Of a stretch of DNA of 64,000 nt, positions 1 to 64,000 are shown in pieces. The translations under genes were made by a program, and so were the position numbers. Source of the DNA: Octopus vulgaris (Eukaryota); NCBI GenBank assembly GCA_951406725.2, contig OX597816.1, forward strand, positions 56,544,001 to 56,608,000. Reading direction: 5' to 3'. The notes below the pieces were generated by a model. The model worked only from the letters and a program-made list of their open reading frames with translations, did no database searches and was not told the origin of the DNA. The stretch's first letter is position 1. Each line of letters begins with the position of its first letter.

Positions 1-571
1 AATAACGAATATTTCTAATCTGTACGTTCAGATATAAAGAGACAAAATTACGATAAAGACAGACTGGTAGTTTTGATTTAGTTTTATAGATTTGATTTTT
101 GTGACCACTTACGAATTTTTTGTAGTTTTGTTCTGTAATTTATACTTTTTTACTACCATTATATATATAACTCGTGTTGCCTTCACTCTATACATTATTA
201 GGTGACGATAAAGTGTTAATTGCGCAAAGCTGTATATAACGATGAGAAACTGAACGTGAGCCACTCACCTGATGACATGCCGGTACACAGCTGTTCCTGG
301 ATCCTATATATTTATGTAATTAAGTATTGTAATAATTTATGTAATAGTATGATATGCAAAACTCAACAACTAACAGCCGTTACCACTCTACTGAAACACT
401 TGATGTGTTTAGCAATTAAAGCCTATTCAAATTTTTATATTAAATTCTGCATACCCTAACAGAGTTCCACATGTGTATCAAGTAAAAGGAATAACCCTGC
501 CGTATGGTGGCGTATGGTAGCCAATAACTGTTTAGGAGCTTTAAATGCACGTTATACTATTATTAACTACA

Positions 572-602
<31 letters not shown>

Positions 603-739
603 TAATTATATAAGGGTGAATAATGTGAGTTACATGTATATGTTATATGTGGAGTTATATTTGTAGAAAACTAGAAATAAGCGGTCTTTGACTGCTATTT
701 CTAATTTTTCGGTATGTGGCTAAGCAACCTGTTGCTTGC

Positions 740-812
<73 letters not shown>

Positions 813-815
<3 letters not shown>

Positions 816-1138
816 GTGGTGGCTGCCCCCTCGTTATCGAGTAAGGCCATTGCACGTAGCTTAATCAATGTTGTTATCGTGCAATGCCTGTGCAAGAAGA
901 TTTTTAAAGTGAGGAAAGGCTGTGCACTGAGTCAATTCCACTCACTAAGCAGCAGCAGCCATAATCCGAAAAAGAAGAACAAGTCAACATCATCGGTAAC
1001 CACTGAGCCGCAGGTTTATGTCGGAGTTATCCCAGTTACCTGAGTCACCTTCTCCTAGAAGGATGCCCTAACAAAGGCTAGGAGTCCTTCACTCCCAATG
1101 GTTTAACCGCGCGATCGGGTATTCAGTCCGATTATTTC
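813..1138 (-). mobile_element. Short non-coding element with an RTE-like 5' UTR motif, between microsatellites
   Basis: Minus strand TAGCCTTTGTTAGGGCATCCTTCTAGGAGAAGG resembles RTE-clade 5' UTR sequences (from recall, unverified). GC-rich island flanked by (TA)n. Confidence 0.35.
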
Positions 1139-1911
1139 TATATACATATACATACATGCACACACACAGTATATATGTGTATACAGATAGAGAGACACAT
1201 ACATACACACACACATATGTATACGTATACAGATAGAGAGAGAGAGAGAAAGAGAGAGAGAGAAAGCGAGAGAAACACAATGATATATGCATATACAAAC
1301 ATATCTAAATGCCAAAGTGAATGGCAAGTTAATAATAGTAAAGTATTGAAGCAGCACTTGGTAATGTTTGTAAGATTTAAATGTAATAAGAAGATGGTGT
1401 TTTTATTGTTGTTTTAGTTGCTCTTTGTTACTGTCAAGAGAATACTTCGTTTGATATGACGTTCGTTATTGCACTGAAGGTAAAAACTGGTTAATGCTGT
1501 AGAAATATGCTTTCAGAAGAAGAAAATAAATGACAGCTCTATGGAGGTTTGGGTTGTTTGATGAAGTAGAGTTTGTTGTTTGGGAAAGTTCAAGGTATTC
1601 CGGCTTGATGGAAGAAGGAATCTCGGAGGAAAAGCTGACAGAGGTGGGAAAGGAAAAAGGAAAGAAGTAAGGGTAGAATGATGGAAGGAATGAATATGAA
1701 TGGCGTATGGAGGGTGGGGAGCGAAGGAGGAAGGAGGGAAAGAAGGAAGGAAGGAAGAAAGGAAGGAGAAAATCGACTGGAATAAACATAACTAAGAAGA
1801 TAAGAAAATGTCAATAGCAAATATCTATCTTTATACACGCTTATGTGTGTTTGTGTGTGTGTGTGTGTGGCTAAGTATTCACAGTCGTAGATACACCCAC
1901 ATAGGCAAGTA

Positions 1912-1937
1912 AATAGGTAGATAGAAAGAGTGATAGG

Positions 1938-1991
<54 letters not shown>

Positions 1992-2041
1992 CATAGGTAG
2001 ATAGAAAGAGAGATAGGTAGATAGATAGATAGGTACATAGG

Positions 2042-2072
<31 letters not shown>

Positions 2073-2081
2073 GTACATAGG

Positions 2082-2141
<60 letters not shown>

Positions 2142-2164
2142 CAGATAGGTAGATAGATAGATAG

Positions 2165-2228
<64 letters not shown>
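1912..2228. repeat. (GATA)n and (GA)n microsatellite on the 3' side of the Tx1 pair
   Basis: Seen directly. Confidence 0.95.
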
Positions 2229-2229
<1 letters not shown>

Positions 2230-2230
<1 letters not shown>

Positions 2231-3560
2231 GTTTCTTTATTGGCCACATAGGGCTGCACACAGATGGGACAAGTTACAAAGTAGAGCTTTTCTTTTGGGG
2301 GATGGAAAAAAACAAAAAACAAAAAAAAGAAACAAAAAAAAGGTGTCGTAGGTTTTCGATCAAAGGGGATCGTAAGAGAGAAAAAAAGAACAAAAAATAA
2401 AAAAAAGAAAGAAAAAAGAAAAAAAAGGAAAAGGAACAAAAGAAAAGAGAAATGAAAAAAAAAGAAGAAAAAAAAAGGAAAGAAAAAAGGGGAAAAATAA
2501 AAACGATCAATAGGGATCGTGTATCACAGTGTTATGATGTATGGTGTAAAGGGGAAAGCAAGTAAGGTTTATCCGTGGGAAGAAAAGCCTACGAAAAAGA
2601 CCACGGTAACCTTGGTCAATATTGTTATATGTTACCACATTTGTTTGCAAGTAGGTAACCTTCTGTTTTCAATTTCTGGGTTCATAGGATTATGCTCAAG
2701 GTGGCTTCGTCATTCATACGTGCCATCCTTGCTACATTCACCCATCTTTCTTTAAAACATTCGCTAGACAAAACTTGCCTCTCTACTCTCACTTTCCTTT
2801 TCAAGTGGTACTTGAAGAAGTTGATGAGAGATTGACCAGAGAGGAAAGTGTTTGTCTCCAATCCTTTCAAACGCGTCCACCAGATACATTCTTTCGCCAT
2901 AGCCACAAGGATGATGAAAATAGCTCTTCCTTCCTGTTTGAAGGAAGGAGGCGTGACAATATTGACGATAGACTCAGCTGATAAACCGACTCGTCCCACA
3001 CGTGACAGCAGTTGTTCGACATAAGCCCACAGGTCGGAAATTGTTGGACACTGCACGAGTGCGTGCAGAACGGTTTCGTCGCTCTGACCGCATCTCGGGC
3101 AGGTCGGCCCCGTGTTTCTCGAGCCGTGTCTGTAGAGCTTATCCCGAACGGGTAGCGCTTCTCGGTAGCACTGCCAGGCCAGGGATCTCTGAAGTTGTCC
3201 TGGCCCGAAAGTCGTCCCGAACAGGCGGGTCAGGTACTCCTCGTCGACGTCCAGGTTCGCCCCGAGCTCGTCGTCGTACCTCCCCTCCACTAATCCCCTA
3301 TAGAATGCTTTGGTTGTGATGAAGTCACTCAAGATCGACCCAGGACGGCAGAGTTGCTTGAGAGCAACGCGACACTCGCGGTGCCATTCGCCCTTCCTCG
3401 GCCTCTTTTTGATCCACGACTGCAGTTCGGTCATGGAGACGAGCTGCGGGAAAGCGTGCCTCACAAACGGCGACCACACCTGTTCACCGTCGTCTACGAA
3501 GAGCCTGAGATGCCGCAGTCTCAGCGCGTGTCTGCGCATCATCAACCACGGCATGCCCAG
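2230..3560 (-). mobile_element. 5'-truncated Tx1/L1-clade non-LTR retrotransposon (sister subfamily of the adjacent full-length copy)
   Basis: ORF 2682..3554 aligns to the C-terminus of ORF 3933..6476, including the zinc finger CPRCGQSDETVLHALVQC. The 3' UTR ends in AATAAAGAAAC. Flanked by (GA)n/(GATA)n and a (GATA)3 spacer at 3563-3575. Confidence 0.92.
2682..3554 (-). pseudogene. C-terminal part of Tx1-like ORF2 (post-RT region and zf-RVT-like zinc finger)
   Basis: 290-aa open frame, clearly paralogous to ORF2 of the full-length copy; lacks APE and RT. Confidence 0.85.
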
Positions 3561-3876
3561 TCAGATAGATAGATAACTTTCTTTTATTAGCCACACAGGG
3601 CTGAATACAGAGGGGACAAATACAAATGCAGAGCTTTTCTTTTCGAGGGTGGAAAAAAGAAAATAAATGTAAGATTGCGATCAAAAGGGATCGAGAGGAG
3701 GAAAAAAAGAAAATAAAAGGAAATCGTGTATCACAGAAATAATGATAAAAACATTGATATAACAAGATTGGGTTCATCCGTGGGAAGAAAAGCCTACAGA
3801 AAAGACCACGGGAACCTCAGTCAGGAGGAAATAACCACATGAGATCAAAATGCTCTCTTTCTTTCTTTTTTACGAT

Positions 3877-6800
3877 CTACAGGATCATGCTCAAAATGGT
3901 TTCGTCACTAGCACGCACCATCTTTGCAACATTCACCCATCTTTTTTTAATCTTTCGCGAGACAAAACTTCCCTCTCCATTCTCACCTTCCTTTTCAAGT
4001 GGTACTTGAAAAAGTTGATGAGCGATTGGCCAGAGAGGTAAGTGTTTGTCTCTAATCCTTTCGCTCGGGTCCACCACACACATTCTTTCACCATGGCCAC
4101 CAGTACGATGAAAACTGCCTTGCCTTCCCGGTTGAGGGAAGGGGGCGGAGCAATTCTCACGATAGACTCGGCCGATAGGCGGATTCGTCCCACACGTGAC
4201 AGCAGCCGTTCGGCATAAGCCCACAGGTCTGAAATGGTTGGACATTGCACGAGTGCGTGCAGAACGGTTTCGTCGCTCTGACCGCATCTCGGGCAAGTCG
4301 GTCCAGTGTGTCTGGAACCGTGTCTGTAGAGCTTATCCCGAACAGGTAATGCTTCTCGATAGCACTGCCAGGCCAGGGATCTTTGGTGATTGTTCATAGG
4401 TCCCGGCCCGAAAGTTGTCCTGAACAGGCGGGTCAGGTGTTCCTCGTCGACGCCCAGACTCTGCCCGAGTTCGTCGTCGCACCTCCCCTCCACTAATCCT
4501 CTATAGAATGCCTTTGTTGTGATGGAGTCGCACAAGTTCGATCCCGGACGGCAGAGTTGCTTGAGAGCAACGCGACACTCGCGGTGCCATTCGCCTAGCC
4601 TCGGTCTCTGCTTGATCCATGACTGTAGTTCGTCCAAGGAGACGAGCTGCGGGAAAGCGCGCCGCACAAAAGGCGACCACACCTGTTCACCGTTGTCTAT
4701 GAAGCGCCGGAGATGTCGCAGTCTCAGCGCATGTCTGCGCATCATCAACCACGGCATGCCCAGCCCTCCATTTAGCGGGTGTTGACAGCAAATGGATCGC
4801 CTAACCATCGGAACGTTTCCCTTCCACAAGAAGCGGAAGAGTATACGTTCCAGTTTGGTGATGGTAGGGTCGGGACAAGGCACGACGGTCAGACGATACT
4901 CGATGACGGATGCGATGTACGCGTTCGCCACCTCCGCCCGACCTTTTAGGGATAGCTTTCTCTCAGCCCATTTCTGGGTGAGAGTAGCCACCCTAGTCGT
5001 TATCTCGCCCCAGTTCTTCTCCATTTGGAGGTCCGGACCGAACCAGACCCCGAGCAATTTAACCGGTCCGTCCGTCCAGCGTCCCACGATGGAGACGCTG
5101 TTGGACGGCATGGGCCTGCTTCTCCAGGTGCCGAGCCGCAAGCCCACTGACTTTTCCCGGTTAATTTTTGCTCCCGTTACCGCTTCGTATTCTTTTAGTG
5201 TCTCGCCGACCAGCTCGATGTGCTCGTAGCTCGACACTATGACGGTGACGTCATCCGCGTATGCAGACACGCTCCTCCCGCATCCCAGCTCTCGTGGGAT
5301 GCCCCTCAGCGTCGCCAGTTTCCGCAGTAGTGGCTCAAGAGTCAGTACATACAGCAGCGATGAGAGGGGGCATCCCTGACGAACCGAACGCATGATGTTA
5401 AAAGGTCTGGATAGATGACCATTTACGCGAACTACTGAGCGGATGCCGCTGTATAAGGCAGCGATCCAACCGCGGAAAACTGGACCGAAACCAGCCGCTT
5501 TAAGGACAGCCTCCAAGTAGTGATGGTCTACCCTATCGAAGGCTTTTGATTGATCCAAATTGATCAGCGCCCCACCCATGCCAGGATTCTTAACTACCCT
5601 GTCTATGATGTAGCGCATCAGATGGAGGTTGTCATGAATACTTCTACCCGGCACGGCGCATGTTTGCGCCTTGTCGATTAGTTTCTTGATGACAAGCGCC
5701 AACCTCTCGGCTAACACCTTGGCCAAAATTTTCAAATCTGCGTTGAGCAGAGTGATGGGCCTGAAATTATCTATGACGTCCCCCTTGTTTGGGTCTTTCT
5801 TAATCAGTGCCACTGCTCCTCGCTTTACAAAAGCAGGAATACTCCCGTTTTGCTGCCAGTTGCAGTAGACAGCTGCCAAGACGCCTCCAAACAAGTCTGG
5901 CATATGAAAATAAAGTTCGTAGGGCAGACCATCCAAGCCTGGTGACTTGTCTCTCGCGCAGCCTACCATCGCATCCTGTACGTCCGCAGCTGTGATAGGC
6001 CTTTCACAAGACTCCACCTCTCTTGCTGAGAGTCGTGGCAAGGCATGCAGGTAGGCACTAAAGTCCACTCTGCGTTCTGACCCACCACTTGTCCCAAACA
6101 GTTGGGTGAAGTGTTGTTGAAAAGCCCCACACATCCTTTTAGGCTCGAGCAATTCGCGCCCCTGTTCATCTATAAGAGACTTGATGGTGGCTCTGTTGCC
6201 TCGTTGCGTCTCCACCACTCGGGCCTCTTGGGCGGCTCCAACTCCTTCGTTCCTCAGAGCACGCATCCTAGCTCTGACAACGCATCCCTCGTGTTTGGCG
6301 TTGAGGTGTTGGTCGAGGGCCAATCTCGCCGCCAGCACGTTGGACGCGATGCCAGTTCTAAGTGCCTCTTCTAAAACCTTAACTAATTCTCCCTCTATTC
6401 TATTTCGGTCTAATGCTAGGGCTCTACTGTATCTGACTGATTCTGCTTTAATTGCTTTTTTAGGGCATACCACCATCTGTTGTTGATGATGGTACCCGTC
6501 AAAGCTCTCTTAACTAATGTGCTGATCCGGTCCCTGTAAACCTGTCGTGCTGTAAAAGACGCGTTCAGTTTCCAGTAACCAGGACCCTGCCTATGTGTCT
6601 TATCTAAGTCAAGTGTACAAGTCACAAACTTGTGATCTGTGTAACTGACTATATGAAATTGTGGACAACCTACACTATTTTTATCTATTGTCCTACAGAA
6701 TACTCTATCTAAGTATGATCTGGACGACCCGATGCGGTTACTCCATGTCCACATTGGCACATTCGGGTGGTCCAGTCGGTACCTGTCAGACAGTTGGAAA

Positions 6801-7312
6801 CGTCTGAGCAGGTCTTTGAGGCATTTGCATCCCCTTCTATTGCTATCTCTGCCCACGTAGTCTAGATGCGTGTCCAGGGTGGCATTCCAATCCCCCACTA
6901 AAAGTAAAGGACGAGACGTTCCCATGAAAGACTCTAGACGTCGAAAGAAATCTGGTCGGCCTGTTAAGGACGGAGCATAAACTGCTATCAGTCGAAAAGC
7001 ACACTCATTGCTGCCATCGACATCCAAAACGACCAGCCTACCCTCCGGGTCTAGGAAATTTGCTCTTACTTTGAGATCCAGACTCTTCCGGATAAGCACC
7101 GCGGTGCCACCTCCGCCCATTCTCGGTAGACACGGAGAAAAATAAATGTTGAAATGTGTACCGAAAATGTGCTGGAGTGCCCGCAAGCTGTGGAGTCTGG
7201 TCTCACTGATGGCTATGATATTCAGATTTAGTGACTTGATGTCATTTAACAGGTAGCCTTGTTTCCAAGGCGACCCCAAGCCACGTACATTTATACTGCC
7301 TATTCTGAGCAT
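3877..7312 (-). CDS. ORF2 polyprotein: APE endonuclease + reverse transcriptase + C-terminal zinc finger (two 1-nt frameshifts)
   Basis: APE motifs SINVRGL, ISETRL, VYAPS, VGDWNA, SYLDRVF, TDHKFV. RT motifs KSPGLDG, FRPITLLNADLKIL, LDQSKAFDRVDH, VRQGCPLS, AYADDV. Joined from ORFs 6416..7354, 3933..6476 and the end of 3877..4296; frameshifts at ~6455 and ~3945. Confidence 0.93.
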
Positions 7313-7378
7313 GTTCCGATAAAATTGTGTTTTACACACGAAAAGAAAGTGCAAAAAAGGAAAGAGAGAGAGAAAAGG

Positions 7379-9578
7379 TTACTTGTTGTTCGAAAGTCCT
7401 TTGTCTTTCACCTCACGGTCTTCTTCTATGAGGCTTTTGTAAAGTTTTTTCGATGAATACTTTTGAAATCTCCCTACTGCATCAGGGTAAAGAGATTTCA
7501 GGGTGCTGTATGTGTTCTGTGTTACGTGTATTATTTTAATGTGTTGTGGTGGTGTTGTGCGTGGGTGGTTACTTGTTTTTATGTCGTTTTCAGTTATGTT
7601 GGTGTTTGACCTAATGTGTTCCATTAGGTCGTGGTTGTTTGTGTTTATGGCTGTCAACATTGTTGGGGGTTTGATGATGGTGTGTTTGTGTTGATGTGTT
7701 TGTTTTCTGTGGATGTTTTTGTTTCGGGAGTGGTGTATCTTCCTGCTTTGTTTGTTATATTTTCTTTTCTTTTTTTCCCCTTTTTCTTCTCCCCCTGTGG
7801 CTATTTGCCAATCTTCTGTGTCTTCTTCGTCTAATGACAAATCAGAAGAATCAGAGCTTGGAAGAGGGAAAATATTGTGGTCTATTGTAGACTGTGTTGA
7901 TTTTGTTGTTGGTGTTGGTTGGTGAGCGTTTGGTTGTGGTGTATGCGGTTTTGGAGGTGGGGTGTGGGTATTTTGTGTTTGAGTGATTGTAAGTATTGTT
8001 GTGTTGTTTGGGGTCTCAATTTTGTGGGGATTTGTTTCTTCATTTTCGCTGAGTGTCTTTTTGGCAGATGTCCTTGGTTTGGGAGTTGGTTTATTCTTGG
8101 TTGTTGTTGTTGGTGATGTTGCTTCTGTTCCTGGTGCAGTTGGTGTGGTTGTTTGGTTGGTGAGGTTTGTTTTTGTTGGTTTTATGTGATTAGTTCTGTT
8201 CGTGCAAAACGTGGTGTGGGTAGTAAATCTGGTTTATTTGTTTTTTCCGGCTGCTGTTGTTGTTGCTGTTGTTTTCTTGCGGCAGATTTGCAGTCTTTTT
8301 TTAGGTGTTGCTCACTGCCGCATATGTAGCAACGTGGTCTTCTGCCATCGACGACCACATACAACTTGTGGTCTTCTGATACATATATCTGGGTGGGTAT
8401 TATTTTATGTCTTCTTGATTTATGTGTAGTAGAAATTCTATTTGTTTTCCCACCCAGTTTTTGTGCTCCGTGACCGTGGTTTCTAAAATATTGAAATTTT
8501 TCATTTTTACACATAAGGCCTTTACTAGCCATAGATTATTAGCTATTTTTGGGACATTGTTTCAAGTGATCTTAGTCACTTTCTGTCCTCGAAAGCTTGG
8601 TGTTAATGTAAGTTAATCTGAATGAAGAGTTAGCGTTGAGAAATGTCTTGCTAACTCTTCAGTGTGGAAATCCACTTGTATGTGTGCGAACTTGTTCCAC
8701 CAGGTCACATAGTCTTTGTAGTTCCAGATGGGTTTCAAGCATTTTTCTATTTTGCTTGTGTTAGCCTTCTCTGGGCTTTTTGTTTTCTTATTAATTATTT
8801 TATAAATAATTGTTCTTTTATTTTCATCTTCTAATATTTCTTCTGGTATGTTTATTTCACTATACCATCTAATTCTGTTATTGTAATGTTCGTGTCTTGT
8901 ATTTGTTGAGCAGTAAAATATACTGTTGTTTTTTTCTTTAATCGCCTCAGCGAAATTTGTTGTTGTTTTGTTATTTTTGTTGCTGGTGGTGATGTTGTTG
9001 TTGGCTGCAGTTTGTAAAATTGGTGTGTTTGGTTCGATTGTGCAAGTAGGAAGGGGTGGAAAATTATTTTCATAATTTATCCCTGTATTCGAGCAGCTTT
9101 TGTCAATTTGTTTGGTGGTTACAGTCTTTTGTTTATTCACTTCAGTTCTTGTTGTTGAAGTAGAACAGGTCTGAACGGAATTGTTGTTGTTGTTATTGTT
9201 GTTTTTGTTGTTGGTGGTGGTGTCAGTGGCAGAAGAGACAGCCGAGGCAGCAGATGTCGAAATGGTGGCGCAATTTTTATTTTTGTTGTCATTGTTATTG
9301 TTGTTGTTGTTGGTAGTTGAGGTAGTGGATGAGGTGGCGGCGGTGGTGGTGGTGGTGAAGGCGGTGGTGGTAACAGTAGTAGTCTCTATGTTGTTCTTGC
9401 TAGTGGCGGTGTTGGTGACAGGGTTGTTACTACAAGTAGTTGTAGCGTTCATTGCAGAGTCATTGATGATTTTACTTTGCGCGCAAAAATTATTTTTTTC
9501 TCCTAGCGTTTCCAGTCTAGGAGAAAGCTGGTCGATAAAGGAACGCGACCATCGTTCTACAATACAATTTCTTGACAT
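7379..9578 (-). pseudogene. Tx1-like ORF1 (nucleic-acid-binding protein, single CCHC knuckle), disrupted
   Basis: Pieces 8613..9662, 8182..8532 (CYICGSEQHLKKDC) and 7379..7840. Thr/Asn low-complexity N-terminus. In-frame stops at ~8613 and ~8565 plus a frameshift. Confidence 0.75.
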
Positions 9579-9785
9579 TTTGAAAATGCCGAGAAAGAAA
9601 TTACAAAAATTAAATAGGGTTGAAACTGCCCCTAGGGACGAATCCCTCCCTTGGAAAAGCACTCAAACGAAAGTTGGGTGCCTTACACAACTTATTTACA
9701 AAAATGTACACAAAAATTGGGCTATAGATAGTCAAAATAAACGATTACCTTCGGAGTCGAAGTGACAGCACGTCCACAGACAGAG

Positions 9786-9837
<52 letters not shown>

Positions 9838-9838
9838 C

Positions 9839-9933
<95 letters not shown>
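9786..9933. repeat. (GATA)n microsatellite on the 5' side of the Tx1 element
   Basis: Seen directly. Confidence 0.95.
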
Positions 9934-9936
<3 letters not shown>

Positions 9937-10649
9937 GTCGGCAGGTCCGGAAGGTCCGGAAGGTGTGTGTGTATGTACAATGAGAGGGAGTGTGTCAATA
10001 GCTTGCAGTCAGGTAGATTGTTTAATTAATATTACTTTTAGATTGTTTTAATTAACATTTATGTATGAGTATTTATAGAATTATCCATTAATGAAGCTAA
10101 TTTTGATAGTTTCTATTATTGCAACATGTGTGTAATTGTATCAGTTATGTTCTAAATTAATGAAGATCACCAGATTTAAGTTATCAACCTTATAACACTC
10201 TTTCTTCAGAATGGTAGTAATACTGTCTGGTTCCAATAGCGTTAAATAGTGTTAATCATTTTGGAAATGCAATTGGTCAAATTTTTAATCAAATGAAATT
10301 GTTCGATCTTCTTCACTATTCTGTTGAACAATCGATTAAAATCAATAAATAACTGCCACTTTATCGATCCCCTCTCTAAGTGTTTCATCTCTATTTTGCT
10401 TTGTTTCTTCGAGTGGAGTGGGGAAAAAATAGCCATATCTGGTATTTTGAGAATCAAAGACGCCATCCGCAGAAAAGCAAACAAACTAACAAACAATAGT
10501 TAAGCTAAATTTGGTGTATTTCATGTATGAAGCATTGTGAATTCTAACTAAAAATATTTAAACAGTTATCAAAATGGAAGTTGGTCCATAACATATATTT
10601 ATATTATTTACATTTGACGGATATTTGTCCTCATCTTGTTTGTTGTTAT

Positions 10650-10691
10650 CACGACGTTTCGGCTCATATACCCTCCAGCCTTCATCAGGTG
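10650..10691 (-). ncRNA. Minimal type I hammerhead ribozyme motif
   Basis: cac-CTGATGA-a-ggct..agcc-GAAAC-GTC-gtg; helix III is palindromic ACGT (dimer-type). Confidence 0.7.
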
Positions 10692-11042
10692 TCCTGTGGG
10701 AAATTCGAACCTGAGTTCTCATTTCTAAGGTATTTTTCCGATGTTAGTATTATTATTATTATTATTATTATTCAGGTCACCACCTGGAATCGAACTCGGA
10801 ATACATAGGGTTAGTAGCCCGCTCTCTTAACCACTACGCCATATGCCTGTGGGCAAATATGGAGTGATTTTTAGGGCTTATCTAATATTTTCCTATCCTT
10901 CCTTAATACCGGTTCCCATATGCTACGCATATCTGTACTAGGTCGGCTTAGGAGGTTATTATTATTATTATTATTCAGGTTACTGCCTGGAATGGAAGTC
11001 GGAATCTTGGGGTTCGAAACCCAGGTTCGAAATTCACCCTGT

Positions 11043-11086
11043 ACATCTGATGAAGGCTGGAGAGTACATCAGCCGAAACGTTGTGT
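11043..11086 (+). ncRNA. Minimal type I hammerhead ribozyme motif (inverted copy)
   Basis: acat-CTGATGA-a-ggctg..cagcc-GAAAC-GTT-gtgt. Confidence 0.65.
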
Positions 11087-11174
11087 TAACAATAAACAAG
11101 ATGAGGACTAATATCCGTCAAATGTAAATAATGTAAATGATGTACATAATTCCTCAACTCTCAAATATAGACAT

Positions 11175-12115
11175 ATATTCTTTTCTACTCTGGGTACAAG
11201 GCTCGAAATTTTTGGTGAGGAGGCCAGTCGATTATATCGACCCAGTACGCAACTGGCACTTAATTTCGAAAGGACGAAAGGCAAAGTCGACCTCGGCGGA
11301 ATTTGAACAAATAATGTAAAGACAGACAAAATACCGCTAAGTATTTCGTCCGGCGTGCTAACGCTTCTTAATTCTTTATTGCCCAGAAGGGGCTAAACAG
11401 GGGGGGGGGGTCAAACAAGGACAGACAATGAGATTAAGTCGATTATATCGATCCCAGTGCGCAACTCGTACTTAATTTATCGACCCCGAAAGGATGAAAG
11501 GCAAAGTCGACCTCGGCGGAATTTGAACTCAGAACATAACGGCAGACGAAATAACTATTTCTTTACTACCCACAAGGGGCTAAACACAGAGGGGACAAAC
11601 AAGGACAGACAAACGCTAAGCATTTCACCCGGCGTGCTAATGTTTCTGCCAGCTCGCCGCCTTTACATTGACAAATATTTATTTTCTACTCAAAGTACAA
11701 AGCCCGAAATTTTTGGTGAGGAGGCCAATCGATTATATCGAACCCAGTACGCAACTGGTACTTAATTTATCAACCCCGAAAGGATGAAAGGCAAAGTCGA
11801 CCTCGGCGGAATTTGAACTCAGAACGTAAAGACAGACGAAATACCGCTAAGTATTTCGCCCGGCCGGCGTGCTAACGCTTCTTATTTCTTTACTACCCAC
11901 AAGGGGCTAAACACAGAGAGGACAAACAAGGACAGACAAACGGATTAAGTCGATTACAACGACCCCAGTGCGTAACTGGTACTTATTTAATCGACCCCGA
12001 AAGGATGAAAGGCAAAGTCGGCCTCGGCTGAATTTGAACTCATAACGTAACGGCAGACGAAATACGGCTACGCATTTCGTCCGGCGTGCTAACGTTTCTG
12101 CCAGCTCACCGCCTT
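11175..12115 (-). mobile_element. Tandem/nested cluster of tRNA-derived SINEs (body GTCGACTTTGCCTTTCATCCTTTCGGGGTCGAT) with two alternative 3' tails
   Basis: Four bodies (~11175-11368, 11370-11662, 11676-11882, 11883-12115) plus a tail-only insert at 11555-11613; B-box GAGTTCAAATTCC. Confidence 0.85.
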
Positions 12116-12318
12116 ACCATGACACATATGATTTTAATTATTCGCTCACGTGCATGCGGCCAAGGGCATATTTACAGTTATCGATTCATATGCATCTATA
12201 CTGCTTTATCTGTATGTTATTTATTTAGATATTGTTTATACTTGTAAATATTTCTATAGACGGATATGCCAAAACTATCATAACCATGCATTCAGCTAGA
12301 TATACCTTTCTTTATAGC

Positions 12319-12480
12319 AGGTGTGGCTGTGTTGTAAGAAGCTTGCTTCCCAACCACATGGTTCCGGGTTCAGTCCCACTGCGTGGCACTTTGAGCAAGT
12401 GTCTTCTGCTATAGCCTTGAGCTGACCAAAACCTTGTGAGTGGATTTGGTAGGCGAAAACTGAAAGAAGCCCGTCGTGTA
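12319..12480 (+). mobile_element. CORE-type tRNA SINE, 3'-truncated
   Basis: Matches the 5' half of the copies at 46918 and 45318. Confidence 0.85.
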
Positions 12481-12669
12481 TATAGGGAAACAGTTCTTTT
12501 TTTATTTAACTGTTTTTTATAAAAAAATAAATTTTTCCTATGTATGGTGACATTTGAATCACCCTTTATAAAACTACTTCCGCTATCTACCTACACCACA
12601 CCCAATTATCATTCTGCATAGTTCCACCTTTCCAAAACCAAAAACCAAAACAAGTAGTCGTGTAAAGTA

Positions 12670-12711
12670 CAGTCTGACGACGTTGATGAAACCGAAACCT
12701 GCGGGTCACTG
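12670..12711 (+). ncRNA. Type I hammerhead ribozyme motif
   Basis: cagt-CTGACGA-c-gtt-gatga-aac-c-GAAA-cc-tgcg-gg-TC-actg; helix I cagt/actg, helix III ACC/GGT, GUC cleavage triplet. Confidence 0.65.
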
Positions 12712-13083
12712 ATATCATTTTATACACACGCACGCACACACACATATATGTATGTATAAATCACAGACTCGCCCGTCGTTCGACGATGTATGGGGGTTCT
12801 GCAGTTTCTTGCTGAACAACCACAGAGATGATTTGTTTATATTGCTCAAATGTTTCTGCTCACATAATCTCACGCACTCCATCAAATTGACATTATATAC
12901 ACACACATACACACGCATGTATGTGTATGTATGCACATATGTATGTATATCGTATGTATGTATATCGTGGACCAGTATATTACTGGTTATAGTATATAAC
13001 TGATCAGTAAGTTACCGTCGGTTTCGCACAGATGATTTCACTTGACAATATTGATGACTCTTTACCACTTTTTTTCGTGTTAA

Positions 13084-13123
<40 letters not shown>

Positions 13124-13127
<4 letters not shown>

Positions 13128-13633
13128 CTAATGTAGGATGAAATTTTTTTCGAAAAAAATTGTTATCAATGGCTAGCATATCAAAAAAATACCTTTAAAG
13201 GTTAAATGTATAAATAACTTACAAAATAAGGGCAAAAGAAAAATTCTAATGCCAAATATGCCGAAAAACGACAAAATTGTCAATAACCATTATAATTTAT
13301 GCGTCTCGAAACATGCCGATAGAAATTTCTAAAAAAAATTCCGTTATTTCCGTATTGGTCCCAATTTCGGGGTTAATTCATAAGAATTTTTCACTCGTCA
13401 GCGATAAATACGTAAAACATAAATGTAAATGCTTACTCATACCCATGGAAAAAGCAAGCACTAAGTCCTGAGCACACCTAAGTACCCCAAATTTATCCAA
13501 AATAGAAAATCTTCAGCACATCTCGAGACACGTGATTCGATCAAGAAACTTTCACAGAGTTTAAAAGTATTTTTTGATATGCTGGCCATTGATAAAATTT
13601 TTTTCGAAAAAATTTTTATCCTACATTAGTTAT
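13124..13633. mobile_element. MITE-like element with ~75-bp terminal inverted repeats at a (TA)n tract
   Basis: 13124-13199 (ATAACTAATGTAGGATGAAA...) is the reverse complement of 13560-13633. Confidence 0.7.
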
Positions 13634-16600
13634 AAATTTAATAGTGTTCACTTCCGGAATCCCTCACGCTGTGAAAGTTTCTAGATCCCCATCTTCCCCT
13701 TACATCCTCTAAAATGTTGAAAATTTCGACCTCACCTTCCTAACCTTCACCCTCTCAAATTCCTGTCTCTGGAATGTTGAAGATTTCTACCTCCCCTTAC
13801 TCCCATTCAATATCTGAAATCCCCCTCTCTTCAAGGGCCTATATAGTGTATATAGACTCAGGGGTCTATATAAGAACATATAGTGTATATTGGTCCAGGG
13901 GGCCTAGATTATAGAGACACTTGTTCCTATATACAGAATATAGTCCAAGGGGCTTATAAAGTGTATATAGGTCCAAGGGCCTATATAATGTGTATAGGCT
14001 CAGGGGGCCTATAGTGTATATAGGCCCAGGGTTACTATAGTGTATATAGGCCCACGTTGCCTATATACACTATATTGGACCAGGGGGCCTATATAGACTA
14101 CACAGACTCCCTGTCCCTATATGGATTTGTTGAAAATTTTGAAAAACTGTTACAGGATTTTGGTGAAAATTTTGAAACCCTTTCGGAAGGAATTTGATGA
14201 AAATTTTAAAAACTTTTAGAGGATTTTGGTGAAAATTTTGAAAAACTTTTCAAAGGGATTTGTAGAAAATTTTGAAAAACCGTTTGAAGAAATTTGATGG
14301 AAATTTTGACAAACATTTCAAAGGAATTCGAGGAAACTTTTGAAAAACGCTTCTAAGGAATATGAGGAAAATTTTGAAAATCTTATAGAGGATTTTGGTG
14401 AAAATTTCGACAAACTTTGCGAAGGAATTTGAGGAAAATTTTGAAGAAACTTTCAAAGGACTTTGAGGAAAATTTTGAAGTAATTTAAGAGGATTTTGGT
14501 GAAAATTTCGACAAACTTTCCAAAGGAATTTATGTGAAAATTTTGAAAAACACTTCCAAGTAATTGGAATGAAAATTTTGAAAACTTTCAAAGGAATTCA
14601 ATGAAAATTTTGTAAAAAATTTCGCGTAACAATGAAAAGTTTTATCAAAATTTTCATCAAACGCTTCTCGAAATTTTTTCAAATTTCATTGAAATGTTTT
14701 TCAAAAGTTTCATAAAATTCCTTTTAAATATTTTTTCAAACTTTTCATCAAAATCCTATACGGGTGCAGAAGTGGCAATATAGGCCCAGGTGTTACTAGA
14801 GTCTGCTTAGGAGACTATATAAGCTAATTATACCTATGGGTCCCAATATAGACAATATAGGCCGAGTTGTGACCTATATAGATTGAATAAGACCCTGGCC
14901 TATATAGCATATAACGTACCGGTGGGGCGCGAAATAGCCTAAAAAGGACCCGTGGGCGTATATATTTTTGCAATTTTTCATCATATTCCTTTGAAAAATT
15001 CATCAGAAATTTGCAGGAAAATCAATTGAAAATGCTTTGAAAATTTCCTCCGTATCCTATACAGGTGCAGAAGTTGCAATATAGACCCATTTTTTTTTCA
15101 GAGGCTATATAGGCTCATTCAGTATTGGCAGATATGCACAATATAGTGTATATAAGCCCAGAGGCCTATACAGTGTATATAGATTCGAGGGCCTATATAA
15201 TGTAGATAGGCCCAATGGGCTTATGGCACATAGTGGACCAGGAGGCCTGCACTATACAGGCACTTGTCCCTATATAATCTCTATATAATCTCTATATGCC
15301 CAGATGCCCGCATACTGTATATAGGCCAAGAGGCATCTATAATGGCCAAGGGGGTACATACAGGCACTGCATGCATATTTAGACTATACAGACACCTGTC
15401 TCTATATACATTACATATGCCCAGGGCCAATATCGTGTATATAGGCCAATGGGTTATTAAGTGTATATAGACACAGGGGCCTATATAAAGAATACAGGCC
15501 CAGGGGGCCAGTAGTGTATATTGGACCTTGGAACCTAGACTATACACGACCTTCTCCATACATATACTATATAGGCCCAGAGGTCTATATAGCCTATATA
15601 GGCCTAGGTGCCTATATAAGATATATAGGTACAGGGGCCTTATATTGTATATAGCTACAGGGGGCCTATATACACTATACAGCCCTCATGTCCCTAGTGT
15701 ATATAGACTCAGGGGCCTATATAATGTAGACAGGCCCAAGGGGCTTATAGTACATAGTGGACCAGGAGGCCTGCAATATACAGGCACTTGTCCCTATATA
15801 CTCTCTATATGCCCAGATGCCCGTATACTGCATATAGGCCAATAGGCCTATATAAAGTATATGGGCCAAGGGGGTCTATAGTGCATACAGGCACTGCAGG
15901 CATATTTAGACTATACAGACACGTGTCTCTATATACATTATATATGCCAAGGGCCAGTATCGTGTATATAGGCCCATGGGCCTACATAGTGTATATAGAC
16001 ACACGGGCCTATATGAATACAGGCCCAGGGGGGCTAATAGTGTATATTGGGCCAGGATGCCTGCACTATACAGGCACCTATCCCTATATACTCTCTATAC
16101 GCCCAGATGCTGTATATAGGCCCAGTGGCCCATATAATATATGTAGGTCAAGAGCGTCTATAGTGCATGCCTATATAGACTTTAAAGACACCAGTCTCTA
16201 TATACATTATATATGCCCAGGGTCAATATCGAGTATATAGGCCCATGGGCCTACCGAGTGTATATAGACACAGGGGCCTATATAATGAATACAGGCCCAG
16301 GGGACTAATAGTGTATATTGGGCCAGGGACTATACACGACATTCTCACTATATATACTATATAGGCCCAAGGTGCTTATATACACTATATTAGAGCAGGG
16401 AGCCTATAAAGACTAAACAGCCCTTTTGTCCCTACATAGATTTCATGAAAATTTTGAAAGTCTTTTAGAGGATTTTGATGAAAATTCTGAAAAACTTTTA
16501 GAGGATTTTGTTATATGACGTTGTGTTAAATGACGTGAAAGGACGTGACGTTGTATGGCTTGAAATGACGTGACATTAAGTGACGTTGAATGAGTCCTAT

Positions 16601-19022
16601 GCAATCTATATAGGCCCCTACTCGGCCTATATTTTCTATATTGGCACTCATGCGTATAAAGTCTCCTAACTTATATAGTCTCCTAAGCAGACTCTAGTAA
16701 CACCTGGGCCTATATTGCCACTTCTGCACCTATATAGGATTTTGATGAAAATTTTGAAAAAATATTTAAAAGGAATTTCATGAAACTTTTGAAAACATTT
16801 CAATGGAATTTGATAGAAATTTTAAAAACTTTCCAAAGTGTTCCATGAAAATTCTGAAAAAATTCCGAGAAGCGTTTGATGAAAATTTTGATAAAAATTT
16901 TCAGTGATTCACGAAATTTTTTTCAAAAATTTCATCAAATACCTTTGAAAAGTTTTACAAAATTTTGATCAAATTCCTTAAAAATGTTTTTTAAAATTCT
17001 CATCGAATTCTTTTGAAAGAGGCCTCTTGGCCTATATACAGTATACGGGCATCTGGGCATATAGAGATTATATAGGGACAAGTGCCTATATAGTGCAGGC
17101 CTCCTGGTCCACTATGTGCTATAAGCCCCTGGGCCTATCTACATTATATAGGCCCTCGAATCTATATACACTTTATAGGCCTATACACTGTATAGGCCTC
17201 TGGACTTATATACACTATATTGTGCATATTTGCCCATACTGAATGAGCCTATATAGCCTCTGAAAAAAAAATGGGTCTATATTGCAACTTCTGCACCTGT
17301 ATAGGATACGGATGAAAATTTTCAAAGCATTTTCAATTGATTTTCCTGCAAATTTCTGATCAATTTTTCAAAGGATTATGATGAAAAATTGCAAAAATAT
17401 ATACGCCCACGGGTCCTTTTTAGGCTATTTCGCGCCCCACCGGTATGTTATAAGCTAAATAGGCCCAGGGTCTTATTCAATCTATATAGGTCTCAACTCG
17501 GCCTATATTGTCTATATTGGCACCCATAGGTATAATTAGCTTATATAGTCTCCTAAGCAGACTCTAGTAACACCTGGGCCTATATTGCCACTTCTGCACC
17601 CGTATAGGATTTTGATGAAAAGTTTGAAAAAATATTTAAAAGGAATTTTATGAAACTTTTGAAAAACATTTCAATGAAATTTGATGAAAATTTTCAAAAC
17701 TTTCCAAAGTGTTCCATGAAAATTCTGAAAAAATTTCGAGAAGCGTTTGATGAAAATTTTGATAAAACTTTTCATTGTTACGCGAAATTTTTTACAAAAT
17801 TTTCATTGAATTCCTTTGAAAGTTTTCAAAATTTTCATTCCAATTACTTGGAAGTGTTTTTCAAAATTTTCACATAAATTCCTTTGGAAAGTTTGTCGAA
17901 ATTTTCACCAAAATCCTCTTAAATTACTTCAAAATTTTCCTCAAAGTCCTTTGAAAGTTTCTTCAAAATTTTCCTCAAATTCCTTCGCAAAGTTTGTCGA
18001 AATTTTCACCAAAATCCTCTATAAGATTTTCAAAATTTTCCTCATATTCCTTAGAAGCGTTTTTCAAAAGTTTCCTCGAATTCCTTTGAAATGTTTGTCA
18101 AAATTTCCATCAAATTTCTTCGAACGGTTTTTCAAAATTTTCTACAAATCCCTTTGAAAAGCTTTTCAAAATTTTCACCAAAATCCTCTAAAAGTTTTGA
18201 AAATTTTCATCAAATTCCTTCCGAAAGTGTTTCAAAATTTTCACCAAAATCCTGTAACAGTTTTTCAAAATTTTCAACAAATCCATATAGGGACAGGGAG
18301 TCTGTGTAGTCTAAAGAGGCCCCCTGGTCCAATATAGTGTATATAGGCAACGTTCTAGAGGGGGGGATTTGAGAGGGTGTAAGGGGAAGATGGGGATCTA
18401 GAAACTTTCACAGAGTGAGGGATTCCGGAAGTGAACACTATTAAATTTATAACTAATGTAGGATAAAATTCTTTTCAAAAAAATTTTATCAATGGCCAGC
18501 ATATCAAAAAATACTTTTAAACTCTGTGTAAGTTTCTTGATCGAATCACACGTGTCTCGAGATGTGCTGAAGATTTTCTATTTTGGATAAATTTGGGGTA
18601 CTTAGGTCTCTAATGTATATAGAGACACGTTTCTGTATAGTCTAAATATGATTGCAGTGCCTGTATGCACTATAGACCCCCTTGGTCCATATACTTTATA
18701 TAGGCCTATTGGCCTATATGCAGTATACAGGCATCTGGGCATATAGAGAGTATATAAGGACAAGTGCCTCTATATTGCAGGCCTCCTGGTCCACTATGTA
18801 CTATAAGCCCCCTGGGCCTGTCTACATTATATAGGCCCCTGAGTCTATATACACTATATAGGCCTATGGGCCTATATACACTGTATAGTGCATATTCGCC
18901 CATATTGAATGAACCTATATAGCCTCTGAAAAAAAAACCTGGGTCTATATTGCAACTTCTGCACCTGCATAGGATGCGGATGAAAATTTTCAAAGCATTT
19001 TCAAATGATTTTCCTGCAAATT
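13477..19022. repeat. Foldback-like complex of long inverted arms built from two degenerate ~30-bp minisatellites
   Basis: 13477-13710 is inverted at 18372-18607 and ~14035-15335 at ~17020-18352. Extra inverted pieces at 16600-16960 and 18608-19022. Repeat types GAAAATTTTGAAAAACTTT and GGCCTATATA. Confidence 0.9.
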
Positions 19023-19377
19023 TCTTTTTTTATTTTCTCTTTCATTTGTGTGTATTGTGTCTTATCTAGTTCATGGATTCCTAAATATTTGTAAGTTTGG
19101 CTTTGGTCTAATTCTCTTATTTCATTGGCTTTATCTAGTGTGATGTTGCTACTCTTAACTAGTTTTCTTCTTTTCAGGGTTACTTTGGCGCATTTTTCTA
19201 ATCCAAATTTCATATCTATTTCTTTGGTGAATCCATGAACTGTCTTTAATAGTGTTTCCAGCTGTTTGTCATTTGTAGCGTATAGTTTTAGGTCATCCAT
19301 ATATAAGAGGTGGCTGATCGTTTTGCCGTAACATTTATATCCGCATCCAGTTCTATTTAGCATATCAGATAGAGGTG
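19022..19377 (-). mobile_element. R4/Dong-clade LINE fragment (RT), 5' end at (TAA)n
   Basis: ISHLLYMDDLKLYA, MKFGLEKCA, YKYLGI; (ATT)n at 19378-19423. Confidence 0.85.
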
Positions 19378-19425
<48 letters not shown>

Positions 19426-19789
19426 CTGTAACCTCATTGTTAATATGTAGTTGATGTTACTGCTCTTCAGTACTGAAATTTGTAAACATGTTCTACAAAA
19501 TTTCATAATTATTTTTCAATATTTTTTCCTTTCCTTTAGAGGAGGAGAAAGTATATCTTACAAACAAGAATTATGTTTATTTCTGGAATAACGAGAAAAA
19601 CAACAACAACAACAAAACGATAGAAATGCTACTTTTGTGTTTGTTGTTGAATAAATATTTGTTTGTGTTTTGTTTGTGTACGTCAGCCGGCATTGATTAA
19701 AGAAGAAGAAAGAGAAAGAAAGAGCTGACGTAGAAATGCTAACCTTGTCAGCGTTTACAATATGGCAAAAATATTAGACAAAACATTTT

Positions 19790-19790
19790 T

Positions 19791-19834
<44 letters not shown>

Positions 19835-19935
19835 CATAGTAGTAGTAGTATTTGAAGTAGTAGTAGTAGTAGCAGCAGCAGCAGTAGCTGTTATTGTTGT
19901 AGGAGCAGCATCATTATTATTATTATTATTATTAT

Positions 19936-19991
<56 letters not shown>

Positions 19992-19992
19992 A
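19790..19992. repeat. (GTA)n/(GCA)n/(ATT)n compound trinucleotide repeat
   Basis: Seen directly. Confidence 0.95.
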
Positions 19993-20389
19993 TGACTTCT
20001 GCAGTCAACAGCATCAGTGGTTGCAGTAATCAAGTTGTAAAGAATAGAGAACGTTTCCCGTTACGGAAAAGAGAGAGAAAGAAATACTTTAGCATTAAGG
20101 GAGAAATGTTGATGTTTTGGGTTAGTTCTCCACACAGAGTAGAAGCAGAAGAGGTGGAGAAATATATATTCGAATAAAACAGACAAGGAGATGTAAGCAA
20201 GATGTCGGCAAATGACGATTGTTGTACGCAGGTCGAAGATTGGACTATTCAGGAGGGTGCAGTGTAAGGTATCGAAGAATCTATGTAATGTGTGGTTCTG
20301 ATACCTTTTGTGAGAGAATTGTGGTGACGGTATTTGTGTTGGCGTATGTTGCTAGAGATAAACATGAGTCGTTTGACTGCAACATATGA

Positions 20390-20640
20390 ACAACAACAGA
20401 CGTCCCGTGCGAAGGTGGAAGGTTAGTTGTTGTTCACGTTGTAACCGAGATATGGGAGAAGTATGGTGTAAGACATTCCTGCAGAGTTGAAGTGAGGTAT
20501 GGCTGAGGTCGTTGATGTGGTGAGCTACAGGAGATCCAGTGTTCTCTAAACAGCCGGCCACATAGTCGGCTTTCTATACAAGAGAAAATATTTCTGAGAT
20601 GAAGGTTCAGGTAGGAAGGATGAGTTGTTAAATACTGCTG
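20390..20640 (-). mobile_element. Degraded Penelope-like GIY-YIG endonuclease fragment
   Basis: Across frames: SRLCGRLFREH, SPVAHHIN, RLQREQQLTFHLRT, typical of the PLE endonuclease C-terminal half. Confidence 0.55.
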
Positions 20641-22559
20641 GGGTAATGGTGTAATGAAGGTACAAGTGTAGCCGCGGGTTTGGAAAGAGATATAAATTTC
20701 GAGCCGAGTGTGTGCAGGGCCTCTTCCCTTGCTCAAGAATTTTTTTCTGTCTTCATTCTTTTCCTACTACATAGACCACAATCTGAAGCTTGAGACCTCT
20801 CTATTTCTTCCTCACAATATACAAATAACTACATACAATATATTTTTATTCTCTGTGTTTGCTCGCTCGCGCATTCTTTTCGGTATTTTTTCATGTTCCG
20901 TTTGTTCTTGATACATTCTCGCTAGACTGGCCATCAATCGGGCACGGTCAACCAGTCAGGTTATCGAATTATGATCAAGTCAGATTACACGAAAACTACA
21001 AGGTGTTTTTGAGAAGCTGATAATTTCTAATATAAATACATATATATTCATGTAATTATGCTAACACACACACACAATTCACACAGATTAAAACACACAA
21101 GATTGTATAAGATAGACTGTGTGTCTGTGTGTGTGTTTGCGTGTGTGTGCGTGTATTTATTTGTTAACTGCTTCAAATGTTTGTAGTGTGTCGCCACTGG
21201 CTGACATCGACTTCTTTCAACATTATTGATTCAGAGAAAGATTTTTCAAATCAACTTTTAATATTTTTATCAATGTTCGTTAATTATCGCTGTTGTCATT
21301 TATCTTGAGGTCAAAGTTCATTGAACTGACCTATGATCAAAAGTATTGCAGCCGTGACCATCCCATCTGGTGTCGGATATCTAAAACTACTTTGTATAAT
21401 GTGGCCTTCCTTAGTTACAATTTCATTTGAGGAAGAATGTTGCTGTCATTTCTAACAGTTCGATCAATCACTTTGATGATCTTTCATTGATTAATTGCAA
21501 AGAATGGTGATCTGGTACTGCTAACTTTGGTAGGTTGTAATGAATGGAGGAGATTCAGTGCTTCTAGCATCGCCTAGTAGTAATGAAAAGTGAGTTCAAG
21601 TTGAGAACGTTGGTGAGTTGTGGTGAATAAGTATTTAATGGCATCAACGTTGGTTCGGTTTAATGATTGGAGATTTTAGCGTTGCTAACGTTTGCTGATA
21701 CAATTGATTGGTGATTTAGTGTGACACATCAAATACATGAATCGTTCCTACTAAGGAATATTTCACGAGGTAACTCTATCGAACTTTTAATAATTACGAG
21801 TATTGTGTTCTTTATTTTCGTCTTCATAAATGGTTTGGAATGTTGCGAACATTCCAAAGGAAGGTCACCACTGTGTTTATACAGGGGAAAAAACCATGAT
21901 TGTTCTTCTTCATGTCTATATTTGACAAAAGCAGCCAACACGGAAGAGATTTGCATTGATTTAGATCCGTCAAATTTCGTAAATCTGCATCAATCTCTCT
22001 TATCTAAACATTTACTGCACCAAAGATGGAACCAAGGGATTTTATATTTAGGAATCAATTATGTGCTTTTTTCCAATTCTAATATTAAATCATTCACAGA
22101 CTTGTAGCCAGGTAGAAAGAAAATTGATGCTACTAGATGGTATAAACTTTGGTTAAAATCTACGCTGTTTGTTGGAAATAACGCAACGAAAGAACATTTT
22201 TAAACATTCTTATAAAACAATTTTATAAGAAACCTTAAAACAATAATCTTACTCAAAGTTTGGTGATCGAACTGATTAGAAATATTGTTTTGGTTCTATT
22301 TCCTCTACACAAAAAATTGTTGTTGATCCCCGGTGCTGACATATTTCAGTCTTAAAAGACTTTGCAGATATGAACAACTGAGACGACACCACGGTTCTAG
22401 ATCAAGAAGTTTATCATGAAAAACTGCTCCATGGTGGTGTAGAGGGCTGGACATTAGATTATAACGTCACCGCGAGTCTCTTTATGTCTGTCACACCGTG
22501 GTATAATAAAAGGGAAGATGCTAGAATAATGTTCAGGATTGAGGCTGATATTGGCTTCG

Positions 22560-22756
22560 ACTTTTAGCACCAGGACGGTAATTTCGAGAGAGGGTGTAAA
22601 TCATTCACATCGACGCCAGTGCTTAACTGGTGTTTCCTTTATCGATGCCGAAGTGATAGAAGGCAAAGTCGTTCTCGTTGGAATTTGAACTCAGAGATTG
22701 GAAAACCGCTAAGCAATTTGCCCGATGCGGTAACGATTCTGCCAGTTCGCCGCTAT
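22560..22756 (-). mobile_element. Diverged tRNA SINE (same family as 11175-12115)
   Basis: GAAGGCAAAGTCG..GGAATTTGAACTCAG..GCCAGTTCGCCGC. Confidence 0.75.
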
Positions 22757-22774
22757 AGACCGAGATAAATAAAG

Positions 22775-22989
22775 AAATCCCTCATCTATCGCGGGTGTTA
22801 CGTTCCAAAAAACTCCGTGATAGGTGAAAATCCGCGAAGTAGAAACAGTACTGTATATTTTTTAAAATTATTTTTTAATTTGTATATATTTATTTTATTA
22901 TAAAATGCAAAACAACACCACGGAGAAATTGACGTAAGCTTAAATAATAAACCGTGATAGGTGAACCGCGTTATGGCGAGGGATTACTG
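22775..22989. mobile_element. Tigger/pogo-like MITE
   Basis: Right TIR CCGCGTTATGGCGAGGGATTACTG followed by TA; degenerate left TIR AATCCCTCATCTATCGCGG; internal repeat CCGTGATAGGTGAA twice. Confidence 0.65.
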
Positions 22990-23013
22990 TATTAACAATA
23001 TGGATGAGCAGAA

Positions 23014-23222
23014 AGGCGGCAAGCTGCCAGATACGTTAGCACGCCGGGCGAAATTCTTAGCGTCCGTCTTTACGTTCTGAATTCAAATTCCACCGAGGTC
23101 GACTTTGCCTTTCATCCTTTCGGGGTCCTTAAATTAAGTACCAGTTACGTACTGGAGACGATTTAATCGACTGGCCCCTTCCCCAAAGATTTCGGGCCTT
23201 ATGCCCTAGAGGAGAAAAGAAT
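23014..23222 (+). mobile_element. tRNA SINE with tail type A
   Basis: Head GGCGGCAAGCTGCCAGA, shared body, tail ...TTTCGGGCCTTATGCCCTAGAGGAGAAAAGAATA. Confidence 0.85.
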
Positions 23223-25001
23223 ATAGATGAGTAAAAATAGCTCAGTGGAGCAACGTTGCCTCCTCAGTAGAAATATGAAACGGTTTCATAAATGTGATGG
23301 TTGTCAACTGTCTACAGTACAGATGACAGAATCGTATTCTTTGGGACTCAGATTCTTTGGAATTACTTTGGGGCTCAAGTTTCAGATTTCATCTTACGGC
23401 TTACAATTTGTGTCATGAAAGTTTAGTATCAGCGATTTCTTTGTTCTCGATAAAACCTGGGCGAAAATGGATACCCGTCTTACAGAAACACTCACAGAAT
23501 GTTAGCATGTAATGTTGGAGGGGGGAGAGAGTTGAATTAGTTTCTTAAGGGTGGATAAGAGACAACGACAAAAAGGTCGTTAAGGGTGGAGGAGGGATGA
23601 TAAGAGGTACTTGTTAAAAGTGGAGGAGCGGATTCAGGAGTTTATTAAGGATGAAGGTGTTAAAGATTTAGGAGAAAGGATGAGGCGGAGAGGACTTATT
23701 GAGGAAGAATGGTTATCATTGGGTATTTAAGCTAAGGTAGATTATATCTATGCACAGGATAATCGGATTGGTCTTCTATGGAAATGATTTTCAAATATTT
23801 TACCATTAACAGCAGCAACGGGAGAAACATCAGGTGAACTAGATGTAGGTTCTATTGGGAGAGAGAGTAAGAGAGAGAGAGAGAGAGAAAGAGAAAACCA
23901 GAAAGTATGGCGTCACGTTATTTTCAATTGAGATAAATTGAATTAGAAAAGCTACTAAAACAAATATGGGAGAAGCATTATAAAAGCAACAAAACATTAA
24001 TAAAGAAATTCTTGAATGTTTTAAAAGCTATAAAAGACTAAAAGAACGACAAGGCGTCTAGCTCAAATAGATATACGAAGTAGCTGGTTCTGGTTAATAA
24101 GAAATATCGCTAAGTAATCCTACAGAGATAACAAATGTCGGTTGATTACGTAACGAAATCTAAAACTAATATTTTTAAACAGAAGAAGAAAAAAAACATC
24201 CGCATTCGCAGAAGAAAGTCTGAAGTTATTGAATTTTTGCAGAAATACAAATGGAGACATTGGATGTTGTGACATTCATGCTTTCAACAAGAATAAGCGG
24301 TAGATTAGATGGTTTATAAAAGATTTAAACATAATTTTTTTTCATACACTTGATGTTATATATTTCGTGTGTAAGACTGGAAGGTAGGTGTGGAAAGTAG
24401 GCGTGAGGGGAAAGCAATTTATATCTAGTAAGATGTCGTTTAAAATATATAAACAAGCCATTGGTTCTGGCTGAATTCTCTACAAAATACTACATTCATT
24501 AATGGTGACATATATTTCGGTATTATTCGTCACATGTTTATAGGAAGTGAGATATTTAATGGGTTGGTTATTGCTAAAGGCAGAAGCAATTAAAATACTA
24601 TGTACAGTACGCCAGAGAAAGTCATATCTAGATTAGCAAGATGCCAAACTATAATGTGATCAATAAACTTCGATTAAGCCGGAGTTTAATTTTTAGAATA
24701 GAAGAGTGTCTGTCTGGAAAGAAATATAAATCACCCGGATTTTGTTGTAGATAAATGGTATTAGGTAGCACCGGTGCTTCGCCGACAACTTTTAACCACA
24801 AATAAGTAATGAGTAACAGACAGGTGCATAGATATACACATATACACACACAGAGCAACAGAGCAGACACACACAGAGCAACAGAGCAGACACACACACA
24901 CACACACACACACGTAAGTTATTTGCGAGTTAACAAGGCTGCCATTCGTTTCATACTGAGTGAAGATTCCTCACCAAGCATAAATATATACATATACACA
25001 C

Positions 25002-25038
<37 letters not shown>

Positions 25039-25132
25039 GAAAGTTTACGAAAATAAACAAAAGACGAAGGCGGGTGGAGTACAAACAAACAAATGTATTA
25101 GTATAGCGCTCAGGAATAGAAAAAGAAGAAGT

Positions 25133-25169
25133 CTTTTACGTTTCGAGCCTACGCTCTTCGACAGAAAAA
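25133..25169 (-). ncRNA. Degenerate minimal hammerhead motif in a (TA)n-adjacent module
   Basis: CTGTCGA-a-gagc-gtag-gctc-GAAAC-GTA; one core mismatch (A6->T). Confidence 0.4.
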
Positions 25170-25332
25170 TATACAGAAAAAAACAAGGAGAGAAAAAAAT
25201 GCGTGTAGGAACTAACGATATATCATAGCGTCCTGACTTCGGACAGTGGTCAGACGCGAGAGGGACAGTAGGGTGTGTGTGTGTAAGTATGTATATTTAT
25301 ATTTCTGCGTGTGTGCGTGTGTGTGCATGAAA

Positions 25333-25500
25333 CCGCATGGCCAGGTAGTTAACGTGTTGCACTCCTGGTCGCAAGATAGCGGTTTCGATTCTCAGACGGA
25401 GCGCTGCGTTTTGTTCTTGAGCAAAACCCTTCATTTCACATTGCTCCAGTCCACTCAGCTGTAAACAAGTCTCCTTGCAACGGATTGGCGTCCCGTTTAG
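25333..25500 (+). mobile_element. CORE-type tRNA SINE (second family)
   Basis: B-box GGTTTCGATTC, then TTGAGCAAAACCCTTCATTTCACATTGCTCCAGTCCACTCAGCTG, shared with 27300-27583. Confidence 0.7.
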
Positions 25501-27299
25501 AGACAGTATCGTCATGTTGGTCACTTATGCAGCATAAGTCTACCCATCTTGCTGGCATGCAGGCAACACTTGAACCCTACAGCCATGCGAAGAAGTGTAT
25601 TGTGATCATCGGTGTATAAAAAGAAAACATTCGATAGTCTAGTCGATAGAGTGAAGAGAACGCAAAGAGAGAAAGCTGCATGCAATTTAGAAGAAATTGC
25701 TTGGCCTTCCAGCATATTTTCTATTACGGCGGTGCTCCAGCATGACCGTAGTCAAATGACTGAAACAAGTAAAATAATATATATATATATAGCTAATAGT
25801 GAAGGATTATCAACCCAGGCAAAATACGTTATAAGCTCTCCGTTGGTACACTAGGGTAATAATATTGTTAAGATTAGTAAAGAACTCCGAGTATTCCAAT
25901 GGCAGGGTCCAAAGTTCTGCTTCATCACGATACTATGTTGTAAATCCTTGGTTGGGCTCCAGTCAAACTGGTTTTTACACAAAGTGATACACAAGAGAAG
26001 GTATAAATAATAATCATTACATATTTTCCTCTATTTGAGTAAATTCGGCTTACAGCTGTTTCCAGTAGGCATTACAGGTACAACATTGATAGGTTTACTC
26101 AATTGTTCTATTGATCAATTGAGGCAAATTGAACGACCTAAAAAGAAAAATAATGCTACTTTCCTTAGAACCGTTTCTGATTATCATAAATATTCTAATA
26201 CTGAATATTCTTATATAATATTCCGATGATATCAGTGGAAAATGTGAATTTCTATATGACAATCATTATCGATCAGTTGGTTTAAACATTGATCTATTGA
26301 TTTAAAGATTAAATGTCTATCTACCAGCCTGGTGTCAGTTATAAATAGAAGTTGCCATATTCACCTCTATCAGGAAATTATTAAAATTCTGAGGGGAAAC
26401 ATTTCCGTCAATGAACCGAAACCGTATCGAGTTGTTCATATTGTCAAACAACAAACCTCCTTCTAAGTACAATCAACGGCAGTTGTTGTTGTTGTAATTG
26501 TCGTTTTTGTTACTTCTGTTATTATTTTGGCCGTTGTTGCTTAGTCCCTGGAATAACCTGTTTGAGCACACTCATGACTATAACCTTTCCAGTCGTGAAC
26601 ATCCCACCTTTTCCTTTAGACACATTTTATCTATGACTATGTTTTCAATGTATACTTATTTCTTAAGATACCATGTTTTGATTCAAGGAATATTTGGCTG
26701 TTATTTTTAGCATGTCAAGCGACCGCATTAAGTTTTCTGCGTCGACTTTCTCATCAAACAGTAAAGTATTCTAGAATAAAAGTCTAAACCTGATTACGAA
26801 GTGAGAAGCACCGAAACTTGGAAGAGACTTTTCTCGAAAAAATATGATTGTTTCTCTGAAGAAATTCATTCTGAGAATAACATAATCGATTGGTTTGAAA
26901 CTATCACTAAAATTGATATTTACTAAAATTTAATAAATCAGCGATAAATAACTATCCAAGTGGGTAGGATGTTTGATTGCTTGATGAGTTTTATCGAAGT
27001 CTAAGTTATTGATCAGATAAAATGCATTAACCTCACAATGACCCACTCCAATAGATCGACTTCATCTTTGCCATCCTAAAACTTTAACCTCTTAATGACC
27101 TATTCCAGTACATTAGACTCTCATCAGACGCTACAACTCGTAGAGTGAAGGATGTTAATTTACTGATTACAGCTCAGCAGAAATTATGTAATTAACGAGA
27201 GTTCTGTAAAGTTAGTGGGGGCAGCACTGCTGCGTTGTGTAATATTCCAGAGATTAAAGAGACAATTCTGCTGATCTTGTCATTGATTTTAAGGACCCA

Positions 27300-27583
27300 G
27301 CAATACGCCACTGACGAAAGTTCCAGTTGATCTGGTTAAGGGGACAGCCTACTCGTGAAATATCCCACCGACACGAGTACCCTTAACGTAGTTTTGAGAG
27401 AGATTCAGCGTGAAACAGAACGTGGCAAGACGTTGAAATACAGGTACTAATCGTTTTTTGCCAGCTGAGTGGACTGGAGCAACGTGAAATAAAGTATCTT
27501 GCTCAAGGACACAACGCGTCGCCGGGAATTGAACTCACAACCTTACGATCGCGAGCTGAATACCCGAACCACTAAGCCACACA
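27300..27583 (-). mobile_element. CORE-type tRNA SINE
   Basis: Minus strand GTGGCTTAGTGGTT..GAGTTCAATTCC..CCTTGAGCAAGATACTTTATTTCACGTTGCTCCAGTCCACTCAGCTGG. Confidence 0.75.
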
Positions 27584-27838
27584 CTCTACTGGTGTCTTGT
27601 CATTTCTCTTTAAACGCCCAACAGTACATTACTGCTGTCCATTTTTCATCTTTCCTTCCAATCTAATATCGAAACGATTCATTCTGCACTCATCTAAATC
27701 ACGCACAAGTTTCTTATTAAAGTCATAACATCATTTCATAATAAAATGTGTTTCTTTACACGAAATACATCGACTCGTGAATTAGAGTTTATGATATCGG
27801 TGGCCTGGTTTTTATTTGCTTTTAGCACGTAAAGGTAA

Positions 27839-28090
27839 TGTAGTGTGATGGATGAAGAGGACAACTGAAGGAGAAGGAGGGGAAATACAAACAGGTCTTA
27901 CCTCGGCGAAGATTCAGGTCTCTTCGGAACTCGTCACGTCCAGTCGCTTCTTCGTCTCAGCTCCAACTGCCCGCTTCGTTGATCGCCACACGTGCGTGCT
28001 GCTTGACCGCTTCCGCTTCCCGCCGCACATGCGCCTTGCGAGCCCTACTTCCGCCCTCCCTTATCTGTCGTCCTCTCCACCGACACCACA
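27839..28090. mobile_element. Solo LTR (252 bp) with 5-bp TSD
   Basis: Starts TGTAGTGT, ends ACACCACA; GGTAA at 27834-27838 and 28091-28095; GC/CpG-rich. Confidence 0.8.
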
Positions 28091-29011
28091 GGTAAACATG
28101 TTATTCAACATATTCTAATAGTGATCATGATATGATTTTAATTTAATTATAAACATAATTTTTGCCGATAAGATCGATCACGCTTTACAGACGAGAGTAC
28201 GAAGCTTAACGAAGTCCAGTGTATTACTGGTATAGGCTTCATCAACTTCAAAATTTTAAAACATGAGTTTGCTCCTCTCGGTATTCGAACCGATTAACCA
28301 GCAGTATCAAGATAAACAGATTTCGTTTCATGCTTCCAGTCACGTGACAATATAGGGGAGAAACGGTAGGGGTGAAACACAATCTGCTTAATTTAACGAG
28401 TGAAATGTTGTAAATGGAGTATAATGAGTCATTAGAATAATACTGGGTCACATGACTGAATGAAATCATTACAGAAAACTATACAAAACCCATTTAACAC
28501 AGAATAAACATCCAGGGCTTTCCTATCTTGGAAGATTATCAAGATTCTGTCAGTGGCAGCAAACTGTGATATAATGATGAAACAGATTTATCATTCTGTA
28601 ATGATTCATTTTCATCGATCCCTTTAAACATTAGTGGCCAAAGCTCTTACCTTCCCAGAATTTCAACACACTGGAACTCCCACCTCCCCTCTTTATTTTC
28701 TTCCTGATGACATCAATACTCGAAGAGTTTACGAACGCCATTCTCTATTCCGTTTTATGTTAGTTATTTACTGCTTTCAATTAGTGAAATGCAGCCAGAC
28801 AGGAGCTTGGGTTTCCACGGCTTTATTCGGTCATGGCAGTTTTAATATTCTTCTGTCACTCTAGAACTTATCGAACTCCTAAGAAAGAATGGCAAAGAAT
28901 GACATAAATGGACGTAATCAAAATGGAACCAAAATACTGTAAGATAAAGGTTCCTCTGGAACTCGATACAGTGACAAATATATAGTGACAAATAATAGTG
29001 TGTAGAATATT

Positions 29012-29240
29012 TATTTCTTTATTGCCCACAAGGGGCTAAACACAGAGGGGACAAATAAGGACAAAGGGATTAAATCGATTAAAGCGACCCCAGTGCGTAT
29101 CAGGTACTTATTTAATCGACCCAGAAAGGATGAAAGGCAAAGTCGACCTCGGTGGAATTTGAACTCAGAACGTAGCGGCAGACGAAATACCGCTAAGCAT
29201 TTCGCCAGGCGTGTTAATGTTTCTGTCAGCTCACTGCCTT
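29012..29240 (-). mobile_element. tRNA SINE with Tx1-like tail (type B) and ~16-bp TSD
   Basis: TSD TAG(T/C)GTGTAGAATATT at 28996-29011 and 29241-29256. Confidence 0.9.
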
Positions 29241-29757
29241 TAGCGTGTAGAATATTGACTTAATAAAACTCCCATGTATGTATGTATGTATGTATGTATG
29301 TATGGATGGATGGATGGATGGATGGATGGATGGATGGATAATTAGGAGGGGGCTTAGAAGAGGCAACCTGTGAAAAGTGAGAGAATGTTGCTTTTTATGT
29401 CTGTGGCTTGTGGGTGGAGATGTTTGAGTCGTGCAGGTCTGGTGAGCCATCAAAATTCTCATAGAAATCGACCCATGATAAACAATGATGTGGCTATTAA
29501 AATTCACAACAGAACGTATGTAAAATGTTGAAGGGCGTGCCTCTCAGTTGGAGGTCTAAAGAGACATGTTAAGAGAGTGCTTATGGTGGCACCTGTTTCT
29601 CCTGCCAGCCAGCACATTTGTCTAGTATGTAATAAAATGTGTAAAAGCTTGGCCGGGCTTAAAAGTCATATAAGGGCATCACATGGCAACAATCATGAAT
29701 CATTTCAGTAAGTCTTTTTGGCAACGGCTTTTCTCGTGTAACGAGGATGCAGCTGTG

Positions 29758-29790
<33 letters not shown>

Positions 29791-29820
29791 TGTATGTATG
29801 TATGTATGTATGTATGTATG

Positions 29821-30130
29821 TGACCGTGACCGTGACCGACCAGGCTATCACATGTTGCTACACATCGCTGGTCACAATGCGCTTCGCATTGTTTTAGCCT
29901 TCAAATGACGCCACCCCGCTGGCTAAGCGAGCAAGCCAACAGAAGAAAGAGTGAGAGAAAGTTGTGGCGAAAGAGTACAGCAGGGATCGCCACCACCACC
30001 CTGCCGGAGCCTCGTGGAGCTTTAGGTGTTTTCGCTCAATAAACACACACACAACGCCCGGTGTGGGAATCGAAACCGCGATCCTTCGATCGCGAGTTCG
30101 CTGCCCTAACCACTGGGTAATTGCGCCTCC

Positions 30131-30132
<2 letters not shown>
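29821..30132 (-). mobile_element. tRNA SINE (third family) inserted in (TATG)n
   Basis: Head GGAGGCGCAATTACCCAGTGGTTAGGGCAGCG..GGTTTCGATTCCC; tail of GGTCAC repeats; (TATG)n on both sides. Confidence 0.8.
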
Positions 30133-30161
<29 letters not shown>

Positions 30162-31739
30162 TGTATGTATGTATGTATGTATGTACAAACCGTGTACCTT
30201 GCAAATACCTCATATTAATAGAGTTGTTCATTAAGCTAGTTTATAATTACATAGCGAATGATGCACGGAATTGACCTAAACCTGTCACTTCAAGACAATA
30301 TTGTTCATAACTAGCTTTGAAAATATCGATAACATATAAACGATAATATATAACGAATCAATATATTTTGAGAGCGGGAAAGGGGTGAAGAGGAAGTGAA
30401 TCTGAAATTGGCAACAAACCCGAAATTCCAAAGTTGAAACAATAGTAATACACTTGATCCACATGTTTCAACGGAAACGAGATTTATTCAAACACAATTG
30501 GTGGAGTGATCAAAACAGTAACGAATTTATCAAATATATTAGACTAAGACAGTTGAATGGTGTTAATAAAGGAAGCGAAAGAAAGGAAAAACAATGGAAA
30601 AGAGAAAAAAAACACAGAAAAGAAAGACAAACCATTGTTTATGCCAAACGAAGAATAGAATACATTACATTTTTTGAAACAGTTAGAGATATCAAAGACT
30701 TTCTTGAACTTCTGCGCTTGACTTGAGAATTGTTCCTGCTGTTCAAATAAATAGAGTCTCTCTGTTAGAAGCCACATCATTCACTATTAGGAAATTTAAC
30801 AAAAACAACATAACATAGGTACTTACAAATAGCTATTCCACTTTCTCAGTCTAGACTTAACACAGATAAACATTTTTCCTGGGGGAAAACAAATGAAAAA
30901 TTGAAATATAATTACTATGACAAATAGTCACCTTCCAAAGTCTTCTAGAATTTAACAAGTATCATTCGTTGTCGCATTTCTACCATTTCATAAAGTGAAG
31001 AGTTTTTTTTAATGGTGCATCTCTTTCCTACGTTTTAAAAATAAGCAGTTCCCACAGAAAGGAACAGTATCATCTCATTACACCTCGCAATATCTTAACA
31101 GACATTGCAAGCGTGACATTGCCTGGCTTAATTATCTTTTTATCATTTCGGGTGAGGCGTTCAAGAACACAAACACACTTTTAAAATTTCAACAGTTGTA
31201 TTTTCTAACTAGCTGAGGTATTCGGTAAAACCCGGGAGCGGGGATATTCTAAGTACCCATTACAATGCCTAATTTTTCACAGACGGAAAATGAAATCAAG
31301 ACATAGGATAGATAATAGAAGGCGTGAGCAAATTCATTCACAAAACAATAATACAAATAAATACGTGTGGAATCGGAAAATGACAATTGTTTGGTCAGAT
31401 GAGTGGAAAGCTGGGAATATATAATCAATGGAAACATCAAGAAGGGAATTGTAAAGGAGTGCTAGGAAAAAACAACAACATAAAAGTTTAAACAGTAAAC
31501 AAGAAATTATTTAGAGAAAAGGCACTTAATTTGACGACTGTTTTTCATGGGTATAGTTCCACTGATCGTGAAAATCAAATATCGATTGCAACGGTTGGAA
31601 CTGACAATTTTAAGTGCAGGTGTTAAGGAAATACATGCTACATGTTTTAGCAAACAACATTAGAACGTTTAGAATCGATAATTTTAAGTACAGGTGTTAA
31701 GAAAATACACGTTACAGCAACCTGAGAATGCTGAAATAA

Positions 31740-32163
31740 TTGATGAACATTTTAACCCCACAACAATTTTGGTCAAATTTCGTCAATCAGTTAATCAGAA
31801 ATCATCTTACGCTTTGCTTGAGTGGCCTAGGTAAATTTTTATTTGTCTCAATTCTATCTGTGTATAAAATTTCAAGAAAATCGGTTGAAAACTTTAAAAG
31901 TCATGACAGAAAATAACATTCATATGAGAATTTGCATTGAAATGTCCCATTGATTTTTGGAAAAATCAATGCTGACTAAAAATTATCGATGTTCTTGAAA
32001 TTCCAAGTGCGTAAGTGACCTCATGGGCATAAGCCCCCCACACGTGTCAATTTTCATCAAGTTCGGTTGGATAGTCTTGGATAGTCTCGGAGGAGTTAAA
32101 GTTACAAATTCACAAACACACACACGACCATAAACAGACAGAAATGTCATTTATGCATATAAA
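31740..32163 (-). mobile_element. Probable non-autonomous Helitron 5' remnant
   Basis: TGTCAATTTTCATCAAGTTCGGTTG..ACAGACAGAAATGTCATTTAT resembles 40730-40835 of the full Helitron; repeated AAATTTC..AATCGGTT motifs. Confidence 0.45.
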
Positions 32164-34401
32164 TTAATTAAATGATGGACTCTCCTGTCGAGACCAATGT
32201 TTGAGCGTTCAGCTTTTGCCGAACGATCTTCACAAATGATTTGTTTATAGTGAGCAACAGTATGTGACGTATATTATCTCAGCCCCTCCATCAAATCGAC
32301 GTTGCCTGAAGAGCGTACCACGGTGTACCACACGTCAATTGATTGCAGAGCAAAGTGAGATGAAGGGTTTTGCTCGAGAAGACAACACACCACCCGGTCT
32401 AGGAATTGAAACCGTGATTTCACGATTGTGAAATCAGGTCATGCGTCCTCAAATATATCAAATGATATTCGATAAAACTTGTTAAATATTGTTAAATATT
32501 GGCTAAACGTGTACAGTCAACATAAAGAATTTTGGTTATGAAACGGACAAAGTAATTAAAGTAACGTGCCCTGCCATATAAATTAATTCTAATATAATCG
32601 TGTTAATATGACCTCTTGTCCAGTTAATAGCAAATGTCTCAGCAAAGATTGGTATGCTAAACTGAAATTGCTAGAGGGCTGTGAACGTAAGTATTTAACC
32701 ATAACAGAACATAATTTTAACTGTAGGTAAACAAAGAATACGTGGGGCAAAGAAACGCTACCTTTCTGTTGTTACACACTTGGTCATTGAAAGCTGAAGG
32801 TTAGTTAGTTGTTGAATTTTGCCAAATCATTTTCTGAAGGATCTCATTTCTGTTTCTTCGGTACATGTAATGATCTATTTTCATAAACGAACCCACTTAT
32901 AATTCTTTTTTTAATTTAACAAATCATGTCATTTAAAAATAATTTTGTCATCACCAAAGCAATTTCATTCTACTTTCGAACTACAGAATGAATATATTAA
33001 AAATCGTTTTGGAAAGCTTCTAAAGAATTGCGCTTAACTTATGGATATATATATAGTGTTCTCCTTCGTCTGGTCAATGTCTGTGTCAAAGATTTCTTAA
33101 AGTTTTTCAAAGACATTTCCTATGAGAACTGACATCTATTAGCAAACTTACTTCTCTTGCTTTCATAATTGGAAAACCATTGTATTGTATTTTTCTCTGT
33201 TGAATTTCTTGCGACATTTCACGTCTTTTCACCTAAATAATGAACAACTTTTACATCAGTTCTGTGAACAGCCCACACACCCATACACACCAACTTTTCA
33301 GCCTTTATCCTCATCTTATAGTCTCTTCTTCCGCCTCCATTAATATCTCAAAACTCCATATAAATAAATGTATAAGTTTATTTCTCCCTAAATCGCAAAG
33401 TTCAATACAGAGTGAAGCAGAAAAACCTCCCACATATTGTATGCCTAGTAATATGCCGCAAGTGAAAGTTAGGCAGACGGTGAGGGTATCTCTACGTTAG
33501 CTAATGTCTTCCAATTTTGGATTTAGTAATCATCATCAATTAAATTTGCGTCTATCATGTTTTTGTTGCTGAAATGTTTACCAAGAATAGCGAATCTTGA
33601 AGGATTTTGCCGTATTCTCTACATCATCTTTCCTTCTCTCATCTCTCTATTTAATTCTTCGGTTTCCTTTTCTCTCTCTCTCCCTTTCTCTCTCTTCCTC
33701 TCTCTCTCTCTTCTCTCTCTCTCTCTTTCACTCTCTCCCACTCTCTCACCGATATAATACATACCTATTTATAATCTTTGCTCTTCCTTCCATCATCTTG
33801 ACCAATTCGTTACATTTTAGTATTTCACTCCATCAAGCTCTTATTCTCTCTTCCTCTGCTGCCTCTTCTGCCTCTTTTCCACCACTCTTCTTTTATTCCC
33901 TTTATATCTTCCTTCTTGTTTCTCATATATTTTAGTCTTTCTTCTTCTTCTTTTAATATTTATTCATTCCTATGCCTTCTTCTTTTCTCTTCTTACTTTC
34001 ACTAACTCTCCGTCGTCTTTTTTTCTATATTTTTCCTTTCTACTTACTTCCATAACTTTTATTACTCACTCATCTGTCTCAGTTTAAGTATTTTAAACGT
34101 TCAATTAAAGATTATGAGAGTTTAAACCATAAAATTCCATCATTTTAAGCCTTGATTTCACCAAATCTATGACGCCTGTATTAGCTTCCTCTTGCGATAA
34201 AATTTTTACAGATGTCGAAAAGCGATAATCGAAAACGCAAAATATAAAATGTAAGGCTTAATTGGCGTTGTTATTATTATTGTTAACTATTTTGATTCGT
34301 TTGACTCGTTATATCTGTGTGTATACAGGAATATAACACATATGCATATGTGTGTATACAGGAATATAACACACATACATATGTGTGTATGTGGAGAAAT
34401 C

Positions 34402-34432
<31 letters not shown>

Positions 34433-34609
34433 TGAGAATAACTAAAAATAAAAGTCGACACAATCATTAACACATATTGTTGGACGGTTGAGCGTTGCTT
34501 TGACGTTTAGACAGAGGTGGAGTATGTCTATGTAAGTATCTATCTATCTATCCAGACAGACAGACACACAGACAGACAGACGAACAGACAGACAGACAGA
34601 CAGACAGAC

Positions 34610-34677
<68 letters not shown>

Positions 34678-34696
34678 CAAAACATATATATACATA

Positions 34697-37600
34697 CTAG
34701 CAGCATAGCCCGGCGTTGCCCGGGTATGTAAGAGCCCCTAGTAGGCAACGACTAATCCCAATGTAGTCCTTTCCCTCCAGGGAACGAAGGTGCATGTGGA
34801 CGTTGCAATGTCTTGTCTTCACTGGAATACTTCTGTATATACGATGTTCCTAGCTGTCCGTTTGGGCGAAAACATGAAAACATCATTGCGCCTCCCAACG
34901 CGTGAACAGCCCACGTAGAGTTGACCGTGGGCGAAGCACTGTTCGCCCAAATGTAACCCAGCGACTTGTAGCGTTTGGCCTTGGGATTTATTGATGGACA
35001 TTGCGAAGCAGAGTTTAACAGGAAACTGAGAACGCCTGAAGTGGATTGGTAGGTCAGCGCCCGACGGTTGAAGGTGCATCCGTGGAATGAAGACGTCCTC
35101 TCCTTCCCACAACCGGTAAGTATTGTGGCCGTTATTAAATGTGGTGCCAAATGTTTCACAACCAAACGTGTGCCGTTGCACTGTTTAGGTGGAACCAAAT
35201 TCCTGATGAGCATAATGGGCGCACCGACTTTTAACTTCAGGATGTGTGGTGGCAGGCCTGGCGGTTCAAGTGAATTCAGGAATTCAACAGGATAATCGGC
35301 AAGCTGGGCGGGGTCTGCTGTCCTATCTATAGATTTGTAGACGTGGACATCACCAGGAATAGCTTCAAGTAGCTGGATATTGATGGAGTTGACGGTTGTA
35401 TTTTTGGGTGCGAGAATAGCTCTGCCTGCCAGCCATTTTAGGTCGCGTAAATTGTTTTGTAGGTCGTGGAAGACAGCGTCCCGGAGGCTAGCAGGGGTGT
35501 CGACAATGGTGCAAAGTGAGTCCAATTGAACGTAGCCATCCGCATCAGACAGCATCCTATTTTCACCGAGCGATAAGAGGTCCTTGGAGAATGCAGCGGA
35601 TCCGCTGTCACCAATTAACTGCGCGCGCATGTTAGTTTGGAGGTGCAAGGGCCGCACATGTGCCCAAAGAGCTGACGACTTAAGGCACGCGCGCACGGCA
35701 TCGGCACGGGTTCCTTTTGGAATAACAGGTAGAGTCTGCCTGAAGTCTCCTGAAAGAAGTAACGTTAATCCTCCCCTGGGGGCCGTAGAGTCTCTGATGT
35801 CTTGCAGGGACCTGTCCAGTGCCTCAAGGGCGCCTTTGTGTGCCATAGTGCACTCGTCCCATACGATGAGTTTGCATCTGCGCAGAATGTCAGCCTGTTC
35901 TGAGTTCTTGGCGATGTTGCAGATAGGTGACTCGGACTTTGCCAGATCGAGCGGGAGTCTGAAGGCAGAGTGGGCGGTTCTGCCACCCGGAAGCAACGTG
36001 GCCGCGATACCAGAGGAAGCTACAGCCAGGGCAATGTCCGTGTTGCGTCTGACCTCTGCCAGAATTAGTTTAGTGACGAAGGTTTTGCCAGTGCCGCCGG
36101 GTGCATCAAGGAAGAAAATCCCCCCACGTTGCTGTCTGACAGAGTCTACGATGGTGTTGTAGGCTATGCGCTGGTCTGGAAGCAGCCGTGGTTCATTATC
36201 TTGGACGTACTGGTGCAGTTCCTCAATGCAGTAGGAAGTTTCGCGTAACAATTCAGCAGACATAACATTGGCGTGTTCACGTGTCGGTGGTGGAAGGCCG
36301 TACTCTGTTAAAGCAGACCCACCCATATCGATGACAGCGTCTTCGAGTTGAATGAGCGCAAAATTGTAAATGAAGTTGGTGAACGTGATCTCGGCGGAAG
36401 GGCAGTGTTGCTGAGCCGTACGTAAGAAGTCGTGCGACATGTCATCCCTGTATTTCATCCAGAGACTTAGTGGATCACTAAGCTGACATTTTTGAAGAAG
36501 GATTGCGAAAAGATGTCGTAGGGCCGAATGCGTTTGCAGTAAAGCACCCTCTGCCATCGTGGCGTCCCACTGGGAGTCATCCTCTAGAAGGCCAAGTCTC
36601 ATACATGCTTCCCTGAAGGTGTCGCACAGAACCCCATTGACGGTACGTATATTGGCGAAACCTGTTGGACCAGTGACCTCATGTAGAAGGAGACGGAGGT
36701 AGAAGCATTCTTGCTGGTTTGGCGGGATGTTGTAAACTCGACCCAGGCAGGAGTCAAACTTGACGCCTGGGAAGCTTTCGACGTTTTTGCCGGATTTCCG
36801 TCGAACCCAGGTGTTTTTAGACCACACGAAGTACGATGGGACCTGTGGGTACAAAAGCGTTCGAGCGAAGTCATCACGTTGGCATAATTTGAAGAAACCA
36901 GTCAACGTTGTGTCTTTAGGGCTGGTGGCTATCTGCACAGCACTTTGCTCTGTGAAGTAAATCCGCTGTCCATTTTCCAAGTGTACAGCAAGCTGCACCA
37001 CAGCCGGGTGTCTCTGATGGAGCGGGAAGCCGTAAATGCGCCAAAACGCTTCGTTGCTGCTGAGGTACCGGCCAGCCAAGTAGTTGGACACTTCGTCGCG
37101 ACTGGTGGTCCTCTGGATGCTGAACATGGCAGCATCGCTGCCTTTGTTGATATATTTGCAGACATATTGTATTGACCTGATGGAGCTGCAGAACTCAACG
37201 TTGACGTGGGCTTTGAATATCTTCGACAGGAGAGGACAGTAGGGGACAATGTAGCTGTTGTCCACTTGATGTCGCCCAACCGTAATCGTGCGGCCTCCAT
37301 TGGCTGGACTCCTTCGTTTGTACAGCGGATACCCATCGCCGCCTGTTTGAGTCTCCAAAGTGAACCGTTTAGGGAATCCGTTTGAGCAGGCTAATCCGTT
37401 TTTGTAGCATGGTGTGTTGGCGTAATTTGGTCCACAGGGCCCGTGTACCATGGTAGTGCGGACAATTTCGTAGAGTCCGGGGTCCTCATCGGGGTCAGGA
37501 ATCTCGGCGGAAATGAATTTGTCAATGTCATTAGTCTCGATTTTATGAGTGAGCCAAATTAAGATGTGAGCATGTGGCAAGCCCCTCTTTTGCCACTCGA

Positions 37601-40600
37601 CCGAAAACATGTGGCACCTGACATGCCCGAAAATCTGACCCTTAACTATCAAATCCTTCATTTTGCCCAAATTCAGACGGAAAACCCTAGCAACGATGTC
37701 GTGTCGATGGGTGTGAGATTGACCCGGGAGGAGTTCGCGAGTGATTTCGTCGCAGCTGGGATTGCACGTGTAGGTGATAAAGAGGTCCGGCCGGCCGTAA
37801 ATGCGCACGTAGGTCAAGGCGTCTTGGGTCCTTTCACGCATATATCGCGGTCCTCCCGTGAAGGTGGAGGGTAGAATGCATGGCTTGCCGATGTTGCGAG
37901 GGTCATTTTCTTGTTGCAAACCGTCACGGAGATGAATGTAGGAGTCGGAGCGAAGTTTGGTCTGATTAAGTTTAATGTATAGCAGCCTTTCCGATTCCAT
38001 TTTTGCGGCCATGTCGACGGCGAACTGGTTGAATAGCTGACGACAACGGGGCAATAAGTTGAACTCACCCTCCCTGACCATGAACCGGTATGAGTAGAAC
38101 GCCCTGCAGGAAACCGTCTTTGATGCCGCAGTAGTTTGATTGGAGGGCTGCCGTAAAGGAATTCCGAAGTGGTAGCCGTCTTCCCCATAAGGGAAAAGCA
38201 ATGGATACTGAAGCGCGTCATAAGATCTGTGAGTCTCGCTGATCCTGTGTAGGTTGTTACCACGGGAGGAGATGATTATGTCACGGCTGTTGTGTTGCTC
38301 TCCGTGTATAACTGCGGCAATTTCGTTGCACGCAGGTGCGTTGAAACGGCGTTCGTGCTCCCCGTGGGGTCGTTTATCAGCATCAATGACAACGGTGAAG
38401 TTTGGAGATGGAGCACTGTCCAAGGCATATCTGAAGCTGCAGACGTAGCTGTTGATATCATGAAGCATGGTTTGGAGACGGAGAAGAATGTCTTTGCGGG
38501 GAACATAGCTTGTACCCGGTATTATTCCAAGGCGTGCATCAACCTGGTGGTTGTAGTCGGCAATGAAGTATATTTGGAGGAAAGAAGACTGCTGAATCTC
38601 GTCTGGCAGAAGTGACCCAATAAGATGGTAGACCTGTCCCTGCACTTTGAAAGTAGGCATCCAGCCTTCTCTGGGAGGAATTTTGGCCCCGAAAGAGGTC
38701 ATTTGGAATGAGCAGTTGTACTTTCGAATTATTTCAAGGAATTGTGACGAATCGGGGTTAAACCCGCCGCGAGATCCTTCAGTGGTTGAGGTGGTTCCCG
38801 TAGGGGTGGCAGGTCCACTTTGCCACCAGAGCAGCACAAACCAGGTGGCTCTCCGGGCCATTTCTTGGCTTTGCAAAACTGGCATACAATTGTCATTGAC
38901 CCTATCTTGATGTCGTCACGCAAGGAGAAGTTAATTGTGGCGTCGTAGTTGAATGCTAGTGACAACCAGAAAGCGGGGGCAGGGGTACGTACACCACGAA
39001 TGATATCCCGACGTTTGTTGATACTCTCAAGTCGAGTGCACCGTGCCTCAGCAGATTCAGATGCACGTGCGATAGCGGTAGCAGTGGCATCCCTTGAAAG
39101 CCTTTCAGCTCTCGCCTCAGCACCCTCTGAAGCCCTAGCAGAAGCAGTGTTAATGGCATGTCTGGATGTCCGAATAGTCCGTTGGTGTGGAGTTTCGGCA
39201 GATCGAGCCCTGGCTGTGTTTGCGGCGTTAGCAGCTTGGCGAGCTCTCCTCTGTTGAGGTGTTTCGGCAGCTTTGGCCATGGCTTTGTTTGCGGCGTCAG
39301 CATCTTGGCGAGTTCTCCTCTGCTGTGAGGTTTCGACAGATCGTGTCCTGGCGGTGCTAGTGGCGTTAGCCGCATTCCGAATGGCCCTTTGTTCGGGGTT
39401 CTCGCGAGCTCTGCGGATGGAAGCACAGTAAGAAGCCCGCATGTTTTGGCTGGACTGTTGCTCTTTCGTCAACCTCGAGCGGAGGGAAGATCTGTACGCT
39501 GCGACCCTTGCAAGTCGGGTAGAACGGTCGCTAGTAGTTTCAGATGCCTGAGCAGCGGCATAACGGGAAGCTGTTTGCGAGAGGCGCAAGGCGGTTTCCT
39601 CGTGGGTCTCGCGTGCCCTTCTAGCCCTAGCAGCCGATGCCTTGGCCGTCCGAGGGCTGAGGAGGGTCCTTCTCTTCTTGGGTGGCATTTTGGTGGATAG
39701 CAATGTGTTTGGCAAAGGTGTAATAAAAAGGAACACGTGGGGTAAGTATTTTGGTGGATAGCAATGTGTTTGGTAAAGGTGTAATAAAAAGGAGCTCGTG
39801 GGGTAAGTATCCGAAAATGTATAAAAATGTACAAAAACGGCCAAAAAGCTGGCAGCAATGTGACTGACAACAACGAAAAAGTCAAAAGTGATCAAACTGA
39901 ACAAAGGAAAGGAAAAGTTTTTTGATGCACACGACAAAAGTGGTTTATAATAAACCAAGAGTTTGCAAGTAGCGTCCGAGGACCGTTAGGGTACGTCAAA
40001 AATTGAAGGTAAAACGTTTGGGGTGGTAGTTATAAAGAAAGTTTAAACAAAAAAAGTATTCGAATAACTTGCGGCTGCAGCAGCTATTAGCAGAAGTGGC
40101 GGTGTTGGGGGTAAAGTCTCGAATGTAATTTCTTCCTGGTAGGAATTGGTTGGATCGAATTATCGATAGCTAAAAAGGTCAAGTTGCGTCCCCTAGACAG
40201 TCTGGTTTGTGTTTAATACACAAATTTGTTTGCTATGTGTGCCACATATGATTAAATTAACCGATTTTTTCCAATAATGTATCCTATTGGAATAAAAAGG
40301 GCTATATAGCTCCTTGGAGCAGACATGATGCTCGTTGTGAAAAAAAAAGATTCCTGCCAATTTGTGAAAGATATTGTCGAAAATATGTCATCTGGAATTT
40401 GAACGCGATTTCCCAAAATGGCATGATTTTATCGATTGTTTCTGATGGTAAGGTATTGCATGGAAAACTAACGTCAGAATTGAGTTTCTTAGGGTAACAT
40501 TAAGCTTCACCATGAGTTTGGTGAAAATCGATTGCAAGTTGTGAAAACTACCATAGATAATGCGTTGCATAAAAAAAGCTTAGATTCTCGAGTTGCGTCC

Positions 40601-40838
40601 CCTAGACAGTCTGTGGTTCATGTTTATGATTCTCGACCCCATGTCGAATTTATCAATTTTTTTCAGAACTGGGGGAACTTTTCAAAATTTTCGCTGCGTT
40701 AGTTTTGAATTATGACATTGGGCTATGTGTGTGTCAAGTTTCATCAGAATCGGTTGAAAGCCGTGGTCAGGGTGAGGGTACGAGAAAACAGACACACAGA
40801 AGCACGCACAGACAAACTGCCGTTTATATATAGAGAGA
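34697..40838 (-). mobile_element. Full-length Helitron (6.1 kb)
   Basis: 5' A|TCTCTCTATATATAAACG at 40838; 3' hairpin CCCGG-GCAACG-CCGGG (34724-34709), then CTAG|T at 34697; inserted between A and T; RepHel inside. Confidence 0.95.
34819..39688 (-). CDS. Helitron Rep/Helicase: 23-aa (STPR-like) repeats, zinc finger, HUH/Y2 Rep domain, PIF1-family helicase; two 1-nt frameshifts
   Basis: Likely start MPPKKRR; CQFCKAKKWPGEPPGLCC; VEWQKRGLPHAHIL; YVCKYINKG; FLDAPGGTGKT; WDECTM; GDFRQTLPV; AMSINKSQGQT; HGQLYVGCSRV. Joined from ORFs 38729..39958, 34752..38885 and 34819..35181. Confidence 0.95.
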
Positions 40839-40941
40839 TATATATATATATATATATACGCAAAATATATAGGGTAGCGAGTCTTTTTAGGAATTTCACT
40901 ACCAGTGGACTTAGCATGTATAAAAAGTCAATAGACAACAT

Positions 40942-41127
40942 ATAAAATTAATGTACATTTAAACACAAGAGAGGCGGCTTTTAACAGGCAGCCTTACACG
41001 CTAGAAGAAACAGTTGAAAAATTGGTCTTAAATGTGGTTTTGGTCGTTTTTGACTGCTTCTTCTAGCGTATAAAGCTGCCTGTTAAAGGCCGCCTCTTTT
41101 CTGTATAAGTGTACACTAATTTTGTAT
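40942..41127. repeat. Imperfect inverted repeat (~80-bp arms)
   Basis: AGAGGCGGCTTTTAACAGGCAGCCTTACACGCTAGAAGAA pairs with TTCTTCTAGCGTATAAAGCTGCCTGTTAAAGGCCGCCTCT. Confidence 0.8.
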
Positions 41128-41218
41128 GGTTCATATATATATCTATATATATCTACACATACATAACTATACATACATACATACATACATACATACATAC
41201 ATACATACATACATACAT

Positions 41219-42676
41219 GAGCTGAAAAAGAGCCTTGACCTAGTTACAACATTCTCAAAGGATGAAGGGTTGGAGTTTGGTCAGGATAAATGTTGTTATA
41301 TGGTTACGAAAAAGGGGAAAACTATAATCCAGACTAGTAACATCTCCGTTAATGCTTTGACTGTTTCCCCTGTATCTGACGGGGAATGTTACAGGTATCT
41401 AGGGGTGGGTGAAAATATATCTTATAATGGCACTTGTAACAAAACATGTATCACTAAAGAATATTACATGCGAATAAAGAACATTTCGACCTCAGAACTC
41501 TCTGCATTCAATGAGACAGTGGTCCACAATGTATTTGCAGTGCCAGTACTTATACCAACATTTGGGCTTGCTTGATTGGACGCGTGATGAGACCTGAGCC
41601 ATTAATGTGAAAACCCAGAATATACTAACAAGCACACATAATTTCCACATAAACAGTGATGTAGACCGCCTCTACCTAAAACGAAAGAAGAGGCTTAACA
41701 TCAATCCAGACTGCCTTTAAATGTCGTAACATCTTTTAACTACCAACTGTTGAAGTTCATCCCTTGACCAAGTTTTCATACATGAGACTGATGACCTCAT
41801 TAGACATAGATGGGAGCTCCTTGAGGAACATTCTTTGTCTGATAATCTTAAATACATGCCCAAAGAAGCCGCACGACTCTACCACAACGTATCATCAGAT
41901 GAAAGAATGAGACTATATGAGCCGAAGACTATGTATGGATATGTTTGTTAGTAGAAAGCTCCGAGATGGTAGTAACATCGATCATCAGAGCAGTCTATCA
42001 TGGACCAACTAACCGGATTAACACCTCCCTCTTTGAAGGGTATGCGTTTGCAATCAAGGAATAGGAAATATCAACCAAGTACCTGATGCACAAAAGGGAT
42101 AGAAATGCGGGAGAAGCTGTAAAATGTGACAACCGATGCAAACTTTCCAAAGATATCACCCACATCATAATCAGTTGTTCGAAAATGTCATCACGGTATT
42201 ATCTACCGATGAGACATGATGTTGTAGCTAGAACACTCTATAATGAAATCCATCTGAAGGATAATCCCGAGGACAAAGAAATAAAATCCCACAGTATGGT
42301 AGAAGACCATAATGAAAAGGAATACGGGTGGAATGTGCCAGTCAAGACCTCAATAAAATTTAAGAGCAACAGACCTGATATAATGATTTGGGAACTAATG
42401 AAAAACCTACAGACCTACAGATTACAAGTTCATGTTTATACCTGTAATTATTGGGGCCCTGGGATATGTAACACACTGCCTAAATCTTACGAAATTAGGC
42501 TTCTCAGAACCAGAGAGGAGAAAGCTAATTCGAAGACTATAGATCCAGCCCATCACTGGAACAGTAAAATCTGTAAAACTTTCCAGAAGTTTATCATTTA
42601 AATATGTATGAGCTTGTCTAGATATGTAACTATATGCATGAGAAGACATACATAAAACAAAACATACAAATCTGCA
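41219..42676 (+). mobile_element. 5'-truncated, degraded R4/Dong-clade LINE (end of RT, CCHC-like finger, restriction-like endonuclease)
   Basis: LEFGQDKC, YRYLGV, CDNRCK..HIIISC, RHDVVAR, NRPDIMIW; 5' junction at (TACA)n. Confidence 0.85.
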
Positions 42677-42677
42677 C

Positions 42678-42718
<41 letters not shown>

Positions 42719-42814
42719 CACAAGCCAACGGGATCACTTATGGATAGCGGTCAAAAGGAGACAAATAGTAACGAAGTCTTTCTCTCCTCCATTTTCTAGA
42801 GAGGTTATAGGCCA

Positions 42815-42877
42815 ATGGGTTTATTGTCTGAGGAAACGCTAAGCCTTTTGTTGATGTGAAACAACGTGTAAACCCAT
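42815..42877 (+). ncRNA. Candidate hammerhead motif in a (TA)n-embedded module
   Basis: atgggttt..CTGAGGA..GAAA-ca-acg-tg-TA-aacccat; helix II weak. Confidence 0.4.
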
Positions 42878-42898
42878 AAACCGGCCATATCTATCGTC

Positions 42899-43011
<113 letters not shown>

Positions 43012-43248
43012 CAAGATAAGAAAATGGAGAAATACATCTAAATCAAATATCAATTACCAGATAATACTCAATCACATACTTTATTAAACCACCACCTAAG
43101 AGACTGTAGGGTTAGATATAAAAAGCAGAACAAATCAGTCTACATAAAGGAATGTACAGAAAAAAGGGTACATAAAAAAGTAATGTTGTATAATAAGTAG
43201 AATATATATAAAAGAGAATATAAATATAAAAAAATATAAATATAAGTA

Positions 43249-43394
43249 TATATTACATCTTACAGCTGTTTCGGCCATGTAGATAAGTATGTCTCATTTT
43301 ACCAATATTAGCCTTTTATGGTAGGTCAATATATAGATATAAATGAGACATTTACAAAAATATCATAAGGCCTCTTCGGAGATTATGTAATATA
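43249..43394 (-). ncRNA. Hammerhead motif with U4C core and extended helix II
   Basis: atct-CCGAAGA-ggcc..ggcc-GAAACAGCTGTA-agat; helix I extends via TATTACAT/ATGTAATA; an inner hairpin pairs TGTCTCATTT with AAATGAGACA. Confidence 0.6.
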
Positions 43395-43550
43395 AAACAG
43401 TCTACATATATACCCACATGGGTGTAGGTGCATATCCATAATACAACATATACATATACATATGTATTAACTTTGTTGAGTACTTCACTAGCAGTATATT
43501 GGATATATGTTATCCCATGGAGGGTTGCATTTACAACACCTATCTCAATT

Positions 43551-43594
<44 letters not shown>

Positions 43595-43879
43595 CATATA
43601 TATATCTGGAACTCGACTGAGAATAGAAAACTCCGAATGATCCTTCCTTGTTTTCCTTGTATCGTCTGTCTGGATATTTTGTTGTCCCATTTTTGTTTCA
43701 CCTAACTATCTGGATGTTTTACGTTCTTGTCCCATTTTTGTATTATATATATATAAATATATAATACAATATGTGCATGTGTAGGCGTGTGGATGATGGT
43801 GTAGTGGCCAGTGCTAGTATGTATGTATGTATGTATGTATGTATAAATTTCAGCCTGCTAGCCTTCATCGGCTTCATAT

Positions 43880-44300
43880 AAACTTTGAAAATTTTGTATC
43901 TGCAGGGAATGGAGGAGCTATGTTACATAGTACATAGGTTGTAGGGTGAGTTCTAATAGAAAGGTATTAAAGGTTTTACTATTTAAAGTCGGAGTTCTAT
44001 TATTGTTCAGTGTTCAGTCAAGCGTGTAAAACTTTGTAATCAGCTGTGTCTATTTAGGTTGTATCAGCTTTAGGTCATGGGGTTGTTCTTGAAGGGTTCA
44101 CAAATGAATGTCGGTAGGTGAAAATGTTAGTTGGTTCGCAGATGCGTAACTCGGTTAAATTGCTGATGTTATTCGGACGTTTTCTGAAAGATTTACCTTT
44201 TACGTTTAGTGGAGGTGAAGTTTGTGCGCTATATTTATATAAATATTCCTTCCATTCGGCTTGAAGCGTTGATATTTGTAATATATTATTTTTGGAAATG
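43880..44300 (-). mobile_element. Heavily degraded Penelope-like endonuclease fragment
   Basis: YRHSFVNPS and PYNLC remnants; truncated hammerhead-like CCGATGA..GAAA just downstream at ~43847-43871. Confidence 0.35.
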
Positions 44301-44383
44301 TGCATATACTGAAATACGGGGCACTATAAAAATGTGTGCGTACACCTATCTACAAATGAATTCGCAGGCATATACATATATAC

Positions 44384-44431
<48 letters not shown>

Positions 44432-44499
44432 CTATCTATCTTTATGTGTGTGTGTGTCTGTGTGTATAATTGTCTTAAAGATAGATAGATAGATAAATA

Positions 44500-44602
<103 letters not shown>

Positions 44603-45317
44603 TTCTATGCGGTTTCCCTAATTCTACCAATTTCCTTGGCTATTAACTAAAATGGCGTCATTCCTCTCCAGATATTTCAACTGGGTCTTAGTGTTAATTC
44701 CTGCTTTAATTTCTTGTTTTGCTATTTTTAAACGTTTTGCATTTCGTTTATGCATTCCTTTATATTCGAAGACGACCATTTTACCATCTTGAAAATCAAA
44801 GAAGAACCTGTTATAATGCTAACTGCAACTTTCCAGTTATCGATCACATTGCGTGTATCATATATTTGTCTGCTCGTTTCCACTGGAAGTTCCTCTTTCT
44901 TCGACTGACACAATCTTAGCCTAACACATCACAAAGCAGATTGCTTTCCAGACGAGACGTTTAAAAATTTGCATTTAGATATAGAAAGGCATTAATATCA
45001 TGCTTTTTGACCTCCTTGTTCTGCGTGTTTTCTTTATTAATGTTGTTGTTGCTATTGTTCTTGAACATGCTGCTCTTGTTGTTGTTGTTGTTGTTGTTGC
45101 TGTTGTAGTTGTTGTTGTTGTTGTTGCTATTGCTACTGCTGTCATTGTTACTACAGCACTTACAGTTTCTGCTGGTGAAGTTCACGACGTTATTGTGTCT
45201 GCTGTTTCGATGTTGTTGGTTTAACACTCGCTGCTAAATCTGTTCAGATTATCGTTGGTGAGTTGGAAAAAAATCGGTAGAGCGTCCGACAAAACACCTC
45301 TACTCTTTTCTCTTTTT

Positions 45318-45537
45318 TTTTTTACTCTCTTTTACTTGCTTCAGTCATTTGACTGCGGCCATGCTGGAGCACCGCCTTTAGTCGATCAAATCGACCCCGG
45401 GACTTATTCTTTTTGTAAGCCAAGTACTTATTCTATCGGTCTCTTTTGCCGAACCGCTAAGTAACGGGGACGGAAACACACCAGCATCGGTTGTCAAGCA
45501 ATGCTAGGGGACAAACACAGACACACAAACACACACA

Positions 45538-45609
<72 letters not shown>

Positions 45610-45777
45610 CATATATACGACGGGCTTCTTTCAGTTTCCGTCTACCAAATCCACTCACAAGGCTTTGGTCGGCCCGAGGCTATAGTAGAAGACACTTGCC
45701 CAAGGTGCCACGCAGTGGGACTGAACCCGGGACCATGTGGTTGGTAAGCAAGCTACTTACCACACAGCCACTCCTAC
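45318..45777 (-). mobile_element. Full-length CORE-type tRNA SINE with internal (TA)n
   Basis: Near-identical reverse complement of 46918-47326; CORE-like ACCTTGGGCAAGTG. Confidence 0.9.
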
Positions 45778-46392
45778 ACCTCTGTGTATTTGTCGCGGTG
45801 CTTTCGCTTCAAACTCAACTTTACCATTAATTCTTCAAGGATCAATAAAATAAAATACCAATCATCAAATAGAGTTCGATTACAATCGATTCTTTCGTTC
45901 TCGCAACTTCTGAGACCGTGTATCAATCTAAGAAAGCAATATTATTGTTGATGGGGTTTTTATTAAAATCGCTCCAATTGCTGCTGCTGCTACTGCTGCT
46001 GCTACTGTTTGAGGAACTCTTATTGTTTGAGTTAACGGTGATAGAAGGGAAAAAGCGATTGGGGTTCTGCTGTTAATGTGGTAGTTGTGCATGTGGTATT
46101 CTAAGATGTTATTCTAGTAGTAGCAGCTGTTACAGTGTTGTTATTTTGGTGGCGGTGGCGGTGGCGTTGGTGATGGTGGCGTTGGTGATGGTGGCGGCGG
46201 CGGCGCAGTGAGGGCAGCGACGGCGGTGGCCTCGGCGGTAGTGGTTTAAGGGTGTTGGGGATGGTGGCTTTTTTATGATGTAAAATTGTTGACCCTACTA
46301 TGGTGTGTAGTCGAGAAAATCAAAAACAAACAATGTGCATGCGCGAAATAAGAAATGTAAAATGGCGACAATTTGCCCTCGCACCCTGTATG

Positions 46393-46460
<68 letters not shown>

Positions 46461-46717
46461 CAAAGCAATTAAGATTCAAGTAACTTCCAATGAATTTACT
46501 TGAATGTGGTACTTAACTTAGATGCACCAGAAAAACTATATGGTGTTATCCATACAGTATAACCTCACCCACTAAGATGTCTAGAGAACTCAAATGTATT
46601 TTAGCTGATGAGTACGGGACACTTTTATCTGCTGCAATTTTTGCAACTTGTAATAAAGCCTGTCTTTGTATGAAACAATTGTACTAAAAACCAATCCATT
46701 CTTGTTGCTTCTTTCTC

Positions 46718-46783
<66 letters not shown>

Positions 46784-46917
46784 ACAGCGGCAACATTCGT
46801 CAATTTCTTGTAAATGGAGCCATAACTCCGAAACATTGAATACAAAGTAAGTTTACATTAATTCATATATTTGTTTTTGTGATTTACCTTGCATTTAGTT
46901 CGCATTGTTCTGGCCTT

Positions 46918-47326
46918 AGGAGTGGCTGTGTGGTAAGTAGCTTGTCTACCAACCACATGGTTCCGGGTTCAGTCCCACTGCGTGGCACCTTGGGCAAGTG
47001 TCTTCTACTATAGCCTCGGGCCGACCAAAGCCTTGTGAGTGGATTTGGTAGACGGAAACTGAAAGAAGCCCGTCGTATATATGTATATATATATATATAT
47101 ATATGCGTGTGTGTGTTTGTGTGTCTGTGTTTGTCCCCTAGCATTGCTTGACAACCGATGCTGGTGTGTTTATGTCCCCGTTACTTAGCGGTTCGGCAAA
47201 AGAGACCGATAGAATAAGTATTGGGCTTACAAAAAGAATAAGTCCCGGGGTCGAGTTGCTCGATTAAAAGCGGTGCTCCAGCATGGCCGCAGTCAAATGA
47301 CTGAAACAAGTAAAAGAGTAAAAGAG
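46918..47326 (+). mobile_element. Full-length CORE-type tRNA SINE with internal (TA)n
   Basis: AGGAGTGGCTGTGTGGTAAG..GGGTTCAGTCCC..CACCTTGGGCAAGTG..TGACTGAAACAAGTAAAAGAGTAAAAGAG. Confidence 0.9.
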
Positions 47327-47334
47327 ATACATAC

Positions 47335-47369
<35 letters not shown>

Positions 47370-47564
47370 CGTGTGTGTGTGTGTCTGTGTGTCTGTGGTG
47401 CTGGACTGTATGCTAGTCCCATATTTAACTGTTTACATTCTAAACACCTAAATACAAGTTGTCCCTGTATATAAACATCTGTATAGTGACTATATAAGTG
47501 CACACACACACTCGTCAGTCTAGTACGTACATAAACATTACACACATGTCGGTGTAAATGTTCT

Positions 47565-47623
<59 letters not shown>

Positions 47624-47655
47624 TTTATTTAAAGCAGCAGAAAATTCAACAAAAC

Positions 47656-47693
47656 CTGTTACTCTGAGTTTCCCGTTGCCGTTCATCGGACAG
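47656..47693 (-). ncRNA. Minimal hammerhead (U4C core) as the loop of a ~120-bp hairpin in (TA)n
   Basis: ctgt-CCGATGA-acg-gcaa-cgg-GAAA-ctc-a-gag-TA-acag; flanking arms 47623-47656 and 47708-47741 are reverse complements. Confidence 0.65.
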
Positions 47694-47824
47694 TTTTTGC
47701 TAGCAAAGGTTTTGTTGAATTTTCTGCTGCTTTAAATAAAGCATATTACTCTACCACTGGTATTTGAGTACTCTTTTTTCCACCTTGTTTCATATTTATG
47801 TGTTTACTCCGGTATATATATACA

Positions 47825-47874
<50 letters not shown>

Positions 47875-48575
47875 TTATGAAGATTCTTTACTGTTCCTCC
47901 ACTCACCCCATCCACCTTCCTTATTTATTTCTTCACCTTAGACCTTCTCAACAAACCACGCTGCCAGTTTTTTTTTCCTTTTCCCGCCACCGACTTTCAG
48001 TCATAGTCATCGTGTATAACTATTGCGGCTTTTTTTCAACAAATTCTGTTCTACAAAAACAATAACATGTAACAAAAACATCTTTGAATGATTATTCCGG
48101 AGTATATTTACCATCTCCTTCCATTACTGCTTCCCATTTGCTTGGCATACAGTCAGATCGTCATTTAAAGATGTTTTTGTTAAAGAAAATTTGTTGAAGA
48201 AAAGCCGCAATAATTATGCACCAGCCCAATATCTTTTCAAGACCAGCATCAAGTTGTCATGTAAAGGGAAGCAATTCTTTATCAAGGGAGATAACTCTTA
48301 AAGGCGGTTTACATTGGACCAAAAGAAAATGTTACTGTCGGTCCTCAGCAAGTACAGTTCTGATCAAAGGAAGTTCAAATATGACTATCCCGTCTTTTTT
48401 GTGAGGAACTAGTACTTTTAATACGAAGCTATGAAATACGTTTTTCTTTTGGCAAAAAAGGACAGGATGTGAACTTAATCAGATCCAACCATGTAACACA
48501 TCATGTTACATTATCAATGGTCTGTCTGTGTTAGTGGCATGTCGCATATCCTATTACAGTCATACTGGTGAGACA

Positions 48576-49147
48576 AATCTGTTGGTGAGTCGAGTAGAGA
48601 GCTGAATCCATTTTACATTCAGAAACATCTGTGAGACGTGACTCCGAAAGCTAAATATACACGAACACTGGCTGCGGGCTTTTCCAGAACGGTTTCCATC
48701 GTTCTACAATAATTATAATAATGACATTATTGTGTATAGAGCTCAGGTGCACTGCAACTCATCAAAGGTGCACGTACACTACATAGAATTATGTAGAAAA
48801 TTCAGGAAAGTAAACAGTGTATGAGTCATGATATACATGTGTGCATACGTATGGAGGGGAGGATATCAGGTGTAGTGTTGGTGAATTTCAGGAAGCATGG
48901 CGGTTTTGAAGGATGCAAAGTAGATATACGAGTATTCGGCTGACGTCATTCCCATACGTGTAAGAATTTGTTGATGAGCCGAGTGGAGAGCGAAATCCGT
49001 TTTACACACAGAAACAGCTGTCAGACACGATTTCGCAAGTCAACAATGCACGAACACCGGCCGCAAACTTTTCCACAACGGTTTTCGTCGTTCTGCTCAT
49101 AGACAAACGACTATTCAGCTGACGTCATTGCCATACGTGTAGAATCT
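48576..49147. repeat. Diverged ~180-bp tandem repeat interrupted by a ~215-bp insert
   Basis: 48576-48705 resembles 48964-49094; 48930-48968 resembles 49109-49147. Confidence 0.65.
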
Positions 49148-49559
49148 ATTCCAAACCATCACGAATGTTTCAGAGTCTTTTAGCAAACCGGACAAAATAA
49201 TTAGCGGCATTTCTTCCGGCTATTTACGTTCTGAGTTCAATTCCAGCTGAAGTCAACTTTATCTTTCATCCTTTCGGAGTTTATGAAACAAGTACTAGTT
49301 GTGCGCTGTGGTCGATGTAATTGACCTACTCCCACGAAAATGCTGGTCTTGTGCCGAAATTAAAAACCAATATTTCAGGGATTTCAAGAAATTATCGCGA
49401 TACTAAGGTTTACAAGTTCTTTTGTATATGAACGCATCAGCGCGTGGAATCTAGGAAATGTCCTCTTCGCCATCTACCACTATAATCTATAGAACCCAAG
49501 TGTTTAATACCGTATGTATTACTCGACTTGCAGTGAACTGTGATCACTTGACAACATAC

Positions 49560-50800
49560 CAGACTCTAACCACTCGACCTTGAACTTTGAGTTAAAACTG
49601 CTGCTTTGTTACAGACAAGATTAGTGAAATATGTGCCTGACAAATGACAATGGCGCCTACTGGTCTTCCTACAATTTCTCAAGATATCATAACTACGGGC
49701 ATATTTCCGCTTCGTCGTTCGCGCCAAAATGTTGACAGCAAACGTACCTTCAGAAGAGTGGAATTTGTCAATTCTACAAACAGAGAAAGAGCAGATGTCC
49801 CAATCTGTTGGACAAGATACAATGTCCAGATAATTATAAATTACAGAAGCAATATATACCTTAGTTACTTCTGAACAACATTTCCGGGAAAACTTCCTCT
49901 CGAGCAATTTCCTAGTGATATTATCAATTCTGCAAGATAATATCCATCTTCCCAGTCCTTATTCACTTGGTGTTCCGGCCGGAACAGGACACTGGCTTAA
50001 AAGAGTACTCTCTTCACTTATCCTGCATCTATTTGGAAACCATTTCAGTAAGGATTGTTTTGTTTGCTCCAATGGCACACACAGCTGTACATTAAAGCTA
50101 TCTAAATCGGCTTCACTTCGGACAACAGCCAAATTATAATTGACCTTAAAGAAATCTTTAGATGGATTCATATGTTATTTAGGTGTTCGAGATTACTGCT
50201 AAGTCAAGGTACTGCCTGGTACATTTTATTTAGCCTCTACTACGAACAGAAGGCCATCAAATGGTTGGTGCTATCACATATAGAGAAAACAGGCCTTCTA
50301 ACGACTATCATTTGAGTGAGTATGGTCAGGGATTTTGTCTGCGCGTTCCTGTTCTGTCCTGGAAAAGTTTTTTTATCGGTGCTTCATAACCAGAATTGTA
50401 CTTTTTGCTTCTACAAAAACGCATATTACCAGCTATGATATTATTCAACTCTAGTGACACATCAACCAGTTTACCATCGCATCTCACAATAAGGATAAAT
50501 TGCCAATTCATTCACGAAACAAAGGAGCTCTTGTTCGCGAGAGCCTCTAAAGATCTTACCTCCACCGACCCTCATTGGTGAGTACGAGTGATGACTTGCA
50601 TTTCCCTTCAAGTACTTCTCTACAAGGCTGTGTGATTTTTTGCCCCGCCGGCTTTTAGTTGTTACGCATCACTAAACACTAACCTTTGGGGCTCCTTCAT
50701 GTCATTTAGGCGTAGGCTAATAAAGTATTATTTTCTTATATCCGGACGTACCTCGACGCCAGACGTATTTATTCGTTTCTCTCTTAGAAACACGTACATA
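49560..50800 (-). mobile_element. Old, degraded Tx1-like RT fragment
   Basis: LERKFSRKCCSEVTKVYIASVIYNYLDIVSCP aligns with AERKLSLKGRAEVANAYIASVIEYRLTVVPCP of the young ORF2; upstream extent is approximate. Confidence 0.55.
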
Positions 50801-50914
50801 CAGTGCCGTCAGCATCAGACGTGCTGACAAAGAATACTGCTCAGAAATGACTTACTGAAAAATGTTCTTCTATAATTATGCCCACTTCGCCTGCTTAATC
50901 AGTGACTACTATAT

Positions 50915-51147
50915 GTATCTTTATTACTCACAAGGGGCTAAACATAGAGGGGACAAACAAGGACAGACAAACGGATTAAGTTGATTACATCGACCCCAGT
51001 GCGTAACTGGTACTTAATTTTATCAACCCCTAAAGGATGAAAGGCAAAGTCGACCTCGGCGGAATTTGAACTCAGAACGTAACGGCAGACGAAATACGGC
51101 TACGCATATCACCCGGCGTGCTAACGTTTCTGCCAGCTCGCCGCCTT
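50915..51147 (-). mobile_element. tRNA SINE with Tx1-like tail (type B) and 17-bp TSD
   Basis: TSD ATCAGTGACTACTATAT at 50898-50914 and 51148-51164. Confidence 0.92.
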
Positions 51148-51522
51148 ATCAGTGACTACTATATTTCATGTTATAAATAAGATAAATAGATTTTACTTAC
51201 CAGCCTATTATTATTCAAAGCGAATTACAAAATATGTCTTACAGCATGTGGAATTTCGCTTTAACAATTAGTGTTGTACTAATCATCCATTGAATTTACA
51301 AAATTGAAATAAATAAAATATACACAATATGATAGAAAGGAATTGAACTCATCGACAAAGAAAAGGTTTCAATAATTGTTTTACTTAATCAAAAGATCTC
51401 CTTACATCTATTGAGAATATTGCATTGAAAAGTAACAGCAAACGGGAGTTAAAAGAACTGGAGGAGGACAAATATACATCGAGCTCTCTAGTTATCTCTA
51501 CATCTTTTCTCTGACATTTTAT

Positions 51523-51559
<37 letters not shown>

Positions 51560-51841
51560 CACTCACGCACAGACCTTTTTCCTTTCAAAGTCCTATAAAA
51601 TCTACCACTCAATCGTTCACTCTCTCATTTTCCCTTCTCTCTGTTTTATTACGTATCTATTTATCTATCGTTTTATATAAAACATATGTGTGTGTATGTT
51701 TACAAACGTATATGTATGTACATGTATATATAAACGTATATTTTCACGTATATATACATATGCATATATATATATGTATATGTATATGTATGTATATGTA
51801 TTTATGTATGTATATACACACATGAATATATACATGCGTAC

Positions 51842-51892
<51 letters not shown>

Positions 51893-52859
51893 GGGGTGGA
51901 GGGTACATATATACATTTCAGGAGAGTATGTATGCATCCGTGAGTATGTATCTGTGTCCGTTGCGGGGGTGGGGGTAATGTAAACTGGTTTCTAAATGGA
52001 ATTCTGCACTACGATAAAAACTTTATTTAGAGTACACACAAACTCTCTATTTTTAAAGTACACACAAGCAACCTTTTTCTCTTGCCACATATTTTCACAA
52101 AATAAGAAATTTTTAAAAAAACGTGAAAAAAATCAGAATAAATTTTCAATTATTTAAAAGCCTCTAATCTTAATAAAATTTTCATTTCTCTTTCTTTTTT
52201 ATTAGTTCTTTATTTTTTTATTTGTTCTTTATTTTATATTTTTTATTTCTTCTTTATTTTTTCTATATGTTGGAGGGCATATTTTTTCTGAGTTTTCTTT
52301 ATGTTTTGCAAAATATACATTAATAAAATATCAATATAACTTCAACAACTATTTTTTTCTTTTTTTTTTTACTCTATTTTCGATTTCATTATTAACAGAG
52401 AGGTTTTACATAAGATATCTTGACTGAAGTAACAGTCTAAAATGAAGAACGTCATTCTTCGTCGAGAAAAGATAACCTTACAATACCATTCAGTGTCCTT
52501 ATAAACGAACGGCGTTTCAGGTGGACAGCAAATGGAATCAGGATCCAAAAGATAGAGAAGTACAAACACTGGGTATGGTGATTGAAGACTGAGCGAGAAG
52601 CTCACGAGTTCATTTTAAGAATTCTATAATGCCATTATCAATCTGACTGATCATTTCCTTTCCTTTCACTGTATGACTAAGAAAATTAACACATCAACTT
52701 CCAAACCACCGACCAGCCATCAAAGTACACGAACGACTCAACACTAAATTGGATAAGTGACGCACTGCAGGATTAAACTGTCTATTCCAATTCTACATAC
52801 ATACTTATATATACGCTTATGTGTACATTCGTATAACATGTTACAGACTGGAGGACACA

Positions 52860-53205
52860 TGCCCTCAGCTGCTTCGACTATTGCTCTCAACTATGGTCAC
52901 CACACAGCATAAAATCAACAGCGGAACTCGAAGCAATCCAACGTAGCTACACTAAGAAAATCGTTTCAATGCAACGTTTCAACTACTGGAAAATGGCTGA
53001 AAGAGTTTAAAAAATCTTCTCCCTAGAACGAAGGCGCAAAAGATATGCAGTTATATACATCTGGAAAATCTTTGAAGGCCTTGTACCAAACTTTGGCATT
53101 GAAAGCTACACAAACAGTAGGACGGAGCGCCACTGCATAATGCCAAAGATCCCGCCATTACCATCAAAATAAAGGACCAGATACTGCAGCAGCATCAAGG
53201 GCCCT
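52860..53205 (+). mobile_element. CR1-like LINE 3' ORF2 fragment
   Basis: FDYCSQLWSP, LEAIQRSYTKKI, FSLERRRKRYAVIYIWKIFEGLVPNF. Confidence 0.75.
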
Positions 53206-53326
53206 CATTTACCAAATGCCACATACCAGAGGAGGTTTCAAATAATGAAGGTGTAGCAAAGCCAACAGTGGTACTCCAGCATGAACGCAGCTTTAAAGGT
53301 GAAACAAGTTAAAGAGTTAAGGAATG

Positions 53327-54652
<1,326 letters not shown>

Positions 54653-55182
54653 TATAGAGGATATGAACTATAGCTTACACCTGAAGTAGAAAACATATTG
54701 TTTGATTTGTAAAATGCCTATGAGATAAGCAATTCACCATACCCATGTATGTTTGAAGAGTTTAACAACAACATCACAAGAAATAGACAGAAAGTGAAAA
54801 GGAGGAGGGACTGCAATAAGCATCTTTACAATTGTTTCTCTTCCTTTCTGTCAGCCGAGTTTGCCTAAAAATAAAACAGAAATAAAACATCGTTTGTCAT
54901 TTCACACGAACAACATTTTGGCAAGTGGGAAATTTGTTCATTTTGCAGCAGTAAAGAAATAACAGGAATAAAAGTGCCTGTGTGTGTGTGTGTCTTTGTG
55001 TGCGTGCGACTGGTATGGAAGATACTTATGTTAGAAGTGAAACAGATACAGTGTAATATAGACAATTATGCACCTTAAAAGACACGGATATTGTAGTATT
55101 CACATTTACTCTTTATTTTCTCATGCACTAAATATATGAACATTAGTGTAAACTATAGATGATAGCTTTTACTTTCAAACTG

Positions 55183-55236
55183 TTGTCCCCTCTATGTTTA
55201 GCCCCTTGTGGGCAATAAAGCAAAAAATAAATACGT
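55183..55236 (+). mobile_element. Tail-only insertion of the shared SINE/Tx1 3' end with TSD
   Basis: TGTCCCCTCTATGTTTAGCCCCTTGTGGGCAATAAAG flanked by TTTTACTTTCAAA at 55167-55179 and 55237-55249. Confidence 0.75.
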
Positions 55237-55494
55237 TTTTACTTTCAAAATGTCACCTATCTTTCGTTCATGTTTTCTAACATGTTATTGTAGATCCTTA
55301 CCTTTACAGGGTAACATTTTGTGCGCACTTACCAGGTTTATAGGTTCTAAGGTATGTTACAGAAACAAATACAAATGCACGCACACACACACGCACACGC
55401 ACACACACACACACACATATATATATATGTACTTTGTATGTCGGTATATATATATATGTGTGTGTGTAGATAGATAGAGAGAGAGAGAGACCTG

Positions 55495-56455
55495 AACACG
55501 GGTAAGTACCAACCCTACAGGAAGCTTAATAAGGAAATGGTATACATCCACAAGAGATCAAACCAGCACCACCACCACTACCACCACCCCGCTTTAATTA
55601 GAAACATGGTTTCAGGTATTATCAAAGGGGTACCTAAAGTGTCGGCCAACAGGAAGATCTTTAATATAGCACCCCGCTACAACGATACTTTGGCAAGGAG
55701 TGATTTTTCTGAGAAGCTTACGTATGTGGAAGATCTCCAAGTTCCTTCCTCCACCCCAAGAGAATTAGAAAAAGGAAAATTATCTGGTTTAACCCCTTAT
55801 TTAACCTAGACATTTCTTCCAACGTAGCCAGGGCCTTCCTGTTGCTAATTAAGAAACATTTCCCCAGAGGCCATAAGTATTACATATCCGTCAAACCCCA
55901 TAATGTCAAGGTGAGCTACTACTTATTTGACAACACTGCATCCAACATCACATGCATCAACAGACGTGAAATGCACTCACACAACCCCCAACCCCAACAC
56001 GCGACTGCCGAAACACCACCACCTTCCCTCTAGAAGGATCCTGCCTCTCAAAGGTTGTAGCATACAGAGCCATCTTTACACCATCCGATGGCATCACTAA
56101 GCACTAAGGGATATGACATCCAATGACTTTCAAAAGAAGGTACTTCTAGTACATATATTCATTCAGATCCAGGGAGAGAGAGAACTCGACTTCCCTGTCG
56201 TGCGTTCTCGGGAGACACTCTGACCTCCGAGACGAAACACCCAGCATCAAGTCTACTATGATCGACAGGCCACCACCATATTCACCCGGCGCCTCTAATT
56301 GCCAGCTTTACTATCGCGAAAAACTGCACATCCTCTACCGACCCGCAGTATCCATCAAGAAGGAATACAATCTATCCTATTGCTGTCACCAGAAGTATGC
56401 CCTCCTGATAAATTTAAAGCCATTAGCCGCCGACAACCTGCGTATACCTTCTTAG
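55495..56455 (+). mobile_element. Degraded Penelope-like element (end of RT, linker, GIY-YIG endonuclease), possibly Naiad-like
   Basis: YIHKRSN, KIIWFNP, IKKHFP, NVKVSY, DCRN..PLEGSCL, TFKRRY, NCQLYYREKLHIL across frames. Confidence 0.8.
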
Positions 56456-56789
56456 CCTGCACCAAGGTCCCCCTCACCAAGTAAACTCCGTGAGCAGAAC
56501 TGCCATTCACCGATCCTTATCGCTTTTCATGCCTGCCTACCGGCATACTCTCGCCCTTGTACATCACCACACAATTATATATACACACGCGCATGTCCGT
56601 ATACATATGCGCGCATGCGTGTTCATGTATACACACACACACACACACACACTTATATATGCAGACACACATGCTCATGAACGCGCACACACACATGCAT
56701 ATCTCAGTATATACATGCACACATGTATGTGTGTGCATGTATATATATGTATAGATATGTATATATATATATATATATACATGCATATA

Positions 56790-56842
<53 letters not shown>

Positions 56843-56847
<5 letters not shown>

Positions 56848-57032
56848 TACAGGACACCACAAATAAACGTAGAACACAACGAGAAACGAAAAAATAAAAT
56901 CAAACAAGGAAACGGACTTTTTAAAACTGTACTCTGCTTTTTTCGTTGTTAAAAAAAGTCCGTTTCCTTGTTTAATTTTATGTTTTCGTTTCTCGTTGTG
57001 TTCTACGTTTATATGTGGTGTCCTGTACTCAT
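56843..57032. repeat. Inverted-repeat module (~80-bp arms) embedded in (TA)n
   Basis: ATGAGTACAGGACACCAC..AAACGGACTTTTT versus AAAAAGTCCGTTT..GTGGTGTCCTGTACTCAT. Confidence 0.9.
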
Positions 57033-57034
57033 AT

Positions 57035-57079
<45 letters not shown>

Positions 57080-57160
57080 TCCCGGGTTGATTCGGGGTTA
57101 ACCACAGTAAGTAAGGTACTCAATACATAGCAGAGTAAAATTAATTTATTATATAGAAGG

Positions 57161-57211
57161 AGTTTCTACAGGACTAGTACTGTTTCATTCAAGAGAAATC
57201 TTCAGGAAGCT
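57161..57211 (-). ncRNA. Type I hammerhead motif (left arm)
   Basis: Mirror of 58343-58393 with one helix I mismatch. Confidence 0.65.
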
Positions 57212-57592
57212 ATTTAACAAGAATTGTATTAGCATTTATACATTTAGGCAGGTTTAAAGGAGTGGTGGTGGGGGACTTTTTTGGGGGTAGGCATAGCGCA
57301 AAATATCATACTTGGGGAGTGGTCAAGGAGTCAGTGGTAAGTTAGAAGAAAGAATAGATAAATAAAAAAATATAATAATAAAAAAATAAAAAAAATAAAA
57401 ATAAAAAATAAAAAAATAAAAAAATAAAAAAAATAAAAAAATAAAAAAATAAAAATAAAAATATATATAAAAATATATATATATAAAAAATATATATATA
57501 AAAAGGGGGGATAGAGTTATAGGTAAATAAGGAGATTCTCACTTATACCTATACACACATGTATACGTATCTACACACACACATATACACAC

Positions 57593-57633
<41 letters not shown>

Positions 57634-57930
57634 CATACACATATACATACACATCTACATACACACATACATACACCCGCCACATATACAAATTTATACA
57701 CATGCACATGCATATACCTGTCTACACATACACACACACATACACACACTCCCATGCATGCACGCATACACACATGTATGCGTGCATGCATGGGAGTGAG
57801 TGTATGCATATATACGTGTGTGTATGTGTAGACAGGTATATGCATGTGCATGTGTATAAATTTGTATATGTGGGCGGGTGTATGTATGTGTGTATGTAGA
57901 TGTGTATGTATATGTGTATGTATGTATATG

Positions 57931-57963
<33 letters not shown>

Positions 57964-58342
57964 GTGTGTATATGTGTGTGTGTAGATACGTATACATGTG
58001 TGTATAGGTATAAGTGAGAATCTCCTTATTTACCTATAACTCTATCCCCCCTTTTTTTATATATATATTTTTTATATATATATTTTTTATATATATTTTT
58101 ATTTTTTTATTTTTATTTATTTATTTTTTTATTTTTATATTTATTTTTATTTTTTTATTTTTTTTATTTTTTTATTATTTTATTTTTTTATTTATCTATT
58201 CTTTCTTCTAACTTACCACTGACTCCTTGACCACTCCCCCAAGTATGATATTTTGCGCTATGCCTACCCCCAAAAAAGTCCCCCACCACCACTCCTTTAA
58301 ACCTGCCTAAATGTATAAATGCTAATACAATTCTTGTTAAAT

Positions 58343-58393
58343 AGCTTCCTGAAGATTTCTCTTGAATGAAACAGTACTAGTCCTGTAGAAGCT
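58343..58393 (+). ncRNA. Type I hammerhead ribozyme motif (right arm)
   Basis: agcttc-CTGAAGA-t-ttc-tctt-gaa-t-GAAA-cag-tactagtc-ctg-TA-gaagct; 6-bp helix I, canonical core, GUA cleavage triplet. Confidence 0.75.
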
Positions 58394-58404
58394 CCTTCTA
58401 TATA

Positions 58405-58495
<91 letters not shown>

Positions 58496-58626
58496 TGTAT
58501 ATATACATGTAGATGTAAGTATGTACATATATGTATTTATATATATGCATATATTTTATTTATTTATTATATTGTTATTATATGACCGAACGCACGCGTT
58601 ATTTCTCTATTTCTCTTCTCCAAGTA

Positions 58627-58671
<45 letters not shown>

Positions 58672-59316
58672 ACATGCACATACTCGCACATGTATACATG
58701 TGTGTGAGTGAGTATGTGTGTGGATGTGTGAATGCACACCTATGCACACATACACACATCCGTATAAATACACACACACAAATATATAAGCACATACAAA
58801 CACGCATGCATACGTATATACTCGCATTTCTACTGTCCCTTTCCACTTTCCCCCTGTCCACGCGACCCGATTCCTGTTAACCATGCGGTATTTTCCAAGT
58901 AATAGTTGTTGCTGTTGTGGTTTCCGTTGTCGCTGAAAAACCTCGACCAATCGCAGGCCACCGTCCGGTAATAAACATTGAATTCCTCCAACACCTCTCA
59001 TTCAAATTTCCAACGGCTGAAGATTAGCATCACGCTTGAAACTCGGAGTACCAAGGACTTTTAATCAAACTGTTTTGATACGTGCGTATGTGTGTGAGTG
59101 TGCGTGTCTGTGTGTCTGTGTGTCGATGTATGGAATTCTTCTATACACATCTCTAAATACATGGTAATTAAGAGCTTATTCATAGCCCCCAATGCGGTAT
59201 TATATTGCGGTATATCAAAAGCATTCAAATATGTACATAACAGGCTAAAACGATCTTATATACCAACATATTTAGAATAAACATAGAAGAGTAAATATTT
59301 CACGTATACTTCATAC

Positions 59317-59512
59317 TTTAATTCTGCTCAACAGTTGTTTCATTAGGATAAATAACATTAAGTAATAGATAATTAATTTGAATTAATACGCCGGGTGATT
59401 TGAGCCAACATAAATTAATGTTATTTCAATTAATTTCATTTAATTCATTATGTATTGCAATTACGTAATTAATGATATTTATCTTAATGAAACAGCTGTT
59501 GAGAAAAATTAA
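59317..59512. repeat. Imperfect AT-rich inverted repeat
   Basis: CTCAACAGTTGTTTCATTAGGATAAATA versus TATTTATCTTAATGAAACAGCTGTTGAG. Confidence 0.7.
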
Positions 59513-59552
59513 TTCTGTGTAAAATTTTTATATACACATACTTATATATATA

Positions 59553-60275
59553 TATTGTGTTGGCAACTAAGTTCCCGCTGTTTATTTAAATTTTGGAATT
59601 TATTGCTTTTTTTTTAAATTTTGGAATCTATTTTTTTCGAGAATTCTATTTTTGAATCATTTTGGAATCTATTTTGTTTTTTTGTTTTTGTTTTTGTTTT
59701 TCTAGTTAATTTTAGTCAATTTTTGTTTATGTTCAGATCATTAAACTGGAATGTCAAATTAAGAAAAACGCATTTTAGGCACCTCCTTTTAACCTTTAAT
59801 CAAGGTTCTAAGGCCGCAAAAGCTGCTCGCGACATTTGTGCTGTGTATGGAGAGGGTGTCATAGCTGAAAGAACCGCTCATGATCGGTATGCCAAATTCA
59901 AAAATGGAAATTTTGATCTCAAAGACGCACCTAGTACTGGCCGTCCAATTGAGTTCGAAGAAGAGCGATTAAACCAACTTTTGCACGAAATTTTCCGTTA
60001 AACGACAAGGGAACTGGCAGAGAAAATGGAATGCTCCCACACTGCTATAGAGAAGCTTCTTCACTCGATGGGGAAGGTTCAGACGTATGGAGCAAGGATT
60101 CCGCATGCTTTAAGTGTCAACAACAAAAATCAACGAGCCACAATCTCCGCTGGTTTGCTTGCTCGTCACCGCTCAACTCATGGACACAAGCAACGATTTC
60201 TTTACCGAATCGTTACTGGCAACGAAAAGTGGTGCCTGTACATCAATAAGAAGCAGCGTAAGGAATAGCTTAGCT
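59553..60275 (+). mobile_element. Mariner transposon, 5' half (left TIR + disrupted transposase)
   Basis: TA-TTGTGTTGGCAACTAAGT TIR; HTH region AARDICAVYGEG..KFKNGNFDLKDAPSTGRP; RIPHAL (WVPHEL-like); RIVTGNEKW (first catalytic D mutated); internal stop. Confidence 0.9.
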
Positions 60276-60381
60276 CCGGTCTACTGTCCATGCGATTACT
60301 CCTGCTCCATATCTAATTAGTGAAACCGCCTAGGTGTTGATAGCTTCGATCTTATTCCGTCCATTTAATTTCAACTTAAGG

Positions 60382-60444
<63 letters not shown>

Positions 60445-60995
60445 GTTGAGTGAAAGAGCAGTTCATGCCATCAAAGTGACACTGGGGTAAAATATACGAA
60501 GCCCAATATACCCATCATGACCACCCGTCTGATAAGGGCACTCTAGGCACATGCATCACAACCATATGTGCGCGCATGGTGATCTCATGTCAAGATAAAC
60601 CGCACATGACCTTGCAGGTGGGGCCCAGTTAGAATTTTCTTCAGGTTGAGTAGCCCATCCCGCTCAAACGGTCCCTGAATAAGGGTTGTTTAAGGATGTT
60701 GAAAAACCCACCCATGTCTCCAGAGGTGAATTATTCAAACCCCAAAGACTTCCTCTCAACACATGACTATGATGCTCCCCCACTACTTCTGCTCGTGATC
60801 AGAGATGCACATATCGTCAGCCACTAAGGGACATGCTCAACTGGTTAAGGTCAAACAACTGACAAGCAAATCTGTGGTATTGAGCAGAATATTTGCTGTA
60901 GCCCATCTTTTATACCAAGACAGAACAATGTACATGATAACACTTCTAATCAGTTAAGATCAGAAGCCATGAGAGCCTCTGCCTGGTACTGCATC
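60445..60995. mobile_element. ~550-bp non-coding element inserted in (ATT)n
   Basis: Complex, more GC-rich block bounded by (ATT)n on both sides; no ORF, TIR or clear tRNA head. Confidence 0.55.
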
Positions 60996-62131
60996 TATTA
61001 TTATTATTATTATTATTGCTTCTCATTTTGAGTTGAGGAGACTTACTGAATACGATTAATCGCAGTATATGTTTGGCAATTTATTTTATCGTTCCTCGAA
61101 GGATGAAATGCAAAGTTGACCTTGGTGAAAGTTAAACTAAGGGCACTAGGATGATAATATCTCTTGTCTTTTACTGGTCTCTGCCATGCTGGAGCACTAT
61201 CTTGAATGATTTCAGTCGAAAAAATTGACCCCGGTACTTAATTTTAAATTGTCGTAGTTATTGTATTGTTTCTTTTTTGCTGAACCGTTAAGTTACGAGA
61301 CGTGAAGAAACCAGCATCGGTTGCCATGCGGTGAGGGAAGAAACACGCAGATAAAGACACATTATATATGAGTACATACAATAATAATAAAGAAATCATT
61401 ATTATTATTATAAATCGTCATTTTTCCATTGTTTTTTCACCACATCACTGCAAATGATGGGGGAAGCTTTTTATGAAAAGAATTTTTTTTTTTTAATTCA
61501 TGGTTCCTCTCTCCACTTCCGGTCTGCATTTTTTTCCACGGTGCACTTAAAAGCAATACGGGCGCTTCATCCATAAAAAAAAGTTCTCGAAAATTTATGA
61601 TTTATTTTTTAAACCCTTTCCCTAGCTCATTGCCGATTTTCGCCAATTTGTGTGCACAGCCCACTTTAAAAAGATGGCAGAAGTCTGACTCTGCAATTTG
61701 CTTCTGTTTATAATTTCAAAATAATTTTCGGACGAATAGGTAAGATTTAGCTGTTATTTCTAGCACATCCCACGACCACATATTACCTTCCTCGTTTCGT
61801 TGTCACTTTCACATGTATTGATGTTCTTCTATATTTTTCTCCCCATAAACACATTTAATGGCATGCTTATGCGGAAGTAACGATTTTGTATAACTCAAGG
61901 GTGTTCAATCGCTGGGATTTAAGCAACAACGACAAATTTTGTAATTTAAATATTTCAACCCACCCCGCACCAAGTGAGTCCGTGTGTATGTGTATGTGTC
62001 AGTGGGGGGAGAAAAAACATTTACTAACAGAAAAGTATGCTATTAAAATGACTTATCCTTCACATACCTTTTTCAAGTCACTGTGCCCTTCTAATGAAAT
62101 TCTTTACAGACATGCACACACGCACAGTGAC

Positions 62132-62190
<59 letters not shown>

Positions 62191-62812
62191 TACATACACA
62201 CACAGTGCATGAGTGATATGCTTTTATAAATTGAGATTGTGGTAAATATAGACAGAGAGGAAGAAATTTTACAATGAGAAAAGTGAAAAATGAAAGAAGC
62301 AGACAAATATTTTGTAGTTTGAAAATTAAGTGGAAATTTGTAGTTTGAAAATTAAGTGGAAATTTTCAAATTTGGCAAATTAATGTACGTTTCCACGTTG
62401 AATCGGATTTTGTGGTTCATCTATTCTAGAAAAAATTTTAGAAAAATGTTATAGAGGTTTAAAGTTTGATCATTTTTACTCACTCAGAAAACAGGATTTG
62501 TGCGTAACACTTGTTTATCATAAAATGAAACTAAACATTAGAAGACGACGTTTTAAACAAAATGAAAGCTATTGCATATCCCTGGAAGAAGGACAGGGGC
62601 GGAGAGCAGCGTCCGTAAGGAATAATACATATACAAAGAGAGAGGAGCAAAGAGTGTGGTAAATATAAAGAGAGAGGGGAATGTGTAAAAGGGTGAGAGC
62701 CTGGGAGACAGGTAGGAGATTTGTCAATCTAAAAGTTATTTCGCGAAGCAAATTATTGTTGATATACCTAGAGTCTATTGAATCCTTATAACGAAGATAT
62801 ATCTGTAAAGAT

Positions 62813-62897
<85 letters not shown>

Positions 62898-62989
62898 CTT
62901 TTATCAGTGGTTTGTGATTTGACTGCTCTTTTTAGCATGTAAGGTATCCTGCTAAGTTCATCTCTTTTGTGTATAGAAATATACATTAA

Positions 62990-63050
<61 letters not shown>

Positions 63051-63485
63051 GTAGCTGTGTGGTTTACGTGTGATCTACTTCAAGTTTCATGGTCGGTTAA
63101 TGCAGTCTTCCAGTGGGCTTATTTAGCTTACTGTGAATAATACAGCAATTGTTCAGGCTTAGAAAACTTTGCTACTGCGACAAAGAATTACGAAGTACGA
63201 GGGTGAAAAAAAAACATAAGAAAACATTAATCAAAGATTTTTACAAGATGTGCGAGCCGTGACAGGTTTCTGATATCGAACTGCAAGATGCCCCCTTCAC
63301 AGAATTATACATATACTTTAGACTTTTCTCGTTCGACTATCTCCACTAGATTCTGATTTTTTTAAAAACAAACATTTCAAATTAGTGATATTCATTTAAT
63401 CCATTAAAACAGTGGTTCTCACCTGGGGTCAATATGGTTCCCGAGGGGTCATATAAGATTTTTGAGGGTAAATTGGGTAATACAG

Positions 63486-63618
63486 TTCTATATTTAAGAG
63501 ATGAGGAATTATATACATTATTTACATTTGACGGATATCTGTCCTTATCTTGTTAACACAACGTTTCGGTTGACGTACTCTCCAGCCTCCATCAGGTGTC
63601 TTGGGGGAAATTTCAACA
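63486..63618 (-). mobile_element. Third copy of the hammerhead module of 10597-11170
   Basis: Reverse complement of ~11035-11170; core reads CTGATGG (A9 mutated)..GAAACGTT. Confidence 0.75.
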
Positions 63619-64000
63619 TATTGGTGCCTGTTTCCATGGTAACAAGCTAAAATATAGTCTGCTACACTTTTTTTCTTGTTTTTAATTTTATAGGGTTTTT
63701 CTGGACATTTCCAGCCTAATGTATTAGTTTAATTCCTAACTTAATTATTTTTTTAAACGATTAATTATATATATTTATTGGGCTTGTTGGTTTTATCTAG
63801 ATGAATGTGATTTTATATATTTGTATTTAGATGTGTGTATGATAAATGTAAATATAAAGGTAAAGGTAAAGATAAAAAATAATAGAGATAAAATTTGTGA
63901 GTTTAGGTATATATAGTCAACTCGTTTAACCTTTCGAATATCATGGGGAAATTGAAAACCGAGGATGTGGTTTCCAACATACAAGAGAAGGATGTTATCC

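Follow-up and report, generated by a model that had tools for sequence, protein, structure and literature searches.

The genome of Octopus vulgaris harbours an APE-type LINE lineage of several subfamilies that resides in (TATC)n/(GATA)n arrays in a single orientation. We consider it probable that the targeting is led by the lineage's own endonuclease (EN), which would nick the GATA strand at AGATA/G and so prime reverse transcription, with some help from RNA. That these elements target GATA arrays at all is close to certain. The lineage comprises about 10,000 or more copies or ends, and two of its members lie next to each other within the window analysed here, a 64,000 nt stretch corresponding to positions 56,544,001–56,608,000 of contig OX597816.1.

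Element A (3576–9785, minus strand, the 5′ end being approximate) has a target-like leader at 9785–9776 and a conserved 5′ core from 9775, and is flanked on its 5′ side by a (GATA)n array (9787–9934, plus strand) that reads as TATC on the element strand. It is full-length, yet it is not intact. The Thr/Asn-rich ORF1 (7379–9578, minus strand) is broken over several frames, one of which (8185–8535) contains a CCHC zinc knuckle that matches PF00098 with an E-value of 2e-4 and exceeds the curated cut-off. ORF2 consists of an APE endonuclease frame (6419–7312, minus strand) with L1 EN-like active-site motifs and the hairpin loop SNRIGSSR, and of a second segment (3880–6461, minus strand) with a reverse transcriptase (YADD at 5261) and a C-terminal zf-RVT motif (CPRC at 4295); 1 nt shifts in A-runs interrupt it at about 6461 and again at about 3948. 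In profile searches the three ORF2 domains match PF03372 (APE), PF00078 (RT) and PF13966 (zf-RVT) respectively, and the closest named protein matches are from Argonauta hians (67 %) and a cuttlefish (53 %). Element B (2230–3562, minus strand) is a 5′-truncated member of another subfamily that retains the C-terminus of ORF2 with its zf-RVT (3560–2685) and a 3′ UTR, and in a stretch of 1,004 nt from ORF2 and the proximal UTR it is 83 % identical to element A. Between the two lies a spacer of 13 bp with the sequence TATCTATCTATCT (3563–3575, minus strand), which we read as a target remnant or duplication from the insertion of A beside B.

The preliminary description of this region had reported two subfamilies in the same orientation, one copy full-length and the other 5′-truncated, separated only by (GATA)3 and with similar 3′ junctions, and in all of these respects it was accurate: element A ends in AATAAAAGAAAGT and element B in AATAAAGAAACT, and each runs directly into TATCT. 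Two of its statements stand in part. Long GATA tracts were said to bound the pair on both sides, and this is so for the array upstream of A, but the 3′ flank of B (1913–2229, plus strand) reads on the element strand as TATCT (2229–2225) and about 19 CT units (2224–2188), and only then as an imperfect TATC array (1913–2187). Similarly, the 3′ UTRs described as different do differ in their middle part, but their last 90 nt are common at 82 % identity. At the 3′ end element A is 96–99 % identical to its closest relatives and element B 91–95 % to its own, and for this reason A is likely to be the later arrival, inserted 13 bp upstream of an older B. The arrangement of the two is not a matter of chance, as the genome-wide junction counts given below demonstrate. 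Elsewhere in the window, a GATA/GACA array at 34537–34677 has no element match beside it and represents an unoccupied site. An array of 27 bp and 34 bp repeats occupies 13713–18888, within which 14125–14623 and 17784–18282 look like inverted counterparts, possibly of a foldback-type element, and a short diverged RT-like fragment (49809–49940, minus strand) is 45 % identical to ORF2 over 44 aa.

Judged by its architecture and by the nearest solved structure, the lineage belongs to the L1/Tx1 group of APE-type non-LTR retrotransposons. ORF2 has the N-terminal APE endonuclease, the RT and the C-terminal zinc motif of an APE-type element, and a gag-like CCHC knuckle in ORF1 is typical of Tx1. The copies bear the signature of TPRT, in that their 3′ end is fixed while 5′ truncation varies, the target is duplicated and LTRs are lacking. 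The closest solved structure is L1 ORF2p, with an E-value of 4e-61 as against 3e-20 for R2, a coarse comparison in that L1 and R2 were the only solved full-length proteins it covered. With the endonucleases of Xenopus Tx1L and human L1 (PDB 1vyb, 2v0r and 8sxt) the octopus enzyme shares, at the sequence level, the APE fold, the active-site motifs and the position of the hairpin loop, whereas the loop sequence and the target differ and no poly(A) tail is copied.

When patterns were counted over the whole genome (2.80 Gb in 227 contigs), 3′ ends of the three-A type were followed by NN and TATCT in 8,145 of 9,540 cases (85 %), and with both end types pooled (TATC)3 came after 6,757 matches as against only five matches, at three loci, for (GATA)3. 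For the four-A end pattern TATCT is next in only 294 of 755 cases. Forty of these exceptions were fetched: three are A-type ends (two slipped and one reversed) and the other 37 belong to older relatives, in which ATT or ATC runs come next in about 30 as judged by eye and ORF2 homology of 39–70 % was found in 11. Among 125 distinct 3′ ends that were sampled, TATCT begins at +1 in 108, two units are present in 91 and five units in 62, and most of the remaining 17 reach the repeat after a short slip. Four copies lie in reverse orientation (L230, L281, L282 and L284); GATA flanks three of them (L230, L282 and L284) on either side, and the remaining one is without a 5′ junction in its locus. At the 3′ ends poly(A) is not copied, despite the presence of AATAAA 5–8 nt before the end. 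The flanks are thus far from random; random flanks in most copies were what the preliminary description had named as refuting its proposal.

The repeat is found at the 5′ junctions as well. TATC lies upstream of 28 of the 30 top full-length 5′ ends (L061–L090, which include three near-identical duplicates, L086–L088), the other two having (TC)n, and upstream of 30 of 31 further full-length copies (from L241–L280); nine truncated copies of this second set were left out because it would be circular to count junctions for which the last TATC run had itself served as the definition. For truncated copies the junction was called by BLAST against seven element copies. For 41 of the 125 sampled ends the locus did not contain a 5′ junction; the 84 others included 15 full-length or almost full-length copies, which leaves 69 truncated copies. 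TATCT is present at the 5′ junction (in the 20 nt that precede the match, or in its first 6 nt) in 62 of these and two units in 61, and for the 57 copies outside two stacks chosen by their density the corresponding numbers are 51 and 50; the background frequencies are 3 % for TATCT and 0.25 % for two units (window 10,001–64,000). GATAGATA was not seen at the 5′ junction of any of the 69. TATCT is missing near the junction in seven of the 69, and also in L290, L293, L296, L297 and L298, which are among 17 regions picked partly as exceptions.

These junctions bear directly on the reading that TATC is a tail encoded by the element and grown by slippage, with the 5′ TATC derived from the tails of earlier copies or accumulated passively in repeat-rich regions. 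There are indeed a few copies with TATC on the 3′ side only, and in many cases the 5′ flank is a spacer that itself follows another copy. However, the 5′ TATC has the same orientation in 62 of the 69 truncated copies and the opposite orientation in none, and many 5′ arrays have no element upstream of them. In 14 of 82 two-sided copies a long upstream array is paired with a short downstream one, and eight show the reverse. Moreover, only 6,486 of 77,881 starts of pure (TATC)5 runs come 3–8 nt after AATAAA (control, 97) and about 92 % are without a preceding element end, so that most arrays are not element tails. In two off-target copies (L127 and L134) both junctions are free of TATC runs, and the element therefore carries no obligatory TATC tail. 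We regard an encoded tail, which the 5′ junctions largely refute, as very improbable. GATA is not confined to the 3′ side, and the insertion specificity for (TATC)n that had been proposed from the window is supported by the counts at both ends.

Five target duplications contain non-repeat letters and all of them begin with TATCT, their lengths ranging from 8 to 15 nt overall (8 nt in L011, 12–13 in L145, 13–15 in L037, 10–13 in L138 and 13–14 in L140). The duplication of L138 takes in the first bases of the downstream element, and later copies therefore insert beside earlier ones. When contigs of four public runs were compared with L011, no joint that skips the element was found and two runs carry the insertion; the upstream flank at this locus is repetitive.

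Two C1 stacks, at about 60,397,000–60,432,000 (L162–L165) and about 19,000–59,000 (L166–L170), contain some 17 copies each, all in the same orientation, over about 35 and 43 kb, with TATC spacers of 5 to more than 1,000 bp. At least three ORF2 subfamilies are represented among these copies, along with four types of 3′ end, and one block of the first stack is duplicated. This duplicated block, the near-identity of L086–L088 and the common occurrence of one-base A-run losses are what could be held to favour segmental duplication or assembly artefacts as having multiplied a few element-plus-array units. The sampled copies nevertheless have many different truncation points and flanks and are spread over many contigs, and contigs from the four independent public runs show TATC past the 3′ end as loose ends. 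Such diversity of junctions refutes multiplication of a few units, which we hold to be extremely improbable. Both reading frames are open in seven of 40 copies taken from the best APE matches, and the average divergence of ORF2 within 39 of these copies is only 0.3 %, a sign that the lineage was active very recently; ORF2 is open over 1,145 aa in all 20 of the copies that were selected for an open frame. A search of assembled contigs listed no RNA data set that contains the element.

A programmed frameshift, or a lineage with a split ORF2, was also considered and rejected. The A-run shift after the APE domain occurs in about 35 of the best 132 APE matches, a ranking that favours such copies, and in its short form the run has the sequence A_AAA_AAG. 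Alleles of both lengths are, however, interspersed in the tree and occur on different SNP backgrounds, the sequence after the site has no notable fold (z −1.1), and 4 of 14 matches have a shortened second A-run as well. The one-base losses in the ORF2 A-runs (6456–6461 and 3942–3948) form no clade (L241–L280) and are slippage or assembly error.

We infer that the APE domain itself sets the target specificity. The EN motifs match the L1 active site in sequence comparisons. Three TATC-targeting subfamilies, about 82 % identical to one another in EN, have a common hairpin loop, [ST]NR[IV]GSSR. The loop of L209, a relative whose flank is not TATC, is different, and it is on this one outgroup copy that the link between loop and target rests. 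According to the text of PMC1950540, the loop helps to shape the nicking specificity of L1/Tx1L grafts, the Tx1L endonuclease is sequence-specific by itself, and RNA–DNA pairing may select among nicks.

From general knowledge of TPRT, the APE domain would nick the GATA strand at 5′-AGATA/GAT-3′ and the nicked strand would serve as primer. Reverse transcription would begin at the fixed 3′ end of the element, leaving poly(A) uncopied, and read-through UAUCU RNA probably pairs with the nicked strand and so aids priming. A top-strand cut about 5–14 nt further downstream would cause TATCT and the next bases to be duplicated, and since target repeats would remain on both sides after each insertion, later copies of any subfamily could land beside earlier ones. 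The phase of the nick is unreadable within perfect arrays and rests on the five informative duplications. Independent full-length copies have similar, imperfect leaders resembling the target ahead of the conserved 5′ core (for example TCTGTCTAT in seven and TTGACTGAC in four of 62 entries), and this suggests that transcription starts inside the upstream array. We note that leaders in L061–L090 and L241–L280 include TGTC, TGAC and CATC units, as if part of the donor's upstream array had been carried along.

The same genome contains other repeats that are related to these elements. An abundant SINE-like repeat, represented in the window at 11368–12130 and 29013–29240, is 84 % identical over its last 45 nt to the LINE 3′ end. 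TATCT is next in none of 26 distinct ends of this repeat, and the repeat is often found within further copies of this SINE, at one of two fixed positions. Scans of it for tRNA and Rfam matches were negative, and L209 is a weak candidate for its partner LINE. Older relatives of the LINEs (L201–L240; C1, C2) have a terminal GTGGCYAATAAAAGAAA motif and then ATT/ATC runs, and in L210, L225, L234 and L238 ATT likewise lies close to the 5′ limit of the ORF2 match. These ATT-flanked relatives are likely to be a sister group that targets (TTA)n; the EN domain was reached in one of 37 fetched older-relative loci, L209.

Targeting might instead be led by the RNA. In such a scheme the endonuclease would be loose, and transcripts beginning and ending in the donor's TATC array would prime only where UAUC pairs with the nicked GATA strand, so that the target is inherited from the donor site. 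The failure to copy poly(A), with AATAAA just 5–8 nt before the end, is in keeping with this, and common target-like leaders are expected if the RNA starts in the upstream array; a further point in its favour is that the SINE, whose 3′ tail is similar, is often inside other SINE copies and at TATCT in 0 of 26 cases, although it may use another of the genome's Tx1 lineages. Pairing between RNA and DNA may indeed select among nicks, but Tx1L EN is sequence-specific without it, both points being made in the text of PMC1950540. Against a leading role for RNA, the informative duplications all begin with TATCT, in keeping with a fixed nick, the TATC subfamilies have retained the EN loop and the off-target copies brought no TATC along. 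We therefore think RNA-led targeting rather unlikely, and it is equally doubtful that the target is inherited through the RNA, with read-through flanks steering both junctions and a change of landing site reprogramming the descendants. If it were, the relatives directed at GATA, ATT and SINE sequences, which have one 3′ terminal motif in common, would constitute a natural target-switching series within one genome, and self-renewing sites would build the 40 kb retrotransposon stacks.

A LINE has been termed target-specific when the target is present in more than 20 % of flanks (as set out in the text of PMC4494074), and in the octopus lineage it is present in 85 % of genome-wide 3′ ends of the three-A type and in 90 % of truncated 5′ ends. 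Microsatellite targeting by LINEs is already known. Kibi and Koshi of teleosts insert into (TC)n and (TTC)n respectively, and crocodilian Tx1 families into (TTCC)n/(TTTC)n (described in the texts of PMC4494074 and PMC3812793). Like these, the octopus elements are APE-type LINEs inserted specifically in a pyrimidine-rich microsatellite, and some copies are also located at TATCT/(TC)n boundaries. They differ from them in the (TATC)n target with its invariant TATCT, in the cephalopod host, in their number (~10,000 or more ends) and in their stacks of about 17 copies; the (TC)n or (TTC)n target of Kibi and Koshi is not theirs, (TC)n being upstream in only 2 of 30 full-length copies. Other microsatellite-targeting LINEs are Waldo (ACAY)n, Mino (AC)n and Dong (TAA)n, as given in the text of PMC3812793. 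These too have microsatellites as targets, but the target sequences differ from TATC. Waldo and Mino are members of the R1 clade, and Dong belongs to R4. SART1Bm, which inserts into (TTAGG)n, is similarly an APE LINE specific for a repeat, requiring several units of it and inserting at a fixed step, and differs from the octopus lineage in its telomeric target and long poly(A) tail (PMC7265360).

The O. vulgaris repeat annotation reported in PMC13282606 includes 13 recently active L1-Tx1 families with 421 insertions, and the GATA-targeting elements may be among these 13; the main text of that paper has neither the word 'target' nor a GATA association. No GATA- or TATC-targeting LINE was reported in the literature searched, which consisted of titles and the beginnings of abstracts and has Repbase Reports outside its coverage, and within these bounds the view that (GATA)n specificity was previously undescribed holds and the target is new. 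The main text of PMC4494074 is without GATA or TATC, its figure 3 and supplements, which list targets, being the parts that may bear on novelty, and the portion of PMC13708176 consulted has neither Tx1 nor GATA.

How LINEs choose microsatellites has been described as not well understood (in the text of PMC3812793), and the lineage described here adds the GATA tetranucleotide repeat to the short list of microsatellite targets of APE-type LINEs, in the form of a large lineage with very young members. The coexistence of subfamilies that share one target, ATT-flanked older relatives and a SINE that shares the tail makes possible a direct comparison of EN-led with RNA-led targeting. The lineage also offers a possible cause for local LINE hotspots, and GATA marker loci in the octopus genome can be broken up by its insertions.
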